Source of the DNA: Candidatus Omnitrophota bacterium | Lineage (GTDB): Bacteria; Omnitrophota; Gorgyraeia; 2-01-FULL-45-10 | Direction of reading: 5' to 3' | DNA length: 64,000 nucleotides | Assembly (NCBI GenBank): GCA_017993955.1 | Contig: JAGOLR010000004.1 | Coordinates: 3,601-67,600 of the forward strand | Part shown: piece after piece, positions 1-64,000 of the stretch | How positions within the stretch are numbered: position 1 is the first letter of the stretch | Layout of the letters: the number at the start of each line of letters is the position of its first letter | Made by a program: the position numbers and the translations under genes | Notes under the pieces: model-generated | What the model saw: only the letters and a program-made list of their open reading frames with translations | What the model was told of the DNA's origin: nothing | Databases searched by the model: none

Positions 1-1667
1 TGGAACTCCTTACGGTAGATTATCGCTTCCTTCTTAGGCGTCCGGAACCTGTGAAGGCCGATATAGTCTTTATCGACATGGCCGAAGATTCCATAGATGC
101 CATAGGCCGCTGGCCCTGGCCCAGGAAATGGCATGCTGCACTTACCAGGATACTTTCCGAGTATGACCCTAAGGCAGTGGCGTTTGACGTGGTATTCGCC
201 GAACCGCAGGACGAGGTTAACGATGCTACCTTCGAAGAAGCATTGAAACTTGCGCAGAACGTGTACCTGCCTCTATCTTATGAACTGAGAGGCCGCACGG
301 GCGATAAGGTCTACGAGGGCGAAGGCGTCCAGTCTATAATAAGGCCCCTGGAGCGTTTTTCACAATGGTCAGCCGGTACCGGGCATATAAGCGCCGTTCC
401 GGATAGCGACGGAATCCTCCGGCGCGTATTTCCCATAATATCATCCGGTGACACCAAGACATATCAGCTTGGTTTCAGGCTTGCCTGCGATGCGCTTGGT
501 ATCAGGGAAAGCGATGTAATATTGGATCCCAAAGGGCATAATATAAGATTGCGTTCGGCGAAAGGCAAAGATATCAAGATACCGCTAGACGATAATAACG
601 AGATGATAATAAATTGGAAATCGCGCTGGGGCAAGGAGTTGCCCCATTACTCGTTCATAGATATCATACGCTCTTACGGCATGATAAAAGAAGGCCAGAA
701 GCCTATAGTGGATCTTGGGTTGCTAAAAGGTAAGATATGCATAGTCGGACTTACGGCTCTCGGCCTTATCGATATAAAGCCCGTACCTATTGAAAGCACA
801 TATCCCGCAGTAGGCGTAAACGCCATGGTGGCGGCGAGTCTCCTTAATAAAGATTTTGTTCGAACGACAAATTCTTGGGCCAATATACTTATAATTCTGG
901 CAGTGTCCATATTTTTCACTTTCCTGCTTTCCGAACTGCGGCCTCTTGGCGGCATGGCCGTAGCCGCATTCAGTATAATAGGTTATTTTCTATTATCATC
1001 TGCCATATTCGGGATATTCGGTCTCCTGGTTATAACGTTCTACCCGATGCTTGCCATATTCCTGTCGTATATCATTACGGCGGCTTATACGCAAGTGCTG
1101 CAAACCGTAGAAAGGTCCAGGCTTTTCAAGCAGGCTACCAGGGACGGTCTTACATCCCTTTATAATGTGCGACATTTCAACCTGCTTCTGGAGGCCGAGA
1201 TGAAGAGCGCTTCATTCGACAAGAACAGGCGGCTTTCCATAATGATGTTCGATATAGATAATTTCAAGAAATTGAACGATACCTATGGTCACCAATCCGG
1301 CGATGTCGTGCTAAAAGACTTTGCCAAGGTAATGCAGTCCAGATGCAGGCAGACAGATATCGTGGCAAGATACGGGGGTGAGGAATTCATAATATTGCTT
1401 CCGGGAGCCGGCAAGAAAGAGGCTGTGGAAGTTGCCGAAAAAATACGCATTGCGTTCGAAGGCAGAAAACCCAGACTTGGTAATGACACGGTCGTAACGA
1501 CTGCCAGTATAGGCGTTACGGAGTTCAGCGGGGAAAAGACAAGGGAAGAGTTGGTAGAGAAGGCTGACAAGGCGCTTTACCATTCAAAGCATACCGGAAA
1601 GAACAAGGTCTCGGTTTATGAGCCCGGAATGGAGAAGGCGCCTCCTCCACCTCCGGCTGCGCACTAA
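1..1667 (+). CDS. Diguanylate cyclase with CHASE2 sensor domain and GGDEF domain; the 5' end is truncated by the window edge (the reading frame is open back to base 3)
   Basis: N-terminal CHASE2-like motif GRWPWPR, a transmembrane block, and the GGDEF active-site motif RYGGEEF. The C terminus is proline-rich (PPPPPAAH). The frame upstream of the annotated M at 51 has no stop codon. Confidence 0.85.
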   Translation, partial: ELLTVDYRFLLRRPEPVKADIVFIDMAEDSIDAIGRWPWPRKWHAALTRILSEYDPKAVAFDVVFAEPQDEVNDATFEEALKLAQNVYLPLSYELRGRTGDKVYEGEGVQSIIRPLERFSQWSAGTGHISAVPDSDGILRRVFPIISSGDTKTYQLGFRLACDALGIRESDVILDPKGHNIRLRSAKGKDIKIPLDDNNEMIINWKSRWGKELPHYSFIDIIRSYGMIKEGQKPIVDLGLLKGKICIVGLTALGLIDIKPVPIESTYPAVGVNAMVAASLLNKDFVRTTNSWANILIILAVSIFFTFLLSELRPLGGMAVAAFSIIGYFLLSSAIFGIFGLLVITFYPMLAIFLSYIITAAYTQVLQTVERSRLFKQATRDGLTSLYNVRHFNLLLEAEMKSASFDKNRRLSIMMFDIDNFKKLNDTYGHQSGDVVLKDFAKVMQSRCRQTDIVARYGGEEFIILLPGAGKKEAVEVAEKIRIAFEGRKPRLGNDTVVTTASIGVTEFSGEKTREELVEKADKALYHSKHTGKNKVSVYEPGMEKAPPPPPAAH

Positions 1668-1682
1668 TTTCTAATTTTATTA

Positions 1683-3023
1683 TTATGCGGCAAGTCTTTT
1701 GTTAAGATCGCGGGCGAGGTCTTTTAAACGCTGAATTCTTACTGACTCCTCCGCATGGTAGAGAGGGAAAACGCTGTTATTGTGAATGAGTGGATCGGAA
1801 TCGGCTTTAAGGCCAGATTTTTTGTAATCAGGTGTTCCTGGTATCGGTGAATATTCTTCCAGATGTATCCGCAAACCTTCTTTTGACACGAACCTTACCG
1901 CTTCTTCGATCTCATCCATGGATTGGCCGGGAAGTCCTATAAGTAAATAAACACCTATCTCAGACCTGTCATAACCTGCCTTTGTAAGGTTTCTAACGGC
2001 TGCCTCGAAATCTTTATTTGTAGTCTTTCCGCCTGTAGAGAGTTGTCTTTCCTCGCGGCTCGTTTCCAGAGCGAGGCGAGGCCTTTGGAAACCGGACTCT
2101 TTCATGATGCGGGCCACATTCTCCGTTAGAAATTTATTATGAAGACCATTCGGGGTGAGGAAGTTGGCTTTGACGCCTTTCTCAATAATGCCTGAGGCTA
2201 TCTTAAGAAAATGTTCTTCGGCTTTAAATAAAAGCGCGTCATCATAGAAAGCAAAATTACATATTCCCATCGTGTTGTGGAAATATACTATCTCTTCGAT
2301 TACGAGTTCCGGCGGTTGCCTGTGAAATATTTCGTCTACCAGATACCAGCCGCAGTATGTGCATCTGAAAGGGCATCCATGAGATGTCTTCAGTGTTATA
2401 TATGGTATATCCCGATATAGGTCATAGGCTGGAAAAGTCTGCGGCAGTAGTCTTTTGGGGTCATCTATGAGCCTGCCGCCCAGTATTTTATCCAGGAATT
2501 CTATAGCTTTAGATATATCGGTTCCTTTGAATATGTGATCAGCGCCGCTTAATGAGTTGGCGTGATCGTAACAGAGGTTAGGGTAATTCCCGCCTAGAAC
2601 TACAGGCGATCCGGGAAATATTGCTTTGAGGAGCACTATCATATCTATATACGCGGGATACCAGTATGTCATTCCTGTAGTGACCAATATTATATCCGGA
2701 GCGCTTTCCTCCCCGAGGATATTCTTTACCGTCTGGATTGGCAGGCCGTATCTTTTGAACCGGCGGGGGGTATCTTTGAATGCGGGGGGTTTATCTATTG
2801 CCTCATATTGGTATGGGCCGCTGCCGTATGTATTGTGCGGATTTTTTTTAACATTGTCAGTTATGGCGGGATGGAACCTGTCAAGGCAATCTAGAAGCCT
2901 TACGGTACAACCCAGTCTTCTTAAGACACCGCCGATCCGGAGAAGGCCTAATGGCTTCGACCATAGGTCGTAGGCGGCGAAATCGTATATCCATGGGTTT
3001 ACAAGGAGTGCGCGGATTTGCAT
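1683..3023 (-). CDS. B12-binding-domain radical SAM protein
   Basis: CxxxCxxC radical-SAM motif (CPFRCTYC) in the middle of the protein. The N-terminal ~200 aa look like a B12-binding Rossmann-type domain, typical of class B radical SAM enzymes. Confidence 0.7.
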   Translation of the reverse strand: MQIRALLVNPWIYDFAAYDLWSKPLGLLRIGGVLRRLGCTVRLLDCLDRFHPAITDNVKKNPHNTYGSGPYQYEAIDKPPAFKDTPRRFKRYGLPIQTVKNILGEESAPDIILVTTGMTYWYPAYIDMIVLLKAIFPGSPVVLGGNYPNLCYDHANSLSGADHIFKGTDISKAIEFLDKILGGRLIDDPKRLLPQTFPAYDLYRDIPYITLKTSHGCPFRCTYCGWYLVDEIFHRQPPELVIEEIVYFHNTMGICNFAFYDDALLFKAEEHFLKIASGIIEKGVKANFLTPNGLHNKFLTENVARIMKESGFQRPRLALETSREERQLSTGGKTTNKDFEAAVRNLTKAGYDRSEIGVYLLIGLPGQSMDEIEEAVRFVSKEGLRIHLEEYSPIPGTPDYKKSGLKADSDPLIHNNSVFPLYHAEESVRIQRLKDLARDLNKRLAA

Positions 3024-3039
3024 CCTGATCGCTGAGGGG

Positions 3040-3429
3040 TTATTTCACGAGGTTTGATACTTCGGCTGAGATATCATCGCCCTTTTTTATGAATGCCACT
3101 CCGACATTGTATTGTCCGTCGTCGTTTTCTTCTATGCGTACCACCTTGCCGACGATCTTGTCGAGGACGATGAGGGCATTCTCTTCGATCTCCTTACATA
3201 TCTGGGTGGTCCTGTAGTCCAGGTCGAGGGCCAGTATGCTGGATATCTCAGGCAGATATTTGCTGGTGAATAGGATCCCCGATGCGCTTAGATTCTTGGA
3301 TACTGCGTTGACCAATTTTGACAGGGTTGCTTTATCACGCGAAGCTCCGACTATTTTGAAATTGATCGGTTTTTCGTGTTTATATCTGAAAAATTCTCGC
3401 CTTTCCGCGCCCGGATAGTTTTCGTTCAT
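3040..3429 (-). CDS. PilZ-domain protein (c-di-GMP receptor)
   Basis: RxxxR motif (RREFFR) followed about 30 aa later by the D/NxSxxG motif (NLSASG). The gene lies 16 nt upstream of the radical SAM gene on the same strand. Confidence 0.65.
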   Translation of the reverse strand: MNENYPGAERREFFRYKHEKPINFKIVGASRDKATLSKLVNAVSKNLSASGILFTSKYLPEISSILALDLDYRTTQICKEIEENALIVLDKIVGKVVRIEENDDGQYNVGVAFIKKGDDISAEVSNLVK

Positions 3430-3504
3430 TCGGCCCTCCTAGAGTTAGTTAGATTTTACATAAGATAAGGCTTGAAAGCAAGAGAAAATGAGGGCGGTTG
3501 GGGC

Positions 3505-4566
3505 CTATGCCTCGATAATATTATAAATGGTCTTCCCGAGCCCATGCTCCCCTGCGTAATCGATCATATCGTTAAATATATCCCGATCTTTTGCGAAGAA
3601 ATCGGTCTTCTTATTTTTTGTTATCATATCTATCGTGGCTTGTTCTATGGCGAGTATGTCATACGAGCCAAGAAAGCCTATGTTTTCGGATACCATTATA
3701 TCGTCTTTTGAAGATATGCAATCGCATTCCTTTGTGATGTCGAGCGCGCTTGTTATGAAAAACTTATTTTTAAAACGAGAGAGCACGAACTTCGCTACGT
3801 CGACCATTCTCCTTGAAAAGACATGCGGGTCCTCATCCCAATTCAATAATATTGCGTTAAATTTACAGGCGCAAAGGCACTCGCCGCATCCCACGCATAT
3901 AGATTGATCTATTCCGGCCTTTTTATCGGAGATCGTTATCGCCCGTACCGGGCATATCTTTATGCATTGCCCGCATCCGGTGCACGATCTTGTTATAACG
4001 CTGGGCTTTAAGGAGGAGTGCTGGACTTGTTTTGTCGGTCTGCAAGCCATACCCATAGCTATGTTTTTTATAGCCCCGGCATATTTTGAAACTATATGTC
4101 CAGTCGCGTGTGTTATAACGACCAGGCTCTCAGTCATCCCTACAAATGACGGGACTTTTATTTTGGATATATCGGGCGAACCGATATCATACTCCTTGCC
4201 GTCGTTGCCGAATATTCCGTCTGCGATTATAAACGGGGCTCCGATCCTGGAATATCCGAAACCTTTCTTCTCGGCCAGCGATAGATGGTCTACCGCGTTT
4301 TGGCGTTCACCCTTGTAAATTACAGATGTGTCGAACAGGAAAGGCTTCGCTCCGCACTTTTTTATCTGGGTTATTACTATCCCTACGAGTTCCGGACTGA
4401 CATGATGAACGCATCCGGAATCGCCTATAGTGATCTTTACCGGCACGTATTCGCCTTTGGCGAATTTTTTGAAAGGGTCTGCCTTAGCCAGGAGTTTTTT
4501 AAGGGCTATTAGCCTATCTTCGGGCCTATTCGTATTTACAGGGGAGAGGTAGACGTCGCTTTTCAT
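3505..4566 (-). CDS. DUF362 domain protein with two 4Fe-4S ferredoxin motifs
   Basis: N terminus resembles the DUF362 family (MKSDVY...KPFLFDT...). It contains CTGCGQCIKICP and CVGCGECLCACKF ferredoxin-type cysteine clusters. Its start overlaps the stop of the upstream MBL gene by 4 nt. Confidence 0.7.
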   Translation of the reverse strand: MKSDVYLSPVNTNRPEDRLIALKKLLAKADPFKKFAKGEYVPVKITIGDSGCVHHVSPELVGIVITQIKKCGAKPFLFDTSVIYKGERQNAVDHLSLAEKKGFGYSRIGAPFIIADGIFGNDGKEYDIGSPDISKIKVPSFVGMTESLVVITHATGHIVSKYAGAIKNIAMGMACRPTKQVQHSSLKPSVITRSCTGCGQCIKICPVRAITISDKKAGIDQSICVGCGECLCACKFNAILLNWDEDPHVFSRRMVDVAKFVLSRFKNKFFITSALDITKECDCISSKDDIMVSENIGFLGSYDILAIEQATIDMITKNKKTDFFAKDRDIFNDMIDYAGEHGLGKTIYNIIEA

Positions 4567-5303
4567 ATCTCTATCTCTTTTCCGTCCGTTGCGGCGACGG
4601 TATTACCGAATATGCGCTTTGCTATATTTTGCGCCTCCAGGCGGTCTTCCAAAGACGGGTATCTGGCCGGGTCAAAGTGGTATAATACCAGCATCTTGGC
4701 GCCCGACTCTGCAATGGCCGTTGCGGCGGACTCAGGATTTAAATGCGAAGACCCTTTCGTCTCTTCTCCCGATCTGAAAGCGCACTCGGTTATTACCAGG
4801 TCGGCATCACGCGATAGCTCTCTTAAGCCCTGGCAATCTTCTGTATCGGTGCAGAAGCTTGCGTATTTTTTTGCGGAAGATACTCTAAATCCATAACAGG
4901 GCACCGCGTGGGAGAGTTTTTTAAACTCAAAACCGAAAGGTAGCCGTAAATGTTCATCGTACTCATGCAACCTCACAAGCGGCGCCATGCTTTCCAGGGG
5001 TCTGGTGAAAGGCTTTGCGAGTAAAGACTCGAGTATTTTCTTAGAACCCGGCTGTGTGTATATATCGATTCCCTGAGGATAGCGGAATATCGGCAGCACA
5101 TGGAGCCCTATGATATGATCCAGGTGGAGATGGCTTATAAACAGGTATATAGGCTTGTCGTCTTTTATATATCTGCCGAGTTTGTGCAGGCCGAATCCCG
5201 CGTCAAAGATTATATGCTCGGATCCCGTTTCTGCCAGAACGCACGGAGTGTTGCCGGTCTCGGTATCGTACCATCCGTTAGTGCCAAGAAATATTATCTT
5301 CAT
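4563..5303 (-). CDS. MBL-fold metallo-hydrolase (RNase Z / PhnP-like)
   Basis: HxHxDH metal-binding motif (SHLHLDHIIG) and the typical MKIIFLGT...GNTP N terminus. Confidence 0.7.
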   Translation of the reverse strand: MKIIFLGTNGWYDTETGNTPCVLAETGSEHIIFDAGFGLHKLGRYIKDDKPIYLFISHLHLDHIIGLHVLPIFRYPQGIDIYTQPGSKKILESLLAKPFTRPLESMAPLVRLHEYDEHLRLPFGFEFKKLSHAVPCYGFRVSSAKKYASFCTDTEDCQGLRELSRDADLVITECAFRSGEETKGSSHLNPESAATAIAESGAKMLVLYHFDPARYPSLEDRLEAQNIAKRIFGNTVAATDGKEIEI

Positions 5304-5317
5304 TGTGACCGTTGTAT

Positions 5318-5962
5318 CTATAGGTATTTAACCATTTGCAGATATTCAAAACTGTTGCTTCCGCACTTTATAGTAGGAAGTTTTCGTTCTATCTCAAAAC
5401 CGAGCTTGCGTCTCAGCGATATGGCGGGTGTATTGACATTTTTTACGTTTACGACTACTCTTTTAAGACCCCTGACTCTGGCCTGGTTTTCAGATATGCT
5501 GAACAATTTAGCTCCCAGGCCTCTGGCCCTGAACTTAGGGTATAGGGCAGAATTGGAGGAATACATATCGGTCTTTTTTATTCTGGCGAATACAGGGGCC
5601 ATCTTGATCAAAAAAAACAGTTTTTTTATTGTATGCCATTTCAGATTTTTAGCTAAAAGAATAAGGAACGGAATCAGCCCCCGTTCTTTTGCGCTGTGGT
5701 CATAAAATAAGGTCATGCCGGCGACCTCACCGTCGCATTCCATGAAATAAGTGTGCTGGTAGCTGAATAAATTATTAGGATGGCGGAATAGATCCTGGAG
5801 TATCGGCAGTGGGTCCGGGCCGAAAAGGATATTATAATATTCCGGAGCAGTGTACATTACAAGCCTTGAGAAATCTGCGGCATCTTGAGGGCGTCCGGGC
5901 CTTATGACTATATTACCGGTATCATCGTTTTGCTGTAATATAGTTTGCGATGAAGGCTGCAC
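5318..5962 (-). CDS. GNAT family N-acetyltransferase (putative)
   Basis: The C-terminal region carries a GNAT-like acetyl-CoA binding pattern (ARVRGLKRVVVNV...RRKLGFEI). The domain assignment is tentative. Confidence 0.45.
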   Translation of the reverse strand: MQPSSQTILQQNDDTGNIVIRPGRPQDAADFSRLVMYTAPEYYNILFGPDPLPILQDLFRHPNNLFSYQHTYFMECDGEVAGMTLFYDHSAKERGLIPFLILLAKNLKWHTIKKLFFLIKMAPVFARIKKTDMYSSNSALYPKFRARGLGAKLFSISENQARVRGLKRVVVNVKNVNTPAISLRRKLGFEIERKLPTIKCGSNSFEYLQMVKYL

Positions 5963-5971
5963 TTTATTCCC

Positions 5972-6358
5972 TTATCTCTTGGCCCTGTCTTTTCTTCCCG
6001 GAATGAAACTGTCTGTCTGGCCTATCTTTCCTTTTATATCGTTGTAAAGCGCGTTTATAGCTATTTTCCGGTCTTTTATCTCCTTATCCACTTCTTCTTT
6101 TACCTTTTCTATAAGCGCTTTATCTTTGGTCTTTTTGGCCTCATCGAGTCTTTTGCGGGCGGCTATTATCGCATTGCGTTCCTGGGCTATTTTGGCTTTG
6201 GCGTTTAAAACATAATCTTTAGCGCTCTCCTTTTCGCCGGCACGGGCCAAAAGGTCGTTGCGATCAAGGACCTCAGCTTTAGACACCCCGGGTACGGTAA
6301 GGCCTAGTGCCAAAATCATAAAAGTTAAATAGAAGGATATCCTATACGGAATTCCCAC
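5972..6358 (-). CDS. Secreted coiled-coil protein, OmpH/Skp-like periplasmic chaperone candidate
   Basis: Signal peptide followed by a Lys/Glu-rich coiled-coil of ~100 aa. Confidence 0.35.
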   Translation of the reverse strand: MGIPYRISFYLTFMILALGLTVPGVSKAEVLDRNDLLARAGEKESAKDYVLNAKAKIAQERNAIIAARKRLDEAKKTKDKALIEKVKEEVDKEIKDRKIAINALYNDIKGKIGQTDSFIPGRKDRAKR

Positions 6359-6398
6359 GGTTTTATCTCCCGCGTTTATTTTTACAAAGCAAAAAGAA

Positions 6399-7382
6399 CT
6401 AAAGCCACTTTCTGCGTTTAAAGTATATAAGCATGGAGGTGGTTATAAGTACCATGGTAATTATTATGATCGGATAGCCCATTGGGCTATCGAGTTCGGG
6501 CATGTGTTTAAAATTCATGCCGTATATACTTGCGATTAATGTCAGCGGCATCATTATGGTGGTTATTACGGTGAGGGTTTTCATTATCTCATTCAACCGG
6601 TTAGAGACTATAGATACATATGCTTCCATTGCGCCGGCTATTATATCGCGCATCGCTCCTACGGTATCGTTGAAACGCACCATGTTATCGTAGACATTAC
6701 GGAAGTAAGTGAGGCTGGAAGGCATGATGAATTTGAATGTTCCGCGGGTAAGGAGGCTTATTATGTCCGCCTGCGGACCTACGGTACGCCTTAAGTTCAT
6801 GATCTCATTTTTTATATAGTATATCTTTTTTAACGTATCCTGATTGGGAGATTTGAAAAGCTCATCGCTCATGTCGTCTACGGTCTTGTCGAATTCGGTG
6901 AGTATAGGGAAGTAGTTGTCTATGCATGAGTCCAGAATGGAATACAGGAGCATATCGGAGCCGTACATCATCATCGGCGACTGCTTGCGGACCCTCTCTT
7001 TGCAGGTGCATATGGAAGCGAATGATTCGGTGTGGAATGTGATGAGGAAGTTCTTGCCGAGGCAGCAATCGAGCTCCGTCATTTGCATTCTTCCGCTCTG
7101 TCCGTTATTAGATGCCTGCGACGCTTTTATAGAGAATATGGCCAGGAATAGATAGTCAGGGAATTCTTCTATCTTCGGTCTGGCGTTAGGCATTATGAAG
7201 TCTTCTATGGTCAGGGGGTGAAGATTGAATACATTCGTGAGGAGATCTATATCGCTATCGTCGATGTCGGATACGTCAAGCCACAATGTGGCCTTTTCGT
7301 CTTTTACGGCGTCAGTCATCTCCTGGATCGTCAAGTCGGTTTTGAATCCGCGTTCCGGATGGTAGTAGTAATTTTCGTACAT
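6399..7382 (-). CDS. corA: Magnesium/cobalt transporter CorA
   Basis: YGMNF signature immediately before two C-terminal TM helices; overall CorA architecture. Confidence 0.85.
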   Translation of the reverse strand: MYENYYYHPERGFKTDLTIQEMTDAVKDEKATLWLDVSDIDDSDIDLLTNVFNLHPLTIEDFIMPNARPKIEEFPDYLFLAIFSIKASQASNNGQSGRMQMTELDCCLGKNFLITFHTESFASICTCKERVRKQSPMMMYGSDMLLYSILDSCIDNYFPILTEFDKTVDDMSDELFKSPNQDTLKKIYYIKNEIMNLRRTVGPQADIISLLTRGTFKFIMPSSLTYFRNVYDNMVRFNDTVGAMRDIIAGAMEAYVSIVSNRLNEIMKTLTVITTIMMPLTLIASIYGMNFKHMPELDSPMGYPIIIITMVLITTSMLIYFKRRKWL

Positions 7383-7464
7383 ATATATCCTGGATTTATC
7401 TTAAATTGTTATATTATTTTACCCCAAAATATAAAAGCTGTCCATTCATTATAGCGGTGTAAAG

Positions 7465-8382
7465 TCAACTCTTCCGGTTCCATATACCTGCCAAAATAGC
7501 CGCGCTAATTATGCACCATGTAGCAAAGATGGCATTAGGTATAGCTGCCTGCGGGGAGGCGTGCTTTATGGCAAGGACCGCGCCAAGTCCCGCGTTTTGC
7601 ATGCCTACCCCTATAGCAAGGGTGCGCTTCTGGCGTTTATCAAACCTGAATAGCATACCTGCCAAATAACCCAATATAAGTCCGGATAGATTCAGAATGA
7701 CTACGGCTATAAAGATCTTTCCCGTCAAGTGTTTCAGAGAATCTCTGTTAAGGGCTAGAACAAAGCCGCAAATAAAAGCGATAAATACGCTGGAGAGGGC
7801 CGGAAATATAGCGCGCATCTTCTCAACCTTTTTGCCGAACCTATGCCGGGTTATTAATCCTGCGCAAAGCGGTATTATTACCATGAAAATTATACTGATG
7901 AACATAGGCCAAAAACTTACCGGTATATACTCCCGCGCCAAGATATAGGTAAGAGCCGGTGTGACGATGGGGGAGATGAGAGTGGTTCCTGTGGTAAGCG
8001 CTACGGAGAGCGCTACATCGCCTTCGGCTATATAAGTCATCACGCCGGCCGCCATAGCGTCCGGCACCGCGCCGGCCAATATAAGGCCGAATGCCAAATC
8101 ACGCGGAAGGTCCAGCGTTTTTGCTATTATGAATGCGGAAACAGGCATGATGGCAAATTGTGCGATTATCCCTAAAAATACTATTCGCGGTTTTCTAAAT
8201 ATTGGTTCGAAATCTTTGTGGGAAAGGAGGGTTCCTATCCCGAACATTGTCAGGGCGAAGAACCATTCGATGAAAGGTTTCAGGATTATGAAAAGATCCG
8301 GAAAGAAGTATGCCGATATTGCGGTAGCGGCCACCCATAATACAAGGTATCGTGTGATAAAGTTGGATACTTTGTTTAACAT
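7465..8382 (-). CDS. Bile acid:sodium symporter (BASS) family transporter
   Basis: Polytopic membrane protein whose N terminus (FPDLFIILKPFIEW...) and size fit the BASS/ACR3-related family. Confidence 0.6.
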   Translation of the reverse strand: MLNKVSNFITRYLVLWVAATAISAYFFPDLFIILKPFIEWFFALTMFGIGTLLSHKDFEPIFRKPRIVFLGIIAQFAIMPVSAFIIAKTLDLPRDLAFGLILAGAVPDAMAAGVMTYIAEGDVALSVALTTGTTLISPIVTPALTYILAREYIPVSFWPMFISIIFMVIIPLCAGLITRHRFGKKVEKMRAIFPALSSVFIAFICGFVLALNRDSLKHLTGKIFIAVVILNLSGLILGYLAGMLFRFDKRQKRTLAIGVGMQNAGLGAVLAIKHASPQAAIPNAIFATWCIISAAILAGIWNRKS

Positions 8383-8383
8383 G

Positions 8384-9535
8384 CTATTCGATTGTCTTTA
8401 CCGTATTATCTCCGGCCTTTATCCAATCCTCGTCTGTCACAAAATGGGCTATCGTCTCCCGGCCGTTGTATGAGTAAAGCACATGTATTAATCCGTACCT
8501 GTCCTGCATCAAAGAGGGGTAGGTATTTGGATATTGGGTATCGTATTCTATGACTCTCCTGTAAGGCCAGGTCTTCCCTTCGTCGAGCGACAGCGATAAT
8601 ACCATCTCATGAAGATTCTTTTTGTCATCATTGGATGCGAGAACTATGTGACCGTTATTGAGCCTGATCATTTCGAGGCATGTACCCGGATTGTCGACAT
8701 TGGAATATTTGCGGGTTTTCCAGTTTGAGCCTTGATCAGGACTTATGGCCTGCCAGGCAAGTCTCGGAGGCATGCCCGTTCTCATAAGGGCGAATAAACT
8801 CTTGTCGGAGCGCTCTATTATCGTAGGCTGTATACCGAAAAATAAGAGCATATATTTTGGACCCTGCCAGGTCATCCCACCGTCCTTGGATATGGCTACT
8901 GCAGACGAGGTGCTGAGGTCGGTGTATATAGGCAGTATTATATCTCCGTTACTGAGCCTAAGTAGGTGGGTTTTGGGCAGAAACCATGTCAGGTTTTCTA
9001 TTTGCCGGGCTTTACCCCATGTGCGTCCGAAGTCGTCTGACGTCTTCATGTATATCTCGTCTTTTACAAGTTTCCATATCCTTTTTTCGGTGGCCCAGAA
9101 CAGGAATAATTTATTATCCGTTCCCAGATAAAGGACAGGGTTCTTGTCGGAATGCCCTCGGTCATAATGAACTACGTAAGGTTTTGTCCATTCGCTTGCT
9201 CCCGGGAGCCTTCTGGATCCCCATATCATGGAGTGCGGACTCCATTTAGGAGGCGCGTACCATACAGCGAATAATCCTCCATCGGGAAGTTCGACTATGC
9301 TAGAGGCATGATTTGAGTGGTAATTCGCCGGAGGGAATATAAACTCTTTATAAGGCAGCTTTGGATATATCTCTGACGGCCTATCGGTTATCAATTCTCT
9401 GATCGGGATGGTTTTATTTTTGGATAGAATTGAGGTATCCGCGTTCACATTATCTTTATATGACATCCTGGCCATAAGGAAGACTATGGACGATATGAAT
9501 GCTACGGATACAACAAGATATGAGTTTCTTTTCAT
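8384..9535 (-). CDS. BNR/Asp-box repeat glycosyl hydrolase (sialidase-like), membrane anchored
   Basis: Three Asp-box repeats SxDxGxTW (TSDDFGRTWG, SKDGGMTWQ, SLDEGKTWP) and an N-terminal signal anchor. Confidence 0.65.
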   Translation of the reverse strand: MKRNSYLVVSVAFISSIVFLMARMSYKDNVNADTSILSKNKTIPIRELITDRPSEIYPKLPYKEFIFPPANYHSNHASSIVELPDGGLFAVWYAPPKWSPHSMIWGSRRLPGASEWTKPYVVHYDRGHSDKNPVLYLGTDNKLFLFWATEKRIWKLVKDEIYMKTSDDFGRTWGKARQIENLTWFLPKTHLLRLSNGDIILPIYTDLSTSSAVAISKDGGMTWQGPKYMLLFFGIQPTIIERSDKSLFALMRTGMPPRLAWQAISPDQGSNWKTRKYSNVDNPGTCLEMIRLNNGHIVLASNDDKKNLHEMVLSLSLDEGKTWPYRRVIEYDTQYPNTYPSLMQDRYGLIHVLYSYNGRETIAHFVTDEDWIKAGDNTVKTIE

Positions 9536-9621
9536 AATACGGCTCTACCTCTTTCTTTATAAAAGGAGTGGCTCTGCCAAAGCAGGGGGAATATGTATGG
9601 GGCTAATTTTTTAGGCTGGCC

Positions 9622-10323
9622 TTATAAGGATCTTTTTTGAAAACGTCCTTCGGCTATTTCCCAGTTTATATTCTTAAAAAACGATTCTATGTATTTTGCC
9701 TTATCGAGTTCGTAATCCGTTAAATATGCATGTTCGAAGACGTCCATGACCAATAAAGGGATTGCCCCCGTTATATTTCCGGTGTTATGTTCATTTACCC
9801 ATATATTAAGCAATTTACCGGTCTTGGGCTCAAAGTATAGCACCGCCCATCCTATGCCCCTCATGGAGCCCACTCCGATGAAATCCTTTTTCCATCTCTC
9901 AAAAGTGCCGAATTCCTCGATTATTTTTTTGTGTAAGGCGCTTTCGGCGCTTAAAGTGTCCTTGCCTCCAAGGTTTTCAAAGTAATATTCATGCAATAAC
10001 ATGCCGTTATATTCCCATCCGAGGCGGCGTTCAAGTTCGGCATATTCTACGGTCTTTTCGCTGTTATCGTTTAGCAGGGCATCCAACTTGTCGAATAATA
10101 TATTGGTATTTTTTACATATCCCTGGTACAGCTTGAAGTGGTTATCGAGCAGTTTATTGCTAAAACCTTCCATGCCTAAAAGATATGAGAAGTCTTTGGA
10201 TTTAAATGGGGAGTTGAGGGGAATTGAGTCGGATTTTTCGATTTGGTCTTCCGAAATAGCTATTCCGTAAGAAGCCACGACAATAGCCAAGATGCCGAAA
10301 ACCAGGGCCAGGTATCTTTTCAT
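9622..10323 (-). CDS. Fe/Mn superoxide dismutase family protein with signal peptide
   Basis: C-terminal DVFEHAYL matches the SOD metal-binding motif D-x-WEHAYY. Internal His-containing motifs and an N-terminal signal peptide are present. Confidence 0.6.
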   Translation of the reverse strand: MKRYLALVFGILAIVVASYGIAISEDQIEKSDSIPLNSPFKSKDFSYLLGMEGFSNKLLDNHFKLYQGYVKNTNILFDKLDALLNDNSEKTVEYAELERRLGWEYNGMLLHEYYFENLGGKDTLSAESALHKKIIEEFGTFERWKKDFIGVGSMRGIGWAVLYFEPKTGKLLNIWVNEHNTGNITGAIPLLVMDVFEHAYLTDYELDKAKYIESFFKNINWEIAEGRFQKRSL

Positions 10324-10489
10324 GTATATAGTCCTCCCATATTTTATCGATTATATACTCATATAGTTTTAGTATCAAGATAAAAAGCATCTCTTGTAAG
10401 TAAATAATTTGCATTTTTCGCTATTATATGTTAACCCTTTAGATAGATATTTTGATTAGACCAATCCTATTGTGACGGCAGGAGTACTT

Positions 10490-11617
10490 ATGATAGACGT
10501 GAAGCGCTTAGTAAAATTGACGCAAGATTTGATACACATAGATTCGCATAATCCCGGTGGCAATGAACGCGATATCGCGCTTTTTGTTAAACGATATCTG
10601 GAAGCTTTGGGTGTAAAGGTCAAACTGTATGAATTCAAAAAAGGGCGTACAAACGTGGTGGCGAGGTTAAGAGGCAGTGGTCAGCGGCGCTCTCTTCTTA
10701 TAACCCCGCACCTGGATACCGTCCCTCCGGGCAAGGGTTGGAAGATGCCTCCCTTTACCGGTAGGGTATCGGGCGGGAAGATATACGGGCTTGGCGCTAC
10801 GGACTGCAAGTGTAACCTTGCCGTAAGCCTGGAGGTCATAAGGAGCTTGGTGGAAGATCGCGTAGTTTTAGGATACGACCTTATTTTTGCCGCCACCGCG
10901 GATGAGGAAGCTGGCTCAGTTCTGGGCATAATACCTCTTTTGGATAAGCGTATCCTGAACCCGGATGCGGCTCTGGTTCTCGATGTAGACGACTTTAAAG
11001 TTATAGTAGCCCAGAAAGGGCTTATACATTTAAAAGTTAAGCTTAAAGGAAAGAGTTCGCATGCAGCTTATCCAAATCGCGGAATAAACGCCATAGAAGC
11101 GGCCGTGAAGATACTTAGCAAGCTTAGATCGAAAAGGCGACCTTTTAAGAAAAATAAGTATCTTGGGCCTCCGACTTTTAACATAGGAACGATATCCGGC
11201 GGCGACAAGGTTAATATGGTGGCGGGCTGGTGCGATTTTGAGCTCGATTTTAGATTCTTGCCGGGGCAAGATCCGAAAGATATCATAAAAGGACTCCGGG
11301 ATATCATAAAAAAACATGCTTACGGATATAATATCGAGATAAAGAGCGTCCAGCAGGATTATCTATTGGATGCGAGGCATCCTATCGTGCGAACGCTTAA
11401 GCGGTCTTTAAAGAAGTGCGGTCTAATCCCAAAAGTCACGGGGTCTGAGGCCGCGACTACGATAACATTTTTTCAGCACAAAAATATACCGGCGGTTGCT
11501 TGCGGTTTCGGCGTGGACGGTTGCGAACATTCGGCCGATGAGTATGTAACAATAGCAAATCTTTCTAAAGGCGCAAAGGTATTGGAGAGTTTTTTGAAGG
11601 ACTACGAATTTGATTAA
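10490..11617 (+). CDS. M20 family metallopeptidase (ArgE/DapE-type deacylase)
   Basis: HxD...D...EE...H metal-site pattern (ITPHLDTVP, ATDCK, ADEEAGS) and ArgE/DapE-like length. Start placed at the ATG downstream of an AGGAG RBS. Confidence 0.75.
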   Translation: MIDVKRLVKLTQDLIHIDSHNPGGNERDIALFVKRYLEALGVKVKLYEFKKGRTNVVARLRGSGQRRSLLITPHLDTVPPGKGWKMPPFTGRVSGGKIYGLGATDCKCNLAVSLEVIRSLVEDRVVLGYDLIFAATADEEAGSVLGIIPLLDKRILNPDAALVLDVDDFKVIVAQKGLIHLKVKLKGKSSHAAYPNRGINAIEAAVKILSKLRSKRRPFKKNKYLGPPTFNIGTISGGDKVNMVAGWCDFELDFRFLPGQDPKDIIKGLRDIIKKHAYGYNIEIKSVQQDYLLDARHPIVRTLKRSLKKCGLIPKVTGSEAATTITFFQHKNIPAVACGFGVDGCEHSADEYVTIANLSKGAKVLESFLKDYEFD

Positions 11618-11641
11618 TTTACATATCAGAAGACCGATATC

Positions 11642-13801
11642 GTGAGCTCGATATCCAATCTTATACTTGAATGGATAGTGAAGGACCTGGGGATCGGAGA
11701 ATCCTCTGTAAGGGCAGTGCTGTCCCTTTTAGCTAAAGGCGGCACCGTCCCTTTCATCGCCCGGTATAGGAAAGAGGCTACTGGTAATCTTGACGAGGTC
11801 CAGATAAGGGCTATAGGCGATAAATTTGCTTATTATGCGGAACTGGAGTCTCGTAAATCAGATATAATCAGATCTATCGAATCTCAAGGCAGGATGAACG
11901 AGGATTTAAGGAATAAGCTATCTATATGCAGGCAAAAGTTCGCTCTCGAAGATCTATATCTTCCGTATAAACAACGCGAACGCACGAATGCTATGATAGC
12001 TAGAGAGAAGGGGCTTGAGCCTTTGGCAGATATCATGATGGTCGAAGAACCCGTGCAGGGCGACCGATCATCGATCATAGGACGGTATGTCAATCCAGCC
12101 GTTGGCGTGGCTACCTCCGAATCCGCCGTAACAGGCGCTATCGAGATAATCGCCGAAAGGGTATCGGAAGATCCCGATGTCAGATCGCGCCTGCGCGACC
12201 TGTATATCAAAACGGGAGTTATTATATCTAAGGTTACTCATGCCTTCTCCGGAGAAAAGACAAATTACGAGATGTACTACAGCTATTCAGAGCTTATACA
12301 TAAAGTTCCATCCCATAGGATGCTCGCGATAAGGAGAGGGGCCAAGGAGAAGGTGTTGAGTTGGGAGATCGAAGTGCGCGAAGATGACGCTATAAGGATA
12401 ATCATCGATCGCGTTATAAAAGAAAAACGCTCTATATTTCACACGGAAGTTTTGCGCGCCATAGACGCTGCCTACAGGCGCATTTTAAGACCATCTCTTG
12501 AGGTCGAAGTCTTCAGGCTTAAGATGGAAGAAGCTGAAAGGGAGGCGATAGGGGTATTTTCCAAGAATCTCGCCAATCTCCTTTTGGCTCCTCCCGCGGG
12601 GCATAGGGTTATAATGGGGGTGGACCCGGGTATAGCTACAGGAGCCAAGCTTGTAGTGATAGGGGAAAACGGAGAACTTAAAGAATCCAGGACCGTATTC
12701 TTGCATGGTTCTGTGATACAGAAGAAAGAGGCTTCTTCGGTAATTGAAGGACTAATTAAAAAATATAAAATAGAACTTATCGCTGTAGGCAACGGTACGG
12801 CTTCTAAAGAGACGTTTAATTTTATAAATAACATTATTAAAAACACTGGCCTGGGAGCCAAGGCAGTCGTGGTAAGCGAAGCAGGCGCCTCGGTATATTC
12901 TGCCTCGGACACCGCGCGGTTTGAATTTCCCGATCTTGATGTTACGATGCGCGGAGCGGTAAGCATCGCAAGACGCCTCCAGGATCCTTTGGCGGATCTT
13001 GTAAAGATAGATCCAAAATCGATAGGCGTCGGCCAGTACCAGCATGACGTAAACCAAAAAGATCTTAAAAAAGCCCTCGATGCTACCGTCGAGTCCTGTG
13101 TAAATTATGTGGGGGTGGATCTAAACACTGCCTCGGCGGAACTCCTTTCGTATATCGCGGGTTTCGGTACTATGGCCGCTCAGAGCATAGTAGCGTATAA
13201 AAAACGCAAGGGACCCTTTAAAGATAAACGCGAGCTTCTAAAAGTCCCACTTGTAGGGGAGAAGGCATTTGAACAGGCCGCCGGATTCCTGAAGATAAGA
13301 GATGGGGTTAACCCGCTGGATAATACTACTATACATCCGGAAAGGTATGAGTTGGTAGATAGAATGGCTCGTGACATGGGTATGGAATCACGCGCGCTTA
13401 TAGGTAACGAAGACGCGGTATCCATGATCGATATAAAAAAATATATATCAGGCGACGCAGGTCTTCCAACCCTAGAAGATATAATAAAAGAACTTAAAAA
13501 ACCGGGCTTGGACCCTAGGCGGGAATTCGAATACGCCGAATTCAGTTCCAGCATAAATTCCATAGAAGATATTTCAGTCGGCATGCAGTTAAACGGCGTC
13601 GTGACAAACGTGGCGAACTTCGGAGCTTTTGTAGATATAGGCATACATCAGGACGGGCTGATACATATATCAAGGATGGGCGATAGATTTATAAAAGACC
13701 CGCACGAAGTCATATCGGTAGGTGATAAAGTTAAGGTAAAGATCGTGTCGATCGATAAAGCCCTCGACAGGATCGGCCTTGAGATGCTGGAAGTAAATTA
13801 G
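11642..13801 (+). CDS. tex: RNA-binding transcription accessory protein Tex (HhH, YqgF-like and S1 domains); GTG start
   Basis: N-terminal TVPFIARYRKE motif diagnostic of Tex. The C-terminal S1 domain (GMQLNGVVTNVANFGAFVDIG) is present. Length 719 aa. Confidence 0.85.
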   Translation: MSSISNLILEWIVKDLGIGESSVRAVLSLLAKGGTVPFIARYRKEATGNLDEVQIRAIGDKFAYYAELESRKSDIIRSIESQGRMNEDLRNKLSICRQKFALEDLYLPYKQRERTNAMIAREKGLEPLADIMMVEEPVQGDRSSIIGRYVNPAVGVATSESAVTGAIEIIAERVSEDPDVRSRLRDLYIKTGVIISKVTHAFSGEKTNYEMYYSYSELIHKVPSHRMLAIRRGAKEKVLSWEIEVREDDAIRIIIDRVIKEKRSIFHTEVLRAIDAAYRRILRPSLEVEVFRLKMEEAEREAIGVFSKNLANLLLAPPAGHRVIMGVDPGIATGAKLVVIGENGELKESRTVFLHGSVIQKKEASSVIEGLIKKYKIELIAVGNGTASKETFNFINNIIKNTGLGAKAVVVSEAGASVYSASDTARFEFPDLDVTMRGAVSIARRLQDPLADLVKIDPKSIGVGQYQHDVNQKDLKKALDATVESCVNYVGVDLNTASAELLSYIAGFGTMAAQSIVAYKKRKGPFKDKRELLKVPLVGEKAFEQAAGFLKIRDGVNPLDNTTIHPERYELVDRMARDMGMESRALIGNEDAVSMIDIKKYISGDAGLPTLEDIIKELKKPGLDPRREFEYAEFSSSINSIEDISVGMQLNGVVTNVANFGAFVDIGIHQDGLIHISRMGDRFIKDPHEVISVGDKVKVKIVSIDKALDRIGLEMLEVN

Positions 13802-13874
13802 TCTTTTAAGGCGCAGGATGAACGGGGCGGAATTTCCTGTTTAAGACGAAATGCGGGTTATAACCCGGATGGAT

Positions 13875-14222
13875 TTATTTCGAAACTAAAACCTTCCCAA
13901 GTTCCGCAGATGTCGTTCCCGCTGCCTGGGTTTCGGTTTGGCTTGTGCTTTGAGAAGAGGTTGTCCCGGAAGTTGCCGTAGAACTTTGTGAAGACGAATC
14001 CTTCTGTTGGTCCTGGCTTGACTTTGGTCTGGCGTAATTTTCCTTGAATCCGCTCATGTATCTTACCTTGGCGGTGGTTCCGCTTGTTGTATAGGAGGAA
14101 CTGCCCGCTGTGGTTGTAGAGGCGGTAGTTGTGCTAGTCGAGGAAGCGGTTGTGCTATCTTCTGCGTAGGCACCGGCCGTTATCATTAAAATAAACGCCG
14201 ATATGAATATCCCGCGAATCAT
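13875..14222 (-). CDS. Small secreted Ser/Thr-rich low-complexity protein
   Basis: Signal peptide followed by long S/T runs and no recognisable domain. Confidence 0.35.
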   Translation of the reverse strand: MIRGIFISAFILMITAGAYAEDSTTASSTSTTTASTTTAGSSSYTTSGTTAKVRYMSGFKENYARPKSSQDQQKDSSSQSSTATSGTTSSQSTSQTETQAAGTTSAELGKVLVSK

Positions 14223-14369
14223 AAATCTCTCCTTTTGTATATTATAGCTATACCTGATGAAAGGGGCAATAGAAATATATAGAACTTGGCTACTTACGTT
14301 ATCTCAATATAACACTTTTAGTGATAAATTTGAATTTTAATCAAGAGATCGGCTCGCGGGCAGAAACGA

Positions 14370-14783
14370 TTACTCGCCGTATATGGCGGCGATCATCAGT
14401 CCTTTGATCGGCATTTCAACCAAGCCTAAAAGAGTCCAATAAATTACAACGCCGTTAGCCACCGTCATAAAAGAATAGGTTGAAAACATCCCGGGCAGCA
14501 TGCCAACAGCCCAAGCGCATAATCCGAAAATAGCGCCTTTGGCTAATTTATTTTTTACTGGGATGCCTTTGTGAAGTAGCGCATAAACAACCGCGAGGAT
14601 TATGTTTAGCAGAAATCCTCCTATGTGAAATGCTAAACCTGGCGGTCCATCCATCGGTTTCCACACACTTACCGGTTCAAGTTTATATACCCAATTAAAC
14701 AACCATCCACAGGTAAGCCCAGCAAAAATCGCGCCAAACAATGAAACCATCAATGCGGCAATAAGTATTTTTCCTATTTTCAT
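14370..14783 (-). CDS. Small integral membrane protein (4 TM), unknown function
   Basis: Hydrophobic profile; AGAGGTG RBS 8 nt upstream. It is preceded by a terminator-like leader hairpin. Confidence 0.5.
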   Translation of the reverse strand: MKIGKILIAALMVSLFGAIFAGLTCGWLFNWVYKLEPVSVWKPMDGPPGLAFHIGGFLLNIILAVVYALLHKGIPVKNKLAKGAIFGLCAWAVGMLPGMFSTYSFMTVANGVVIYWTLLGLVEMPIKGLMIAAIYGE

Positions 14784-14818
14784 AATGCACCTCTTGGTAA
14801 TTATTTTACTTCAAAGCA

Positions 14819-14852
14819 AAACCCGTTGTAAAGAAAATTACTGTAACGGGTT
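14819..14852 (-). promoter_or_regulatory. Leader hairpin plus U-run about 20 nt upstream of the start codon (putative attenuator/terminator)
   Basis: On the minus strand: AACCCGTTACAGTAATTTTCTTTACAACGGGTTTTGCTTTGAAGTAAAAT, then the RBS and ATG. It is paralogous to the element at 15491-15533. Confidence 0.45.
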
Positions 14853-14960
14853 ATGGGATTGACTCCCCCTGTTAGACGAGTTTCGCAACTGGTGCATGAC
14901 GGAGGGGGTCGGGAAAATATATAATAAGTTGGCTATGCTTAATTAAGCAGCCCTATAAAA

Positions 14961-15467
14961 TTATTTTCCAAGATAAAGCTTGTTTGCTATAGCCCTGCCA
15001 GTATCAGTTAAAAATACTTTGGCTATTAGCCGCTGTAACTTGTCTTTGTCTTCAATCCCTACCTCATCTTTTAAATTAACCAACCAGTCGGCATCATATA
15101 AAACCTTGAAATTCTGAGTGTCAACTGTACCGGGAGAATGATGACAACCAATTATTTGACAAACTTCATTTATTACAGCATCTTCTATCCCGATATTATG
15201 CATAATGTCTTTTGCGACCTTCGGGCCTTCTTTTTCCTGATAATGGCCTGCGGTAGACCCATATTTCTTTTCCGACACTTTAATGCCTACATCATGTAAT
15301 ATGCTTGCAGGAATAACTACGCCCGCATCTGCCGGCTCATGTTTCAATAGCTCCTCGGCAAAGCCCAAAACTCTTTTGGCATGATTTATTCTTTTTGTAT
15401 CAGCGCCGAAATACGCTTCCAATGCTTTTAACAGTTTATTTTTAATTTCTAAATCAACATTTTCCAT
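14961..15467 (-). CDS. HD-domain phosphohydrolase
   Basis: H...HD motif (ILHDVG) with an upstream His (HAKR) and a CHH motif near the C-terminal end of the domain. Confidence 0.65.
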   Translation of the reverse strand: MENVDLEIKNKLLKALEAYFGADTKRINHAKRVLGFAEELLKHEPADAGVVIPASILHDVGIKVSEKKYGSTAGHYQEKEGPKVAKDIMHNIGIEDAVINEVCQIIGCHHSPGTVDTQNFKVLYDADWLVNLKDEVGIEDKDKLQRLIAKVFLTDTGRAIANKLYLGK

Positions 15468-15490
15468 ATGGGCAATTTTACTTCAAAACA

Positions 15491-15533
15491 AAACCCTCCG
15501 CAACTAATTTAGTTACAGAGGGTTTTGTTTTTG
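15491..15533 (-). terminator. Bidirectional intrinsic-terminator-like hairpin. It is also the leader hairpin of the HD-domain gene and is paralogous to 14819-14852
   Basis: AAAACCCTCTGTAACTAAATTAGTTGCGGAGGGTTTTGTTTTGAAGTAAAAT on the minus strand. The stem covaries with the 14819 copy while the downstream tail TTTTGYTTTGAAGTAAAAT is conserved. Confidence 0.5.
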
Positions 15534-15668
15534 TCCTACTTCGCCAATCAACATGTAAAACTCAGGTATGGCTTCGTAGGAACATTCTGCTTACAACAAA
15601 GAGGGCTCCGCAGAATAATTCCTGCGAGGCCCTGCCTCAATTCTTCGCCTTGATGGGCGAAGCAGAAT

Positions 15669-15695
15669 GGCTCCCCCGCGAGGACTCGGTCCTCC
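15669..15695 (-). repeat. Degenerate direct copy of the tRNA-Asn 3' end (T-arm, acceptor and CCA; 21 of 27 nt identical)
   Basis: Plus-strand tggctcccccgcgaggactcgGTcctcC here versus tggctcccccgcgaggactcgAAcctcG at 15841-15867. Confidence 0.6.
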
Positions 15696-15801
15696 GCTCG
15701 CAGAGCTCGCTTCGGACCGGCCAAATTTCTGTCGGCCAGAGGCCTATTCCTCCTATTCGTCGGCGAAATTTGGCTTCGAGTCCCGATTGGGTCGCTACCA
15801 A

Positions 15802-15836
15802 TAAAAACGCCCATAGATTAACTATGGGCGTTTTCT
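15802..15836 (-). terminator. Hairpin plus U-run immediately downstream of the tRNA-Asn 3' end
   Basis: AAAACGCCCATAGATTAACTATGGGCGTTTT forms a perfect 9-bp stem with flanking A/T runs on both strands. Confidence 0.6.
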
Positions 15837-15881
15837 ACAGTGGCTCCCCCGCGAGGACTCGAACCTCGGACACTCTGGTTA

Positions 15882-16471
15882 CGATCTGACTCCGATTACT
15901 CGGAGAGTCGGACTATACCATTGCCATATTCTTTGAGATTGCTTCGTCGGCCTGACAGCCTTCTTGCAATGACAACAGAACTTAGGCAGCGAGTCTCTAG
16001 TCTCTGCACCTTTCCCACGATTGGTGGGGCTTGGCTCAGGATTGACCTGATCTCTCAGGCTTTCCCTGAATTTACTCGCTTTTCACTCTGGCGTTTCTAC
16101 CAGAGGCTGCTAACTGAGCGTGAAGCTCTCGATGACAATTGGCACATATCAACATGCATTTATCGAGCTCATTCTTAACCGTATCCCAGCTTCTGGTATA
16201 GCCTTTCGCAGAAATACCAAACTTTTTGCCGGTTAAATTGTTATGATGAAACTCCAACGCATCGAGACAGCGATTGTAACCACATATTTCGCATTTGCCG
16301 CCTTTATACTCGACTGCCATTTGCCGGACTTCCTTTCTCCGGGCATGGACAGCGCGTACAAGATACTGACGCCTATCGCTGTACTTGCGCTTTTCTTTTC
16401 CTGCCAATTGTCACCTCCTTCTTCCCGCTGGCACGTGCCGAGTTTTGCACTCGGCACTTCGTGCCTCGTGC
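15882..16471 (-). mobile_element. Group I intron (~590 nt) in the anticodon loop of tRNA-Asn, with an embedded HNH ORF
   Basis: The exon ends in U before the splice site, the intron begins with G, and the intron ends with G (omega-G). An R-like element CAGAGACTAG (plus 15997-16006) and an S-like element GGTATAGTCCG (plus ~15906-15916) can form P7 (GACTA/TAGTC). A P9 hairpin GACTCCG-AGTAAT-CGGAGTC sits just before the terminal G. Confidence 0.7.
16072..16407 (-). CDS. HNH homing endonuclease encoded inside the tRNA intron
   Basis: CEICGYN...LEFHHNN...CANCHRELH is a classic HNH/His-Me finger with two Cys pairs. TTG start preceded by AAGGAGGTGA at SD spacing; an alternative ATG lies at 16320. 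Confidence 0.75.
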   Translation of the reverse strand: MAGKEKRKYSDRRQYLVRAVHARRKEVRQMAVEYKGGKCEICGYNRCLDALEFHHNNLTGKKFGISAKGYTRSWDTVKNELDKCMLICANCHRELHAQLAASGRNARVKSE

Positions 16472-16588
16472 ACAGCCAGATGCTCTACCGACTGAGCTAC
16501 AGGGGAGTGTGTATAAAGAGCGAAAAATCTGTGATGATGATAGCATAGGGGAGGGGCTTTTTCAATTATTTTTTCCCTATACAGGCTT

Positions 16589-16630
16589 GTTTTGATTTAG
16601 GTCAACTATTAGGGTTCGGCATGGTATAAT
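16589..16630 (+). promoter_or_regulatory. Sigma-70-type promoter with extended -10 (TTGATT ... TGGTATAAT) upstream of the dksA-like gene
   Basis: ttgatttaggtcaactattagggttcggcatggtataat. The -35/-10 spacing is read by eye and not counted precisely. Confidence 0.35.
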
Positions 16631-16695
16631 TGGATAAGATTGGTATTGTTCGGTCTGCAATATGGGACATAAGCTTTTAATTTAAGGAGAGATCG

Positions 16696-17046
16696 ATGGG
16701 CGGTTATATATCATCCGTTGACATAAACGCTATCGAGAAGATGCTTCGGGCGCGTCACAAAGAGCTTAGGTGCGAGATAGGCACTCACGCAGAGTATCTG
16801 AAGGAATCCGCCGCTCAGAGCGACGATGTCTACGGGGTAAGAGAAAATATAGACTCTATAGAAGCGGCAGACGGTATGGAAGAGTCGGAAATACAACTTA
16901 TCGAAGAGGCGCTTGCGCGGATAGCTTCCGGCAAATACGGCTATTGCATAGACTGCGGAGAAGAGGTAGGGTTAGAGCGGCTTAAGGCAATTCCTCATGC
17001 GAAGATGTGTGTTAAATGCGAAGAGCGTCGTGAGCACTCTGTCTAA
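16696..17046 (+). CDS. DksA/TraR family C4-type zinc-finger protein
   Basis: C-terminal CIDCGEEV...CVKCEE four-Cys finger and an acidic coiled-coil N-terminal half. Confidence 0.75.
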   Translation: MGGYISSVDINAIEKMLRARHKELRCEIGTHAEYLKESAAQSDDVYGVRENIDSIEAADGMEESEIQLIEEALARIASGKYGYCIDCGEEVGLERLKAIPHAKMCVKCEERREHSV

Positions 17047-17061
17047 AAGGGGGTGGTAGTT

Positions 17062-17265
17062 ATGCGGATAATAAGATGGTATGGCGAGATGCTGAAAAGA
17101 ATAAAGGGATTGGACAACCCATTGTTCTTTTTATTCGTTAGCGCGAAAGCGCTCGGCGGACTGGCTATAGGCATAATAATATCCCCATATGTGGGCAATA
17201 TAGGCTGGTGGGTGTTGTGCGCGGCGTTACTAATCTCCATCCCGGTGTTTTTAAAGATATTATAG
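17062..17265 (+). CDS. Small 2-TM membrane protein
   Basis: AAAGGGGG RBS 8 nt upstream of the ATG; hydrophobic. Confidence 0.4.
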   Translation: MRIIRWYGEMLKRIKGLDNPLFFLFVSAKALGGLAIGIIISPYVGNIGWWVLCAALLISIPVFLKIL

Positions 17266-17282
17266 TTCTTTATAATTTGATA

Positions 17283-17515
17283 TTTTTTTGGGGAGGCCGT
17301 ATTACGGCCTGAGAGTCTCCGATGTAACGGAGTTACCCTATGAACCTGATTCTGCTACGCCCATCACCGGTTAAACGGTGGCAGGGCTTCGCAGGAATCA
17401 TTTCTACGAAGCTCGAAGACGAAAGACTTTGAGCGGAGTAGAATGATCTGGATAATGCCAGCGTAGGGATAAGAAATAAACCTCGCATATGCTGGCATGC
17501 GGGGTTTTTTGTTTT
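17283..17515 (+). ncRNA. TPP (THI-box) riboswitch with a long P3 insertion and an intrinsic terminator as expression platform
   Basis: GGCCGTATTACGGCC-CTGAGA...ACCCTATGAACCTGAT, then ~95 nt, then GATCTGGATAATGCCAGCGTAGGGA matches the THI-box core. It is followed by the terminator CCTCGCATATGCTGGCATGCGGGG plus T7, and then the RBS GGAGGTG and the thi4 ATG. Confidence 0.8.
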
Positions 17516-17534
17516 ACCAAATGGAGGTGTCGCA

Positions 17535-18307
17535 TGGCACTGGATGAGATAAAGATCTCGAAGGCCATTATAGAATCGTACAGTAAAAAACTTATAAAGG
17601 CGCTTGAAACGGATGTGGCCATCGTGGGCGGCGGTCCGGCGGGGCTCGTCTGCGGATATTATCTGGCAAAGGCGGGTAAGAACGTAGTCCTTTTTGAGAG
17701 GAAGCTATCTGTCGGCGGAGGCATGTGGGGCGGCGGGATCATGTTCAACGAGATCGTTGTCCAGTCTTCTGCCAAGAAGATCATGGACGAACTGGAAATC
17801 CGGACCAGCCAATACGAAAATAACTACTATCTTTCCGATTCCGTCGAAACGGTATCGACCATATGCTCAAAGGCGGTAAAGGCCGGTCTTAAAGTCTTTA
17901 ACCTATTAAGTGCCGAGGATGTTATGGTGCGGGATAATAAGGTTTGCGGGCTTGTGTTGAACTGGAGCGCAGTAGAGATCGCCAATCTACACGTCGATCC
18001 TATTACCATGCGTGCGAAATTTGTGGTGGACGCAACCGGCCATCCGTCCGAGGTGGCTAAGATCATAGAGAAAAAATCCGGAATCCGATTAAATACAAAT
18101 ACGGGTAAGCTTATGGGTGAGCAGTCTATGTGGGCTGAGGTTGGCGAGAATACGATCGTGAAAAATTCCAAAGAGGTGTGCCCGGGCTTCTATGTCTGCG
18201 GGATGTGCGCCAATGCGGTATTTGGCGGACCCAGGATGGGGCCTATATTCGGCGGCATGTTGTTATCGGGCGTAAAGGTCGCCAAAGAGATATTGCGGAA
18301 GTTATAA
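17535..18307 (+). CDS. thi4: Thiamine thiazole synthase Thi4 family (sulfide-dependent type; His rather than Cys in the VVDATGH motif)
   Basis: FAD-binding [11 protein letters not shown], Thi4-family length, and the ATGH motif. The gene lies directly downstream of the TPP riboswitch. Confidence 0.8.
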
Positions 18308-18474
18308 ATTTATATATTACGCAGAATATTTAGTAATGAGACAGGTGTATATTTTTATCTACATATCTTGTTTAAGCTCGGATGACAGGCGGTATTTCAG
18401 ATTAGAAATTTTACCGATATCTGGAACGATTTTTGCTTACATAAAAACAAGTATAAAATGAAAGGAGAGAACGC

Positions 18475-19164
18475 ATGCGTTTAGTCGTATTTATTATTGT
18501 TTCGTTGTTGCTTCTGGCGCCGCAAGTCGCCGGAGCCACCGTTATCGCTACGTGGGATGATCCTGCGGATGGACTTGACGGGTGGGACGCCTCAGGCACG
18601 GGTACGTGGATAGAATATTCCGCAACGGGAGGCAATTCCGGAGGTTATATAAAGATAGGCGGAAATCGCACTATAGGTTTCAAAAATACAACCGCGGATT
18701 TTACGGGTAATTATGCATCGCGCGGTTTTAACGGCGCCTCTTTCGATATGATGGTTTTGCTTCAGCAGCTCCCCGCTTATAAGCCATCCCTGGTATTTCG
18801 CTATAGTCCTTCATATAATGGATGGGAATATGTTTTGAACGACTTTACCATAGAAAATGCCGGTACCTGGCAGCATTTCGATATTCAGTTCGACCCCTTA
18901 TGGAGCGACGCGGAAGCCGTCGCAAACGGATGGGCGCCCGTAGATACTTATATGCTAAAACCTTTTAGCGAAACCCTCACTCACGTTGACGCTTTTACAA
19001 TATTCAGCGACTATCCGTCCAATGTCGCCAAGGTCCTGGGATTGGATAATGTCATGCTTAATGGCAATGCAGCTGTACCCGAACCGGTATCCTCAAGCCT
19101 CTTTATTATGGGTGCGATCGGCATGGGGTTGTCCAGGATAAGAAAGAAGAGAGCGCAGAAATAA
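18475..19164 (+). CDS. PEP-CTERM sorting-signal secreted protein
   Basis: N-terminal signal peptide. The C terminus is VPEP followed by a hydrophobic helix and the basic tail RIRKKRAQK. Confidence 0.75.
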   Translation: MRLVVFIIVSLLLLAPQVAGATVIATWDDPADGLDGWDASGTGTWIEYSATGGNSGGYIKIGGNRTIGFKNTTADFTGNYASRGFNGASFDMMVLLQQLPAYKPSLVFRYSPSYNGWEYVLNDFTIENAGTWQHFDIQFDPLWSDAEAVANGWAPVDTYMLKPFSETLTHVDAFTIFSDYPSNVAKVLGLDNVMLNGNAAVPEPVSSSLFIMGAIGMGLSRIRKKRAQK

Positions 19165-19196
19165 TCGCCAGAATATAGTCCGCAGTTTGTTTTAAT

Positions 19197-19227
19197 AAAA
19201 GCCCACCGTTAACCGGTGGGCTTTTAA
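19197..19227 (+). terminator. Intrinsic terminator
   Basis: AAAAGCCCACCGTTAACCGGTGGGCTTTT. Confidence 0.7.
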
Positions 19228-19275
19228 TTTCGCCTTCCAGTTGAAACCGCGGAATTATAAGGGTATAATCTGGGC

Positions 19276-20019
19276 ATGAGAAAGGTGCTTTCGGTTACAT
19301 CTTTAAGTAAATCCTATGGCAATAAGATCGCCGTGGATAAGATTTCGTTTGACGTGAAGCGCAATGAGATAGTGGGCCTTCTCGGACCCAACGGCGCCGG
19401 TAAGACTACGACCATAAATATGATCCTGGGGGTCCTCAGGCCCGACTCCGGGGCGATAGTTATAAAAGATTTTGATCTTGCATCGCAAAGGTCCGAAGCC
19501 ATCGGAAATACCAATTTTACCGCCGTATATGCGCCTCTTCCCGGAAACCTCACCGTCATGCAGAATTTAAAGGTCTTCGGCATGCTCTACGGCGTTAAAG
19601 GCCTGGCAGATCATATCGAAGGTCTCCTGAAAAAATTTGATCTCGACAAATTCCGTAATAAAAAGTGCGGCGTTCTCTCTTCGGGTGAACAGACCCGTGT
19701 GGGGCTTGCCAAGGCGATGCTTAACAATCCGGAACTTTTGCTTCTCGATGAGCCGACCTCGTCTCTCGATCCGGCCACGGCGCACGAGGTGCGCAACAAT
19801 ATCCGCGAATTTGCCGCAAGGGGTTCTGGCGCCGTGCTATGGACTTCGCATAATATGTATGAAGTCGAGGACGTATGCGACAGGGTCCTTTTTTTATCGC
19901 ACGGCAAGATATTGCTGGAGGGGAATCCGAAGGCGCTTCCTGCCGAGCACGGCAAGAAGACCCTGGAAGATCTTTTTATCACTGTGGCGCGCGAGCCTTT
20001 GACGCTGGGGATGAACTAA
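19276..20019 (+). CDS. ABC transporter ATP-binding protein
   Basis: Walker A GPNGAGKTT, signature LSSGEQ, Walker B LLLDEPTSSLD. Confidence 0.9.
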   Translation: MRKVLSVTSLSKSYGNKIAVDKISFDVKRNEIVGLLGPNGAGKTTTINMILGVLRPDSGAIVIKDFDLASQRSEAIGNTNFTAVYAPLPGNLTVMQNLKVFGMLYGVKGLADHIEGLLKKFDLDKFRNKKCGVLSSGEQTRVGLAKAMLNNPELLLLDEPTSSLDPATAHEVRNNIREFAARGSGAVLWTSHNMYEVEDVCDRVLFLSHGKILLEGNPKALPAEHGKKTLEDLFITVAREPLTLGMN

Positions 20020-20022
20020 GAT

Positions 20023-20826
20023 ATGTCTTTTAACCGCATCATCGCGATATTATTAAGGCAGATCTACCTGATAAAGGGTAGTTTTTCGCGCGTATTTCCG
20101 ACATTTGCCTGGATAGCCGTCGACATGATATTATGGGGCTTCCTGACAAAGTACCTTAACACCGTAACTTCCGGCAGCATAAATTTCGTCCCGGTCCTTC
20201 TCGGAGCTGTACTCTTGTGGGACTTCTTCATACGTATCATGCAGGGCGTGACTATGGCATTTTTTGAGGACGTATGGTCCAGGAATTTCCTGAATGTATT
20301 CGCGACCCCCATATTGATATCCGAATATGTGGGTGGGCTGGTACTGTCGAGTATAGCTACAAGCGCCATAGGCCTTGCGGTAATGCTGTTTATCGCATCT
20401 ATATTTTTTAAATTATCCCTTCTTATATATGGACTTATGATCATGCCTTTTCTTGCGATACTATTCCTTTTCGGCATAGCATTGGGTATCTTTGCATGCG
20501 CCATAGTGTTAAGGTTCGGGCCGGCATCAGAATGGTTCATATGGCCGCTACCGGCCCTAATATCTCCTTTCGCGGGAGTATTGTACCCGATATCGACACT
20601 GCCTAAATGGATGCAGGCGGTCTCTCTTTTTATTCCGCCTTCATATGTATTCGAAGGACTACGTTCCGTACTTTCCGGAGGCATTGTGCATGGCATAGCG
20701 CTGGCAAAAGGCGGAGCCCTTGCCATGGTATATATAATCGCGGCGTACTATTTTCTGGGGCTGGTCTATCGTCACTCTCTCAAGACGGGGCTTATCGCCA
20801 GGTATAGTGCCGAGACGATAAGTTAG
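20023..20826 (+). CDS. ABC-2 type transporter permease
   Basis: Six-TM permease immediately downstream of the ATPase. Confidence 0.75.
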   Translation: MSFNRIIAILLRQIYLIKGSFSRVFPTFAWIAVDMILWGFLTKYLNTVTSGSINFVPVLLGAVLLWDFFIRIMQGVTMAFFEDVWSRNFLNVFATPILISEYVGGLVLSSIATSAIGLAVMLFIASIFFKLSLLIYGLMIMPFLAILFLFGIALGIFACAIVLRFGPASEWFIWPLPALISPFAGVLYPISTLPKWMQAVSLFIPPSYVFEGLRSVLSGGIVHGIALAKGGALAMVYIIAAYYFLGLVYRHSLKTGLIARYSAETIS

Positions 20827-20848
20827 CCTAAAAACTACGGGGTGACAT

Positions 20849-21397
20849 ATGAGGAAAGCGGTTAGTTTGGATATGGCTTACAGGTTATTGGGACCAGGCC
20901 CGGTGGTGCTGGTCAGTTCTTTATACAACGGCCGCCCGGCCATCACGCCTATAGCCTGGCATATGCCTTTTTCGGACGATCCGCCGATAGTTGCCTTAGA
21001 AATATGGAAGGACCATTTCATACATAAGGCCATACTGCAGACGGGCGATTTCGTAATAAATATACCCTCCAGCGATATGGCCGGCGTGGTATGTAAATTA
21101 GGAAGTATCTCTGGGGCGAAGGTAGACAAGATAAAAGAATTCGGCATCAAGGAGGAAGCCTCCAAGGAAATTAAATCTCCGCGCCTTTCCGACGCTATAG
21201 GTATTTTGGAATGCAAGCTTCATAGAGACGATAATTTATTAGCGAATTACAGTGTTATAGTGGGTGATGTTGTCTATGCCGAAGCCGAGGAAGATATTTT
21301 CACTGACAGATGGCATCCGGAGAGATCCGGCCCCAAGATAATGCACCACCTTGGGGGTAAGATATTCTCGGTATCGGATAGATTGGTTTCTAAATGA
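20849..21397 (+). CDS. Flavin reductase-like FMN-binding domain protein
   Basis: Fold pattern of the flavin reductase-like domain family (PVVLVSS...PIAWHMP...). Confidence 0.6.
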   Translation: MRKAVSLDMAYRLLGPGPVVLVSSLYNGRPAITPIAWHMPFSDDPPIVALEIWKDHFIHKAILQTGDFVINIPSSDMAGVVCKLGSISGAKVDKIKEFGIKEEASKEIKSPRLSDAIGILECKLHRDDNLLANYSVIVGDVVYAEAEEDIFTDRWHPERSGPKIMHHLGGKIFSVSDRLVSK

Positions 21398-21407
21398 AAG
21401 GTTAAAA

Positions 21408-22451
21408 ATGGCGCGAATGCCAAAGGGATATGAGGTAGGGGATGAGCCTATAGACAGGCTCATACACGAGCTTGTAGGGTGCTGCGCTTCCCGGGAGACG
21501 GAGAAGCTGCTCAGGGAGATAATCACGACAACGGTGAAGCTAGGCAAGGAGTCTACCGATAAAGGAGATCTGAAGCTCGTCAATAACGCGCTAAAAGAGC
21601 TGCGTTATTCTTTCAAAATCTTCTCTCCCTACAGAACGGTGAAGAAAGTGATCATATTCGGCTCCGCCCGCTCCGCAAAGACTTCCGCCGACTACCAGAT
21701 GGCGGAAGAGTTCGCCAGGAAGATGACCGATAATGGCTATATGGTGGTGACCGGAGGCGGCCCGGGGGTGATGGAGGCCGGTAATAAAGGGGCGAGAGCT
21801 GGTATGGAGTTCGCGTTGAATATACGTCTGCCCTATGAACAGAAGCCCAATCCCTATATAGACGAAAAAGATAAGATAATTAATTTTAAATACTTCTTTA
21901 CGCGTAAGCTGATGTTCGTTAAAGAGACCGACGCGACGGTGTTATTCCCCGGCGGGTTCGGTACGCACGATGAGGGGTTTGAGATGCTTACGCTCATCCA
22001 GACTGGAAAGTCAAGGCCAAGGCCGGTCGTCATGGTGGAGCCCAAAGGTTCTACCTATTGGTCGGTTTGGAGACGCTTTGTCGTAAGAGAGCTTCTCGGC
22101 AAAGGATTTATATCTAAGGAAGATTTCAGTCTTTTCAGAATAGTGAGGAATGTAGACGATGCTATTAAATATATTGAAGACTTTTACAGGGTTTATCACT
22201 CCATAAGGTATGTTGCCGGCGCGACCGTTCTCAGGCTTAACAGAGATATCTCCGATAAGACCCTGAATGCGTTGAATATTAAATTCAAAGACATTCTTAC
22301 ATCCGGTGAAATAAAAAGGTCACCTCCTTTAAAGGCGGAACTTCATAAGGAGGAATTCCCGGAGCTCCCCAGACTTATAATGAAATTTAATTTCCGTAAT
22401 TACGGCAGATTGTGTGAGATGATAGGTATGATCAACAAAGACAGGGAGTAG
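21408..22451 (+). CDS. LOG family (TIGR00730) nucleotide 5'-monophosphate nucleosidase
   Basis: GGGPGVMEA and PGGFGTHDE motifs. Start chosen at the ATG after the flavin-reductase stop. Confidence 0.7.
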   Translation: MARMPKGYEVGDEPIDRLIHELVGCCASRETEKLLREIITTTVKLGKESTDKGDLKLVNNALKELRYSFKIFSPYRTVKKVIIFGSARSAKTSADYQMAEEFARKMTDNGYMVVTGGGPGVMEAGNKGARAGMEFALNIRLPYEQKPNPYIDEKDKIINFKYFFTRKLMFVKETDATVLFPGGFGTHDEGFEMLTLIQTGKSRPRPVVMVEPKGSTYWSVWRRFVVRELLGKGFISKEDFSLFRIVRNVDDAIKYIEDFYRVYHSIRYVAGATVLRLNRDISDKTLNALNIKFKDILTSGEIKRSPPLKAELHKEEFPELPRLIMKFNFRNYGRLCEMIGMINKDRE

Positions 22452-22452
22452 T

Positions 22453-23142
22453 GTGCGGATAGACCGTCTTAAAGGCATAAAGGTAATATATGAGGACGGC
22501 GATATCATAGTTATCGATAAACCGCCTGGCCTTTTGACTATGGCGTCCGAAAAAGAATCGGAAAATACGGCATATCGGATAATCACCGATTATGTCCGCA
22601 AAGGATATACCAGATCGCGCAATCGTATATTTATCGTCCATAGACTCGATCGCGACACATCCGGCCTGGTGCTATTTGCCAAGAACGAAAGAGCGAAGAT
22701 CGCCCTCCAGAACGGATGGGATAGGACCGAGAAGAGATATATCGCGGTAGTTCACGGGACTTTCCCTCAGAAATCCGGCGTGGTTACTTCTTATCTGGCC
22801 GAGAACAAAGCCAGGGTAGTGTATTCTACGCCAGACAGATCCAGAGGCAAATTATCCACCACGAAGTACAGGGTCCTGAAGGAGTCGAAAGGCTTCAGCC
22901 TTTTGGAAATAGATCTGATCACCGGAAGAAAGAATCAGATACGCGTGCACATGTCCGATCAGGGCCATCCGGTGGCAGGTGACAAAAAATATGGCTTTGC
23001 GCAGGACGGATATAGGCGGCTGGCGCTCCACGCTTATTCCATATCGTTCATTCATCCGAGAACCGGGGAGAGGCTATCTTTTAAAACCGGCATACCGGAT
23101 TATCTTGCAGGGCTTGTAGGCGGGTATGAGAAGATCGAATAG
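22453..23142 (+). CDS. RluA family pseudouridine synthase
   Basis: HRLDRDTSGLVLFAK catalytic-Asp motif. Confidence 0.85.
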   Translation: MRIDRLKGIKVIYEDGDIIVIDKPPGLLTMASEKESENTAYRIITDYVRKGYTRSRNRIFIVHRLDRDTSGLVLFAKNERAKIALQNGWDRTEKRYIAVVHGTFPQKSGVVTSYLAENKARVVYSTPDRSRGKLSTTKYRVLKESKGFSLLEIDLITGRKNQIRVHMSDQGHPVAGDKKYGFAQDGYRRLALHAYSISFIHPRTGERLSFKTGIPDYLAGLVGGYEKIE

Positions 23143-24229
23143 TATATTGCTGGTCATATTTTTGTGCGCGTCAATTGTTTTACCGGTAAACGCGAAGGCC
23201 GAAGAGCCGGTGCGTAAGGCCATATACGTCTCTCTTATACAGGATCCTCCCGTATTGTCAAATCTTGAGAATATTCTAAAACTTATAGAGTTCTCCCGAG
23301 AGTCTGGGATAGATGATATATTTATACAGGTATACCGGGCTAACCGGTCATGGTTTTTGTCGGACGCGGCTGACGCAGGGCCTTATATCGGATGTGTAAG
23401 TAAGATGTCCGAGGATCCATTAGATGCTTTAATAAAACATGCCCACAATGCCGGCATAAAAGTGCATGCCTGGCTTAATCTGTTGAGCCTTAGCGCTAAT
23501 ACGGAAGCGCCCATACTGCAAAAATACGGGCCGGAAATACTGACTCGAAACCTGAAAGAAAAGAAGGCTATCGAAGATTACAGGATCGACAGCCAGTATT
23601 TTCTGGAGCCGGGCGACGTGAGAGTACGAAGAGACCTTGCCAAAGTGGTTTATGATCTTTTGTCGGCGTATCCGGAATTGGACGGGATACAATTCGACTA
23701 TATAAGATATCCCGACCAGAACCCGACCTATGGATATACGGATATGAATATCGAGCGTTTCAAAAGATATACCGGCCATAGTCGTGTAAATGAGAATTCC
23801 GGGGTTTGGAAAGACTGGAAGCGTAAGCAGGTCACGGAACTGCTTAATCTGCTAGTCAGAACCGCCAGGGCCGTGCGTCCGGATATAACCATATCGGTTA
23901 CAGGGTGCGCTTCTTATATAAGGGCTTACTATGAAGCGTACCAGGATTGGCCCTACTGGCTGAATAGCGGCCTCGTCGATAGCGTGACATTCATGAGTTA
24001 TACCAAAGACTCGGATAGATTCAAGATATATGTCTATGACGCTAAATCAATGGCTAATGATTTTAAGAAAGTGAATATAGCAATAGGCGCCTATGATATG
24101 GCCGATTCTCCTTCCGGTTTTGCAAAGCAGATAGATATTGCTAAAAGATCGGGTGCCGGCGGTTTTGTTGTGTTGCATTACGGGAACCTGTCCGAAAACC
24201 GGGAGCTGGCCGGATCGCTTAAGAAATGA
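23126..24229 (+). CDS. Secreted glycoside-hydrolase-like protein (GHL10/DUF4015-type TIM barrel)
   Basis: Signal peptide and a DGIQFDYIRYPD motif typical of GHL10. Confidence 0.5.
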   Translation: MRRSNSILLVIFLCASIVLPVNAKAEEPVRKAIYVSLIQDPPVLSNLENILKLIEFSRESGIDDIFIQVYRANRSWFLSDAADAGPYIGCVSKMSEDPLDALIKHAHNAGIKVHAWLNLLSLSANTEAPILQKYGPEILTRNLKEKKAIEDYRIDSQYFLEPGDVRVRRDLAKVVYDLLSAYPELDGIQFDYIRYPDQNPTYGYTDMNIERFKRYTGHSRVNENSGVWKDWKRKQVTELLNLLVRTARAVRPDITISVTGCASYIRAYYEAYQDWPYWLNSGLVDSVTFMSYTKDSDRFKIYVYDAKSMANDFKKVNIAIGAYDMADSPSGFAKQIDIAKRSGAGGFVVLHYGNLSENRELAGSLKK

Positions 24230-24239
24230 AATTGATCAT

Positions 24240-25022
24240 ATGTTGCAAGATATACATATACACATCCAAGATATAAAGGATTCGGAGGTGGAATCCGGGA
24301 TATTGTCAGGGTCCGGCCCAAACGGGGTAGGCAGAATGTTGTGTAATGCCACAAGCCCATTAGACTGGAAGAATGTGGAGTCCATATCGGCTCGATGTGA
24401 AAATGTCGTACCATTTTTCGGTGTGCATCCTTGGATGGTGAAGCGTACAGGTACAGGCTGGATTGAGGCCTTGGAGGCTATCCTTTCAAAAACGAAATCC
24501 GGAGTAGGAGAGATAGGGCTTGACCACGGTAAATTCCGTCCGGACAGAGATCTTCAGCTTTCGGTATTCAGGGCTCAGCTTGATCTGGCGTCAGAGCTTA
24601 AGCGTCCCGTAACGCTACACTGCGTAGGCGCCTGGGGTACGCTCATAGACGAGCTTAAGGCCAGATGCATGACCGATATTCCTTTTATGGTACACCTATT
24701 TTCCGGATCAGCGGATACGCTTGCAACCCTTTTAAAAATGGGGGCGTATTTGTCTTTTTCGCTTGGCATCGCCGAAGGCGGTCCTGATAAAGTGAGGCTG
24801 GCTTTTCAGGCAACGCCCATCGACAGGTTGGTCCTCGAGACCGACTATCCTTACGTTCCCGGGAAACCGAAAGACGAAGCGTACAGCGCGGATGAATATT
24901 TTTCGCGCATAAAAAAAATTTATAGTACGGCCGGAGCCATGAGAGGTATGGCTCCCGAAGAATTTGAAAGGCATGTGTGGGATAATGGATCAATTTTTTT
25001 GCGTGGAATTACTTCTCGGTAA
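24240..25022 (+). CDS. TatD family metal-dependent hydrolase/DNase
   Basis: N-terminal DxHxH (DIHIHIQD) and the conserved FGVHPW motif. Start at the ATG at 24240. Confidence 0.75.
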   Translation: MLQDIHIHIQDIKDSEVESGILSGSGPNGVGRMLCNATSPLDWKNVESISARCENVVPFFGVHPWMVKRTGTGWIEALEAILSKTKSGVGEIGLDHGKFRPDRDLQLSVFRAQLDLASELKRPVTLHCVGAWGTLIDELKARCMTDIPFMVHLFSGSADTLATLLKMGAYLSFSLGIAEGGPDKVRLAFQATPIDRLVLETDYPYVPGKPKDEAYSADEYFSRIKKIYSTAGAMRGMAPEEFERHVWDNGSIFLRGITSR

Positions 25023-25737
25023 AGAGAAGCTTAAAAGGATACGCCAGGCGTCCGTAACGATTGTGGGTATAGGCGCAGTCGGAAGCTATGCCGTAGAGGC
25101 CTTGGCTCGGGCCGGTGTAGGTCGCATGCGTCTGGTAGATTTCGATAAGATAAAATCGAGTAATCTTAACCGCCACATACTTGCCCTTAGATCTACTATA
25201 GGTCAGTCTAAAGTAAGCCTTGCGGCCCAAAGGGTCAAGGATATAAACCCGTCATGCGCGGTCGATGTTCTTGAGTCCTTTGCCGCGCAGGAGTCTTTTG
25301 CGCGCATATTCGATAATGAACCGGACCTGGTGATAGATGCGATAGACTCACTAAGCCCGAAAGCGCAGCTAATCTCGGCTTGTTATCGTAGAAAGATACC
25401 TGTAATATCTTCTATGGGCGCGGCTACCAGATTAGATCCTCTATCAGTAAGGGTTGCCGATCTTTTGGATACAAGATCCTGCCCACTGGCCAGACAATTG
25501 AGAGGCAAATTAAAAAGAGAGGGTATTGGCCGCGGGGTAATTTGCGTTTACTCCGAAGAACCCAGGAACAAGCTGGCGATAGATCCGACCAATGCGCATT
25601 CCGAAGACGATTATAAGCGCGGCCGCCCGAGAAGTAAGCTCGGCAGTCTTCCCACAATAACCGGTATATTCGGACTTACCGTAGCGCATATTGCGCTGGA
25701 AAAATTATGCGGCGGTTTCAAGAATAAATTAATTTAA
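24973..25737 (+). CDS. tcdA: tRNA threonylcarbamoyladenosine dehydratase TcdA (ThiF/MoeB-like E1 fold)
   Basis: VTIVGIGAVGS nucleotide-binding loop and overall similarity to CsdL/TcdA. The start is uncertain (TTG 24964, ATG 24973 or ATG 24985). Confidence 0.7.
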   Translation: MCGIMDQFFCVELLLGKEKLKRIRQASVTIVGIGAVGSYAVEALARAGVGRMRLVDFDKIKSSNLNRHILALRSTIGQSKVSLAAQRVKDINPSCAVDVLESFAAQESFARIFDNEPDLVIDAIDSLSPKAQLISACYRRKIPVISSMGAATRLDPLSVRVADLLDTRSCPLARQLRGKLKREGIGRGVICVYSEEPRNKLAIDPTNAHSEDDYKRGRPRSKLGSLPTITGIFGLTVAHIALEKLCGGFKNKLI

Positions 25738-25785
25738 TATTATCTTTATGGTATAATAAAAAAAGTTCAAAAAAGGAGGCGCAAT

Positions 25786-26265
25786 ATGGGAAAGAAATCC
25801 AGAGAGATAGTAGAGATCGATCTGAAGGATCTTATTAAGGACTTGAATAAGGCTTATTGCGATGAGTGGCTTGCGTACTATGCCTGGTGGTATATGGCTT
25901 TGGCGGTCGAGGGTAAAGGCTATGAAGATATGGCGGAGTTTTTGAATAAGATAGCCAAGGATGAACTCGAGCACGCCCAGGAGTTAGGGGAGAGGATCAT
26001 AGAACTCGGTGGGCTTCCTACCAATGCCTTAAACGACATAGAAAAAGGTTCAAATAACGGATATCCCGGCGTGATGAAGAACCTCTCTGATTATGACGCA
26101 ATAATAAAGATAGTTACAGAGGCGGAAGCCGGCGCTATAGATGTCTATAATAAGCTGGCAAAAAAGACATTCGGCAAAGACCACGATACTTACCAGCTCG
26201 TCACCCATATAATGGGCGAGGAGATCGGCCACGAAGAGATGTTCGAGAACCTCAAGGGGAGATAG
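25786..26265 (+). CDS. Ferritin-like superfamily protein (Dps/bacterioferritin-like)
   Basis: Paired DEW...E..H and EE..HE motifs spaced as in the ferritin-like di-iron site. Confidence 0.5.
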
Positions 26266-26299
26266 GCGTTCCTCCGGAGTTTGTTTTTAAATATAAATT

Positions 26300-26331
26300 A
26301 AACAGGGGAGGCTCAAGCCTCCCCTGTTTTC
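26300..26331 (+). terminator. Intrinsic terminator
   Basis: AAACAGGGGAGGCTCAAGCCTCCCCTGTTTT. Confidence 0.75.
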
Positions 26332-26336
26332 TAACC

Positions 26337-27395
26337 ATGAAAATTATATCGCTTTCATTCTTCATAATAATGCTGTGCTTCGGGACCGGCTTGGCGGGAT
26401 CCGAAGAGGCGCATGTATATAAAGAAAATCGCGGAGACGATATGAAGAAGGCCATATTCGCAGGAGGTTGTTTCTGGTGCATGGAACCGCCATTTGCGCA
26501 GACCGAGGGGGTTGTTAGCGTCATCCCAGGGTATACAGGCGGCGCGAAAAAAGATCCTACGTACGAAGAGGTGTCGTCGGGAGATACCGGGCACGTGGAG
26601 GCCGTAGAGATAACGTACGATCCGTCGAAGGTCAGTTACTCCGGGCTCCTCGAAGTCTTCTGGAAGAATATAGACCCGACGGACAATATGGGGCAATTTG
26701 CGGACAAAGGTCCTCAGTACAAGACGGCCATATTTTATAACACCGACGAAGAAAAGCGCTTGGCCGAGGACTCCAGGACCCGGATAGAGAGATCCGGTAA
26801 ATTCGATAAGCCCATAGCTACCATTATAATAAAGGCATCTAAATTCTATCCGGCCGAAGAGTATCACCGCGAGTATTATAAAAAGAAACCGATCCAGTAC
26901 GGCCTCTATAAAGAAGGTTCGGGCAGGGCGGGTTTCCTAAAGAAGTTATGGGGGAAACCCGAGTCAGGCGCGGCAAAAAAGGACCTTAAGAAAAAGTTGA
27001 CTCCTATGCAATACGATGTGACCCAGGCCTGCGGCACAGAGCCGCCTTTTCAGAACGAGTACTGGGATAACAAAAGGGACGGCATATATGTCGACATAGT
27101 TTCGGGAGAGGTCCTCTTCAGCTCTAGGGATAAGTTCGATTCCGGAACGGGCTGGCCGAGTTTTATAAAGCCGTTAGAGCCGGAAAACATAGTTGAGAAG
27201 AAGGATAATAAACTTGCCGAGGAAAGAACGGAGGTAAGAAGTAAGGGCGGTGATTCCCATCTGGGTCATGTATTTAATGATGGGCCGGCGCCGGCGGGTC
27301 TTAGGTATTGCATAAATTCGGCTTCGCTCAGGTTCATACCTAAAGAGGATCTCGGTAAAGAAGGTTATGGCGAATACGAGAAGCTTTTTGAATAG
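26337..27395 (+). CDS. msrAB: Bifunctional peptide methionine sulfoxide reductase MsrA/MsrB, secreted
   Basis: MsrA active site GGCFWCME, C-terminal MsrB/SelR motif RYCINSASL, and an N-terminal signal peptide. Confidence 0.85.
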
Positions 27396-27414
27396 ATAAA
27401 CAGAGGAGGGTGTC

Positions 27415-27891
27415 GTGGCAGACAATATAGTGGTTCTCGAGACTAATCAGGGCAAGGTGGAGATAGCGCTTATGCCGGAAGTTGCCCCTAAGGCATGCGA
27501 AAATTTTATCGGGCTTGTCGAGAAGGGGTATTACGACGGGCTAGTATTTCATAGAGTTATAAAAGGTTTTATGATACAAGGAGGCGACCCGACAGGAAGC
27601 GGCATGGGAGGGGAGTCGATATGGGGCAAGAAGTTTGGCGATGAGCTGGATAAAAAAGTGCAATTTGACGCTCCCGGGATACTTGCCATGGCCAATGCCG
27701 GCCCGAATACTAACGGAAGCCAGTTCTTTATAACAACTGCCAAGACTCCGTGGCTTAATATGCACCACACGATTTTCGGTAAAGTCATTTCCGGTTATGA
27801 TATAGTGCAAAAAATAGAAAGGACGGCTACCGACCCTTCTGACAGGCCCGTTACAGAACAGAAGATTCTAAAGGCGTATCTTAAAAAGTAG
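27415..27891 (+). CDS. Cyclophilin-type peptidyl-prolyl cis-trans isomerase
   Basis: FHRVIKGFMIQGGDP and NTNGSQFFIT motifs. Confidence 0.9.
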   Translation: MADNIVVLETNQGKVEIALMPEVAPKACENFIGLVEKGYYDGLVFHRVIKGFMIQGGDPTGSGMGGESIWGKKFGDELDKKVQFDAPGILAMANAGPNTNGSQFFITTAKTPWLNMHHTIFGKVISGYDIVQKIERTATDPSDRPVTEQKILKAYLKK

Positions 27892-27974
27892 GGGAGAGCG
27901 GTTGATCCTGGAAAATCATTGTATTAGACGGAAGATTTTGATAATATGCTTTCTTAATATGTCTGGGGGTATGT

Positions 27975-28469
27975 ATGAGATCTATGATAGCTTACTATTC
28001 TTACACCGGCCATTCTAAGATGGTCGCCGAATATATGGCCCGAGAACTAGGGGCCAGAGGGGATGTCACTTTAGAAAGATTGAAACCCGTAAATGAAGTA
28101 AAGACTTTCTTCGGTCAATGCAGGGCCGCGTTTGCAAGATCCAGGGCAGAGTTGGAGCCGGGTGTAACTTTCGACTTAAGCCATTACGACCTTATAGTCT
28201 TAGGATGTCCTGTATGGGCATTTGCTCCGGTACCCGCTGTTAACACATACCTGGATAAATTGAGCGGTATCCAGGGGAAACGGGCGATAGTATTCTTGAC
28301 TTCCGGAAGCGGAGCGGGTGTCGGGAGATGCTTCAATACTATACGAAATACTCTAGAGAGTAAAGGCGTAGTTCATGTAAGCCAGTTTAATATCCCGGAC
28401 AGAAATTCTAACGACGAGCCATTTATAGCGAATGCCATAGCCAGAGCTATAGCGGAGGCGGTGATATAA
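27975..28469 (+). CDS. Flavodoxin-like fold protein
   Basis: N-terminal AYYSYTGHS phosphate-binding loop. Confidence 0.55.
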   Translation: MRSMIAYYSYTGHSKMVAEYMARELGARGDVTLERLKPVNEVKTFFGQCRAAFARSRAELEPGVTFDLSHYDLIVLGCPVWAFAPVPAVNTYLDKLSGIQGKRAIVFLTSGSGAGVGRCFNTIRNTLESKGVVHVSQFNIPDRNSNDEPFIANAIARAIAEAVI

Positions 28470-29512
28470 TGCGAGTGGCTATGTATTACAGTAACAAAGA
28501 TGTGAGGCTTGAAGAGAAGCCTAAACCCGTCATCGGGCCGGGGGAGATCCTTGTGCGCATAGAATCCAGCGGCATCTGCGGCACCGATTGCCTGGAGTGG
28601 TACCGAATACACCGCGTGCCCCTTGTCCTAGGTCATGAGATAGCCGGAGTAGTGGCCGAGACCGGCAGGGGAGTGAAGCGTTTCAAAACAGGCGATAGAG
28701 TCGCGGTATCGCATCACGTGCCTTGCGGTAAGTGCCGTTTTTGTAAGGACGGCCATGAGACAGTATGCGATACTCTGCGCAAAACAAATTTTGATCCCGG
28801 AGGATTTTCCGAGTTCGTCAGGGTTCCAAAGATAAATGTCGATAAAGGCACGTATCTTTTACCTAAAGACGTTACTTTCGACGAGGCTACATTTATAGAG
28901 CCCCTTGCTTGCGTTATCAGGGGGCAGCGTCTCGCAGGGTTTTCGGAAAAGAAGAAAAACAAAGGCAAGAGTGCTCTCGTTATAGGGTCCGGCATATCAG
29001 GGCTATTACATATACAGCTTGCGAAAGTTAACGGAATAGGCAAAGTATTCACAACCGATGTGGTAGATTACCGCCTTGGCATGGCTAAAAAATTTGGCGC
29101 GGATCACGCGATCAATGCTCGGGAATATACTCCTGAGCTGTTAAAATCTAAGAACGGCGGTATGCTTGCCGACCTGGTCGTTGTATGTACCGGCGCTACT
29201 CAGGCGATGGATCAGGCTATGAGGTCTATCGAGAAAGGCGGGACTATACTATTTTTTGCGGCGGCTGGCAAAGGAGTCTCTATCTCTCTTCCGGTGAACG
29301 ATATTTTTTGGAGGAACGAAGTGACGCTGACCAGTTCCTACGCGGGTAGCCCGCAAGACCATTTAGATGCGCTGAAATTAATTAGCTCGCGAAAAATCGA
29401 TGTTTGTGATATGATATCGCACAAATTCGGACTTGCCGATGCTGCTAATGGATTCGCGCTGGTGTCGGAGGCAGGAGATTCGATGAAGGTGATAATAGAG
29501 CCGCAGAAATAG
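28469..29512 (+). CDS. Zinc-dependent medium-chain alcohol dehydrogenase (threonine/sorbitol dehydrogenase-like)
   Basis: GHE catalytic-Zn motif, structural-Zn Cys cluster (CGKCRFC), and the GxGxxG motif. Confidence 0.8.
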   Translation: MRVAMYYSNKDVRLEEKPKPVIGPGEILVRIESSGICGTDCLEWYRIHRVPLVLGHEIAGVVAETGRGVKRFKTGDRVAVSHHVPCGKCRFCKDGHETVCDTLRKTNFDPGGFSEFVRVPKINVDKGTYLLPKDVTFDEATFIEPLACVIRGQRLAGFSEKKKNKGKSALVIGSGISGLLHIQLAKVNGIGKVFTTDVVDYRLGMAKKFGADHAINAREYTPELLKSKNGGMLADLVVVCTGATQAMDQAMRSIEKGGTILFFAAAGKGVSISLPVNDIFWRNEVTLTSSYAGSPQDHLDALKLISSRKIDVCDMISHKFGLADAANGFALVSEAGDSMKVIIEPQK

Positions 29513-29553
29513 AGATAAGCTCAATTTTCAAATCTATATTTTATAAGGATGAG

Positions 29554-31329
29554 ATGACTCCATTAGAACGCTGGGTTGAAGAACAGGCAAAACTTGCAAA
29601 ACCTGACAGGATATACTGGTGCGACGGTTCCGACGAGGAGGCCCGCAGGCTTATTGAGATAGGTATGAAAGATGAGAAGATAGCCGGGACTCCTATCTTC
29701 AGTGAGCTTAACCAAGATACATATCCCAAATGCTATTTTCACAGAAGCCATCCTACCGATGTAGCTCGCACGGAACATCTTACATTTGTATGTCACAAAG
29801 ACAAAGAGAATGCCGGCCCAAATAATAACTGGATGGACCCGGAAGAAGCCAAGGCGAAGATGCGCAAATTATCCGACGGCTGCATGCGCGGCAGAACGAT
29901 GTATGTCATGCCTTACATGATGGGCCATTCGCAGTCTCCTTACGCAAAAGCATGCATACAGCTAACCGATGTTTCTTATGTTGCGGTAAGCATGCGCATC
30001 ATGACCAGGATGACCAGGGCCGCCATAGATAAGATAGGTTCTCAGAATGACTTTGTAAAAGGCTTCCATTCGATAGGGGACCTGGACCCGGAAAAAAGAT
30101 TTATCATGCATTTCCCGGACGAGCATTTTGTGTGGAGCGTAGGTTCCGGTTACGGCGGCAATGCCCTTTTGGGTAAGAAATGTTTCTCGCTTAGGATAGC
30201 TTCATATCTCGGGTTACAGGAAGGCTGGCTTGCCGAACATATGGTGATAATCGGCGTGCAGGATCCCGCAGGCAAGACAACCTATATGACGGCCGCATTG
30301 CCGAGCGCTTGCGGCAAGACAAATCTGGCTATGCTTGAATCGGCTCTTCCGGGATACAAGGTGTGGACGCTCGGAGACGATATAGCCTGGATGAACGTAG
30401 GCCCTGACGGCAGGCTATGGGCTATAAATCCCGAGGCGGGCTTTTTCGGCGTGGCCCCCGGCACCGGCATGAAGACCAACCCAAATATGATGAGAACGCT
30501 TAAAAAAGGCGATTTCTTACCTACGCTGTTTACTAATACGGCGATAGATCTGGACAGGAACGAACCATGGTGGGAGGGCATCGGTGGTGATATCCCGAAG
30601 AACGTGATCGACTGGCAGGGTAAGCCATGGAACGCATCTATGGGTACCAAGGCCGCCCATCCTAATTCGCGTTTTACCGTATCGATGAAACAGTGCCCGG
30701 TTCTCTCCTCGGAATACGAAAACCCCAAAGGCGTGCCCATTTCCGCTATCTTATTCGGCGGAAAGAGGACCCATACCGTGCCTTTGGTAAAAGAGAGCTT
30801 TGATTGGTCCCAGGGCGTCTTCATGGGCGCCCGGATGGGTTCTGAGACTACGGCCGCCGCTATACACCAAGAGGGTGTTTTGCGCCGTGATCCTATGGCT
30901 ATGCTTCCTTTCTGCGGTTATAATATGGGTGATTATTTTTCCCATTGGCTCAAGATAGGGAAGCGTCTCAAAAATCCTCCGAAAATATATTCGATAAACT
31001 GGTTCAGGACCAACGATGAAGGCAAATTCATATGGCCCGGCTTCGGTGATAATATAAGGGTTCTTAAATGGATAATAGACCGGGTAGACGGTAAGGTGGG
31101 TGCCAAAGAAACTTCTATGGGTCTGGTTCCGCATATAAAGGATATGGATTTGAGAGGCCTTTCTATACCGCTCGCGGATATGGAGAAGCTATTCGAAGTC
31201 AAAAAAGAAGAGTGGTCTAAGGAGGCCGACGCTACCGAAGAATTCTTAACGAAATTCGGTTCCCGCATGCCGAAAGAGATGTGGGATGAGTTGGAGAAGA
31301 TGAGGAGTAAGTTAAGAAGTGAAAAGTGA
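29554..31329 (+). CDS. pckG: Phosphoenolpyruvate carboxykinase (GTP)
   Basis: PEPCK-GTP family kinase-1a motif region (GKTNLAM) and 591 aa length. Confidence 0.85.
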   Translation: MTPLERWVEEQAKLAKPDRIYWCDGSDEEARRLIEIGMKDEKIAGTPIFSELNQDTYPKCYFHRSHPTDVARTEHLTFVCHKDKENAGPNNNWMDPEEAKAKMRKLSDGCMRGRTMYVMPYMMGHSQSPYAKACIQLTDVSYVAVSMRIMTRMTRAAIDKIGSQNDFVKGFHSIGDLDPEKRFIMHFPDEHFVWSVGSGYGGNALLGKKCFSLRIASYLGLQEGWLAEHMVIIGVQDPAGKTTYMTAALPSACGKTNLAMLESALPGYKVWTLGDDIAWMNVGPDGRLWAINPEAGFFGVAPGTGMKTNPNMMRTLKKGDFLPTLFTNTAIDLDRNEPWWEGIGGDIPKNVIDWQGKPWNASMGTKAAHPNSRFTVSMKQCPVLSSEYENPKGVPISAILFGGKRTHTVPLVKESFDWSQGVFMGARMGSETTAAAIHQEGVLRRDPMAMLPFCGYNMGDYFSHWLKIGKRLKNPPKIYSINWFRTNDEGKFIWPGFGDNIRVLKWIIDRVDGKVGAKETSMGLVPHIKDMDLRGLSIPLADMEKLFEVKKEEWSKEADATEEFLTKFGSRMPKEMWDELEKMRSKLRSEK

Positions 31330-31400
31330 AAAATGAAAAGTGTAAAGATATAACAAAAAAGTCCTCTTTACACTTTTCTATTTGCACTTTGCACTAACGT
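31321..31400 (+). repeat. Intergenic inverted repeat of the AAAGTG/TTTGCACT family (29-nt arms) upstream of the aldolase gene
   Basis: GTGAAAAGTGAAAAATGAAAAGTGTAAAG, 18-nt loop, then CTTTACACTTTTCTATTTGCACTTTGCAC. Confidence 0.55.
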
Positions 31401-31421
31401 GTCTATAACACGGAGGTTGCA

Positions 31422-32198
31422 ATGGATTGGGGCATGAAAAACAGGATATCGAGGCTTATGAGGCCGGGTACCGGGAACGCTGTTTGGCTTGCCGTAGACC
31501 ACGGTTACTTTTTAGGCCCGATATCGAAATTGGAAGAACCGGGTAAGACGGTAAAACCGCTTATGCCTTATACCGACGCTCTTATGCTCACGAGAGGCGT
31601 TCTTAGAAATTGCATAGACGCATCCATCGATAAGCCTTTTATACTCCGGGTTTCCGGCGGTAACAGTATAGTAGGCCCAGCTTTGTCCAACGAAGGCATA
31701 CATACATCTATGGAAGAGGCGCTGCGCCTTAACTCCTCCGCCGTAGCTTTCTCTATATATATAGGGACTGAGCACGAGCATCAGACCCTGATGTGTTTGG
31801 GCAAACTGGTTGATGAAGGCCAGCGTTATGGCATGCCGGTTTTGGCTGTTACTGCCGTGGGTAAGGAACTGGAGAAGCGGGATGCCAGATTCCTTGGATT
31901 ATCTTGCAGGATCGCCGCGGAACTCGGAGCCCAAGTCGTAAAAACTTATTACTGCGATAATTTCAGAAACGTTGTAAAGTCCTGTCCGGTTCCTATCGTT
32001 ATAGCCGGCGGCCCTAAGCTGGAAACGGAGATGGATGCGCTAAATCTCGCTTACGAAGCTATGCAAGAAGGCGCAAAGGGTGTAGATATGGGGAGAAACA
32101 TATGGCAGTCACCTAAAGCCCTTGGCATGATTAAAGCCGTAAGCGCTATAGTTCATGAAGGATCATCCGTTAAAGAAGCCGCGAGATTTATTAAATAG
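31422..32198 (+). CDS. Class I aldolase of the DhnA/FbaB (archaeal-type) family
   Basis: Characteristic length; the LAVDHG and VVKTYY Schiff-base-lysine regions are present. Confidence 0.6.
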   Translation: MDWGMKNRISRLMRPGTGNAVWLAVDHGYFLGPISKLEEPGKTVKPLMPYTDALMLTRGVLRNCIDASIDKPFILRVSGGNSIVGPALSNEGIHTSMEEALRLNSSAVAFSIYIGTEHEHQTLMCLGKLVDEGQRYGMPVLAVTAVGKELEKRDARFLGLSCRIAAELGAQVVKTYYCDNFRNVVKSCPVPIVIAGGPKLETEMDALNLAYEAMQEGAKGVDMGRNIWQSPKALGMIKAVSAIVHEGSSVKEAARFIK

Positions 32199-32291
32199 AA
32201 ATTCGGTATCATTTAACATTGATTTTTTTCGGAAAAGTTGTATACTTTCATTATACCTTTTTTTGATTTGTCAGAATAGGAGGGGGTAAAG

Positions 32292-32789
32292 ATGTTGAGA
32301 AAGAGTATTGTTTTTATAGCTATCATATGTGTGGCGTCTTTTGTCATTTCCGGTTGCAGTACTCCCAGAAAGAAGATCAACGAAGAAATTTCCGGTATAA
32401 GGACCAGGGTCGATACGCTGGAGACAAGAGTCGAAGGCGTAGAGGCTAAACAGGCGGAAGTGGAAAGGGTAGTCTCCGAGGCGCCTAAGGAGGTGCCCGT
32501 AGCTGTCAGCGAGCCTTCATGGCCGGCCGATACCAATTTTACCAGCCGGACAGGTCTGACCACTTCCAAGGCAGATGTAAAAGATGTCCAGAGGGCCCTT
32601 AAAAATGCCGGGTATTACAGCGGCAAAGTAGATGGAATAAAAGGCAGGAACACAAAGAGGGCCATAAAGGCGTTTCAGAGAGATCACGGTTTAGTTTCCG
32701 ACGGTGTTGCCGGTCAAAAGACATGGGACGCATTGAGTAAATATCTTGCCGGCGGCTCGGATAAAGGCGAGGGAGCGGTAACGAAGTAA
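32292..32789 (+). CDS. Lipoprotein with peptidoglycan-binding (PG_binding_1) domain
   Basis: Lipobox ISGCS. The C-terminal motif ...ALK.AGYY.G.VDG..G..T..AI..FQ...GL..DG..G..TW.AL is also shared with 35696-36136. Confidence 0.7.
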   Translation: MLRKSIVFIAIICVASFVISGCSTPRKKINEEISGIRTRVDTLETRVEGVEAKQAEVERVVSEAPKEVPVAVSEPSWPADTNFTSRTGLTTSKADVKDVQRALKNAGYYSGKVDGIKGRNTKRAIKAFQRDHGLVSDGVAGQKTWDALSKYLAGGSDKGEGAVTK

Positions 32790-32812
32790 ATAACGACATT
32801 TATAGTTACTGT

Positions 32813-32852
32813 AAGGGGCTACCCTCTGGATGAAAGTCGGGTAGCCCTTTTC
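32813..32852 (+). terminator. Intrinsic terminator
   Basis: AAGGGGCTACCC...GGGTAGCCCTTTT. Confidence 0.7.
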
Positions 32853-32876
32853 AATGTGTGCGGTAGAATATATATT

Positions 32877-32945
32877 TAGGTTAAGGTTTAAGTTAAGGTT
32901 CATAGGATAAAAAGCCTTGACCTTAGCCTCAACCTCAACCTTCTT
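32877..32945 (+). promoter_or_regulatory. Imperfect inverted repeat built from AGGTT hexamers, upstream of the Lrp/AsnC gene
   Basis: TTAGGTTAAGGTTTAAGTTAAGGTT ... AACCTTAGCCTCAACCTCAACCTT, centred on an AT-rich spacer. Confidence 0.4.
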
Positions 32946-32962
32946 GCCGTTAATGGAGGATA

Positions 32963-33450
32963 TGATGAACGAGATACTTGAGATATTGGAAAAGGACGCC
33001 CGCACGACTCCGGAAGAGATAGCGCGGATGCTCAAGATTAAGCCTCAGGCAGTCAAGAACGAGATAAAGAAGCTGGAGAAGGCCGGGGTGATCTTGAAGT
33101 ATAAAACTATAATAAATAAAGAGCTGCTTCGCGAAGAGGATAGCTCTGTCCGCGCTCTAATAGAAGTAAAAGTGGCCCCTCAAAAAAATCTGGGTTTTGA
33201 GCATATAGCAGAGAGGGTGTATCAGTTTCCAGAGGTTACAAGCTGCTATCTCATGTCCGGCACATACGACCTCTTGGTTGTGGTAGAGGGCAAAAACATA
33301 CATAAGATATCAAATTTTGTAGCGGAGAAGTTGTCGCCTCTTGAGCATGTGCGGGGAACGGTGACGCATTTCATACTGAAGAAGTACAAAGAGGACGGCG
33401 ATATTCTCCGTAAGGCGCTGTCGGATAAAAGGCAAGCGATATCGTTGTGA
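32963..33450 (+). CDS. Lrp/AsnC family transcriptional regulator
   Basis: N-terminal HTH (ILEILEKDARTTPEEIARML) and a C-terminal RAM domain. Start set after the GGAGG RBS. Confidence 0.8.
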
Positions 33451-33461
33451 GTTAAATTGAG

Positions 33462-33548
33462 TTTGTTTAAAGTGTAAAGTGAAAAATTGAAATAGAGACT
33501 TTTATAGATTCTCTTTGCACTTTTCTCTTTTCGCTTTGCACTAAAGCA
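33462..33548 (+). repeat. Second copy of the AAAGTGTAAAG / TTTGCACT inverted-repeat element
   Basis: AAAGTGTAAAGTGAAAAATTGAAATAGAG ... CTCTTTGCACTTTTCTCTTTTCGCTTTGCACTAAAG. Confidence 0.5.
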
Positions 33549-33564
33549 TGGGAAATGACTTTTA

Positions 33565-34728
33565 ATGAAGATCTCTAAAACTGTCCAATCGATTCCTCCT
33601 TCCGGCATAAGGGTATTCTTTGACCTTGTGCTCGGAATGAAGGACGTAATATCTTTAGGTGTGGGTGAGCCGGATTTTGTCACTCCATGGAACGTCCGCG
33701 AGGCCGCCATATACGGTCTGGAGGAGGGGTACACTTCTTATACATCCAATAAAGGTATGGCAGAGCTTAGGCAGGAACTGGCCAGGTATCTTGAACGTAA
33801 GTACGGTCTGAAATATGACCCCGAGGAGGGCATGCTTATAACGGTAGGAGTCTCCGAGGCGGTAGATCTGGCTCTTCGCACTTTGATAGAACCCGGCGAT
33901 AAGGTCCTGGTACCGGAGCCCAGCTACGTTTCGTACGGCCCCAATGTGACTCTGTGCGGAGGGAAGCCCGTATTCATCAGGACCGGTCCGGACAACGGCT
34001 ATCGGATAACTGCCGCCGATATAGATAGGTATTGCGATAAAAAGACAAAAATCCTTTTTTTAAATTACCCCAGTAATCCCACCGGCGCATCCTATTCGAA
34101 GCAGGACCTTTTAAAAATAGCTCGTGCCGTGTTAAGACACGACCTTATGGTGATAACCGACGAGATATATTGTGAACTTACGTATGACTATGCACATACG
34201 CCATTTCCCGGCCTACCCGGGATGAAAGAACGCACGATATATCTGAATGGTTTCTCGAAGGCTTTCGCGATGACCGGTTGGCGCATAGGTTATGCCTGCG
34301 GTCCCAAAGAAGCTATATATGCTATGACAAAGATACACCAATATACTATGATGTGCGTACCCATAATGTCTCAGATAGCCGCAAGGGAGGCATTGAAAAA
34401 TTGCGAAAAATCCGTGCAGGAGATGAAGCGCGAATATAGACGCAGACGCTCTTTCGTGGTGTCAAGGTTGAACGAGATGGGGCTTGACTGCCACATGCCG
34501 GAAGGGGCTTTTTACGCCTTTCCTTCGATTAAAAGATTCGGGCTCTCTTCTCTGGAGTTTTCTAAGAGACTGCTTGAAAGCCAGAAGGTGGCGGTGGTTC
34601 CAGGGACGGCATTCGGGCCGCTCGGGGAGGGTTTTATACGCATATCGTATGCTTCAAGCATGGATAAGCTTAAGGAAGCGATGAGAAGGATGGAGAAATT
34701 TTTATCCGGTATGGATAAGGGCAGATAA
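33565..34728 (+). CDS. Pyridoxal-phosphate-dependent class I/II aminotransferase
   Basis: Aspartate-aminotransferase fold motifs including the PLP-lysine region (YLNGFSKAFAMTGWRIGY). Confidence 0.8.
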   Translation: MKISKTVQSIPPSGIRVFFDLVLGMKDVISLGVGEPDFVTPWNVREAAIYGLEEGYTSYTSNKGMAELRQELARYLERKYGLKYDPEEGMLITVGVSEAVDLALRTLIEPGDKVLVPEPSYVSYGPNVTLCGGKPVFIRTGPDNGYRITAADIDRYCDKKTKILFLNYPSNPTGASYSKQDLLKIARAVLRHDLMVITDEIYCELTYDYAHTPFPGLPGMKERTIYLNGFSKAFAMTGWRIGYACGPKEAIYAMTKIHQYTMMCVPIMSQIAAREALKNCEKSVQEMKREYRRRRSFVVSRLNEMGLDCHMPEGAFYAFPSIKRFGLSSLEFSKRLLESQKVAVVPGTAFGPLGEGFIRISYASSMDKLKEAMRRMEKFLSGMDKGR

Positions 34729-34743
34729 ATAAACGGAGGGGGC

Positions 34744-35586
34744 ATGAAAAAAGTATTGGCGGGTTTTGCTGCGGCATTTATGGTATTAACCATTTACGGC
34801 ACCGCTTTTGCCAAGGGCGAGGATGTGGTAAAGTTCTATCGCGATGTGACTATAGCTCAAGGTCAGGATGTTAACGATGTTGTTGCAATAAGCGGGAATA
34901 TCACGGTCTTTGGCAGAGTAGGAGGCAATATTACAGCGCTGGGCGGGTTCGTAGTCTTGAAACCAGGCTCTTACGTCGGAGGGGAGATAGTTTCGATAGG
35001 GGGAGAGGTTATTAAAGAGCCGGGGGCGGAACTTGTCGGCAGAGTGACCACGATTTATATGCCGCATTTTATCCCTTCTTTCGCTACCATACTGAAAGGC
35101 GGTTGGTTGGCTTTGTGGGCTACAATAAGCATACTCGTGCTGGTAGGTTTTTTGGGGCTCGCTATACTTATAATTGCCCTTATGCCTGACCATATGAAGA
35201 TAGTGGTAAAGTCCCTGGAAACATCATTCGGCATCATGCTTCTCTGGGGGCTTGCCTGGATGATACTGATAGTCCCTATAGCTGCCCTTCTTGCGGTAAG
35301 CATAATAGGCGTTATATTGATACCGGTACAGATACTTCTTGTAGTATTGGCCTTGATAATAGGTTATATAGCAGCGGGTGTATTTATAGGCAAAAATATA
35401 TTGGCATCATTCATCAAGAAAACAGTACCTATAGTCGATGCCCTTTTGGGAATACTGGTCCTTTTCCTTATAGGTTTTATCCCGGTGGTTGGGCCTGTCA
35501 TAAAAGTCCTTTTTCTAACCGCCGGCTATGGAGCCGTTCTTGTTACCAGGTTCGGTACCTCTAAGGTTGGGGCTAAATCTAAGTAG
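34744..35586 (+). CDS. Membrane protein with an N-terminal signal peptide, a bactofilin-like beta-helical repeat domain and a C-terminal multi-TM region
   Basis: Repetitive G.V.G.I..IGG.V motifs, followed by 4-5 hydrophobic helices. Confidence 0.4.
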   Translation: MKKVLAGFAAAFMVLTIYGTAFAKGEDVVKFYRDVTIAQGQDVNDVVAISGNITVFGRVGGNITALGGFVVLKPGSYVGGEIVSIGGEVIKEPGAELVGRVTTIYMPHFIPSFATILKGGWLALWATISILVLVGFLGLAILIIALMPDHMKIVVKSLETSFGIMLLWGLAWMILIVPIAALLAVSIIGVILIPVQILLVVLALIIGYIAAGVFIGKNILASFIKKTVPIVDALLGILVLFLIGFIPVVGPVIKVLFLTAGYGAVLVTRFGTSKVGAKSK

Positions 35587-35695
35587 AGGCAGTCATATAT
35601 ATCTTGACAACATTTTGCGCGGGCGTATAATCGAATAAAAAAGTGTAAAGCGCAAAGTCATCGTTTTTTTAATATTTTACGAAAGGAGGAGTTGG

Positions 35696-36136
35696 ATGAG
35701 TAAAAGATTTTTATATGTCGCGCTTATCGCGGTTCTGGCCGTACCGCTGGCTATTGCAGGTTGCAAGGCCAAGGCTCAGAAACCCGTTGAGATACAGAGC
35801 GAAGCCCTTGAAACCACCGTTGTTACCGAGGAGATGATACCGGCCCAGGCGCCTCTTGAGCCTGCCCAGATGGTGGCTACGGAAACCATTCCGCCTACCG
35901 CTACCCCGCCGATGCAGCCAAAAGAGGCACCCGTCACCCAGGAGAAGCAGGACAGGAATAGGGACATTCAAAAGGCCCTTAAGGCAGCCGGTTTCTATGC
36001 CGGTTCAGTCGACGGTAAGATAGGGCCGAGGAGCAAGAAGGCTATAATAGATTTTCAGAAGGCCAAGGGGCTTAAGGCAGACGGGAAAGTCGGTCCTAAG
36101 ACATGGGCCGAGCTTGAGAAATATCTGGTACAGTAA
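35696..36136 (+). CDS. Lipoprotein with peptidoglycan-binding domain (paralog of 32292-32789)
   Basis: Lipobox IAGCK and the same C-terminal PG_binding_1 pattern. Confidence 0.7.
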   Translation: MSKRFLYVALIAVLAVPLAIAGCKAKAQKPVEIQSEALETTVVTEEMIPAQAPLEPAQMVATETIPPTATPPMQPKEAPVTQEKQDRNRDIQKALKAAGFYAGSVDGKIGPRSKKAIIDFQKAKGLKADGKVGPKTWAELEKYLVQ

Positions 36137-36171
36137 TTATCTATTGAATAAATAAATCGGAGGATTTAATT

Positions 36172-36525
36172 ATGAAGCTTGCGAACATTATCGTAATATC
36201 ATTGGTATGCGTGTCTCTGGCGTTTGTAGTCGGTTGCGGCGTTTCTAAAGACAAATATAAATCTCTATTGAACGAGAAAGTTGGCTTGGAAGAGAAGGTC
36301 GCGGTTTTAACAAAGGCTAAGGATGCTATGAAGGCGGAGTACGATAACCTGTTGAAAGAGAAGATGGACTTGTCAACGCAGGTCCAGACGCTTACCAACG
36401 AAAAGGCCGCGCTGAAAGGCGAGTATGATAAATTACTCGACGAAAAAGTGGCTTTAAAGGCGGCTTACGATAAATTGCAGGCAGAGAATCAGGAACTGCA
36501 GGTAAGGCTGGCCGGGAGCAAATAA
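36172..36525 (+). CDS. Coiled-coil lipoprotein with three ~22-aa tandem repeats
   Basis: Lipobox VVGCG. Repeats KAEYDNLLKEK / KGEYDKLLDEK / KAAYDKLQAEN. Confidence 0.5.
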   Translation: MKLANIIVISLVCVSLAFVVGCGVSKDKYKSLLNEKVGLEEKVAVLTKAKDAMKAEYDNLLKEKMDLSTQVQTLTNEKAALKGEYDKLLDEKVALKAAYDKLQAENQELQVRLAGSK

Positions 36526-36573
36526 TTTACCCGGATATCTTAATCTCTTACAGAGAATCTGGGTTATGGTTCT

Positions 36574-37362
36574 TTGATATCGGGAGGAATCTTTTTTGTG
36601 CTGAACGGTAAGAAGATCGTCGTTGTCATGCCGGCATATAATGCCGAAAAAACCATCCGCCAGACTTATTCCGAGATACCAAAAGACATAGTGGATGACT
36701 GCATAGTTACCGATGATGGTTCCAAAGACCGTACTGTACAAGTGGCGCAAGAATTAGGCCTCAAGGTCTTCGTTCACGATCATAATATGGGATACGGAGG
36801 CAATCAGAAGACCTGTTATCGCGAGGCGCTTAAATTGGGCGCCGATGTCGTAGTCATGCTCCATCCCGATTATCAGTACCCTCCCAAGCTTATCACACCC
36901 ATGGCGGCCCTTATAACATCCGGTATGTTTGATGTCGTTATGGGTTCTAGGATACTTGGCAATAGGGCCCTAAAAGGTGGCATGCCGCTATATAAATATA
37001 TTGCCAATAGGTGCCTAACTCTTGTCGAAAATAATATGATAGGCGAGAAGCTATCGGAGTATCACACAGGGTACAGGGCCTTTTCGAAAGAAGTCCTGCT
37101 GAAGCTTCCTATACTGGAAAATTCGGATGATTTTGTTTTCGACAATCAGATGCTTCTGCAAGCTTTCTATTTTGGTTTCAGGGTGGGAGAGATAACATGC
37201 CCGTCCGTATATACCGAAGAATCATCGTCGATAAGTTTTTCCAGAAGCGTAGTTTACGGCTTCGGCGTGTTAGGAACGGCTCTGTATTATATGCTGGATA
37301 AGGCCGGTATAAAGCGCTATCCCATATTTAATCCGGAAGGTAAGAAGATAGCCTTAACTTAA
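36574..37362 (+). CDS. Family 2 glycosyltransferase (dolichyl-phosphate-sugar synthase-like); the true start is probably downstream of the annotated M
   Basis: IVVVMPAYNAEKTI N-terminal GT2 motif and a DDGSKD (DxD-like) motif. Confidence 0.75.
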   Translation: MISGGIFFVLNGKKIVVVMPAYNAEKTIRQTYSEIPKDIVDDCIVTDDGSKDRTVQVAQELGLKVFVHDHNMGYGGNQKTCYREALKLGADVVVMLHPDYQYPPKLITPMAALITSGMFDVVMGSRILGNRALKGGMPLYKYIANRCLTLVENNMIGEKLSEYHTGYRAFSKEVLLKLPILENSDDFVFDNQMLLQAFYFGFRVGEITCPSVYTEESSSISFSRSVVYGFGVLGTALYYMLDKAGIKRYPIFNPEGKKIALT

Positions 37363-37422
37363 TCTTGACTTTACATATACCCCTGTGTTATATTCTTTGG
37401 GCAAATATTATAAGGAGGTTTT

Positions 37423-37893
37423 ATGTTAAAAAGACGCAAAGCCATAGCTTTTTTAGCTATATCTGCAATCGCATTTTTAGCGCTACCCCTATTCGCACAA
37501 GAAACCGGCCAAGAGCAGGAAAGTAAGACCATAGCGGCAACCCCGGCAGTAAACCCGGATGCCTCTGCCGTAGCCCAGACACCAAAAGATGCCTCTTCTC
37601 AGCCTAAGCCGCTGAATATATACGGTGAAGTCCAGGCTGTAAATGCATCGGCCGGTTCTATGACCGTACAATATTACGATTATGATGCTGATGAAGAGAA
37701 GGCAATAGAGCTTTCAACCTCCGGCGATACGAAGATAGAGAATGCCGCCGCCATTGCTGACATAAAGAAGGGCGATTGGGCCGATATCACATATTCTACG
37801 GAAGGCTCCAAAAACATCGCGAAGTCGATTGTTGTGGAAAAGGAAGAAGAAGTTCCGGCCGAGACTATGCCGGAAGGCGAGACCAAGGAATAA
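37423..37893 (+). CDS. Secreted protein of unknown function with an acidic C terminus
   Basis: Signal peptide and low-complexity Ala/Pro/Glu-rich sequence. Confidence 0.35.
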   Translation: MLKRRKAIAFLAISAIAFLALPLFAQETGQEQESKTIAATPAVNPDASAVAQTPKDASSQPKPLNIYGEVQAVNASAGSMTVQYYDYDADEEKAIELSTSGDTKIENAAAIADIKKGDWADITYSTEGSKNIAKSIVVEKEEEVPAETMPEGETKE

Positions 37894-37943
37894 TTTGCCG
37901 GTTTCTATAGAGCCGTTTCTAGAACTCGAAAAGTTATAACATA

Positions 37944-38816
37944 TTGCGCGGCTTACTGGATAAGGGGGGGGCTATGGCAAACGATAGCCATGCGAAGGAA
38001 TCGAGGCCTTTGAAGATAAGGGAGCGTAAGCAATTCAGATTTCCACCGGGATACGGCGACCATAGGATAGTGGCGCTTGTGCGGGATCCCTGGTGGATTT
38101 TTTCTTATTGGGAGATACGCAGGGACAAGGAAGAAGAGCTTATACGCAAGATAGAATCGTCTGATGACAAGATAGATAAATCGGTTTTAAGGATATACGA
38201 TATTACGGATGTGAACTTTAACGGTTCAAACGCCAATTCATATTTCGACATAGAGCTTAAAGGTCTTGCGACAAACTGGTATATAAATGTCAACTCTCCG
38301 GAACGATCTTGGGTCATAGACATAGGGATAGTCTCCAAGAAGGGGAAATTCTACACTCTCGCCAGATCTAATGTAGTTAGGACTCCTCGATTCGGTATGT
38401 CAGACCAGCTTGACACCGAGTGGATGGCTTCTGAGGACGAATATTGGAAGATGTTCGGACTTTCGGGAGGTTTCGGTGTAGGCAAGGGTTCTCTGGAAGT
38501 GCGCGAGATGTTCAAAAAGAGACTGGAAGAACAGATCACATCCGGAGGGGTATCCAGCGGCGCTTCGTTTTATCGTAAACCTGTCGAGAGAAAATTCTGG
38601 CTTGTCGTTGACTGCGAGCTCATAGTTTATGGAGCTACTGAGCCGGATGCCCGAGTAACAGTTCAGGGAAAAGATATAAAGTTGAGGCCCGACGGCACTT
38701 TCACGATGCGTTTCGCGCTTCCAAACGGGGTACAGAATATACCGGTTGAGGCTACCTCACGCGACGGAATAGACTACCGGCGAATAACGCCTATAGTAAC
38801 ACGGAAGACAGAATAG
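37944..38816 (+). CDS. DUF4912 domain protein (a frequent partner of GH57 genes)
   Basis: RIVALVRDPWWIFSYWEI motif characteristic of DUF4912. It is adjacent to GH57 genes. Confidence 0.6.
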   Translation: MRGLLDKGGAMANDSHAKESRPLKIRERKQFRFPPGYGDHRIVALVRDPWWIFSYWEIRRDKEEELIRKIESSDDKIDKSVLRIYDITDVNFNGSNANSYFDIELKGLATNWYINVNSPERSWVIDIGIVSKKGKFYTLARSNVVRTPRFGMSDQLDTEWMASEDEYWKMFGLSGGFGVGKGSLEVREMFKKRLEEQITSGGVSSGASFYRKPVERKFWLVVDCELIVYGATEPDARVTVQGKDIKLRPDGTFTMRFALPNGVQNIPVEATSRDGIDYRRITPIVTRKTE

Positions 38817-38820
38817 AGAC

Positions 38821-40410
38821 ATGCCAAAAGGTTACCTTTCCATAGTACTCCACGCACATCTGCCTTTCGTGCGCCATCCTGAGTTCGAAGACTTCCTGGA
38901 AGAAGACTGGCTTTTTGAGGCAATAACTGAGACCTACATACCGCTCATAAAGGTATTCGAGGGCTTGGAGCGGGACAATGTAGATTACCGCCTTACGGTT
39001 TCCCTTTCTCCCACCCTCATGGCGATGTTGATGGATGAGCACCTTCAGACCAAGTACCTGCGCCATCTTGAAAAATTGATAGAGCTGTCAGAGAAGGAGA
39101 TCGAGCGTACCAGGTGGGAACCGCAGTTTAACCGTCTGGCCCACCTCTACAATAATATGTTCCGCGAGGCCCGCCATATATTCGCCGACCGGTATAAGAT
39201 GAACCTCGTGAACGCATTCAAGCATTTCCAGGATACCGGGCGTCTTGAGGTAATAACATGTTGCGCCACTCACGGATATCTGCCTCTTATGGAAGTCGAG
39301 CGCCAGGCCTCGGTTCGTGCTCAGGTGAAAGTCGCCACAGATATGTATCAGAGTATCTTTGGCAAGAAGACCATAGGAATATGGTTGCCGGAGTGCGGGT
39401 ATAACCCGGGCGATGACGAGGTGCTCAAAAAAGAGGGGATAAAATATTTTCTGGTAGATACCCACGGCATATTGTTCGGCTCGCCCAGGCCGCGTTACGG
39501 CGTCTTCAGCCCTTATTTTTGCAAAAGCGGAGTGGCCGCATATGCCAGGGATGTGGAATCTTCTAAGGCTGTGTGGAGCGCCGTGGAAGGTTATCCCGGT
39601 GACTATAATTACAGGGAGTTTTACCGCGACATAGGTTTCGACACCGATTACGAATATATCAGGCCTTACATAAACGCGGACGGAACCCGCATTATGACAG
39701 GTATAAAATACTACAAGATAACCGGTAATACAAATCACAAAGAAGCGTATAACCCGGAAGCCGCCATGGAGAGAGCCGCCCAGCAGGCCGGCAACTTCAT
39801 GTTCAATCGCGAGAAGCAGGTAGAGTATCTTTTAGGACAGATGGGCGATAGGAAGCCTATAATAGTGGCTCCTTATGATGCCGAGCTATACGGCCATTGG
39901 TGGTTTGAAGGACCCATGTGGCTTAATTTCCTGATAAGAAAGATCCGTTACGATCAGGATACCATTGCTCTGACAACTCCCGGCGACTACCTTAAACTTT
40001 ACAAAAAGTATCAGGTGCTCTCTCCCGCCGCTTCGAGTTGGGGATGGAAAGGCTACAGCGAGGTATGGCTTGAGGGATCCAATGACTGGATGTATCGGCA
40101 TATGCATAAGATGGTGGAGCGTATGGTAGAAGTGGCGAATACCAACCGTAACGCAAAGGGTCTCCTTCTCAGGGCGCTTAACCAGATGGCCAGAGAATTA
40201 CTACTAGCCCAATCCAGCGACTGGGCCTTCATAATGAAGACGGGTTCTCATGTCCCTTACGCCGTCGAGAGGTTCAGGGAGCATACGGAGCATTTCACCG
40301 AACTTTATGAGGATGTGAAGCAGGGCGCTCTTGACGAAGAATACATAAGAATGCTTGAGGGGAAGTATACCATCTTCCCGAATATCGATTATTCAGTATA
40401 CGCGCATTAA
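38821..40410 (+). CDS. Glycoside hydrolase family 57 protein (GH57 alpha-glucan branching enzyme-like)
   Basis: N-terminal GYLSIVLHAHLPFVRHPE motif typical of GH57 GlgB-type enzymes. Confidence 0.75.
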   Translation: MPKGYLSIVLHAHLPFVRHPEFEDFLEEDWLFEAITETYIPLIKVFEGLERDNVDYRLTVSLSPTLMAMLMDEHLQTKYLRHLEKLIELSEKEIERTRWEPQFNRLAHLYNNMFREARHIFADRYKMNLVNAFKHFQDTGRLEVITCCATHGYLPLMEVERQASVRAQVKVATDMYQSIFGKKTIGIWLPECGYNPGDDEVLKKEGIKYFLVDTHGILFGSPRPRYGVFSPYFCKSGVAAYARDVESSKAVWSAVEGYPGDYNYREFYRDIGFDTDYEYIRPYINADGTRIMTGIKYYKITGNTNHKEAYNPEAAMERAAQQAGNFMFNREKQVEYLLGQMGDRKPIIVAPYDAELYGHWWFEGPMWLNFLIRKIRYDQDTIALTTPGDYLKLYKKYQVLSPAASSWGWKGYSEVWLEGSNDWMYRHMHKMVERMVEVANTNRNAKGLLLRALNQMARELLLAQSSDWAFIMKTGSHVPYAVERFREHTEHFTELYEDVKQGALDEEYIRMLEGKYTIFPNIDYSVYAH

Positions 40411-40444
40411 TCCGCAGCCCGGTTTTTATACCCAAAGATAACCT

Positions 40445-42127
40445 ATGTTCGATCCCAAAAAGAAATTGTCGGTCGCTTTTCTGTGGCATATGCATCAGCC
40501 GTTTTATAAGGACACGGTTACGGGGGAATATCTGATGCCGTGGGTAAGGTTGCACGGCGTGAAAGATTACTATCCCATGGCGGCCCTTGTCGAGAACTTT
40601 ACCGATATAAAAGCCACGTTTAATATGGTGCCATCCCTCGTCGAGCAGATCGACGATTATGCCCGCAATGACGCATCGGACCTATTTCTGGAACTCTCAA
40701 AGAAGAAGGCGAGCGGTCTCTCCTCCGAAGAGAGATGTGCCGTAATAAGGGATTTCTTCCACGTTAATTTTAAGCAATTTATCGAGCCTAGCGCCCGTTA
40801 TCTGGAACTTTATATGAAACGCGGCGATAAACCGGTTACTCCCGCTATGCTTAAAAATGCCGCAAAGCGGCTCACCGACCAGGATCTACTAGACCTTCAG
40901 GTGCTCTTTAACCTGGCTTGGTTCCATTCGATCAGTATAGAGGAAGACATAAATCTGAAGGATATAATATCGAAGCGCGAGTCTTTTACGGAAGAGGACA
41001 AAGAATATGTGCTGGATCGCCAGAAGGATATACTAAGTCAGATAATACCGCTATACAGGAAGCTTCTGGATGATGGCAGGATAGATATAACTACTACACC
41101 ATATTATCATCCGATCCTGCCGCTTCTTTGTGATACTGAGATAGCTGCGATATCGCTTCCCGGCCGTGAGCTTCCGAAAAGGCGTTTTAAGCATCCCGAA
41201 GACGCCTTATGGCAGATAGAATCGGCTATAAGGTACCATACCCTTCAGTTCGGGCAGGCTCCGGTGGGCATGTGGCCCTCAGAGGGCAGCGTATCGGACG
41301 AGACTCTGGATATAGCTATGTCCAAGGGGATAAGATGGATAGCCACTGACGAGGATATCCTTTTCAGGAGCCTCTCTTCCTATGACAGAAAATATCACGG
41401 CGTTACCGATTTCGACAGGCGTATAATATACAGGCCTTACAGATATGCAAAAGGCCGCAAGGACATCAGCGTAATATTCAGGGATAAGAATATATCGGAT
41501 ATAGTGAGTTTTAATTATAACGAGTGGAATCAGGACGAAGCGGCCTGGGATCTTATGAGCCATTTTAAACGGGTAGCCGAAAATCTGAGGCGTGATACGG
41601 ATAGGGGATTATTGACCATCGCGATGGACGGCGAGAACGCCTGGGAATTTTTTCAGGATAATGGCCGGAGGTTTTTCGAGGTGCTTTACGCTAACCTGGA
41701 TAAGCAGGAAGACGTTTGCTCCTCTACTATAAGCGAGTTCCTGTCTATAGAGCCGCCTAAGAGGCAGATATCGAATATATTCCCCGGTTCCTGGATAAAC
41801 CATAATTTCGACATATGGATAGGGCAGGAGCAGGATAATATTTCCTGGGGATATCTGGATGCCGTCCGGCGGGATCTGGTGAAATTCACCAAAGAGCTGG
41901 AAAGGTCGCAAGAGACCGACCGCGCCAGACTTGATGCCGCGTGGAAAGAGTTTTATATATCCGAAGGAAGCGACTGGAATTGGTGGTATGAGGGGCAGGC
42001 CCATGCCGGTAATAAGAATCCTTTCGACAAGGTATACAGGGCGCATCTTAAGAATGTTTACAAGATATTGAAGAAACCGGCGCCGGAATTCTTAAAAGAA
42101 TCTATAAACGAAAAGCGTAAAGCATAA
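40445..42127 (+). CDS. Glycoside hydrolase family 57 protein (alpha-amylase/4-alpha-glucanotransferase-like)
   Basis: FLWHMHQPFY N-terminal motif of GH57. Confidence 0.7.
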   Translation: MFDPKKKLSVAFLWHMHQPFYKDTVTGEYLMPWVRLHGVKDYYPMAALVENFTDIKATFNMVPSLVEQIDDYARNDASDLFLELSKKKASGLSSEERCAVIRDFFHVNFKQFIEPSARYLELYMKRGDKPVTPAMLKNAAKRLTDQDLLDLQVLFNLAWFHSISIEEDINLKDIISKRESFTEEDKEYVLDRQKDILSQIIPLYRKLLDDGRIDITTTPYYHPILPLLCDTEIAAISLPGRELPKRRFKHPEDALWQIESAIRYHTLQFGQAPVGMWPSEGSVSDETLDIAMSKGIRWIATDEDILFRSLSSYDRKYHGVTDFDRRIIYRPYRYAKGRKDISVIFRDKNISDIVSFNYNEWNQDEAAWDLMSHFKRVAENLRRDTDRGLLTIAMDGENAWEFFQDNGRRFFEVLYANLDKQEDVCSSTISEFLSIEPPKRQISNIFPGSWINHNFDIWIGQEQDNISWGYLDAVRRDLVKFTKELERSQETDRARLDAAWKEFYISEGSDWNWWYEGQAHAGNKNPFDKVYRAHLKNVYKILKKPAPEFLKESINEKRKA

Positions 42128-42218
42128 AACCATGGTGTCGTTTAGCGATCTTGTATCCTAACGTCGAAAAGTTGAAGTAGTTTTTAACTTTTAGTTTTAG
42201 TTTTGCTCTAAGCAGATT

Positions 42219-42252
42219 TTACTTGCACTAGATTTTTGAAAGGCGTATAATT
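42219..42252 (+). promoter_or_regulatory. Sigma-70-like promoter TTGCAC-N17-TATAAT
   Basis: ttgcactagatttttgaaaggcgtataat lies 28 nt upstream of the DUF2934 gene ATG. Confidence 0.45.
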
Positions 42253-42280
42253 TAAATCCAACGGGAAAGGGGGGAAAAAA

Positions 42281-42463
42281 ATGGCAAAATCATCTTTTAA
42301 ATTGACCAGATCCTCTACGTCAGGGGCGTCGAAGGACGATTTGCGTAAACTCGTAGAGAAGAAGGCTTATGAGCTCTATGAGAAGAGAGGCAAGAAGCCG
42401 GGTTATGCAATGAATGACTGGCTAGAGGCTGAGAGGATCGTAAAGGCCAAGTTTTCCAGCTAA
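42281..42463 (+). CDS. DUF2934 family small protein
   Basis: KKAYELYEKRGKKPGYAMNDWLEAERIVKA motif. A paralog lies at 52560-52754. Confidence 0.65.
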   Translation: MAKSSFKLTRSSTSGASKDDLRKLVEKKAYELYEKRGKKPGYAMNDWLEAERIVKAKFSS

Positions 42464-42493
42464 TAGTTATCGGTTACTGTTAGCAATGAAATT

Positions 42494-42538
42494 GCAGGCA
42501 GGGTAGCGAAATGCATTATTTCGTGCCCTGCCTTTTTG
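42494..42538 (+). terminator. Intrinsic terminator
   Basis: GCAGGCAGGG...CCCTGCCTTTTTG. Confidence 0.7.
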
Positions 42539-42691
42539 TATATATGATAATTATATGGTATAATATAACAATATATAAACCATGATTAAACAGATTTGCA
42601 GAAGATTACATAGGTTACCTTAGCGGAACTTAATTTGTGTAATCTATTTTTTTAATATGAGCCATTATATAGATGCTTTTGGAGATATAAT

Positions 42692-43291
42692 ATGAAGGAA
42701 TTCCTTCTGTCCTTTATACCTATATTTGTAGCTATCGATGCCATAGGTGTATTACCCATATTTATAGGTTTTACGGAGCATTTAAAAAAGCGTGAAAAAC
42801 ACAGGATAGTGGCGCAGTCGATGGCCACCGCTTTTGTAATAGGAATAATATTTTTATTTCTCGGAAAGTTGATATTGAAGGCCCTTGGCGTGAACGTGGC
42901 AGATTTCAAAATCGCAGGTGGCCTGGTGCTTTTAGTTATAGCTTTACGGGACCTCCTGCGTTACGAAAAGCTGGGCAGACTATCCCCGGATACCATGGGG
43001 GCTGTGCCTATAGGGACACCGCTTGTGACAGGCCCCGCAGTGCTGACTACCATACTCATCCTTTTAGACTCTTACGGAATGTTTTTAACCGTTTTGTCAT
43101 TCACTGTAAACCTTCTTATCGCATGGGCGATATTTTACTATGCTTCGGAGATATCGCATGTATTGGGCAAGGCAGGATCCAAGGCCGTATCTAAAATCGC
43201 TCACCTTCTCCTGGCCGCTATAGCTATAATGATGATGAGGATAGGAGTTATAGACACAGTAGTCAACTTCCTGTCGCAACAGAAGATCTGA
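42692..43291 (+). CDS. MarC family (UPF0056) integral membrane protein
   Basis: Six-TM protein with the N-terminal LLSFIPIFVAIDAIGVLPIF motif typical of MarC. Confidence 0.65.
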   Translation: MKEFLLSFIPIFVAIDAIGVLPIFIGFTEHLKKREKHRIVAQSMATAFVIGIIFLFLGKLILKALGVNVADFKIAGGLVLLVIALRDLLRYEKLGRLSPDTMGAVPIGTPLVTGPAVLTTILILLDSYGMFLTVLSFTVNLLIAWAIFYYASEISHVLGKAGSKAVSKIAHLLLAAIAIMMMRIGVIDTVVNFLSQQKI

Positions 43292-43351
43292 GTTTTTCGT
43301 TATCGGCAGAATACGTAATTTTTAAAAGATATAATTATTTTGGGGGATTGT

Positions 43352-43996
43352 ATGAACATAATGATAATCGGCTCAGGCAGGGTAGGGTCGCAGCTTGCTC
43401 TTCTCCTGTCACAGGAGGGGCACAATGTCACTATAGTAGACAGAAATGCCGATTCTTTTAAGCGCCTTGGGAATAGTTTTAACGGGGTTACTGCAGTAGG
43501 GAACGGTTTTGACGAGGGTCTTCTCAGGCAACTTAAAATAGAAAAGCAGGATGCTTTTGTTTCAGTTACAAGCGGCGACAACACGAATCTTATGGCCAGC
43601 CAGATAGCTAAAAAGATATTCCAGGTGCCCAGAGTCATGGCAAGGGTCTACGATCCTGCCAGGGCCGATATATATAAGAAACTCGGGTTGGACATAATAA
43701 GCGGCACGACCCTTGTGGCTGCCATGATAAGGGATAAGATAATAGAGAACCGTTTCTCCAGTTATCTGATAGAGACCGGAGAGCTTGGTGTAATAGAGAT
43801 AGTGGTAGATGATGAGTTGAAAGGCAAATCTGTAAAAGATGTCGCTATTCCGGACGAATTTTTAGTCGCTGTTATAGAGCGTAAAAAGAAAGTCATAATT
43901 CCGCAACCTGATACAAGGTTAGAGTCGGCAGACAAGATCATGGGTATTGTCAGGACGACGAGTCTTAAGAAGGTGAAAGAGAGATTCAGGCTTTAG
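43352..43996 (+). CDS. trkA: Potassium transporter peripheral subunit TrkA (half-size, TrkA-N plus TrkA-C)
   Basis: N-terminal Rossmann motif IIGSGRVG. Confidence 0.8.
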   Translation: MNIMIIGSGRVGSQLALLLSQEGHNVTIVDRNADSFKRLGNSFNGVTAVGNGFDEGLLRQLKIEKQDAFVSVTSGDNTNLMASQIAKKIFQVPRVMARVYDPARADIYKKLGLDIISGTTLVAAMIRDKIIENRFSSYLIETGELGVIEIVVDDELKGKSVKDVAIPDEFLVAVIERKKKVIIPQPDTRLESADKIMGIVRTTSLKKVKERFRL

Positions 43997-44041
43997 TGTT
44001 TAGGGTCCGGTCAGCGGTCTAGACATGCCAAGGAGATCCTT

Positions 44042-44707
44042 ATGTATATAGTTATCATAGGCGGCGGTAGGATAGGATTGAACCTAGCGCAGAAACTGGT
44101 TAATGACAAGCATGCCGTTACTATTATCGAGAAGGATAAAGTGCAGTGTGACGAGATATCCCAGGAGCTGGACGCTTTGATAGTTCAGGGTGACGGGTGC
44201 GAACCTAAATGTCTTGAAGACGCCGAGGTCGGCAGGGCCGATGTGGTAGCTGCTGTGACAGCAGATGACGAAGACAATTTTATCATATGCCAGCTCGCAA
44301 AAGAGGTATTTGGCGTGCGCCGTACGGTAGCCAGGGTGAATAACCCGAAAAATGAGCATATATTCACTGAGCTTGGCGTAGATGTGCCTATAAACGCAAC
44401 CACTATAATAGCCAAGATAATCGAAGAAGAGACAAGCTTCGAGGATTTTATAAATCTCATGACATTCAAACGAGGTAAGCTGGCGCTGGTACGCGTAGAT
44501 CTCTCGGCCGATTCTCCGGTAATAGATAAGGCGGTAAAGGATGTGGAGTTACCGAAGAATTCAGTTATAGTTTCCATAGTGAGAGGGGATAGTCTCATAG
44601 TCCCAAAAGGGGATACGGTACTTTTAAAAGGGGACGATGTCATAGCCCTTACCGCTATCGAAAATGAACAGCAGCTTTTAGATCTGCTTGTAGGCAAGAT
44701 CAGATAG
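44042..44707 (+). CDS. trkA: Second half-size TrkA (TrkA-N plus TrkA-C)
   Basis: IIGGGRIG Rossmann motif and a C-terminal TrkA-C domain. Confidence 0.8.
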   Translation: MYIVIIGGGRIGLNLAQKLVNDKHAVTIIEKDKVQCDEISQELDALIVQGDGCEPKCLEDAEVGRADVVAAVTADDEDNFIICQLAKEVFGVRRTVARVNNPKNEHIFTELGVDVPINATTIIAKIIEEETSFEDFINLMTFKRGKLALVRVDLSADSPVIDKAVKDVELPKNSVIVSIVRGDSLIVPKGDTVLLKGDDVIALTAIENEQQLLDLLVGKIR

Positions 44708-44857
44708 GATACAAGTGAAGACCATCTTTCAATACGTGCACGCTTTTCTTAGTGGTATATGGAAAGGAGTGCTGGGTATCTATATAGAGATAGTATTCAC
44801 TCTGGCGATAATGATCATCGGATTGTGCGTCTGTGTCTTTTGGTGGGGTGCGGCGCA

Positions 44858-46363
44858 ATGATATTAAAACCCACTCTGGCCGACTACAAGATAATAGGCT
44901 ATTATCTCGGTAAGATAACCGTGGGCTTGGGTATAATGATGATGATACCGCTTGCCATAGCCTTTTTATACGGAGAATTTTCCCCCGCAGTTGATTTCCT
45001 GCTAAGCATATCGCTGACATTCCTCTTAGGCTTGATCCTTATAGTCATATGCTATACAAAGGAAGACCTTGCTACAATGCATGCCATGTCGGTGGCTTCG
45101 CTCTCATGGCTCGTAGCTATGGTCGTATCCGCGGTTCCTCTATATCTAAGCGGCCATTATGCCTGTTTTTTGGACGCGTGTTTCGAATCTATGAGCGGAT
45201 ATGCCACTACCGGTCTTACCCTATCAAACGACATGGATCACATGGCAAACGCGCATAACTTCTGGCGCCATCTTACCATGTATATAGGAGGGCAGGGTAT
45301 TATGGTGATCGCTCTGACCTTCTTATTCAGGGGTACCGCCGGTTCTTTCAAGATATACCTGGGCGAGGCACGGGACGAGAGAGTCCTTCCGAATGTCATA
45401 CACACCGCGAGGTTTATATGGATGGTAAGTCTTGTATATCTTATTCTAGGGAGCGCGGCTCTTTCGGTGAGCGCTATAGTCGGCGGCCTTCCTCCCGGTA
45501 AAGCGGTTTTTGATTCAATATGTATCTTTATGGCAGCCTGGGATACAGGCGGTTTTACCCCGCAGTCGCAGAGCATACTTTTTTACCATAACCATATTTT
45601 TGAATTAATAACGGTATCTTTGATGCTTTTAGGTTCGATAAATTTTGCGCTCCATTATGCCGTATGGACCGGGAACAGGAAAGAGTTGTGGCGGAACATA
45701 GAGATAGTGACATTCCTTATCAGTATAATAGCCACGCTTTCTATTACTGCATGGGGCGTGGCCGGTAGAGGAGTATATACCGACGCCGTGCCATTTTTCC
45801 GCAAAGTCTTTTATCAGCTGGTTTCCGGTCATACCGGTACTGGCTATACCACCATCTATTCTCGCCAGTTTGTCAATGAATGGGGGCAATTGAGCATGTT
45901 GGGCATAGTGATCGCCATGGCTATAGGAGGGAGCATGTGCTCTACCACCGGCGCCATAAAGGTCCTGAGGATAGGTGTATTATTCAAGGCGCTTAAGCAG
46001 GATATAAAGAAGCTTTTGATACCGGAGACGGCCGTGTTGATACAGAAGTTCCATCATATAAGGGATTATATCTTGGAGGATAAATACGTAAGAAATGCCG
46101 CGCTTATTTTAATTTCCTACATATTCCTTTATCTCGTCGGAACTATAGCAGGTATGTTGTGCGGGTACGATCTTATCACGAGTTCTTTTGAATCGGTATC
46201 GGCCGCCGCCAACGTGGGTCTTTCGTGCGGTATAACTGTGCCTTCGATGCCAAGTATACTCAAGATTGTTTATATAGTACAAATGTGGGCAGGCAGGCTT
46301 GAATTTATATCCATATTAGCTCTATCCGGTATGTTATTTGCGGCTTTGAAAGGGAAGAGATGA
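44858..46363 (+). CDS. trkH: TrkH/KtrB family potassium uptake membrane protein
   Basis: Repeated M1-P-M2 pore architecture with selectivity-filter glycine segments (TGLT, TGGFT). Start set at the ATG after the GGTGGGG RBS. Confidence 0.8.
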   Translation: MILKPTLADYKIIGYYLGKITVGLGIMMMIPLAIAFLYGEFSPAVDFLLSISLTFLLGLILIVICYTKEDLATMHAMSVASLSWLVAMVVSAVPLYLSGHYACFLDACFESMSGYATTGLTLSNDMDHMANAHNFWRHLTMYIGGQGIMVIALTFLFRGTAGSFKIYLGEARDERVLPNVIHTARFIWMVSLVYLILGSAALSVSAIVGGLPPGKAVFDSICIFMAAWDTGGFTPQSQSILFYHNHIFELITVSLMLLGSINFALHYAVWTGNRKELWRNIEIVTFLISIIATLSITAWGVAGRGVYTDAVPFFRKVFYQLVSGHTGTGYTTIYSRQFVNEWGQLSMLGIVIAMAIGGSMCSTTGAIKVLRIGVLFKALKQDIKKLLIPETAVLIQKFHHIRDYILEDKYVRNAALILISYIFLYLVGTIAGMLCGYDLITSSFESVSAAANVGLSCGITVPSMPSILKIVYIVQMWAGRLEFISILALSGMLFAALKGKR

Positions 46364-46881
46364 ATAATATTTTTTTGCAACCGGGTAAAAGTATTCAGCT
46401 AGCAAACTTGCCGGTCTTTACAATATTTTTGCTATTGATTTCAATATGCGGCTTGCTCTACGCCGATACCATGGAAGTCTCAAGCAGGCGCCTGATAGAA
46501 CACTCCAAGTTCTATGACGGCAAGGAAATAACTTACAAAGGAGAGGCGATCACAGCCGTTATGAAACGCGGTGATTACGGATGGGTGAACTTGAGCGATG
46601 GTGATAACGCCATCGGTATATGGTGCAAGTCGTCGTATCTGGAAAAAATCAATTATCTGGGGGGGTATGACTCCAAGGGTGACACGGTAGAGGTAACTGG
46701 AATATTTAACAGGGCATGTCAGGAGCACGGAGGCGATCTCGATATACATGCAGATACTATTATAGTAAAAAAGTCAGGCTATTTTATAGCTGAAAATATA
46801 AACAACAAAAAGATAAGGCTTATAATAGCGGTCTTTCTTGTTGTTATAGCCTTAGTCCTGATATTCAGAAAAAGGATATAA
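46360..46881 (+). CDS. Bitopic membrane protein of unknown function
   Basis: N-terminal and C-terminal hydrophobic helices flank a soluble domain. Confidence 0.4.
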   Translation: MNNIFLQPGKSIQLANLPVFTIFLLLISICGLLYADTMEVSSRRLIEHSKFYDGKEITYKGEAITAVMKRGDYGWVNLSDGDNAIGIWCKSSYLEKINYLGGYDSKGDTVEVTGIFNRACQEHGGDLDIHADTIIVKKSGYFIAENINNKKIRLIIAVFLVVIALVLIFRKRI

Positions 46882-46883
46882 AA

Positions 46884-47477
46884 ATGTCGAAAGTCCGACG
46901 TTATTTTGTCACAGGCCTATTAATAACGCTTCCTGTATTTTTTACTCTCTATTTCTTTTTTATAATATTCAGATTCATAGACGGCATATGCGGTAAGGTA
47001 ATAAATATTTTTCTAATCAAACACTTCGGTTTCGGTATACCGGGGCTGGGTATAATACTGGGACTGTTGACGGTAGTGCTGGTAGGTTTTATCGCGACAA
47101 ATTTTTTCGGGAAAAAGCTATTCCACGTGATAGAGGCCTGGTTCCTGAAGCTTCCGCTCATAAGGCAAGTCTACCCTGCGGCAAAGCAGGTAGTCAGTTC
47201 CATAATATCCAGGGAGAGCCGGGCTTTTAAAAAGGTTGTTATGGTCGAGTATCCTTCGAAAGGCATCTGGTCTATAGGGTTCGTCACCAATGATAGTTTT
47301 AAGGAAGCCGAGAAGGCGGTGGGTGAGGAATTATTGCACGTATTCATAGCTACCTCTCCCAGCCCGTTGACCGGCTATCTAGTTCTTATGCCTAAAAGCG
47401 TTGTCAAAGATCTGAACATATCCGTTGAGCAGGGTTTAAAGCTTATAGTGTCAGGCGGTATAATAAAGCCACTTTGA
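46884..47477 (+). CDS. DUF502 family membrane protein
   Basis: N-terminal MSKVRRYFVTGLLITLPVFFTLYFF motif typical of DUF502. Confidence 0.6.
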   Translation: MSKVRRYFVTGLLITLPVFFTLYFFFIIFRFIDGICGKVINIFLIKHFGFGIPGLGIILGLLTVVLVGFIATNFFGKKLFHVIEAWFLKLPLIRQVYPAAKQVVSSIISRESRAFKKVVMVEYPSKGIWSIGFVTNDSFKEAEKAVGEELLHVFIATSPSPLTGYLVLMPKSVVKDLNISVEQGLKLIVSGGIIKPL

Positions 47478-47490
47478 AAGGTCTCTTGTC

Positions 47491-48516
47491 TTGAATGCTT
47501 TGGTAAGCACCACACTTCTCGTAATTCTCCTATCCTTCGCCGCCCTTACCGCGGCTTGCGAGATAGCCATGGTTGCGGTCAGCCGCCTTAGATTAAGAAA
47601 ATTATCCTCCGAAGGCTCTAAGACCGCCAAGACTATTCTGCATATCCTGGAAGTCCCCGAACGCTTCTTTAGCACTATGCTTGTTACGAATAATATAGTG
47701 GGGGCTCTTATCGCGGTGCTCGTAACGGAGATGGTGATAAGGGTCTTCGGAATAAGCGGAAGCCTCGACGTTATTATATCAACGGTGGTGGCTTCGGTTC
47801 TTATAATAGTATCCGAAGTAACGGCTAAGACCATAGCTACGCAATATCCCGAGAAGATATCGTTTCTTTTGGCGCGTCCGATCAATATTTTTGTAAAGGT
47901 ATTCTCTCCCGTGGTGGCTATCTTTGCTTTTATTACAGAGAAGATAGTAAGGCTTGTCGGAGCGCAAAAGAAGGGCAAAGTATCGCTTGTAAGCGCAGAA
48001 GAGATAAGGACCCTTATAAAGATCGGCGAGGAGGAAGGCATACTAAATAAGGAAGAATCCGGTATGCTATCCCGGATATTCGATCTTCGGGGGACGATAG
48101 TGAAGAAAGTAATGACGCCCAGGACCGAGATGACATCGATAGACGTGGTGTCCAAGTTCGATGATATAGTCGATAAGGTATCGGAATCCGGATATTCGCG
48201 TATACCGGTTTATAAAGATAAACCCGAAAATATAATAGGGCTTATAAATTCAAAAGATCTATTGAATCTATCCGTGAACAGAGACCTCATACTGCTGCAG
48301 GATATAATATACCCAGCGACCTTTGTATCGCAGGACAAAAAGGTTTCGGAATTACTGAAAGAGTTCCAGAAAGGGCACACACATCTGGCCATAGTGGTGG
48401 ATAGCGACGGTAAAGCCCAGGGGGTCGTAACTCTTGAGGACCTCTTGGAAGAGATAGTAGGTGAAATAGAAGACGAGTATGACGTGCGCGCCAACCTCCA
48501 TAAAAACAGGAAATAG
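47491..48516 (+). CDS. CNNM/DUF21 transmembrane domain protein with CBS pair (HlyC/CorC family transporter lacking the CorC_HlyC tail)
   Basis: DUF21 four-TM N terminus followed by two CBS domains. Confidence 0.75.
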   Translation: MNALVSTTLLVILLSFAALTAACEIAMVAVSRLRLRKLSSEGSKTAKTILHILEVPERFFSTMLVTNNIVGALIAVLVTEMVIRVFGISGSLDVIISTVVASVLIIVSEVTAKTIATQYPEKISFLLARPINIFVKVFSPVVAIFAFITEKIVRLVGAQKKGKVSLVSAEEIRTLIKIGEEEGILNKEESGMLSRIFDLRGTIVKKVMTPRTEMTSIDVVSKFDDIVDKVSESGYSRIPVYKDKPENIIGLINSKDLLNLSVNRDLILLQDIIYPATFVSQDKKVSELLKEFQKGHTHLAIVVDSDGKAQGVVTLEDLLEEIVGEIEDEYDVRANLHKNRK

Positions 48517-48554
48517 GTTTTTAAACTCCCGCAGCGGAAGGCCTTCCCCGGTCT

Positions 48555-49202
48555 ATGAGCGAAAGAAGATATAAGATTATTTACGAAGATGAGGCTGTTG
48601 TCGTAGTGGAAAAGCCTTCCGGAATGCTCGTGATCCCCAGCCCTAAAGGCGAGATGAACACCCTGGCAGACCTTCTGAATAAAGACCTTCACAGCCGCGG
48701 AGTCGAGGCTAATGCCCATCCATGCCATCGTATCGACCGTGAAACATCGGGATTGGTAGTATTCGCTAAGGGTAAAAAATTTCAGGGACTCCTGATGGAA
48801 GAATTTAAAAAGCGCTCAGTCAAAAAGTCGTACATAGCTTTTGTCCACGGCAAACTCAAAAAAAACTTTGATACGATAAGTCTTTCCATTTATAATAGGA
48901 ATAAAGACAGGGTCCAGGATGCCGTAACCCGATATCGGGTTACAAGGCGCTTTCCGGGTTTTACCATTGTAGAGGTTGAACCCGTTACCGGAAGGACCAA
49001 CCAGATCAGGATACATTTTGCCGGGATAGGGCATCCTTTGGTCGGAGAGAGCCTCTTCTGTTTTCGGAAAGATTTCGATCTTAAGTTCAAACGCACCGCG
49101 CTGCATGCGCATACCATAGAATTCAAACATCCGGTGAGCGGGAAAATGATGAAATTCGAATCGCCCATGCCGGACGATATGCTTAAGCTTATGGGCCAAT
49201 AA
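48555..49202 (+). CDS. RluA family pseudouridine synthase
   Basis: HRIDRETSGLVVFAK motif. Confidence 0.85.
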   Translation: MSERRYKIIYEDEAVVVVEKPSGMLVIPSPKGEMNTLADLLNKDLHSRGVEANAHPCHRIDRETSGLVVFAKGKKFQGLLMEEFKKRSVKKSYIAFVHGKLKKNFDTISLSIYNRNKDRVQDAVTRYRVTRRFPGFTIVEVEPVTGRTNQIRIHFAGIGHPLVGESLFCFRKDFDLKFKRTALHAHTIEFKHPVSGKMMKFESPMPDDMLKLMGQ

Positions 49203-49216
49203 ACGGAGGTAGTTGT

Positions 49217-50695
49217 ATGAGCGGTATCTTCGGGATCGTTTCAAAAGGTGACTGCGGCAGGGACTTGCTTTATTCTACGGACTACCACTCTCATCTTGGT
49301 ACCGAATACGGCGGCATGGCCGTTCTGGGGGACAAGTTTCACCGCCATATACATAATATCAGTCACAGTCAGTTCAAGTCGAAGTTTTTCGAAGATGCCA
49401 GGCATATGCCTGGCAACATGGGCATCGGCGTGATAAGCGCTTCCGACGAACAACCGATATATATTAATTCAAAATTCGGACCATTCTGCATAGTGACTAA
49501 CGGTATAATAGAAAATGCCGAAGAGCTTTCCCAAGGTCTCCTGCGTAAGGGGGTCTCTTTTAGCGAGGTCACAAAGGGCTCGGTCAACTCCACGGAACTT
49601 GTGGCCAAACTTATAGTGGAAGGGGATAGTATAGTATCAGGCATAGAAAGGGTCTTTGAGTCCATAGCCGGTTCGTGCTCCATATTGGTATTACACAAGG
49701 ATGGGATATACGCCGCCCGCGACCGCTTTGGATATACGCCGTTAGTTATAGGCAAGCGGCAGGATGCGATAGCCGTCACATCCGAGACATGCGCGTTTCC
49801 CAATAACGGTTTTGAAATAAAAAAGTACCTTGGGCCGGGAGAGATAGCGCTTATCAGCAAGGATGGGGTCGAAAATAAGATATCCGCCGGTGGTAAAGAA
49901 CAGATATGTACATTTCTCTGGATATATACAGGTTTTCCCGCATCGACATACGAGGGCGTAAATGCGGAAGTGGTAAGGGAGAGATGCGGCAGATATCTTG
50001 CAAGGCGCGACACCGATATAGGCGTAGACCTTGTCTCGGGAGTGCCTGATTCAGGTGTGGGGCATGCTATAGGCTATGCCATGGAGTCCAAGAAGCCATA
50101 CAGGCGACCGCTTGTAAAATATACTCCAGGTTATGGCAGGAGCTATACGCCTCCTTCTCAGGAGACGAGAGATCTTATAGCTAAGATGAAGCTTGTGCCT
50201 ATAAAAGAGGTTATAAGCGGTAACCGCATAGTCGTCTGCGAAGATTCGATAGTGCGAGGCACCCAACTGAAAAACTTTACAGTCAATAAGCTCTGGGATG
50301 CCGGGGCAAAGGAGATACACGTAAGACCCGCATGCCCTCCGCTTATGTTCCCGTGCAGATTTAATTTGTCTACCAGGACAACCGATGAGCTTGTGGCCAG
50401 AAGGGCTATAAGGAGCCTTGAGGGCCGCGAACCGCAGGACCTTTCGCCCTACCTGGATCATACTACCGATAAGTACAGGAAGATGGTGGATTGGATAGCC
50501 AAGGACATAGAAGTAACGACCCTCAGATATCAAACGCTTGAGGATATGGTATCGGCCGTAGGGCTGCCGAAAGAAAAACTCTGTCTTTACTGCTGGAACG
50601 GGCAGTGCCCCAAAGAACAGGGCGGGCCTTGCGCAATGTCATGCAATAGATCCAAAAAAGAGGAGAACGAAAGATGTCAGGCGTTAGCTACCTAA
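49217..50695 (+). CDS. purF: Amidophosphoribosyltransferase PurF-like enzyme, with Ser in place of the N-terminal nucleophile Cys
   Basis: MSGIFGIV N terminus (canonical MCGI). PRPP motif [12 protein letters not shown]-terminal Cys residues fit a 4Fe-4S cluster. Confidence 0.75.
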
Positions 50696-51147
50696 CCCAC
50701 GAAGGTTATGAAAAGTTACGCAAGGAATTGGAATATCTTAAAACGATTAAGCGCAAAGAGCTTTCAAAGGCTATAGGCGAGGCGCGCAGTCACGGTGATT
50801 TAAGCGAAAACGCAGAATATGATGCCGCAAAAGAAGCGCAGGGTCTTAATGAGAAACGCATAGCCGAGCTTGAATCTAAATTGGCCACTGCCCAGATAAT
50901 CGATAACGATCAGATGTCGAGCGACGAGGTGCTTATAGGGGCTACCGTGAAACTCAAGGACATGAAGTCCGGCCAGGAGTTGGAGTATATGCTGGTCGCG
51001 GAAGAGGAAGCGGACTACGACCAGAATAAGATATCGGTTTCTTCGCCGGTCGGCAGTTCTCTGGTGAACCACAAGGTAGATGATATAGTTGAAATAAAAG
51101 TGCCGGCCGGAGTCCTTAAGTATAAGGTGCTCAAGATATCCCGGTAA
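50674..51147 (+). CDS. greA: Transcription elongation factor GreA
   Basis: [15 protein letters not shown]...[15 protein letters not shown] matches the GreA N-terminal coiled coil; 157 aa. Confidence 0.9.
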
Positions 51148-51179
51148 CTGTAATCCTCGGCGTCTTTCGATTTAACGCT

Positions 51180-52547
51180 ATGAGGCAGGATTTGAAGCCC
51201 AATACAAACGTTCATACCAATACCCTCGACGCTATAACCGAAGATTTTTGTCTTCCCAGTGCCCAACTAAAAGGTATAATCGGTTCTTTCGTCTGTGAGA
51301 TGAAGCGCGGCCTTCTCGGTCAAAAAAGTTCTCTCAAGATGATACCCACCTACGTTTCCCGTCCTTCAGGAGATGAGCGCGGCAGCTTTATAGCGCTCGA
51401 TCTTGGGGGGACAAACTTCCGCATACTTGAACTAAGTCTTAAAGGGCATGGGCGCGCCGCCCGTCCCCGTGTAATGAAATTTACCGTCAGTAAACGCCTC
51501 ATGACAGGTAAGGGCGAAGCCCTTTTTGATTTTATAGCCGATTGTTTGGCATCGTTCCTGAAAAAGACGAAAGTAAGTTGCGCAAAAAAGACGGAACTGG
51601 GTTTTACATTCTCTTTCCCGGTGAGGCAGACCGGCGTCGCTTCAGGCAGGCTCGTTTGTTGGACAAAAGGTTTTAGCGCAAAGGGAGTAGAGGGAAAAGA
51701 TGTAGTGGGGTGTTTGAAGGATGCTCTGATAAGGAAAGGTCTTTTTAATATAGAGATAGCGGCTCTTGCAAACGATACGGTAGGTACCCTCGTCGCCTGC
51801 AGTTATGCCGATAAAACGTGTGACGTAGGGGTTATAATAGGAACCGGCACCAATGCATGTTACCCGGAGGACATATCAAAGGTGCGGAGAATCCACGGCC
51901 CGTTTCCTGCCGGCCGCGAGATCATTATCAATATAGAGTGGGGGAACTTTTGCAAGCTTAGACGGACCCGGTATGATAAAATGCTTGACCGCGCGTCAAG
52001 TAACCCGGGAGAGCAGATGCTTGAAAAGATGGTATCAGGCATGTACCTTGGTGAGATAACGCGGCTTGTACTTGCAGATCTCGAAAAGCGAGGTATACTT
52101 TTTAGTGCGCATAATAGATGCCTTGGAAGGAAGGGGATATTTAGGACCGAATACGTGTCCGCGATAGCCATAGACAAGGCGCCGCGGTTTAGTATTACCG
52201 AAAGGGTTCTCCGGGATATCGGCCTGCGGGGTTTTCGATCATGCGACCTGCAGATGGTTTACGAAGTATGTAAGGCGGTTTCGCGTAGAGGCGCCCGCAT
52301 AGCTGCCGCAGCCATAATGGGAGTTATCGGAAAGTCTGATCCGCGTTTTTTAAAAAAACACAAAGTGGCTATAGACGGCAGCGTATACGAAAAGCATCCG
52401 TTCTTTAAGGTATGTATGGAAGAGGCGTTCAGGGAGATCCTGGGTCAAAGATCTTCCAGGATAGAGATGGCTCTTACTAAGGACGGCTCAGGAAGAGGGG
52501 CTGCCATAATAGCAGCGGTAGCTTATAAAGATAGAAATGCAGAATAA
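51180..52547 (+). CDS. Hexokinase family sugar kinase
   Basis: LDLGGTNFRIL phosphate-1 motif and a two-domain actin-fold length. Confidence 0.7.
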   Translation: MRQDLKPNTNVHTNTLDAITEDFCLPSAQLKGIIGSFVCEMKRGLLGQKSSLKMIPTYVSRPSGDERGSFIALDLGGTNFRILELSLKGHGRAARPRVMKFTVSKRLMTGKGEALFDFIADCLASFLKKTKVSCAKKTELGFTFSFPVRQTGVASGRLVCWTKGFSAKGVEGKDVVGCLKDALIRKGLFNIEIAALANDTVGTLVACSYADKTCDVGVIIGTGTNACYPEDISKVRRIHGPFPAGREIIINIEWGNFCKLRRTRYDKMLDRASSNPGEQMLEKMVSGMYLGEITRLVLADLEKRGILFSAHNRCLGRKGIFRTEYVSAIAIDKAPRFSITERVLRDIGLRGFRSCDLQMVYEVCKAVSRRGARIAAAAIMGVIGKSDPRFLKKHKVAIDGSVYEKHPFFKVCMEEAFREILGQRSSRIEMALTKDGSGRGAAIIAAVAYKDRNAE

Positions 52548-52559
52548 GTATAAAAGGAG

Positions 52560-52754
52560 GTGATTGAATTGGGAAAGATGAATTCTACAAGTGCTGCCAT
52601 GAGAAGATCTACGCAGACGGCGTTCGGCGATCAGTTGAACGATATGATCCGTAAAAAGGCGTATGAACTTTATGAAAAGCGCGGTCGCAAAAGCGGTAAT
52701 GCCTTGACCGATTGGCTTGAGGCGGAGAGAATAGTGAAGGCAAATACAAGGTAG
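52560..52754 (+). CDS. DUF2934 family small protein (paralog of 42281-42463)
   Basis: KKAYELYEKRGRKSGNALTDWLEAERIVKA. Confidence 0.65.
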   Translation: MIELGKMNSTSAAMRRSTQTAFGDQLNDMIRKKAYELYEKRGRKSGNALTDWLEAERIVKANTR

Positions 52755-52817
52755 TGTTATATCTAACCATGGGGCGGCTCTTTATATTCAGCCGCCCCTG
52801 CCGGGGAGGGTTTCTAA

Positions 52818-53207
52818 ATGGGCGGCGGTATCAGAAAGAAGATCCTTATAGTCGACGACGAGATAGATTTTTTGAAGATGATGAAGTCCAGGCTTGAAGA
52901 TCAGTATGATATCATAACGGCTTCCGACGGCGAAGAGGCCCTGGCGATGGTGGAGGCCGAGCATCCCGATGCGGTGCTCTTGGACCTTGTGATGGAAGGC
53001 ATGGACGGACTGGAGGTGCTTAGGATAATACGTAAAGCTAACAAAAACCTTCCGGTATTTATGATGACGGCTTTTTCGGACCTCGAAAGGGTGAGTGAAT
53101 CCAATAAGCTGAAATCTTCCGGTTTTATAGTAAAGACAGATAATATCGAGAAACAGTTGAGGTGCATTCAAAGCGCCCTCGGTCTTTCGGACAAGTACCG
53201 GAAATAA
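52818..53207 (+). CDS. Stand-alone response-regulator receiver (CheY-like) domain protein
   Basis: ILIVDDE...D motif, phospho-acceptor Asp in LLDLVMEGMDG, and a conserved Thr/Lys region. Confidence 0.8.
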   Translation: MGGGIRKKILIVDDEIDFLKMMKSRLEDQYDIITASDGEEALAMVEAEHPDAVLLDLVMEGMDGLEVLRIIRKANKNLPVFMMTAFSDLERVSESNKLKSSGFIVKTDNIEKQLRCIQSALGLSDKYRK

Positions 53208-53249
53208 TTCCAGCATATTCTTTTTCCTTCCTGTGATATAATCATACCC

Positions 53250-53909
53250 ATGCAGGCTTTCATAGGATCATTTATTTTTGTTTTATTGGCGGAGATGGGC
53301 GACAAGACGCAACTCCTCGCTATGGCTTTCGCCGCCAAGTATAAGGCTCGCCATGTTCTGATAGCGGTCTTCATAGCCACGCTTTTAAATCATTCTCTAG
53401 CTGTCCTTACGGGCCATTTCCTTACGGTAGTAGTGCCTATGCGGGTCATATCTTTTATGGCCGCCATATCTTTTATAATATTCGGATTATGGACATTACA
53501 CGGCGACAGCCTTCACGGTGAAGATAAAAGGCCTACGCACTTCGGTCCTGTGCTGACGGTTGCGATAGCTTTCTTCCTGGCGGAGATGGGAGATAAGACC
53601 CAGCTTGCTACCGTAAGCCTTGCCGTAAAATACAGGAATATGCTGCACGTACTTTTCGGCACTACTTTTGCGATGGTGGCAGCGGATGCCGCGGGAATTC
53701 TTTTGGGCGTAGTTATGAGAAAACATATCCCGGAACGCGGTATAAAATGGTTTGCGGCCTCGACTTTTATAATATTCGGAATATCGGGTATATACGGCTC
53801 AATATTCGAAATTTTTAGTTTATTCTACGCTTGGTCGATTATGGCGTTAATCATGGCCTTGACGGTTTATTTTGCGTACCGTATAGCCAGAAAGGAGCGG
53901 ATATTTTGA
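53250..53909 (+). CDS. UPF0016/GDT1 (TMEM165) family cation transporter
   Basis: Duplicated E-x-G-D-(KR)-(TS) motif (EMGDKTQL occurs twice). Confidence 0.8.
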   Translation: MQAFIGSFIFVLLAEMGDKTQLLAMAFAAKYKARHVLIAVFIATLLNHSLAVLTGHFLTVVVPMRVISFMAAISFIIFGLWTLHGDSLHGEDKRPTHFGPVLTVAIAFFLAEMGDKTQLATVSLAVKYRNMLHVLFGTTFAMVAADAAGILLGVVMRKHIPERGIKWFAASTFIIFGISGIYGSIFEIFSLFYAWSIMALIMALTVYFAYRIARKERIF

Positions 53910-54799
53910 TCGATGCCTTTTTTGATTCAGTAAGACTTCTGCCTTTTTTGGCGCTGGTTTACTTTCTGGTAGGGTTCTTCGAATATCGTTACGGAGACCG
54001 TGTCAGCCATTATATAATGCGGTTAGGGATACTGGGACCCGTGGCCGGAGCGTTATTCGGCTGCATACCCCAATGCGGTTTTTCTGTGGTTGCCTCGGCC
54101 TTATATGTCAAACGCCTTATATCTACCGGCACCCTTATAGCTGTTTTTTTATCAACATCTGATGAGGCAATACCGGTTTTGCTATCGATGCCGCATAAGG
54201 CCAGTATGGTCGCTGTTTTAATATTGATAAAGGTTGTTATAGCTGTGGCCGTAGGAATCTCGGTGGATTATATAATACGCAGCTTTGTTAAATCAAGCGC
54301 TTCTTCCGGGGTACCGGTCGAAACCTCTTATGGCGATGCTATGACTGGTCACTCGGGATGTTGTTCTCACGGCCTTCATGATAAGCCGTCACGGCTTAAT
54401 GCGCTTTTACTGCATCCATTGCTACATACGGTTAAAATATTCTTATTTCTTTTTGTTTTGACGGCTATTTTGAACTTTTCTATAGAAATCGTAGGCAGAC
54501 AAAAATTTGAATCTATATTTTTGGAAGGAAGTTTATTCCAGCCGGTCTTTGCTTCCATGGTAGGCCTGATACCAAATTGTTTTGCCTCGGTATTCCTTGC
54601 CCAGCTCTTTGCGGACGGAGTTATCAGTTTTGGTTCTCTTGTAGCCGGCCTCTGCTCAGGCGCTGGGCTTGGACTTCTGGTCCTTATCAGGGATAACAAG
54701 GATAGGCGTGATACATTACGCATTATCGCGATACTTTTGGGTGTAAGCATAATTTCCGGAATGGTGATACAATCGGCAGGAATATGGGGTAGTATATGA
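53906..54799 (+). CDS. Two-repeat permease with conserved cysteine motifs (UPF0718/DUF318-like); TTG start overlaps the upstream stop
   Basis: Internal repeat with GCIPQCGF and GLIPNCFAS, plus a HSGCCSHGLHD loop. Confidence 0.5.
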   Translation: MIDAFFDSVRLLPFLALVYFLVGFFEYRYGDRVSHYIMRLGILGPVAGALFGCIPQCGFSVVASALYVKRLISTGTLIAVFLSTSDEAIPVLLSMPHKASMVAVLILIKVVIAVAVGISVDYIIRSFVKSSASSGVPVETSYGDAMTGHSGCCSHGLHDKPSRLNALLLHPLLHTVKIFLFLFVLTAILNFSIEIVGRQKFESIFLEGSLFQPVFASMVGLIPNCFASVFLAQLFADGVISFGSLVAGLCSGAGLGLLVLIRDNKDRRDTLRIIAILLGVSIISGMVIQSAGIWGSI

Positions 54800-55029
54800 A
54801 AAAATGTTCACTTGTACAGCTTAAGCCTGACAACAGGGCAAGGGTGTCTGAGATACACGGCGGAGATAACCTTCGCAACAGGCTGATGAGTATGGGGATA
54901 TATAAAGGAAAAGAACTGGTAAAATTAAGCCATATAGGTTTAAGGGGGCCTGTCGTAGTCAAAATCGGTAGAGGCATATTGGCTCTGGGTCATGGCGTGG
55001 CTGCGAAGATAATTTTGGAGCATGAATGA
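54796..55029 (+). CDS. feoA: Ferrous iron transport protein FeoA
   Basis: SH3-like FeoA domain, 77 aa, immediately upstream of feoB. Confidence 0.8.
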   Translation: MKKCSLVQLKPDNRARVSEIHGGDNLRNRLMSMGIYKGKELVKLSHIGLRGPVVVKIGRGILALGHGVAAKIILEHE

Positions 55030-56756
55030 TAAAGAAGATATATCTCATAGGTAATCCAAACGTGGGCAAGAGCGTTGTATTCTCCCGCCTGACCGGGGTA
55101 AATGTCGTATCTTCGAACTACCCGGGGACCACGGTGGAGATATCTAAGGGGTTTCTTAAACTTAACGAAGATAGGATAGAAGTAATAGATCTGCCGGGCA
55201 CATACTCGCTTGAACCCACATCCAGGGCCGAAGAAGTCGCAGTCTCCATATTAAACGATAGCGCGAAAGAAGAGGTGGTCGTTATAAATATACTGGATTC
55301 CACCAATCTGGAAAGAAATCTTCTTCTTACGCTTCAGTTGATAGAGGCCGGTTTCCCCGTAATGGCATGCCTTAATATGTGTGACGATGCGGGTCATAGG
55401 GGTATCCATATAGATGTCGATAAGCTGGAAAATATTTTACAGATACCCGTAATATCCACATGCGCCATAACGGGGCGCGGTATAAGGATGATTACGGAGC
55501 GTTTGCCGCAAGCCCATCCCGCCGCAAGGGGGACGCTATCTAATGAGGACAGGTGGAAGGAGATAGGCAGGATAGTAGAATCCGTCCAGCGTCTGGAGCA
55601 CCGGCATCATACGCTGAGGGAGATGATAGAAGACGCCTCGGTGCGTCCGCTTGCGGGTTTCTTCATAGCGGCATGCGTCTTGTACGGGTCTTTTAAGATA
55701 GTGAGATTTATAGGGGAGTCTATAATAAACAAAATAACGGACCCGTTCTTTTTGGGCATATACCAGCCTATTCTCGAAAAGCTGACCTCTTCTTTGGATA
55801 AGAAAGGGTTTTTATTCCACCTTCTGATAGGTGACCTGGTGGGCGGAAAAATAGATTTTAAGCAATCTTTGGGAGTGCTCACTACCGCCCCGTATATAGA
55901 ATTCGGCATGGTGCTCCCGTATGTTATATCGTTTTATCTCGTGCTGAGCGCTCTCGAAGATATAGGTTATCTGCCAAGGCTGGCAATATTGCTGGATAAT
56001 TTATTGCACCGCATAGGACTCCATGGTTTTGCCGTTATACCGGTGCTTCTGGGTTTCGGATGCAACGTTCCTGGGATACTTGCTACCAGGGCTCTTGAGT
56101 CAAAGCGCGAGAGATTTATCGCTTCCACTATAATATCGATAGGCATACCATGCGTGCCGCTACAAGCGATGATATTCGGATTATTAGGTGCATTCGGCGG
56201 GTTTTATGTCGCAGGAGTATATTTAACTTTGTTTGTTATAATACTGATACTAGGTATCGCTCTTAATCGTATAGTACCAGGCTACAGCCCGGAATTTTTA
56301 CTGGAGATACCTCCATACAGATTTCCTCCCATCGGTGCTCTTATTAAAAAACTCTATTTGCGAGTCAGGGGTTTTTTGATAGAAGCCGTTCCGGTGGTAT
56401 TGGGAGGCGTCTTATTAGTGAATGTGCTGTTATATTTCAAGCTATTAGATCTGGTTACTGCTATATCCGCCCCTGTTATCCAAGGCCTTTTCGGTCTTCC
56501 AAAAGAAGCGGTTGTTGCGCTTGTCATAGGTTTTATAAGAAAAGACGTAGCGGTCGGTATGCTTATGCCGTTGGGCCTTTCGGCCAAACAGCTGTTTATC
56601 GGGACTACGCTTTTGGCGATATCTTTTCCATGCATCGCGACATTCATCGTTATCTGGAAGGAGCTTGGGATAAAAGACCTCGCCAAAGCGACGCTTATAA
56701 TGATGCTCATCAGCCTCATCGTCGGGACCGCGCTCAATTTTATAATATTACCCTAA
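55026..56756 (+). CDS. feoB: Ferrous iron transport protein FeoB
   Basis: N-terminal G-domain GNPNVGKS followed by a polytopic membrane domain. Confidence 0.85.
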   Translation: MIKKIYLIGNPNVGKSVVFSRLTGVNVVSSNYPGTTVEISKGFLKLNEDRIEVIDLPGTYSLEPTSRAEEVAVSILNDSAKEEVVVINILDSTNLERNLLLTLQLIEAGFPVMACLNMCDDAGHRGIHIDVDKLENILQIPVISTCAITGRGIRMITERLPQAHPAARGTLSNEDRWKEIGRIVESVQRLEHRHHTLREMIEDASVRPLAGFFIAACVLYGSFKIVRFIGESIINKITDPFFLGIYQPILEKLTSSLDKKGFLFHLLIGDLVGGKIDFKQSLGVLTTAPYIEFGMVLPYVISFYLVLSALEDIGYLPRLAILLDNLLHRIGLHGFAVIPVLLGFGCNVPGILATRALESKRERFIASTIISIGIPCVPLQAMIFGLLGAFGGFYVAGVYLTLFVIILILGIALNRIVPGYSPEFLLEIPPYRFPPIGALIKKLYLRVRGFLIEAVPVVLGGVLLVNVLLYFKLLDLVTAISAPVIQGLFGLPKEAVVALVIGFIRKDVAVGMLMPLGLSAKQLFIGTTLLAISFPCIATFIVIWKELGIKDLAKATLIMMLISLIVGTALNFIILP

Positions 56757-56786
56757 TGTTCTGATAAAATATCCGAAGAGATAAAA

Positions 56787-58256
56787 ATGACTATCGAAGC
56801 TAATTTATTATGGGTATCGGTATTGATGCTTGTAAGCGTTTTTGCCAGCAAGATAACCGATAGATTTGCCATTCCGGCCCTGTTATTGTTCCTTACAATA
56901 GGAATGCTTGCAGGTTCTGAGGGTATAGGAGGGGTTTATTTTGACGATCCATGGGTCGCCAAGTCCATAGGCGTAATATCTCTTATATTCATAATATTTT
57001 CAGGGGGTATCGATACCAATTGGAAAGAAATAAGACCCATATTACTGCCAGGCATAGTCCTGTCGACTGCCGGCGTTCTCCTTACCGCAGTTATAATAGG
57101 CCTGTTTTCTGTTTACGTGCTCAAATTTTCTATCTTGGAAGGATTATTGTTAGGTTCGATAGTTTCATCTACCGATGCCGCTGCAGTATTTAGTATCCTT
57201 AGGTCAAAACGAATAAGCCTCAAAAGTCCAATTAAGCCTCTGCTTGAAATGGAATCCGGCAGCAATGACCCCATGGCGGTATTTTTGACAATAACATTTC
57301 TGGGAATGATAACAACCAAAGATATCAATCTTTCGATGATGGCTTTTAGATTCTTTATGGATATGGCGGGAGGAGCGTTTATAGGCTACATAATGGGAAG
57401 GCTTATAATTCTAATCATGAATAGGCTTAATCTCGAATATGATGGGCTTTATCCGGTCCTTACCATATCGTTCCTGCTCTTTACTTACACTATTGCGGTT
57501 ATGGCTAATGGAAACGGTTTTTTAGCCGTTTATATAATCGGATTGATGATGGGAAAAACCGAATTTTTAAACAAAAAGTTAATAATAAAATTCCACGACG
57601 GTTTGGCGTGGTTGTCTCAGATCGTCATGTTCTTAACGATGGGCCTTTTGGTATTTCCATCCCATGTCATACCGGTCATGGCGACAGGCATTTTGATATC
57701 TGTCGTCCTTATGATAATAGCCCGCCCAATAAGCGTGCTTTTATGCCTTCTACCCTTCAGGATCAATGCCGCTAAAAAAGCGATGGTTGCATGGGTAGGT
57801 TTGCGCGGAGCCGTACCTATCATATTAGCGACATTCCCTCTTTTGGCAGGAATACCCCAGGCTGAGACCATATTCAATGTGGTGTTTTTTGTTGTCATAA
57901 CTTCGGTCCTGATCCAGGGTATTTCTATTCCGTATGTTTCGAAGGTATTGAACGCGAATGCGCCGTTTGTAAACAGACGTCGTTATCCTATAGATTTTGA
58001 AAAGATGCATGGTATCGATGCTGAATTGACGGATGTTCTGGTGCCTTACAGTTCAGACGCGATAGGTAAGCGTATCGCGGAATTGGCCGTGCCGGAAAAA
58101 TGTTTGATAATGCTTGTATCTAGGGGGGACAGATTTATCATACCATCCGGGCAGACTGTTCTGGAGGAAGGAGACGTCTTGCTTGTGCTCGCCAATGACC
58201 GGGACCTGTCATTTCTTCAAGAAAGCCTGAAGCCCGTAAAGAAGGAGAATAGATGA
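56787..58256 (+). CDS. CPA1-family K+/H+ (NhaP2-type) antiporter with C-terminal TrkA-C domain
   Basis: Na+/H+ exchanger fold plus a C-terminal RCK_C domain. Confidence 0.75.
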   Translation: MTIEANLLWVSVLMLVSVFASKITDRFAIPALLLFLTIGMLAGSEGIGGVYFDDPWVAKSIGVISLIFIIFSGGIDTNWKEIRPILLPGIVLSTAGVLLTAVIIGLFSVYVLKFSILEGLLLGSIVSSTDAAAVFSILRSKRISLKSPIKPLLEMESGSNDPMAVFLTITFLGMITTKDINLSMMAFRFFMDMAGGAFIGYIMGRLIILIMNRLNLEYDGLYPVLTISFLLFTYTIAVMANGNGFLAVYIIGLMMGKTEFLNKKLIIKFHDGLAWLSQIVMFLTMGLLVFPSHVIPVMATGILISVVLMIIARPISVLLCLLPFRINAAKKAMVAWVGLRGAVPIILATFPLLAGIPQAETIFNVVFFVVITSVLIQGISIPYVSKVLNANAPFVNRRRYPIDFEKMHGIDAELTDVLVPYSSDAIGKRIAELAVPEKCLIMLVSRGDRFIIPSGQTVLEEGDVLLVLANDRDLSFLQESLKPVKKENR

Positions 58257-58405
58257 AGATATCGCCATACCAGATAGTAGCCATATCGGGATCTTTTCTG
58301 CTAGTTCTGTCAGGCCTGATGCGTTTTTTTCATTCAGGCAGTCCAAAAGAGTTGGCTGTCGGAGTGCTATATTTTATAGCCAACATAATTATATTCTGTT
58401 TGTAG
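58253..58405 (+). CDS. Possible 50-aa hydrophobic small protein translationally coupled (ATGA overlap) to the antiporter
   Basis: ATG overlaps the upstream TGA. The product has two hydrophobic segments. It is below the ORF-track length cut-off. Confidence 0.25.
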   Translation: MKISPYQIVAISGSFLLVLSGLMRFFHSGSPKELAVGVLYFIANIIIFCL

Positions 58406-58424
58406 CCATTCCGAAAAGATTCAA

Positions 58425-59627
58425 ATGGATTTAAAAAAAAGAGCTATAGGTCTTATAATATCGTTTGGGCTTGTAAGCCTTTTCGGCGATATAGTGTATG
58501 AAGGCGCGCGCAGCGTAAACGGGCCCTATCTTAAACTCCTTGCGGTGAACGCGGCTGCATTAGGCGTAATATCAGGTCTCGGGGAATTCTTGGGATATGC
58601 CCTTCGTTTATTGTCGGGGTATATTTCCGACAAGACAAGGCATTATTGGCTCTTTACATTTTTAGGATATGCTTTGCTCGCAAGCATGCCTCTGCTGTCG
58701 CTTACCGGTGTATGGCAGACGGCCGCATTCCTTATAATATTGGAGCGCATAGGGAAGGCGGTTCGCAGTCCTGCCAGGGATACCATACTTTCACAAGCCA
58801 GTTTTAAAGTCGGGACCGGTTTTGGTTTCGGTCTTCATGAAGCGATGGATCAGGTCGGGGCCCTGGCGGGGCCCATTATCTTTGCGGCCTTTTTTACTAT
58901 CGCGGGCGGAGTAATCGGAATTTCGGATTATCATAAGGGCTACACATTTTTATGGATCCCTTTTTTAGCGGTCATGGTATGTCTCTTCTTCGCGTATCGC
59001 AGAGTTCCGCATCCGGAGTTACTGGAAACGGCCGCCAAAAACGATATCTCCGATAAACTTTCACCGGTCTTCTGGCTGTACACGGTTTTTACGTTTATAT
59101 CGACCTTGGGGTTCTGCAGTTTTATACTGATCGCATTTCATTTCAAATCCGCCGGAGTGCTTTCCGACGCGCAAATACCGATTTTTTATGCCATAGCTAT
59201 GGGAGTAGACGCAATAGCTGCTCTGGCGATAGGCAAATTATACGATATATTTAAAATGAAAAACGAAAATCGAAATGCGGGGCTAATCCTCTTGGCTGCG
59301 GTGCCTCTTCTCTCTATTTTTGTGCCTATTTTTGTTTTTTCGCGGAATATGAACTTCGTGGTTACCGGCGTGGTAATATGGGGTATCGTGATGGGTATAC
59401 AGGAGACCATAATGAGATCTGCCATCGCAGATATAACTTCTCTCAAAAGACGCGGCACAGGCTACGGTATATTTAACACTACATACGGGCTTGCCGTGTT
59501 CATTGGGAGTTCATTAATAGGTCTTATCTATGACCGATCCGTACATGCGATCATTCCGGCAGTTATCGTCATCGAGCTTGCCGCTATCGCGGTTTTTCTT
59601 GTAATGAATAGGCGGGCCGGTAGATAA
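58425..59627 (+). CDS. MFS transporter
   Basis: 12 predicted TM helices. Confidence 0.7.
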   Translation: MDLKKRAIGLIISFGLVSLFGDIVYEGARSVNGPYLKLLAVNAAALGVISGLGEFLGYALRLLSGYISDKTRHYWLFTFLGYALLASMPLLSLTGVWQTAAFLIILERIGKAVRSPARDTILSQASFKVGTGFGFGLHEAMDQVGALAGPIIFAAFFTIAGGVIGISDYHKGYTFLWIPFLAVMVCLFFAYRRVPHPELLETAAKNDISDKLSPVFWLYTVFTFISTLGFCSFILIAFHFKSAGVLSDAQIPIFYAIAMGVDAIAALAIGKLYDIFKMKNENRNAGLILLAAVPLLSIFVPIFVFSRNMNFVVTGVVIWGIVMGIQETIMRSAIADITSLKRRGTGYGIFNTTYGLAVFIGSSLIGLIYDRSVHAIIPAVIVIELAAIAVFLVMNRRAGR

Positions 59628-59926
59628 TGGGCGGACCGGCGAAAAAAAGATTCAAACGGTCGGGTGAATTTTACGTTTATATCGTCGAATGCTCGGACGG
59701 CACGTATTATACCGGCTATACGCCTCACGTAAGAAAAAGAGTAAAACTTCATAATACGGGAAGAGGCGCGAAATACACCCGTGACAGGAGGCCGGTTAAA
59801 CTGGTATGGTTCAAAAAATATAAGTATTTCAAAAGGGCGTTCAAAATGGAAATGGCTATTAAAAAGATGAGCCGTTCGCAAAAGGAAAAGCTGATTATAT
59901 ATTATAGGATATCCAGAAGAAAGTGA
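59627..59926 (+). CDS. GIY-YIG nuclease superfamily protein (UPF0213/YhbQ-like)
   Basis: FYVYIVECSDGTYYTGYT...R..H GIY-YIG motif; 99 aa. Confidence 0.75.
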   Translation: MGGPAKKRFKRSGEFYVYIVECSDGTYYTGYTPHVRKRVKLHNTGRGAKYTRDRRPVKLVWFKKYKYFKRAFKMEMAIKKMSRSQKEKLIIYYRISRRK

Positions 59927-59936
59927 AGGGCTGATA

Positions 59937-60698
59937 ATGAAACAATGGTATGAAGCATTATTTGAGAATTATGCGCGTAAATATGATAAGGAGCCATTTG
60001 TCCAAGGGACTGTGGGTGAATGTGATTTTATCGAAAAGGAGATCAATAGCGATAAATCCTTAAAAGTTATCGATATTGGCTGTGGTACCGGCCGCCATGC
60101 GATTGAACTGGCGAAGAGGGGATATGATGTGACCGGCGTTGATCTTTCCGAGAATCAGATCGAAAGAGCAAGGGAGAAGGCGCGAGAGGCAGGTTTGGCT
60201 ATCGACTTCCAAATGCAAGATGCCCGCAAACTTCCGTTTGACGGTGAATTTGATCTGGCGATTATGTTATGCGAAGGCGGGTTCTCTCTTATGGAAACGG
60301 ATGAGATGAACTTTGAGATCCTAAAGAGCGCAACGAAAGCGCTTAAAAGTAAAGGCAAATTTATCTTCACCACATTAAACGGATTGTTCCCGCTCTTTCA
60401 TTCTGTCAGCGAGTTCTATAAGTCGAACGAGAAAAAAGGCCAGTCTCAGTGTAAGGAGTGCTCCTTTGACCTCTTGACTTTCCGTGATTATAACACCGCG
60501 GTTATCGAGGACGATTCCGGCAATAAAAGGGAGCTTAAGTGTAACGAGCGCTATTACGTTCCGAGCGAGATAACATGGCTTTTAAAGACACTCGGATATA
60601 AAAAGATCGATATTTTTGGCGTAAAGCTCGGGGCTTACTCAAGGAATGATAAATTAAGTCCCGAATATTTTGAGATGCTAGTGGTTGCAGAAAGATAG
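59937..60698 (+). CDS. Class I SAM-dependent methyltransferase
   Basis: VIDIGCGTGRH motif I. Confidence 0.8.
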   Translation: MKQWYEALFENYARKYDKEPFVQGTVGECDFIEKEINSDKSLKVIDIGCGTGRHAIELAKRGYDVTGVDLSENQIERAREKAREAGLAIDFQMQDARKLPFDGEFDLAIMLCEGGFSLMETDEMNFEILKSATKALKSKGKFIFTTLNGLFPLFHSVSEFYKSNEKKGQSQCKECSFDLLTFRDYNTAVIEDDSGNKRELKCNERYYVPSEITWLLKTLGYKKIDIFGVKLGAYSRNDKLSPEYFEMLVVAER

Positions 60699-62204
60699 AT
60701 GAAAAAAATATTTGTTAAAACTTTTGGGTGTCAGGGTAATGCTCAGCCGGATTCTAAGCGGCGGTCCAATTTCTCGCTCGTTCCGAGCTCGAAATTGTCC
60801 TCGCCAGAATCCGGCATGACATCCAAATGTCCGCATGTATATATCAAGACATTTGGATGTCAGGCGAACGTCAGGGATTCGGAGTTTGTCGAAGGGATCC
60901 TGTTGGAACGCGGGTTCGCAAAGGCAAAGGACATTGAGGCTGCCGATGTTATTCTGTTCAATTCCTGTTCGGTAAGAAAACACGCAGAGGACAAGCTCTT
61001 CAGTAATATAGCCGAACTAAAATTCCTCAAAAAGAAGAACCCCAGGCTTATTATTGGTCTTATGGGATGCACCGCGCAGAATTATAAGTCCGAGGCATTA
61101 AAACGCGCTCCTCTAGTTGATTTTGCCTGCGGCCCGGGCAATGAGGCGGAGATACCCGATATATTAGCCGGAATAATAGATGACCGGTGCAGGGTGGTGG
61201 CTGTCGACAAGGTACATGCCCCCAGGCCTGAGCTATTCCCGAAATACCGGGAAGGCGATTTTAAGGCATATGTCTCGATAAGCGAAGGATGCGATAATTT
61301 CTGCTCATACTGCATAGTCCCGTATGTTCGCGGGCGTGAGAGATCGCGTAAAATGGGCGATATAGTGCGCGAGGTAAAGGACCTTGCGGAACGTGGGTTT
61401 AAAGAGATAACCCTCTTAGGGCAGAACGTCAACTCGTACGGACGTTCAGCGTATAGCGTAGAGCGCATAGCGCATATGAACGATAAAAAACTATCCGCTA
61501 AACGCTATCCGCTAAACGCTAAACACGGTGATTTTATCCATCTATTAGAGGCGCTCAACCGCATCAATGGTATCAAACGCATCCGATTCATGACGAGCCA
61601 TCCCAAAGATGCTACGGAAGACTTGTTCAAGGCTATGAGGGATCTTGATAAGGTATGCGAGCACCTGCATCTTCCGCTGCAATCCGGGTCTGACAGGATA
61701 TTGAAGCTTATGAATCGAGGATATACAAGCGGGAAATATATGCGTCTTGTGGATAGCTATAAAAAGGTCGTTCCCGGGGGCAGTATTACGAGCGATGTAG
61801 TGGTAGGATTCCCGACCGAAACGGATCGGGATTTTAAAAGAAGCTTGAAACTGATGGAAGAAGCCGGGTTTGACAGCACATTCCTCTTTAAATATTCACC
61901 CCGTCCTCCCGCAAAATCGGCTAAGCTTGTAGACGATGTATCCGAAAAAGTGAAGAAAGAGAGGCTGGACATATTGCTTAAGGCGCAATGCCGCATTTCC
62001 GAATCGCGAAATGCCGTTTTGGTAGGTAAGGTCGTAGAGATGCTGGTAGAAGGTAATAGCGATCGTTCTCCCGGCGCTTTGATCGGTAGGTCTAGGGAGA
62101 ATAAAAACATAATATGCAAGGCCTCGGATGAGATGATAGGCAAAATAATAAATGTGAAAGTCAATTCGGTTACGCCGTATGCCTTAAAGGGAGAGATCGT
62201 ATGA
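60699..62204 (+). CDS. miaB: tRNA-i6A37 methylthiotransferase MiaB; the N-terminal ~40 aa look like a diverged duplication, so the functional start may be the ATG near 60816
   Basis: UPF0004 motif TFGCQAN, radical SAM CxxxCxxC (CDNFCSYC), and a C-terminal TRAM domain. Confidence 0.85.
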   Translation: MKKIFVKTFGCQGNAQPDSKRRSNFSLVPSSKLSSPESGMTSKCPHVYIKTFGCQANVRDSEFVEGILLERGFAKAKDIEAADVILFNSCSVRKHAEDKLFSNIAELKFLKKKNPRLIIGLMGCTAQNYKSEALKRAPLVDFACGPGNEAEIPDILAGIIDDRCRVVAVDKVHAPRPELFPKYREGDFKAYVSISEGCDNFCSYCIVPYVRGRERSRKMGDIVREVKDLAERGFKEITLLGQNVNSYGRSAYSVERIAHMNDKKLSAKRYPLNAKHGDFIHLLEALNRINGIKRIRFMTSHPKDATEDLFKAMRDLDKVCEHLHLPLQSGSDRILKLMNRGYTSGKYMRLVDSYKKVVPGGSITSDVVVGFPTETDRDFKRSLKLMEEAGFDSTFLFKYSPRPPAKSAKLVDDVSEKVKKERLDILLKAQCRISESRNAVLVGKVVEMLVEGNSDRSPGALIGRSRENKNIICKASDEMIGKIINVKVNSVTPYALKGEIV

Positions 62205-63043
62205 AAAAAGTTATCGTTACGGTGCTGTCCCTGGCGCTTTTTAGCTGGCAGTCCCCAGCCTATGGCGATAACGGACGGCAAGGCTTTGAAGCCGTAGAGA
62301 AGATGTTCCTCCAGGATAGGTACGAGGAAGTCGTCGTAGCAGCGGATAGGCTCATAAGGGAAAGGTCATGCAGGAGTGGCGAGTTATATTACCTAAAGGG
62401 TTTAAGTGAGCTTAAAATTGGGCGCTATAATCGAGCCAGAGAAAGCTTCAATTCGGTATTGTGCGGAAGGGCAGACTCTTCCAAAAGGTTTGACGCTTAT
62501 ATCGGGATAGGGGATTCGTATTTTCTTGAGAACAAATTTGATATGGCGGTAAAGACTTATGAAGATATGCTGGTAATATTTCCGGACGAGCAAAACAGGG
62601 CCGCCGTTTATTATAGATTGAGCGATTGCTACGCGGGGAAAGGCGACTCCGGGAAGATGCAATATTATTTCGACTCCGCGAAGTTAGTTGCGCCCCTTGC
62701 CTTTGAGGCCGGTAAGGCGCCTGTTGCGAAGGTATCGGGGAAGATCGAAGAACCAAAGGCAGATAAATTTAATATGGGCGTAGAAAAGAAAGATACGGAT
62801 ATTAGGCGGATCTCCATACAGGTGGGATCTTTTAAGAGTAAGCCCAATGCCGAAAACTTCGCTTCGAAACTTGACGGCCAGGGATTCGACAGCCATACCG
62901 AGATCGCCCGGGTGGGTGGCGGCGCAGTTTATCGGGTCAGGGTGGGAAAGTTCAGCTCTAAGGATGAAGCCCGGGATACGGTAGCGCGATTAAAGAATCG
63001 CGGTTATACCGTAAAGATATGCGATGACGATGTATGCGAGTAA
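62201..63043 (+). CDS. TPR-repeat protein with C-terminal SPOR (peptidoglycan-binding) domain
   Basis: Signal peptide, TPR-like helices, and the SPOR motif RISIQVGSFKSKPNAENFASKL...VYRVRVGKF. Confidence 0.7.
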   Translation: MKKVIVTVLSLALFSWQSPAYGDNGRQGFEAVEKMFLQDRYEEVVVAADRLIRERSCRSGELYYLKGLSELKIGRYNRARESFNSVLCGRADSSKRFDAYIGIGDSYFLENKFDMAVKTYEDMLVIFPDEQNRAAVYYRLSDCYAGKGDSGKMQYYFDSAKLVAPLAFEAGKAPVAKVSGKIEEPKADKFNMGVEKKDTDIRRISIQVGSFKSKPNAENFASKLDGQGFDSHTEIARVGGGAVYRVRVGKFSSKDEARDTVARLKNRGYTVKICDDDVCE

Positions 63044-63975
63044 CCAAAGATAAGATAATTTTTATAGTAGGACCTACCGCTACAGGTAAGACCCGTCTTG
63101 GCATAAGGCTTGCCAGAAGATTACACTCTGAGATAATCTCCGCCGATTCGATGCAGATTTACAAGGGGATGAGTATTATAAGCCAGGCGCCTACCAAATT
63201 AGAACGAAGGCTTGTTAGGCATCATATGGTAGGGTTCGTAGATCCGATCGGAGAGTTTAGCGTCGCTCATTTTTGCAAGAAGGCCGTCCGTATTATAAAA
63301 TCCGCGCTAAGGAATAGGGATTCTGCTGTAGTGGTCGGAGGGAGCGGTCTTTATATCAAGGCCCTGATAGACGGTATATTTCCTTCGCCTGAAGCCGATC
63401 TGGCATATCGTGATAGATTGTATAAGTATGCCATCCGGAATGGCAGCCCCAAGCTCCACGAAAAACTTGAAACGATAGATCCCGAGTCTGCGGGCAAGAT
63501 ACATCCTAATGATACGCGCAGGATCGTGAGGGCCCTCGAGATATACCATTCGACCGGCAAGACCAAGACCGAACTTGTCGCCGAGACTAAGGGTCTGAAG
63601 GATGAATACGATGTATTCGTTTTCGGATTAAATAAGCCTCGCGAAAATCTATATTCGGATATAGAAGACCGGGTCGATAAGATCTTTAGCGAGGGCGCCG
63701 TCAGTGAGGTGAAGCGCCTTTTGAAAAAGGACCTTTCCAGGACCGCCTCGGCCATTCTCGGTTTCAAAGAGATATCCGGGCATTTAAACGGAGATTACGG
63801 TTTAGACGAGGCTAAGGAGTTGTTGGCCAAAAATACGCGCAATTTTGCAAAACGCCAGCTTACATGGTTCCGGGCTGATAAACGCATAAAATGGTTTGAT
63901 GTCAGCCGTTTAAGCGATGCGGAAATAATTAAAAAAATATTGAAGGAAGCAGGTATTAATAAGGATAAAAGATGA
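63034..63975 (+). CDS. miaA: tRNA dimethylallyltransferase MiaA
   Basis: P-loop GPTATGKT and the conserved SADSMQIYKGM motif. Confidence 0.9.
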   Translation: MRVTKDKIIFIVGPTATGKTRLGIRLARRLHSEIISADSMQIYKGMSIISQAPTKLERRLVRHHMVGFVDPIGEFSVAHFCKKAVRIIKSALRNRDSAVVVGGSGLYIKALIDGIFPSPEADLAYRDRLYKYAIRNGSPKLHEKLETIDPESAGKIHPNDTRRIVRALEIYHSTGKTKTELVAETKGLKDEYDVFVFGLNKPRENLYSDIEDRVDKIFSEGAVSEVKRLLKKDLSRTASAILGFKEISGHLNGDYGLDEAKELLAKNTRNFAKRQLTWFRADKRIKWFDVSRLSDAEIIKKILKEAGINKDKR

Positions 63976-64000
63976 GGGAAAAAGCGTTATTAGTGACTGT

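What the first reader, a model, noticed from the sequence alone, without database searches (positions are those of the whole stretch)
1..5962. c-di-GMP-linked cluster of a CHASE2-GGDEF cyclase beside a GNAT, MBL hydrolase, DUF362 Fe-S protein, PilZ and B12 radical SAM operon
An active-site-intact diguanylate cyclase (GGEEF) with an extracytoplasmic CHASE2 sensor ends 16 bp from a convergent operon on the minus strand. The DUF362/ferredoxin gene overlaps the MBL-fold hydrolase gene by 4 nt (ATGA), and the PilZ gene sits 16 nt upstream of the radical SAM gene. A PilZ c-di-GMP receptor sits between a B12-binding radical SAM enzyme and a DUF362 double-ferredoxin protein, with an MBL hydrolase and a GNAT acetyltransferase. 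This composition (redox enzyme, radical SAM, hydrolase, acyltransferase) resembles small-molecule or peptide modification cassettes, with c-di-GMP as the probable input. I know of no described pathway with this gene set. No precursor-peptide-like small ORF was evident in the 75-bp gaps.
Basis: inference. Interest (0 to 1): 0.55.

Follow-up and report, generated by a model that had tools for sequence, protein, structure and literature searches.

The report
Mixed gene row, not a pathway
The genes are all there as described, but comparison with hundreds of related genomes shows they are independently conserved genes that sit side by side in only one Omnitrophota lineage. They are not a dedicated c-di-GMP-controlled modification pathway.

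Summary
Observation confirmed. Every gene call, motif and spacing holds: GGEEF plus RxxD I-site, PilZ RxxxR/NxSxxG, CxxxCxxC, two 4Fe-4S motifs, HxHxDH, the ATGA overlap, and 15/16/75-nt gaps.

The organism is a Candidatus Omnitrophota bacterium. The five minus-strand genes are the tail of a ten-gene co-directional row that also holds SOD, a sialidase-like gene, a transporter and CorA.

- **Radical SAM:** it belongs to an unnamed family found in more than 560 species of many phyla. Its neighbours there are unrelated.
- **DUF362 (LarA-like fold):** its orthologues normally sit in a different operon: HD-GYP, B12-rSAM, small rSAM, DUF362, PNP-like, small rSAM.
- **MBL:** this is a 246-aa RNase Z/YhfI-type phosphodiesterase found across Omnitrophota with variable neighbours.
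- **GNAT:** an FkbM-type methyltransferase replaces it in close relatives.
- **Relatives:** one keeps MBL-DUF362-PilZ with no rSAM. Another keeps rSAM and GGDEF with no PilZ, DUF362 or MBL.
- **PilZ:** it carries its own conserved promoter-like motif, which splits the row into separate transcription units.

What survives is an ordinary cyclase-plus-PilZ signalling pair, and a modest lead that c-di-GMP genes recur beside DUF362. Interest is low to moderate.

The parts
1..1667 (+). CHASE2-GGDEF diguanylate cyclase. The 5' end is cut by the window edge, with about 55 aa missing. It has GGEEF and an RxxD I-site.
   Evidence: Pfam CHASE2 147.8 bits and GGDEF 149.8 bits. Motifs. The full 609-aa gene with an N-terminal TM helix is in L176.
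1683..3023 (-). Radical SAM enzyme of 446 aa with an N-terminal Rossmann (B12-binding-like) domain. It belongs to an unnamed, widely distributed family.
   Evidence: Pfam. No NCBIfam family reaches its cutoff. At least 563 species matches. The AF2 model has pLDDT 87.6 and its top Foldseek hit is AprD4 at TM 0.71.
3040..3429 (-). Stand-alone PilZ c-di-GMP receptor of 129 aa, with an AGGAGG Shine-Dalgarno at 3435-3440.
   Evidence: Pfam 29.2 bits, above the 22.5 cutoff. RxxxR and NxSxxG are present and conserved in orthologues.
3453..3481 (-). Promoter-like motif: TTGCTT, 17 nt, TAAAAT. It is conserved upstream of PilZ orthologues.
   Evidence: Alignments of the PilZ upstream regions from window, L092, L005, L091, L109, L117, L090 and L008. 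The simple sigma-70 scan did not flag it.
3505..4566 (-). DUF362 protein of 353 aa with an inserted 2x[4Fe-4S] ferredoxin domain. Its fold is LarA-like.
   Evidence: Pfam. Every Foldseek PDB hit at E<1e-4 is from the LarA family. Orthologues are 52-93% identical in 80 loci.
4563..5303 (-). Short MBL-fold phosphodiesterase of the RNase Z/YhfI/Apyc1 type, 246 aa, with HxHxDH.
   Evidence: Pfam and NCBIfam. PDB sequence hits to RNase Z, 6kns and 1zkp. Orthologues.
5318..5962 (-). GNAT acetyltransferase of 214 aa. This position in the row is variable.
   Evidence: Pfam Acetyltransf_1, 32.1 bits. Methyltransf_21 takes its place in L005 and L091. GNAT is kept in L090.
5972..10323 (-). The rest of the same co-directional row: a 128-aa signal-peptide protein, CorA, an SBF/PanS-like transporter, a BNR_2 sialidase-like protein and Fe/Mn SOD.
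   Evidence: The best sigma-70-like match in 1-10600 lies at 10378-10350 (-), upstream of the first gene.

Best explanation
The region is a lineage-specific row of independently conserved genes in a compact Candidatus Omnitrophota genome. It is not one pathway.

**Shown**
- Each large enzyme is conserved widely on its own and has different neighbours elsewhere. These are the orphan AprD4/MgmA-like radical SAM, the LarA-fold DUF362 Fe-S protein and the short RNase Z/YhfI-type MBL phosphodiesterase.
- The acyltransferase position is variable.
- PilZ carries its own conserved promoter-like motif.

**Inferred**
- The row is read as at least two units: ...GNAT-MBL-DUF362, and PilZ-rSAM.
- The only plausible functional coupling is an ordinary local c-di-GMP pair.
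  - The membrane CHASE2 domain senses an extracytoplasmic cue.
  - The GGEEF domain makes c-di-GMP, under I-site feedback.
  - The nearby single-domain PilZ binds c-di-GMP and acts on an unidentified partner by protein contact.
- If PilZ has a local target, DUF362 is a better candidate than the rSAM. DUF362 is PilZ's most persistent neighbour, and its orthologues elsewhere are operonic with an HD-GYP c-di-GMP phosphodiesterase.
For: **rSAM**
- At least 563 species hits across many phyla.
- Partner genes lie near it in only one Omnitrophota sub-lineage: L005/6, L007, L008/9 and L011.
- The commonest neighbours elsewhere are Dtd (14 of 77), MnmE (6 of 77) and AIRC (10 of 73).
- Contexts in L001-L004 are unrelated.

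**DUF362**
- 34 of 66 downstream neighbours are PNP_UDP_1, usually with a 4-nt overlap. 23 of 63 upstream neighbours are a small rSAM.
- MBL is adjacent only in L090-L093.

**MBL**
- Orthologues at 53-59% identity sit among unrelated genes.

**Variable membership**
- L091 has no rSAM.
- L007 has no PilZ, DUF362 or MBL.
- In L090 an 818-aa rSAM and a 1964-aa reverse-strand gene are inserted.
- GNAT alternates with Methyltransf_21.

**Promoter-like motif before PilZ**, plus a hairpin after DUF362 in L005.

**c-di-GMP pair**
- Motifs are intact.
- The window holds a single GGDEF and a single PilZ.

**DUF362 lead**
- 16 HD-GYP genes occur in 736 kb of flanks. All lie within 3 kb of DUF362 and 7 within 80 nt.
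- PilZ lies directly downstream of DUF362 in window/L092, L005, L091, L109 and L117.
Against: - Short gaps and the ATGA overlap are compatible with co-transcription of at least MBL-DUF362 and PilZ-rSAM in this organism.
- The order MBL-DUF362-PilZ-rSAM|GGDEF persists down to about 56-68% protein identity (L005, L090). That is deeper than random gene order usually survives.
- The promoter motif is inferred from sequence only.
- Loci were sampled from metagenome fragments and are not phylogenetically independent, so the counts are not probabilities.
- No function is established for the rSAM or DUF362, so a lineage-specific joint role cannot be excluded.
Confidence: 0.6

Rival explanations
1. DUF362-centred c-di-GMP module. 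c-di-GMP controls the LarA-fold Fe-S enzyme DUF362, or the process it serves. In this lineage the control runs through the adjacent PilZ and the nearby cyclase. In other Omnitrophota it runs through an operonic PAS-HD-GYP phosphodiesterase.
For: - DUF362 then PilZ is the most persistent adjacency, seen in 5 of 7 PilZ contexts, including L109 and L117 with otherwise different flanks.
- HD-GYP has intact HD/GYP motifs. It lies within 3 kb of DUF362 in 16 of 78 loci and nowhere else in those flanks. In L156 and L157 it overlaps DUF362 by 4 nt.
Against: - PilZ has its own promoter-like motif. It keeps that motif when a different gene lies upstream, as in L090 and L008.
- The shared intergenic motif suggests the DUF362-PilZ junction arose once, so the lineages are not independent.
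- In L011 the PilZ genes follow a T2SS-type ATPase with no DUF362.
- A preprint reports small pilZ genes next to giant-gene, T2SS-like and carbohydrate-uptake loci across Omnitrophota (10.1101/2023.11.21.568195).
Confidence: 0.2
2. PilZ-rSAM pair. PilZ is co-transcribed with the radical SAM enzyme and gates it in response to c-di-GMP made by the convergent cyclase.
For: - Gaps between PilZ and the rSAM are 3-20 nt in the window, L008 and L090.
- The convergent rSAM|GGDEF junction is kept in window, L005, L007, L008/L090 and L011.
Against: - L091 keeps PilZ and GGDEF but has no rSAM.
- L007 keeps rSAM and GGDEF but has no PilZ.
- In L109 and L117 PilZ is followed by an MFS_3 transporter instead.
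- rSAM orthologues in more than 75 other loci have no PilZ.
Confidence: 0.1
3. GNAT, MBL, DUF362, PilZ and rSAM form one small-molecule or peptide modification cassette with c-di-GMP as its input.
For: - All five genes are on the same strand with short gaps and an ATGA overlap.
- The full set recurs in the closest relatives: L175 and L176, and L090 with insertions.
Against: - There is no precursor ORF.
- No component co-occurs with the others outside one sub-lineage.
- GNAT is replaceable.
- Unrelated genes are inserted inside the set in L090.
- There is an internal promoter-like motif.
- The row continues into SOD, CorA and transporter genes.
Confidence: 0.07

Closest known systems
Local c-di-GMP signalling pairs: a membrane GGDEF cyclase with a nearby stand-alone PilZ receptor of the YcgR/PilZ type
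   Same: - GGEEF active site, RxxD I-site and CHASE2 between TM helices.
- PilZ with RxxxR and (D/N)xSxxG.
- Close genomic proximity of cyclase and receptor.
   Different: - The two genes are convergent, not co-transcribed.
- The PilZ has no fused output domain and no identified target.
- Binding has not been tested.
AprD4, MgmA, TsrM and other radical SAM enzymes with an N-terminal B12-binding-like Rossmann domain
   Same: - Predicted fold: TM 0.71 to AprD4 (6fd2), then MgmA, TsrM and MiaB/RimO.
- A CxxxCxxC cluster motif.
   Different: - Sequence scores are far below every named family's cutoff. PDB sequence hits are at E of about 1e-5.
- The B12-binding Pfam score is below its threshold. 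AprD4 itself does not use cobalamin, so cobalamin dependence is open.
- The substrate is unknown.
LarA lactate racemase superfamily (DUF2088, nickel-pincer nucleotide enzymes)
   Same: - The DUF362 model matches only LarA-family structures at E<1e-4.
- DUF362 and DUF2088 are in the same Pfam clan, CL0471 (PMC11770544).
   Different: - About 10-12% identity and TM of about 0.46.
- DUF362 has a 2x[4Fe-4S] ferredoxin insertion and extra conserved cysteines (an ECDC motif).
- There is no evidence of a nickel-pincer cofactor.
Class II MBL phosphodiesterases: RNase Z, B. subtilis YhfI and phage Apyc1
   Same: - HxHxDH motif.
- Full-length sequence match to 6kns and 1zkp, and to the C-terminal half of RNase Z.
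- NCBIfam cyclic-nucleotide PDE model at 55 bits.
- Precomputed Pfam Anti-Pycsar_Apyc1 hit.
   Different: - At 246 aa it is shorter than the ~280-320-aa RNase Z chains it matched; whether the RNase Z arm is missing was not checked.
- The substrate (tRNA 3' ends or cyclic nucleotides) was not determined.

Membership tests
GGDEF diguanylate cyclase | GGDEF domain above the Pfam threshold, with a GG(D/E)EF active-site motif | tested here: met
   149.8 bits against a cutoff of 23.8. GGEEF is at residue 458 of the visible protein.
GGDEF diguanylate cyclase | Synthesis of c-di-GMP from GTP | not testable with these tools
   Needs an enzyme assay.
CHASE2 sensor | CHASE2 domain flanked by transmembrane helices, so that it faces outside the cytoplasm | tested here: met
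   Pfam 147.8 bits. Hydrophobic segments follow the domain. The N-terminal TM helix is seen in the full-length copy L176.
PilZ c-di-GMP receptor | PilZ domain above threshold with RxxxR and (D/N)xSxxG motifs | tested here: met
   29.2 bits against 22.5. R11xxxR15 and N46LSASG are present. Both motifs are conserved in seven orthologues.
PilZ c-di-GMP receptor | Binds c-di-GMP | not testable with these tools
   Needs a binding assay.
Cobalamin-dependent (class B) radical SAM | CxxxCxxC radical SAM core | tested here: met
   Radical_SAM at 67.5 bits. C217PFRCTYC.
Cobalamin-dependent (class B) radical SAM | Recognisable cobalamin-binding domain | tested here: inconclusive
   B12-binding scores 27.5 bits, below the 32.1 cutoff. 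The closest fold is AprD4, whose equivalent domain does not bind cobalamin by my recollection. MgmA and TsrM, which do bind it, follow.
Named rSAM families (HpnJ, HpnR, BchE, PhpK, ladderane rSAM, BzaD and others) | Score at or above the NCBIfam curated cutoff | tested here: not met
   The best score is 55.8 bits against a cutoff of 575. HpnJ scores 42 against 577.6 and BchE 38.2 against 481.
DUF362 / LarA-like clan | DUF362 domain above threshold, with a LarA-like fold | tested here: met
   89.5 bits against 24. The 19 best PDB fold matches are all LarA-family.
RNase Z | Score at or above the equivalog cutoff | tested here: not met
   TIGR02651 scores 98.7 bits against 292.95, in two partial stretches.
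Cyclic-nucleotide MBL phosphodiesterase (YhfI/Apyc1 type) | HxHxDH motif and a family-level score | tested here: inconclusive
   The motif is present. NF041851 scores 55.1 bits against a cutoff of 400 but is near full length. 6kns matches at E 3e-13.
Biosynthetic or tailoring gene cluster (RiPP or small-molecule cassette) | The tailoring genes co-occur across independent genomes | tested here: not met
Biosynthetic or tailoring gene cluster (RiPP or small-molecule cassette) | Precursor peptide or scaffold gene | tested here: not met
   No plausible small ORF in the gaps. No scaffold enzyme anywhere in the row.
Single operon | One transcription unit with no internal promoter | tested here: inconclusive
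   The genes share a strand with short gaps. A conserved promoter-like motif precedes PilZ. No transcript data are available.

The most novel reading that the evidence does not exclude
In Omnitrophota, c-di-GMP signalling is wired to the uncharacterised LarA-fold Fe-S protein DUF362. In this lineage the link is an adjacent PilZ receptor and a nearby CHASE2-GGDEF cyclase. In another large clade it is an operonic PAS-HD-GYP phosphodiesterase. DUF362 and the radical SAM and nucleosidase-like enzymes usually encoded beside it would then be a new class of c-di-GMP-controlled redox or cofactor process.
Probability: 0.15. Interest if true: 0.6.

Novelty: new member of a known kind. Interest (0 to 1): 0.27.

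Why it matters
As proposed, a c-di-GMP-gated modification cassette would have been a new output class for c-di-GMP. The comparative data remove most of that case, which saves experimental effort on a cluster that is mainly inherited gene order.

Three things are left:
- A very widespread orphan radical SAM family (more than 560 species) with no named function.
- A conserved Omnitrophota DUF362 operon with rSAM, PNP-like and HD-GYP genes that nobody has described.
- A testable hint that c-di-GMP genes track DUF362.

These are leads for family-level annotation, not a surprise in themselves.

Tried and rejected
- **Riboswitch or other RNA in the gaps:** Rfam found nothing in 1-10600 even at E up to 1.
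- **Simple sigma-70 and terminator scan:** counts did not exceed shuffled controls (28 against 21.8±4.7, and 15 against 11.1±3.2). The scan missed the conserved PilZ motif because its -35 is weak.
- **Named rSAM families** such as hopanoid, BchE and PhpK were rejected on score.
- **DUF362 by sequence against the PDB:** only the ferredoxin insert matched.
- **The usual DUF362 partner genes** (small rSAM, PNP-like, HD-GYP) are not anywhere in the 64-kb window.
- **NJ tree of DUF362:** built to judge whether the PilZ adjacencies are independent, but too poorly resolved to decide.
- **Literature on DUF362:** the only relevant mentions were its use as an outgroup for LarA and its shared Pfam clan; no functional characterisation.


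Full report
**1. The observation**

- Pfam confirms CHASE2 and GGDEF on the plus strand.
- On the minus strand it confirms a radical SAM protein, a PilZ protein, a DUF362 protein with two 4Fe-4S motifs, an MBL-fold hydrolase and a GNAT.
- Every expected catalytic or binding motif is present:
  - GGEEF with an RxxD I-site five residues upstream.
  - PilZ RxxxR and NxSxxG.
  - CxxxCxxC in the rSAM.
  - Two CxxCxxCxxxC motifs in DUF362.
  - HxHxDH in the MBL.
- The spacing is as stated, apart from a 15-nt rather than 16-nt convergent gap. The ATGA overlap is real.

Three corrections apply.
- The cyclase gene is cut by the window edge. The full protein in a near-identical strain is 609 aa and starts with a TM helix.
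- The Pfam B12-binding match of the rSAM is below threshold.
- The right-hand limit of the finding is arbitrary. The same-strand row continues through a 128-aa secreted protein, CorA, an SBF/PanS-like transporter, a BNR_2 sialidase-like protein and an Fe/Mn superoxide dismutase to 10323. That is a functionally mixed row of ten genes.

**2. Source organism**

The closest proteins come from Candidatus Omnitrophota metagenome bins.

**3. The radical SAM enzyme is a widespread singleton**
- It reaches no named NCBIfam family. The best score is 55.8 bits against a cutoff of 575.
- Its family is large and well conserved, with 59% mean column identity among 25 members.
- A scan of one genome per species returned at least 563 relatives. 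They come from Omnitrophota, Bacillota, Thermodesulfobacteriota, Elusimicrobia, Armatimonadota, Atribacterota, Chloroflexota and others.
- I ran tblastn with the window's partner proteins against 89 such loci. PilZ or an adjacent CHASE2-GGDEF gene turned up only in the window's own sub-lineage: L005/6, L007, L008/9 and L011.
- A Pfam census of the immediate neighbours shows D-Tyr-tRNA deacylase (14 of 77), MnmE (6 of 77) and an AIRC-family protein (10 of 73) as the commonest. PilZ is not among the frequent families.
- Individual contexts in a deltaproteobacterium, a Bacillota bin and another bin are unrelated.
- The AlphaFold model is confident (pLDDT 87.6). It resembles AprD4, then MgmA, TsrM and the MiaB/RimO group. 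That fixes the architecture but not the substrate.

**4. DUF362 normally lives in a different operon**

Orthologues are sharply conserved: almost always 353 aa and 52-93% identical. I clustered the neighbours in 78 metagenome loci and annotated them. The recurrent order is:
- PAS-HD-GYP
- a 429-aa B12-binding rSAM, only 24-27% identical to the window's rSAM
- a small PA0069/Rv2578c-like rSAM
- DUF362
- a PNP_UDP_1 protein (34 of 66, usually with a 4-nt overlap)
- a second small rSAM

MBL is adjacent only in the four closest loci. None of the usual partners is in the 64-kb window. The DUF362 model matches only LarA-family structures. That agrees with the shared Pfam clan.

**5. The MBL protein is also a conserved singleton**
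- Orthologues of almost exactly 246 aa occur throughout Omnitrophota. Several sources call them ribonuclease Z or BN.
- By sequence it matches RNase Z, 6kns and 1zkp, and the NCBIfam cyclic-nucleotide phosphodiesterase model below cutoff. By my recollection 6kns is B. subtilis YhfI.
- The class is the MBL phosphodiesterases described alongside Apyc1 (PMC9117128).
- Three orthologue loci at 53-59% identity share none of the window's partners.

**6. How the arrangement decays among relatives**

| Relative | What it keeps |
|---|---|
| Strain-level copies L175, L176 | Everything, though one lacks the SBF transporter |
| L005 (rSAM 66% identical) | The block, with Methyltransf_21 in place of GNAT |
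| L091 | hyp128, Methyltransf_21, MBL, DUF362 and PilZ directly convergent with GGDEF; no rSAM |
| L090 / L008 | GNAT-MBL, then an 818-aa rSAM, DUF362, a ~1960-aa reverse-strand gene, then PilZ-rSAM |
| L007 | rSAM convergent with GGDEF; an unknown 645-aa protein in place of PilZ, DUF362 and MBL |
| L011 | T2SS-type ATPase, two PilZ genes, a sugar transporter, an OprB porin, rSAM, FecR, then GGDEF |
| L109, L117 | DUF362-PilZ followed by an MFS_3 transporter; no rSAM, MBL or GGDEF |

Every pairwise adjacency is therefore broken in at least one relative. The left-hand block (GGDEF, Met_synt_B12, POR subunits, RecR, DnaX) is itself a long conserved stretch. The rSAM|GGDEF junction can be explained as inherited gene order.

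**7. PilZ has its own promoter-like element**

I aligned the region upstream of PilZ from eight loci. It shows cTTGC(t/a)TT, 17 nt, then TAAAAT, TATACT, TACAAT or TAGAAT, followed by AGGAGG.
- The motif is present whether the upstream gene is DUF362 or the divergent giant gene.
- In L005 a strong hairpin lies between DUF362 and the motif.
- In the window the motif is at 3481-3453 on the minus strand.
- This points to PilZ(-rSAM) being a transcription unit separate from GNAT-MBL-DUF362. It is inference from sequence only.

**8. What remains of the c-di-GMP idea**
- The cyclase and PilZ look functional and are the only such genes in 64 kb. A local cyclase-receptor pair is the simplest reading.
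- Beyond that there is one real lead. In 736 kb of DUF362 flanks there are 16 HD-GYP genes with intact motifs. All are within 3 kb of DUF362, 7 are within 80 nt, and 15 are upstream on the same strand.
- DUF362 is also the commonest upstream neighbour of this PilZ.
- Three points count against over-reading this:
  - The loci are not independent.
  - The shared intergenic motif suggests a single origin for the DUF362-PilZ junction.
  - A preprint already reports small pilZ genes beside giant-gene, T2SS-like and carbohydrate-uptake loci across Omnitrophota (10.1101/2023.11.21.568195). The L011 context fits that pattern.

**9. Verdict**

The genes are ordinary members of known superfamilies, two of them without an assigned function. 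The five-gene cassette is not a conserved unit. Interest is low to moderate. The DUF362 and c-di-GMP association and the orphan rSAM family are the only items worth following.

Noticed in passing
window 15841-16506 (-): A tRNA-Thr(CGU) gene is interrupted in its anticodon loop by a 590-nt intron. The intron holds a full-length Rfam group I intron match (15889-16132, 71 bits) and a 111-aa ORF (16072-16407). By eye the ORF has an HNH-like CxxC...HH...CxxCH pattern, but it has no Pfam hit. Default ARAGORN found no tRNA. It was found only when long introns were allowed.
   Followed up: partly
L094-L171 (for example L132 4000-12500, L113, L122): An undescribed conserved Omnitrophota operon surrounds the DUF362 orthologue: PAS-HD-GYP, a B12-binding rSAM (429 aa), a small PA0069/Rv2578c-like rSAM, DUF362, a PNP_UDP_1 nucleosidase-like protein with a 4-nt overlap, and a second small rSAM. 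A convergent polyferredoxin and a second DUF362 paralogue often lie downstream.
   Followed up: partly
L010-L089: The window's rSAM family occurs in at least 563 species of many anaerobic phyla and has no named function. In Thermodesulfobacteriota it often sits next to D-Tyr-tRNA deacylase or directly after mnmE (1-nt gaps), and is convergent with an AIRC (LarB/PurE-like) gene.
   Followed up: partly
window 3453-3481 (-); L005, L008, L090, L091, L092, L109, L117 upstream of PilZ: A promoter-like motif (TTGCnT, 17 nt, TAnAnT) is conserved upstream of PilZ orthologues whatever the upstream gene is. L005 also has a 30-nt perfect hairpin between DUF362 and this motif.
   Followed up: yes
L090 5146-11040 (-); L008 1556-7429 (-): A ~1960-aa protein with no Pfam hit is inserted on the opposite strand between DUF362 and PilZ in two relatives. 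A preprint links Omnitrophota giant genes with adjacent small pilZ genes.
   Followed up: no
L175 5902-6051 versus window 7465-8382: A strain with an identical PilZ protein lacks the SBF/PanS-like transporter gene between BNR_2 and CorA. Its M20 peptidase gene is split into two ORFs.
   Followed up: no
window 60699-62204 (+): A second radical SAM gene in the window is an ordinary MiaB/RimO-type methylthiotransferase (UPF0004, Radical_SAM and TRAM domains). It is unrelated to the finding.
   Followed up: yes

Follow-up and report, generated by a model that had tools for sequence, protein, structure and literature searches.

The locus on the reverse strand between positions 15841 and 16506 raises the question of whether two separated tRNA fragments belong to one working gene, and if so, what the sequence between them is and how it came to be there. 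The DNA analyzed is a 64-kb stretch of a Candidatus Omnitrophota contig, referred to below as the window. The results make it highly probable that this is an intact, functional Omnitrophota tRNA-Asn(GUU) gene into whose anticodon, at 35/36, a self-splicing group I intron with an HNH gene of its own has been inserted. An earlier sequence-only reading had proposed the same arrangement, and all of its structural elements were found to hold. The gene and its intron consist of the following parts:

16472..16506, reverse strand: 5′ exon of tRNA-Asn, 35 nt (acceptor 5′ strand, D arm, anticodon stem 5′ strand, C32 U33 G34 U35)
15882..16471, reverse strand: group I intron, 590 nt, with first base G16471 and last base omega-G 15882
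16105..16114, reverse strand: internal guide sequence GUUA/GCAGCC, 10/10 pairs
15841..15881, reverse strand: 3′ exon of tRNA-Asn, 41 nt, encoded CCA included

Both exons were located exactly where the sequence-only reading had placed them (16506..16472 and 15881..15841). The 3′ exon contains U36 A37 A38, the anticodon stem 3′ strand, the variable loop, the T arm, the acceptor 3′ strand and G73. When joined, the exons were read by ARAGORN as a tRNA-Asn(gtt) of 76 nt with four regular stems, the anticodon loop CUGUUAA and the D-loop AGUCGGUA; the isotype, the anticodon loop and the pairing of all four stems had been predicted. This is the sole tRNA gene of the 64-kb window, and ARAGORN with default settings found no tRNA anywhere in it. 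In intron mode (-i), an interrupted tRNA with a 590-nt intron was called, as anticipated, but its isotype was given as tRNA-Thr(cgt), i(34,590), with the boundary 2 nt off. Of the 80 related loci for which this mode made a call, 43 were given as tRNA-Thr.

Taken literally, these calls describe a tRNA-Thr(CGU) gene with an intron at 33/34. However, that boundary would make the intron end in U instead of G, and the exon body, with U1-A72 and G73, agrees after splicing in 76/76 positions with intron-less tRNA-Asn genes of the metagenome contigs L088, L108 and L117 (35/35 for the 5′ exon alone). The guide sequence, located 360 nt into the intron, pairs with GGCUGU/UAAC and not with the shifted Thr junction. 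In P1, GCAGCC pairs with the exon end GGCUGU at 6/6 positions, including a U35·G wobble at the splice site, and in P10, GUUA pairs with UAAC of the 3′ exon at 4/4 positions. The same 2-nt mis-call by ARAGORN and tFind has been documented for homologous introns, in which sequencing of the spliced products confirmed 35/36 (PMC13011429). With boundary, guide pairing and exon identity all against it, the tRNA-Thr reading is effectively refuted, and we regard it as exceedingly improbable.

Since the guide pairs with both exons, the insertion is fixed at 35/36, the position originally suggested. In the window, this boundary is the only one that gives both U(-1) and omega-G, and the expected U-ending exon and the intron starting and ending with G were all seen at the 590-nt insert. 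A guide of such pairing occurred anywhere in the intron in only 287 of 20,000 shuffles. Among related loci, 78 of 84 parse as CUGU/...G/UAA, and 72 of 76 other loci have a 6/6 P1 guide in the equivalent position; in L048, a compensatory change is seen, the exon being GACUGU and the guide GUAGUU. The terminal C of the guide (16105) doubles as the first base of P2, so that P1 and P2 cannot both have the full length drawn, and one of them has one pair fewer. A local helix across the splice site (GCUG-U-GCAC with GUGCCAGC) was also considered as P1 and rejected, since U35 stays unpaired in it and homologues do not conserve it.

A search with the Rfam group I model, which had been recommended, gave a match to RF00028 (Intron_gpI) at 16132..15889 covering the full model (1-253) with 71 bits (gathering score 50 bits; E 5.3e-16). 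This was the only Rfam match in the 64-kb window. The threshold was also reached in the related loci L001-L004, L046, L053 and L119, of which L001 comes from the dataset SRR11088414. The catalytic core was assigned as follows:

16086..16105, reverse strand: P2 hairpin CUCUGGU-AGAAAC-GCCAGAG (7/7 pairs changed on both sides; 97.8% of cells paired)
16074..16080, reverse strand: P3 5′ strand AGCGAGU, pairing with 15988-15994 (compensatory changes in 3/7 pairs)
16008..16069, reverse strand: P4-P5-P6-P6a domain (UCAGGG/UCCUGA, GCCUG/CAGGU, GCC/GGU, CCCAC/GUGGG)
15988..16002, reverse strand: P7 5′ strand GACUA (16002-15998), J7/3 GAG and P3 3′ strand ACUCGCU (15994-15988)
15923..15987, reverse strand: P8 with a CCUAAG...UAUGG motif and a 45-nt distal extension (3 closing pairs 100% paired, of which 2 covary)
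15911..15915, reverse strand: P7 3′ strand UAGUC (100% paired)
15890..15905, reverse strand: P9 hairpin CUCCGA-GUAA-UCGGAG with a GNRA loop (compensatory changes in 5/6 pairs; 100% of cells paired)

The core helices, including the P3/P7 pseudoknot, are backed by covariation. In a hand-built P2-P9 model of 51 pairs in 10 helices, evaluated on 26 homologues, 91% of the cells were paired, compared to 29-46% when the partners were slid, and compensatory changes were found in 31 of the 51 pairs. There were 249 doubly changed cells versus 86±9 in shuffles, and none of 500 shuffles reached 249. P4 is invariant, and P5, P6 and P6a covary. Folding by energy alone also recovered P2, P3, P4, P5, P6a, P8 and P9 (z -3.5). 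The P7 pairing GACUA/UAGUC recognized in the sequence-only reading is real, with one pair switching from A-U to U-A in 11 of the 26 homologues. The P9 hairpin it had drawn (GACUCCG-AGUAAU-CGGAGUC, directly before the terminal G) does not fit: the hairpin is CUCCGA-GUAA-UCGGAG and stops 7 nt short of that G.

Uninterrupted alleles, for which a search had been suggested, were found. The metagenome contig L108 is syntenic with the window: the two flanks align at 81-85% identity up to a break precisely at 16472/15881, and L108 contains the same tRNA-Asn minus exactly the 590 nt. The identical uninterrupted tRNA is also present in L088 and L117. More than one tRNA-Asn-like sequence was seen close together in L117 and L115.

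Two candidate signals flank the gene:

16537..16565, reverse strand: sigma-70-like promoter candidate, TTGAAA-17-TATCAT with a TG extension, 10/12 consensus matches
15801..15834, reverse strand: hairpin AAAACGCCCAUAG-UUAAU-CUAUGGGCGUUUU followed by a U-rich tract, -24.3 kcal/mol, z -7.3

The promoter candidate precedes the tRNA by about 31 nt; it is a consensus match only, of which shuffles yield 1.2 per region. The hairpin is likely the intrinsic terminator of the tRNA transcript. A terminator consensus scan called no terminator despite the strong hairpin and U-tract, probably because an A-U extension of the stem uses up the U-run.

These data bear on whether the gene or its intron could be decaying, leaving a tRNA pseudogene and an inactive ribozyme, while another copy in the genome serves to decode Asn. 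The multiple tRNA-Asn-like sequences of some relatives and the restriction of our view to 64 kb would allow for this. However, all core helices are intact and fit the covariation-supported consensus, the exons are identical to those of intron-less alleles, the reading frame within the intron is uninterrupted (see below), and the gene lies between a promoter-like site and a terminator hairpin. Decay is considered very unlikely.

The intron contains an ORF with its own translation signals:

16430..16465, reverse strand: stable hairpin GGCAC..GUGCCGAG-loop-CUCGGCAC..GUGCC at the start of the P1 loop, -32 kcal/mol, z -2.8
16414..16418, reverse strand: Shine-Dalgarno sequence GGAGG within AAGGAGGUGA, 6 nt ahead of the TTG start
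16072..16407, reverse strand: HNH endonuclease ORF, 111 aa, TTG start

Many homologues share the context AGGAGGTGACAATTGG of the Shine-Dalgarno sequence. Upstream of it, homologues have a hairpin of other sequence at the place of the 16430..16465 hairpin. Translation is more likely to begin at the TTG than at an ATG at M30, given that homologues conserve the N-terminal 29 aa. The ORF had been placed in a peripheral loop upstream of the R element; a loop is correct, but the position is not simply upstream of R. The ORF takes up the P1 loop and runs on, at its 3′ end, into the P10/P1 guide, P2, J2/3 and the P3 5′ strand. The overlap with ribozyme elements comprises the last 14 codons (QLAASGRNARVKSE*), and in the UAA stop codon the U is the last base of P3 and both A's belong to J3/4.

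The motif CxxC...HH...CxxCH and the Shine-Dalgarno sequence named in the sequence-only reading were both present, the former in the ORF (16407..16072) and the latter in AAGGAGGUGA. Two CxxC pairs flank the catalytic His and are followed by a final metal-binding His. An alignment with 25 HNH homologues showed 42 invariant columns, and the window ORF, which is free of frameshifts and premature stops, keeps all 42 residues. C39, C42, H54, H55, C88, C91 and H92 show no variation, and H96 almost none. The ORF matched the PHROG HNH families phrog_2255 and phrog_3106 (E 1.7e-26 and 3.1e-26), and a profile search against PDB gave McrA (6ghc; E 8e-4); in that alignment, Lys83 takes the place of the central Asn of the H-N-H motif. 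Pfam PF01844 (HNH) gave no match at the default E and a sub-threshold match when E up to 10 was allowed (14.1 bits, cut-off 21.4), and an NCBIfam search gave no match. The AlphaFold model, of moderate confidence (pLDDT 71.8), shows a strand-strand-helix arrangement around the motif. The top Foldseek matches in PDB were all HNH nucleases (Cap5, T4 endonuclease VII, ZRANB3 and Cas9), the best having a non-significant E of 0.12. The deposited record seemingly has no named product for this ORF.

At least 556 species-level genomes from many phyla encode relatives of the HNH protein, with identities of 60-84%. The element is also carried by two complete Omnitrophota chromosomes, CP070807.1 and CP070684.1. 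In the best 80 of these genomes, which are mostly Omnitrophota, the gene was nearly always located in or beside an intron-interrupted tRNA-Asn. The phage relatives are free-standing genes inside tRNA arrays, usually abutting tRNA-Asn; a free-standing HNH gene beside an intron-less tRNA-Asn was found in 48 of 80 viral loci and in the cultured phages Bastille and LAh_6. This is the pattern expected of an endonuclease that targets tRNA-Asn. In L046 and L053, the free-standing HNH gene lies beside a tRNA-Asn with an ORF-less intron. ARAGORN made short-intron calls in phage tRNA-Asn genes of L127 and L128, the call in L127 being without an Rfam match.

A splicing intron does not by itself imply homing: the HNH protein could be inactive or could serve, for example, as a splicing helper, with the intron being inherited vertically. 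The sub-threshold Pfam score and the replacement of the motif Asn by Lys are compatible with this, and overlap with the ribozyme core alone could conserve the 3′ end of the ORF. The N-terminal two thirds, located outside the overlap, are nevertheless also conserved among the 25 homologues, in which the catalytic HH, the two CxxC pairs and the last H do not vary. The spread over many phyla, the occurrence of this tRNA without the intron at the orthologous locus and the free-standing relatives beside phage tRNA-Asn likewise argue against loss of homing, which we consider unlikely, if less so than decay of the gene. The preferred reading is that the HNH protein, a member of the His-Me finger type, acts as a homing endonuclease directed at tRNA-Asn.

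Classical IC3 introns are found in cyanobacterial and plastid tRNA-Leu(UAA) at 34/35, and in Azoarcus tRNA-Ile(CAU) and Agrobacterium tRNA-Arg(CCU) at 36/37. Like these, the window intron has a compact core in the anticodon loop without a helix between P7 and P3′, which are separated by only 3 nt (GAG). Compared to a Nostoc sequence, P4-P6-P7 was nearly identical (UCAGGGAAA...CAAUCCUGAGCCAAGCC...GGAAGGUGCAGAGACU). Further features in common with IC3 are a GAAA in L2, a GNRA loop (GUAA) in L9 and the CCUAAG...UAUGG motif of P8, which we take to be the 11-nt GAAA-tetraloop receptor; these motifs may form L2-P8 and L9-P5 tertiary contacts as in the Azoarcus ribozyme. The window intron differs from IC3 introns in its tRNA and insertion position and in that IC3 introns are mostly ORF-less. 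Pairwise alignment of the core to Nostoc IC3 and Patescibacteria IA introns gave similar scores and did not discriminate the subgroup.

The sequence-only reading knew of no group I intron in tRNA-Asn. This claim of novelty does not stand: the intron type is listed as class 'Asn.4Ug' by Williams 2020 (bioRxiv 10.1101/2020.01.27.920355), and two homologous 35/36 introns from tRNA-Asn and tRNA-Asp of Patescibacteria were found to self-splice precisely in vitro, with the products being sequenced (Nakagawa et al., mSystems 2026, PMC13011429). The window intron belongs to this type, which has been on record since 2020 and for which splicing was demonstrated in 2026. In the same study, four tRNA-Asn introns with HNH genes were reported in Patescibacteria, and endonuclease genes were present in 12 of 333 tRNA introns of complete genomes. 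HNH-bearing 35/36 introns were found in Patescibacteria only, and horizontal transfer was described as limited (PMC13011429). Of the 28 introns at 35/36, 25 were of subgroup IA, and no Patescibacteria tRNA intron belonged to IC (PMC13011429).

The window intron shares with the Patescibacteria Asn introns the host tRNA-Asn(GUU), the insertion site and the ARAGORN mis-call as tRNA-Thr, and also an arrangement in which the guide GCAGCY leads straight into P2 and then a UGAAAA-type J2/3. The HNH family (...EYKGGKC..CGY..C..ALEFHH...CANCH...), its position in the P1 loop and the reading of the ORF through the guide are likewise the same, as compared with three full sequences in Table S3 of that study (GCA_016699425.1, GCA_000503835.1 and GCA_001029735.1; PMC13011429). 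The window intron differs in its host phylum, Omnitrophota, in the CCUAAG/UAUGG receptor motif of P8 and in the P7-P3′ stretch, which in the published introns, classed as IA, is occupied by a hairpin of about 37-40 nt. This extra hairpin, an IA feature also present in the Patescibacteria introns that were spliced experimentally, is absent from the window intron. Among the related loci, the P7-to-P3′ stretch was about 27-40 nt or more in L017, L046, L069, L070 and L078. The HNH lineage is found in two ribozyme cores at one site, with and without the P7-P3′ hairpin. New here are the Omnitrophota host, the relatives in at least 556 species genomes and a core that lacks the additional P7-P3′ hairpin known from published members. 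A literature search combining Omnitrophica with tRNA group I introns found no report.

Other known systems resemble parts of this arrangement. Cyanobacterial tRNA introns with endonuclease genes encode PD-(D/E)XK enzymes in tRNA-fMet at 33/34 and LAGLIDADG enzymes in tRNA-Arg(CCU) at 36/37 (PMC13011429); like the window intron, these are rare bacterial anticodon-loop group I introns with an endonuclease gene, but the endonuclease superfamily, the tRNA and the insertion site are different. In phage T4, SegB is a free-standing homing endonuclease in a tRNA gene cluster (PMC2330249), and the HNH endonuclease mobE mobilizes an adjacent intron in trans (PMC2790892). The phage relatives and those in L046 and L053 resemble SegB and mobE in being free-standing near a known or putative target, whereas the window HNH gene lies inside the intron and SegB is of the GIY-YIG type.

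In the proposed mechanism, the gene would be transcribed as a precursor of about 700 nt. Free guanosine would attack after U35, the terminal G15882 would then enter the G-binding site in P7, and exon ligation would yield the anticodon loop CUGUUAA; the window copy probably self-splices in this way. The HNH protein most likely nicks or cuts intron-less tRNA-Asn near the insertion site, and repair would copy the intron in. The last 14 codons also form the guide, P2 and half of P3, so translation and ribozyme folding are expected to be mutually exclusive: on a single transcript, ribosomes on the ORF and folding of the ribozyme should exclude each other.

A self-splicing intron in a tRNA anticodon loop with a homing endonuclease is in itself a textbook concept. 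The HNH lineage was found in three arrangements: beside an intron-less tRNA-Asn, beside a tRNA-Asn with an ORF-less intron, and embedded in the P1 loop of the intron, as in the window and most genomes examined. We tentatively suggest, as a possibility somewhat short of an even chance, that this lineage is a tRNA-Asn-specific endonuclease whose arrangements form a series showing the merging of endonuclease and intron, with phages as vehicles across phyla. If true, this would be a natural series in which an endonuclease and an intron with a common target become one mobile intron. The published picture of a Patescibacteria speciality rests on complete genomes only; the presence in at least 556 genomes together with intron-less alleles at the same locus argues for an actively mobile, widespread element. 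Standard tools miss the gene or call it tRNA-Thr, so that Omnitrophota and many uncultured phyla will appear to be without tRNA-Asn, which distorts completeness estimates and anticodon inventories.

Two tRNA pieces were read from the minus strand of positions 15700-16650, where the sequence-only reading had placed the halves of a split tRNA-Asn, and ARAGORN folded the joined exons as tRNA-Asn(gtt), 76 nt long and regular in its stems. The elements of the locus are as follows:

16565..16537, minus strand: promoter-like site
16506..16472, minus strand: tRNA-Asn 5′ exon, TCCCCTGTAGCTCAGTCGGTAGAGCATCTGGCTGT
16407..16072, minus strand: HNH ORF, 111 aa, TTG start 6 nt past the GGAGG core of AAGGAGGUGA
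16114..16105 (intron nt 358-367), minus strand: guide GUUA/GCAGCC, pairing with both exons
15881..15841, minus strand: tRNA-Asn 3′ exon, TAACCAGAGTGTCCGAGGTTCGAGTCCTCGCGGGGGAGCCA
15834..15801, minus strand: hairpin and U-tract

No tRNA was found by default ARAGORN across the whole 64-kb window. The intron mode, proposed as a check in the sequence-only reading, did detect the split gene but named it tRNA-Thr(cgt) i(34,590). This call was rejected, as it represents the same gene with the boundary displaced by 2 nt, and the guide pairing and U/G ends fix the insertion at 35/36. When boundaries within ±4 nt of the ARAGORN call were compared, each with a 7-nt anticodon loop kept, ...CUGU/G...G/UAACC... 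was the sole one in which the 5′ exon ends in U and the intron ends in G. The exon end GGCUGU pairs with GCAGCC at 6 of 6 positions in P1, with a G opposite U35, and UAAC, with which the 3′ exon opens, pairs with GUUA in P10 (4/4). Only 287 of 20,000 intron shuffles contained a 10/10 guide anywhere in the intron. Among related loci, 72 of 76 had a 6/6 P1 guide at the same place, immediately 5′ of P2, and in locus L048 the guide was GUAGUU where the exon reads GACUGU. This pairing with both exons is the decisive evidence; it makes the anticodon GUU and puts the intron between positions 35 and 36, as had been claimed. The tRNA-Thr mis-call, shared by ARAGORN and tFind, was described by Nakagawa et al. 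(2026; PMC13011429; preprint July 2025).

The group I assignment was likewise confirmed, as Rfam Intron_gpI matched 16132..15889 (minus strand) with 71 bits (cut-off 50, E 5.3e-16), the only Rfam match in the window at the gathering threshold. Energy-only folding of 16114..15882 (-78 kcal/mol, z -3.5) recovered P2, P3, P4, P5, P6a, P8, and P9; P6 and the P7 pseudoknot were put in by hand, and 26 homologous cores aligned with MAFFT served to test the model. Standard pairs filled 91.0% of the cells compared to 74.7% in shuffles, and sliding the 3′ partners by 1-3 columns reduced this to 29-46%. Changes on both sides were seen for 31 of 51 pairs (27.2 in shuffles) and in 249 cells (86 ± 9 in shuffles), and the observed covariation score was matched by 0 of 500 shuffles. 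Covariation was heavy in P2, P5, P6, P6a, P8, and P9, while P4 was invariant; in P7, 11 sequences had U-A in place of A-U. The P7 first proposed is correct. The P9 hairpin of the sequence-only reading is present, but its sequence was slightly wrong and should read CUCCGA-GUAA-UCGGAG. The window core carries GAAA within the L2 loop, CCUAAG/UAUGG in P8 and a GNRA L9, which we take to recall IC3 introns such as Azoarcus; pairwise alignment of the core did not discriminate the subgroup.

That the intron contains an HNH-type ORF was supported by PHROG HNH families (E 1.7e-26 and 3.1e-26) and by residues invariant in the alignment (C39, C42, H54, H55, C88, C91, and H92). The Pfam HNH score was 14.1 bits, below the cut-off of 21.4, an NCBIfam search of the ORF gave no match, and a profile search against the PDB matched McrA (6ghc) with E 8e-4. 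The AlphaFold model was of moderate quality (pLDDT 71.8), and its best PDB neighbors were all HNH nucleases, none significant. One gene caller began the ORF at an ATG (M30; P0035, 82 aa); the TTG start is favored over this ATG because the N-terminal 29 residues are conserved among homologues. The P1 loop houses the ORF, between the 5′ splice site and the guide, and its last 14 codons (CAG UUA GCA GCC UCU GGU AGA AAC GCC AGA GUG AAA AGC GAG UAA) double as P10 guide, P1 guide, P2, J2/3 and the 5′ strand of P3. The guide GCAGCC encodes the Ala-Ala pair (A100, A101) that is invariant in the protein alignment.

Proteins neighboring the ORF on the 71,684-bp contig were deposited as Candidatus Omnitrophota MAG proteins (MBP70554xx). 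In the protein collection the ORF itself was present solely as the unnamed 82-aa call without accession, so that neither the endonuclease nor the tRNA-Asn gene is likely to be annotated in the deposited record.

Intron-minus alleles, a search for which had been suggested, were found. A metagenome scan for the spliced junction gave 33 loci, three of which (L108, L088, and L117) contained an uninterrupted tRNA-Asn identical to the predicted product (76/76). One of these, L108:1-1087 (Ga0182021_10863940), was syntenic on both flanks, aligning to window 16573-16472 (81%) and 15881-15674 (85%); it lacked exactly the 590-nt intron, and the alignment broke precisely at 16472/15881. The exons of the window tRNA-Asn are therefore not degenerate, and the intron is variably present at the orthologous locus. 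In two metagenome loci (L117:710-738 and L115:49-81), a second partial tRNA-Asn 5′ half (29-33 nt) was located a few hundred bases from an intact intron-less gene; either a remnant or another tRNA-Asn gene, interrupted, could account for it. Two others (L107:436-463 and L109:632-659) contained only the 3′ ~55 nt of tRNA-Asn preceded by unrelated sequence, the pattern expected of attachment-site duplications by elements integrated into tRNA-Asn.

Close relatives of the HNH protein formed at least 1,863 clusters, those named being from Omnitrophota, Saganbacteria or NPL-UPA2; the best 120 relatives listed were 68-84% identical, except for one 100% fragment. A scan of one genome per species detected a relative in at least 556 genomes, and the best 80 of these were mostly Omnitrophota, with records labelled Patescibacteria, Melainabacteria, Nitrospirota, Elusimicrobia, Bacteroidota, Acidobacteria, Aerophobetes, and others also represented. 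The ...CUGU/intron...G/UAA parse held for 78 of the 84 loci then collected, where 43 of the 80 intron-containing tRNAs called by ARAGORN were named tRNA-Thr. HNH-bearing 35/36 introns are abundant in Omnitrophota and extend to many other phyla.

The novelty argument of the sequence-only reading, which knew of no such intron in tRNA-Asn, has been overtaken by the literature. Nakagawa et al. (2026; PMC13011429) found 12 HEG-encoding tRNA introns in 4,934 complete genomes, of which four were tRNA-Asn introns with HNH proteins, and credited Williams (2020; bioRxiv 10.1101/2020.01.27.920355) with first listing the class, as Asn.4Ug. They showed precise in vitro self-splicing with sequenced junctions and an omega-G mutant as control. 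Their survey found HNH-bearing 35/36 introns in Patescibacteria only, and the authors noted that draft genomes might reveal more. The Patescibacteria introns (Table S3) share the HNH family and its P1-loop position, followed by GCAGCY and P2, and the spliced intron of GCA_016700035.1 is an ORF-less form of the same 5′ arrangement (UAAAG-GCAGCC-P2-UGAAAA). The window element therefore belongs to the published family. However, P7 and P3′ are separated by just 3-5 nt in the window and most Omnitrophota copies; in the published Asn introns, classed IA, a hairpin of ~37-40 nt occupies this place. The long form, with ~37-40 nt inserted (in each copy inspected, as a hairpin), was also found with the same HNH family and P1-loop position in L017, L035, L069, L070, L073, L075, L076, L078, L080, L081, and L084. 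One HNH family occupies the same P1-loop position in two core architectures.

Relatives with 46-68% identity were free-standing genes within tRNA arrays of IMG/VR viral contigs (L118-L197), the intron-borne form being found in one viral contig (L119). An uninterrupted tRNA-Asn(GUU) was located within 200 nt of the gene in 48 of the 80 viral loci, and tRNA-Asn was the nearest tRNA in 43, although it accounted for only 72 of the 472 tRNAs there. This adjacency was also seen in the cultured Bacillus phage Bastille (L198, NC_018856.1 4996-7662) and Aeromonas phage LAh_6 (L199, NC_048774.1). In the Bastille record two annotated tRNA-Asn genes flank the HNH gene; of these, ARAGORN confirmed just the upstream gene, and the 68-nt copy downstream (L198:1623-1690, D307_gt002) may therefore be a fragment or degenerate. 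Free-standing HNH genes were further found just upstream of a tRNA-Asn with an ORF-less group I intron in Omnitrophica bin-199 (Omnitrophota; L053:1496-2294; 312 nt, Rfam 61 bits) and just downstream of one in a Saccharicenans MAG (L046:1023-1790; 251 nt, 74 bits). This arrangement resembles that of T4 mobE (PMC2790892) and SegB (PMC2330249) and suggests a route by which the intron may have captured its endonuclease. In two viral contigs, ARAGORN intron mode gave unconfirmed calls of tRNA-Asn introns of 194 nt (L127:1999-2267) and 206 nt (L128:869-1149) adjoining free-standing HNH genes; L127 gave no Rfam group I match at the gathering threshold. The abiF RNA motif (RF03085; 47-54 bits, cut-off 37) was detected directly upstream of tRNA-Arg in phage tRNA arrays (L177:1180-1216, L190:1061-1097, and L191:771-807) and beside tRNA genes in L165:947-983.

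Transcription probably begins at the promoter-like site and stops at the hairpin and U-tract. In the proposed splicing pathway, P1 would span 360 nt and guanosine would attack after U35; omega-G15882 would then occupy the G-binding site in place of the free guanosine, P10 would align the 3′ exon, and ligation would restore CUGUUAA. Either the precursor or the excised intron could serve as mRNA for the HNH protein, and since the ribozyme includes the 3′ end of the ORF, a single molecule should not readily be translated and fold at the same time. The protein's target is most likely intron-less tRNA-Asn genes, where the highly conserved anticodon arm would offer a suitable site in many phyla. The sequence-only reading described a real feature and interpreted it correctly, and its kind is already described; the value added here is modest and lies in host range, abundance, the core variant, and the phage link.
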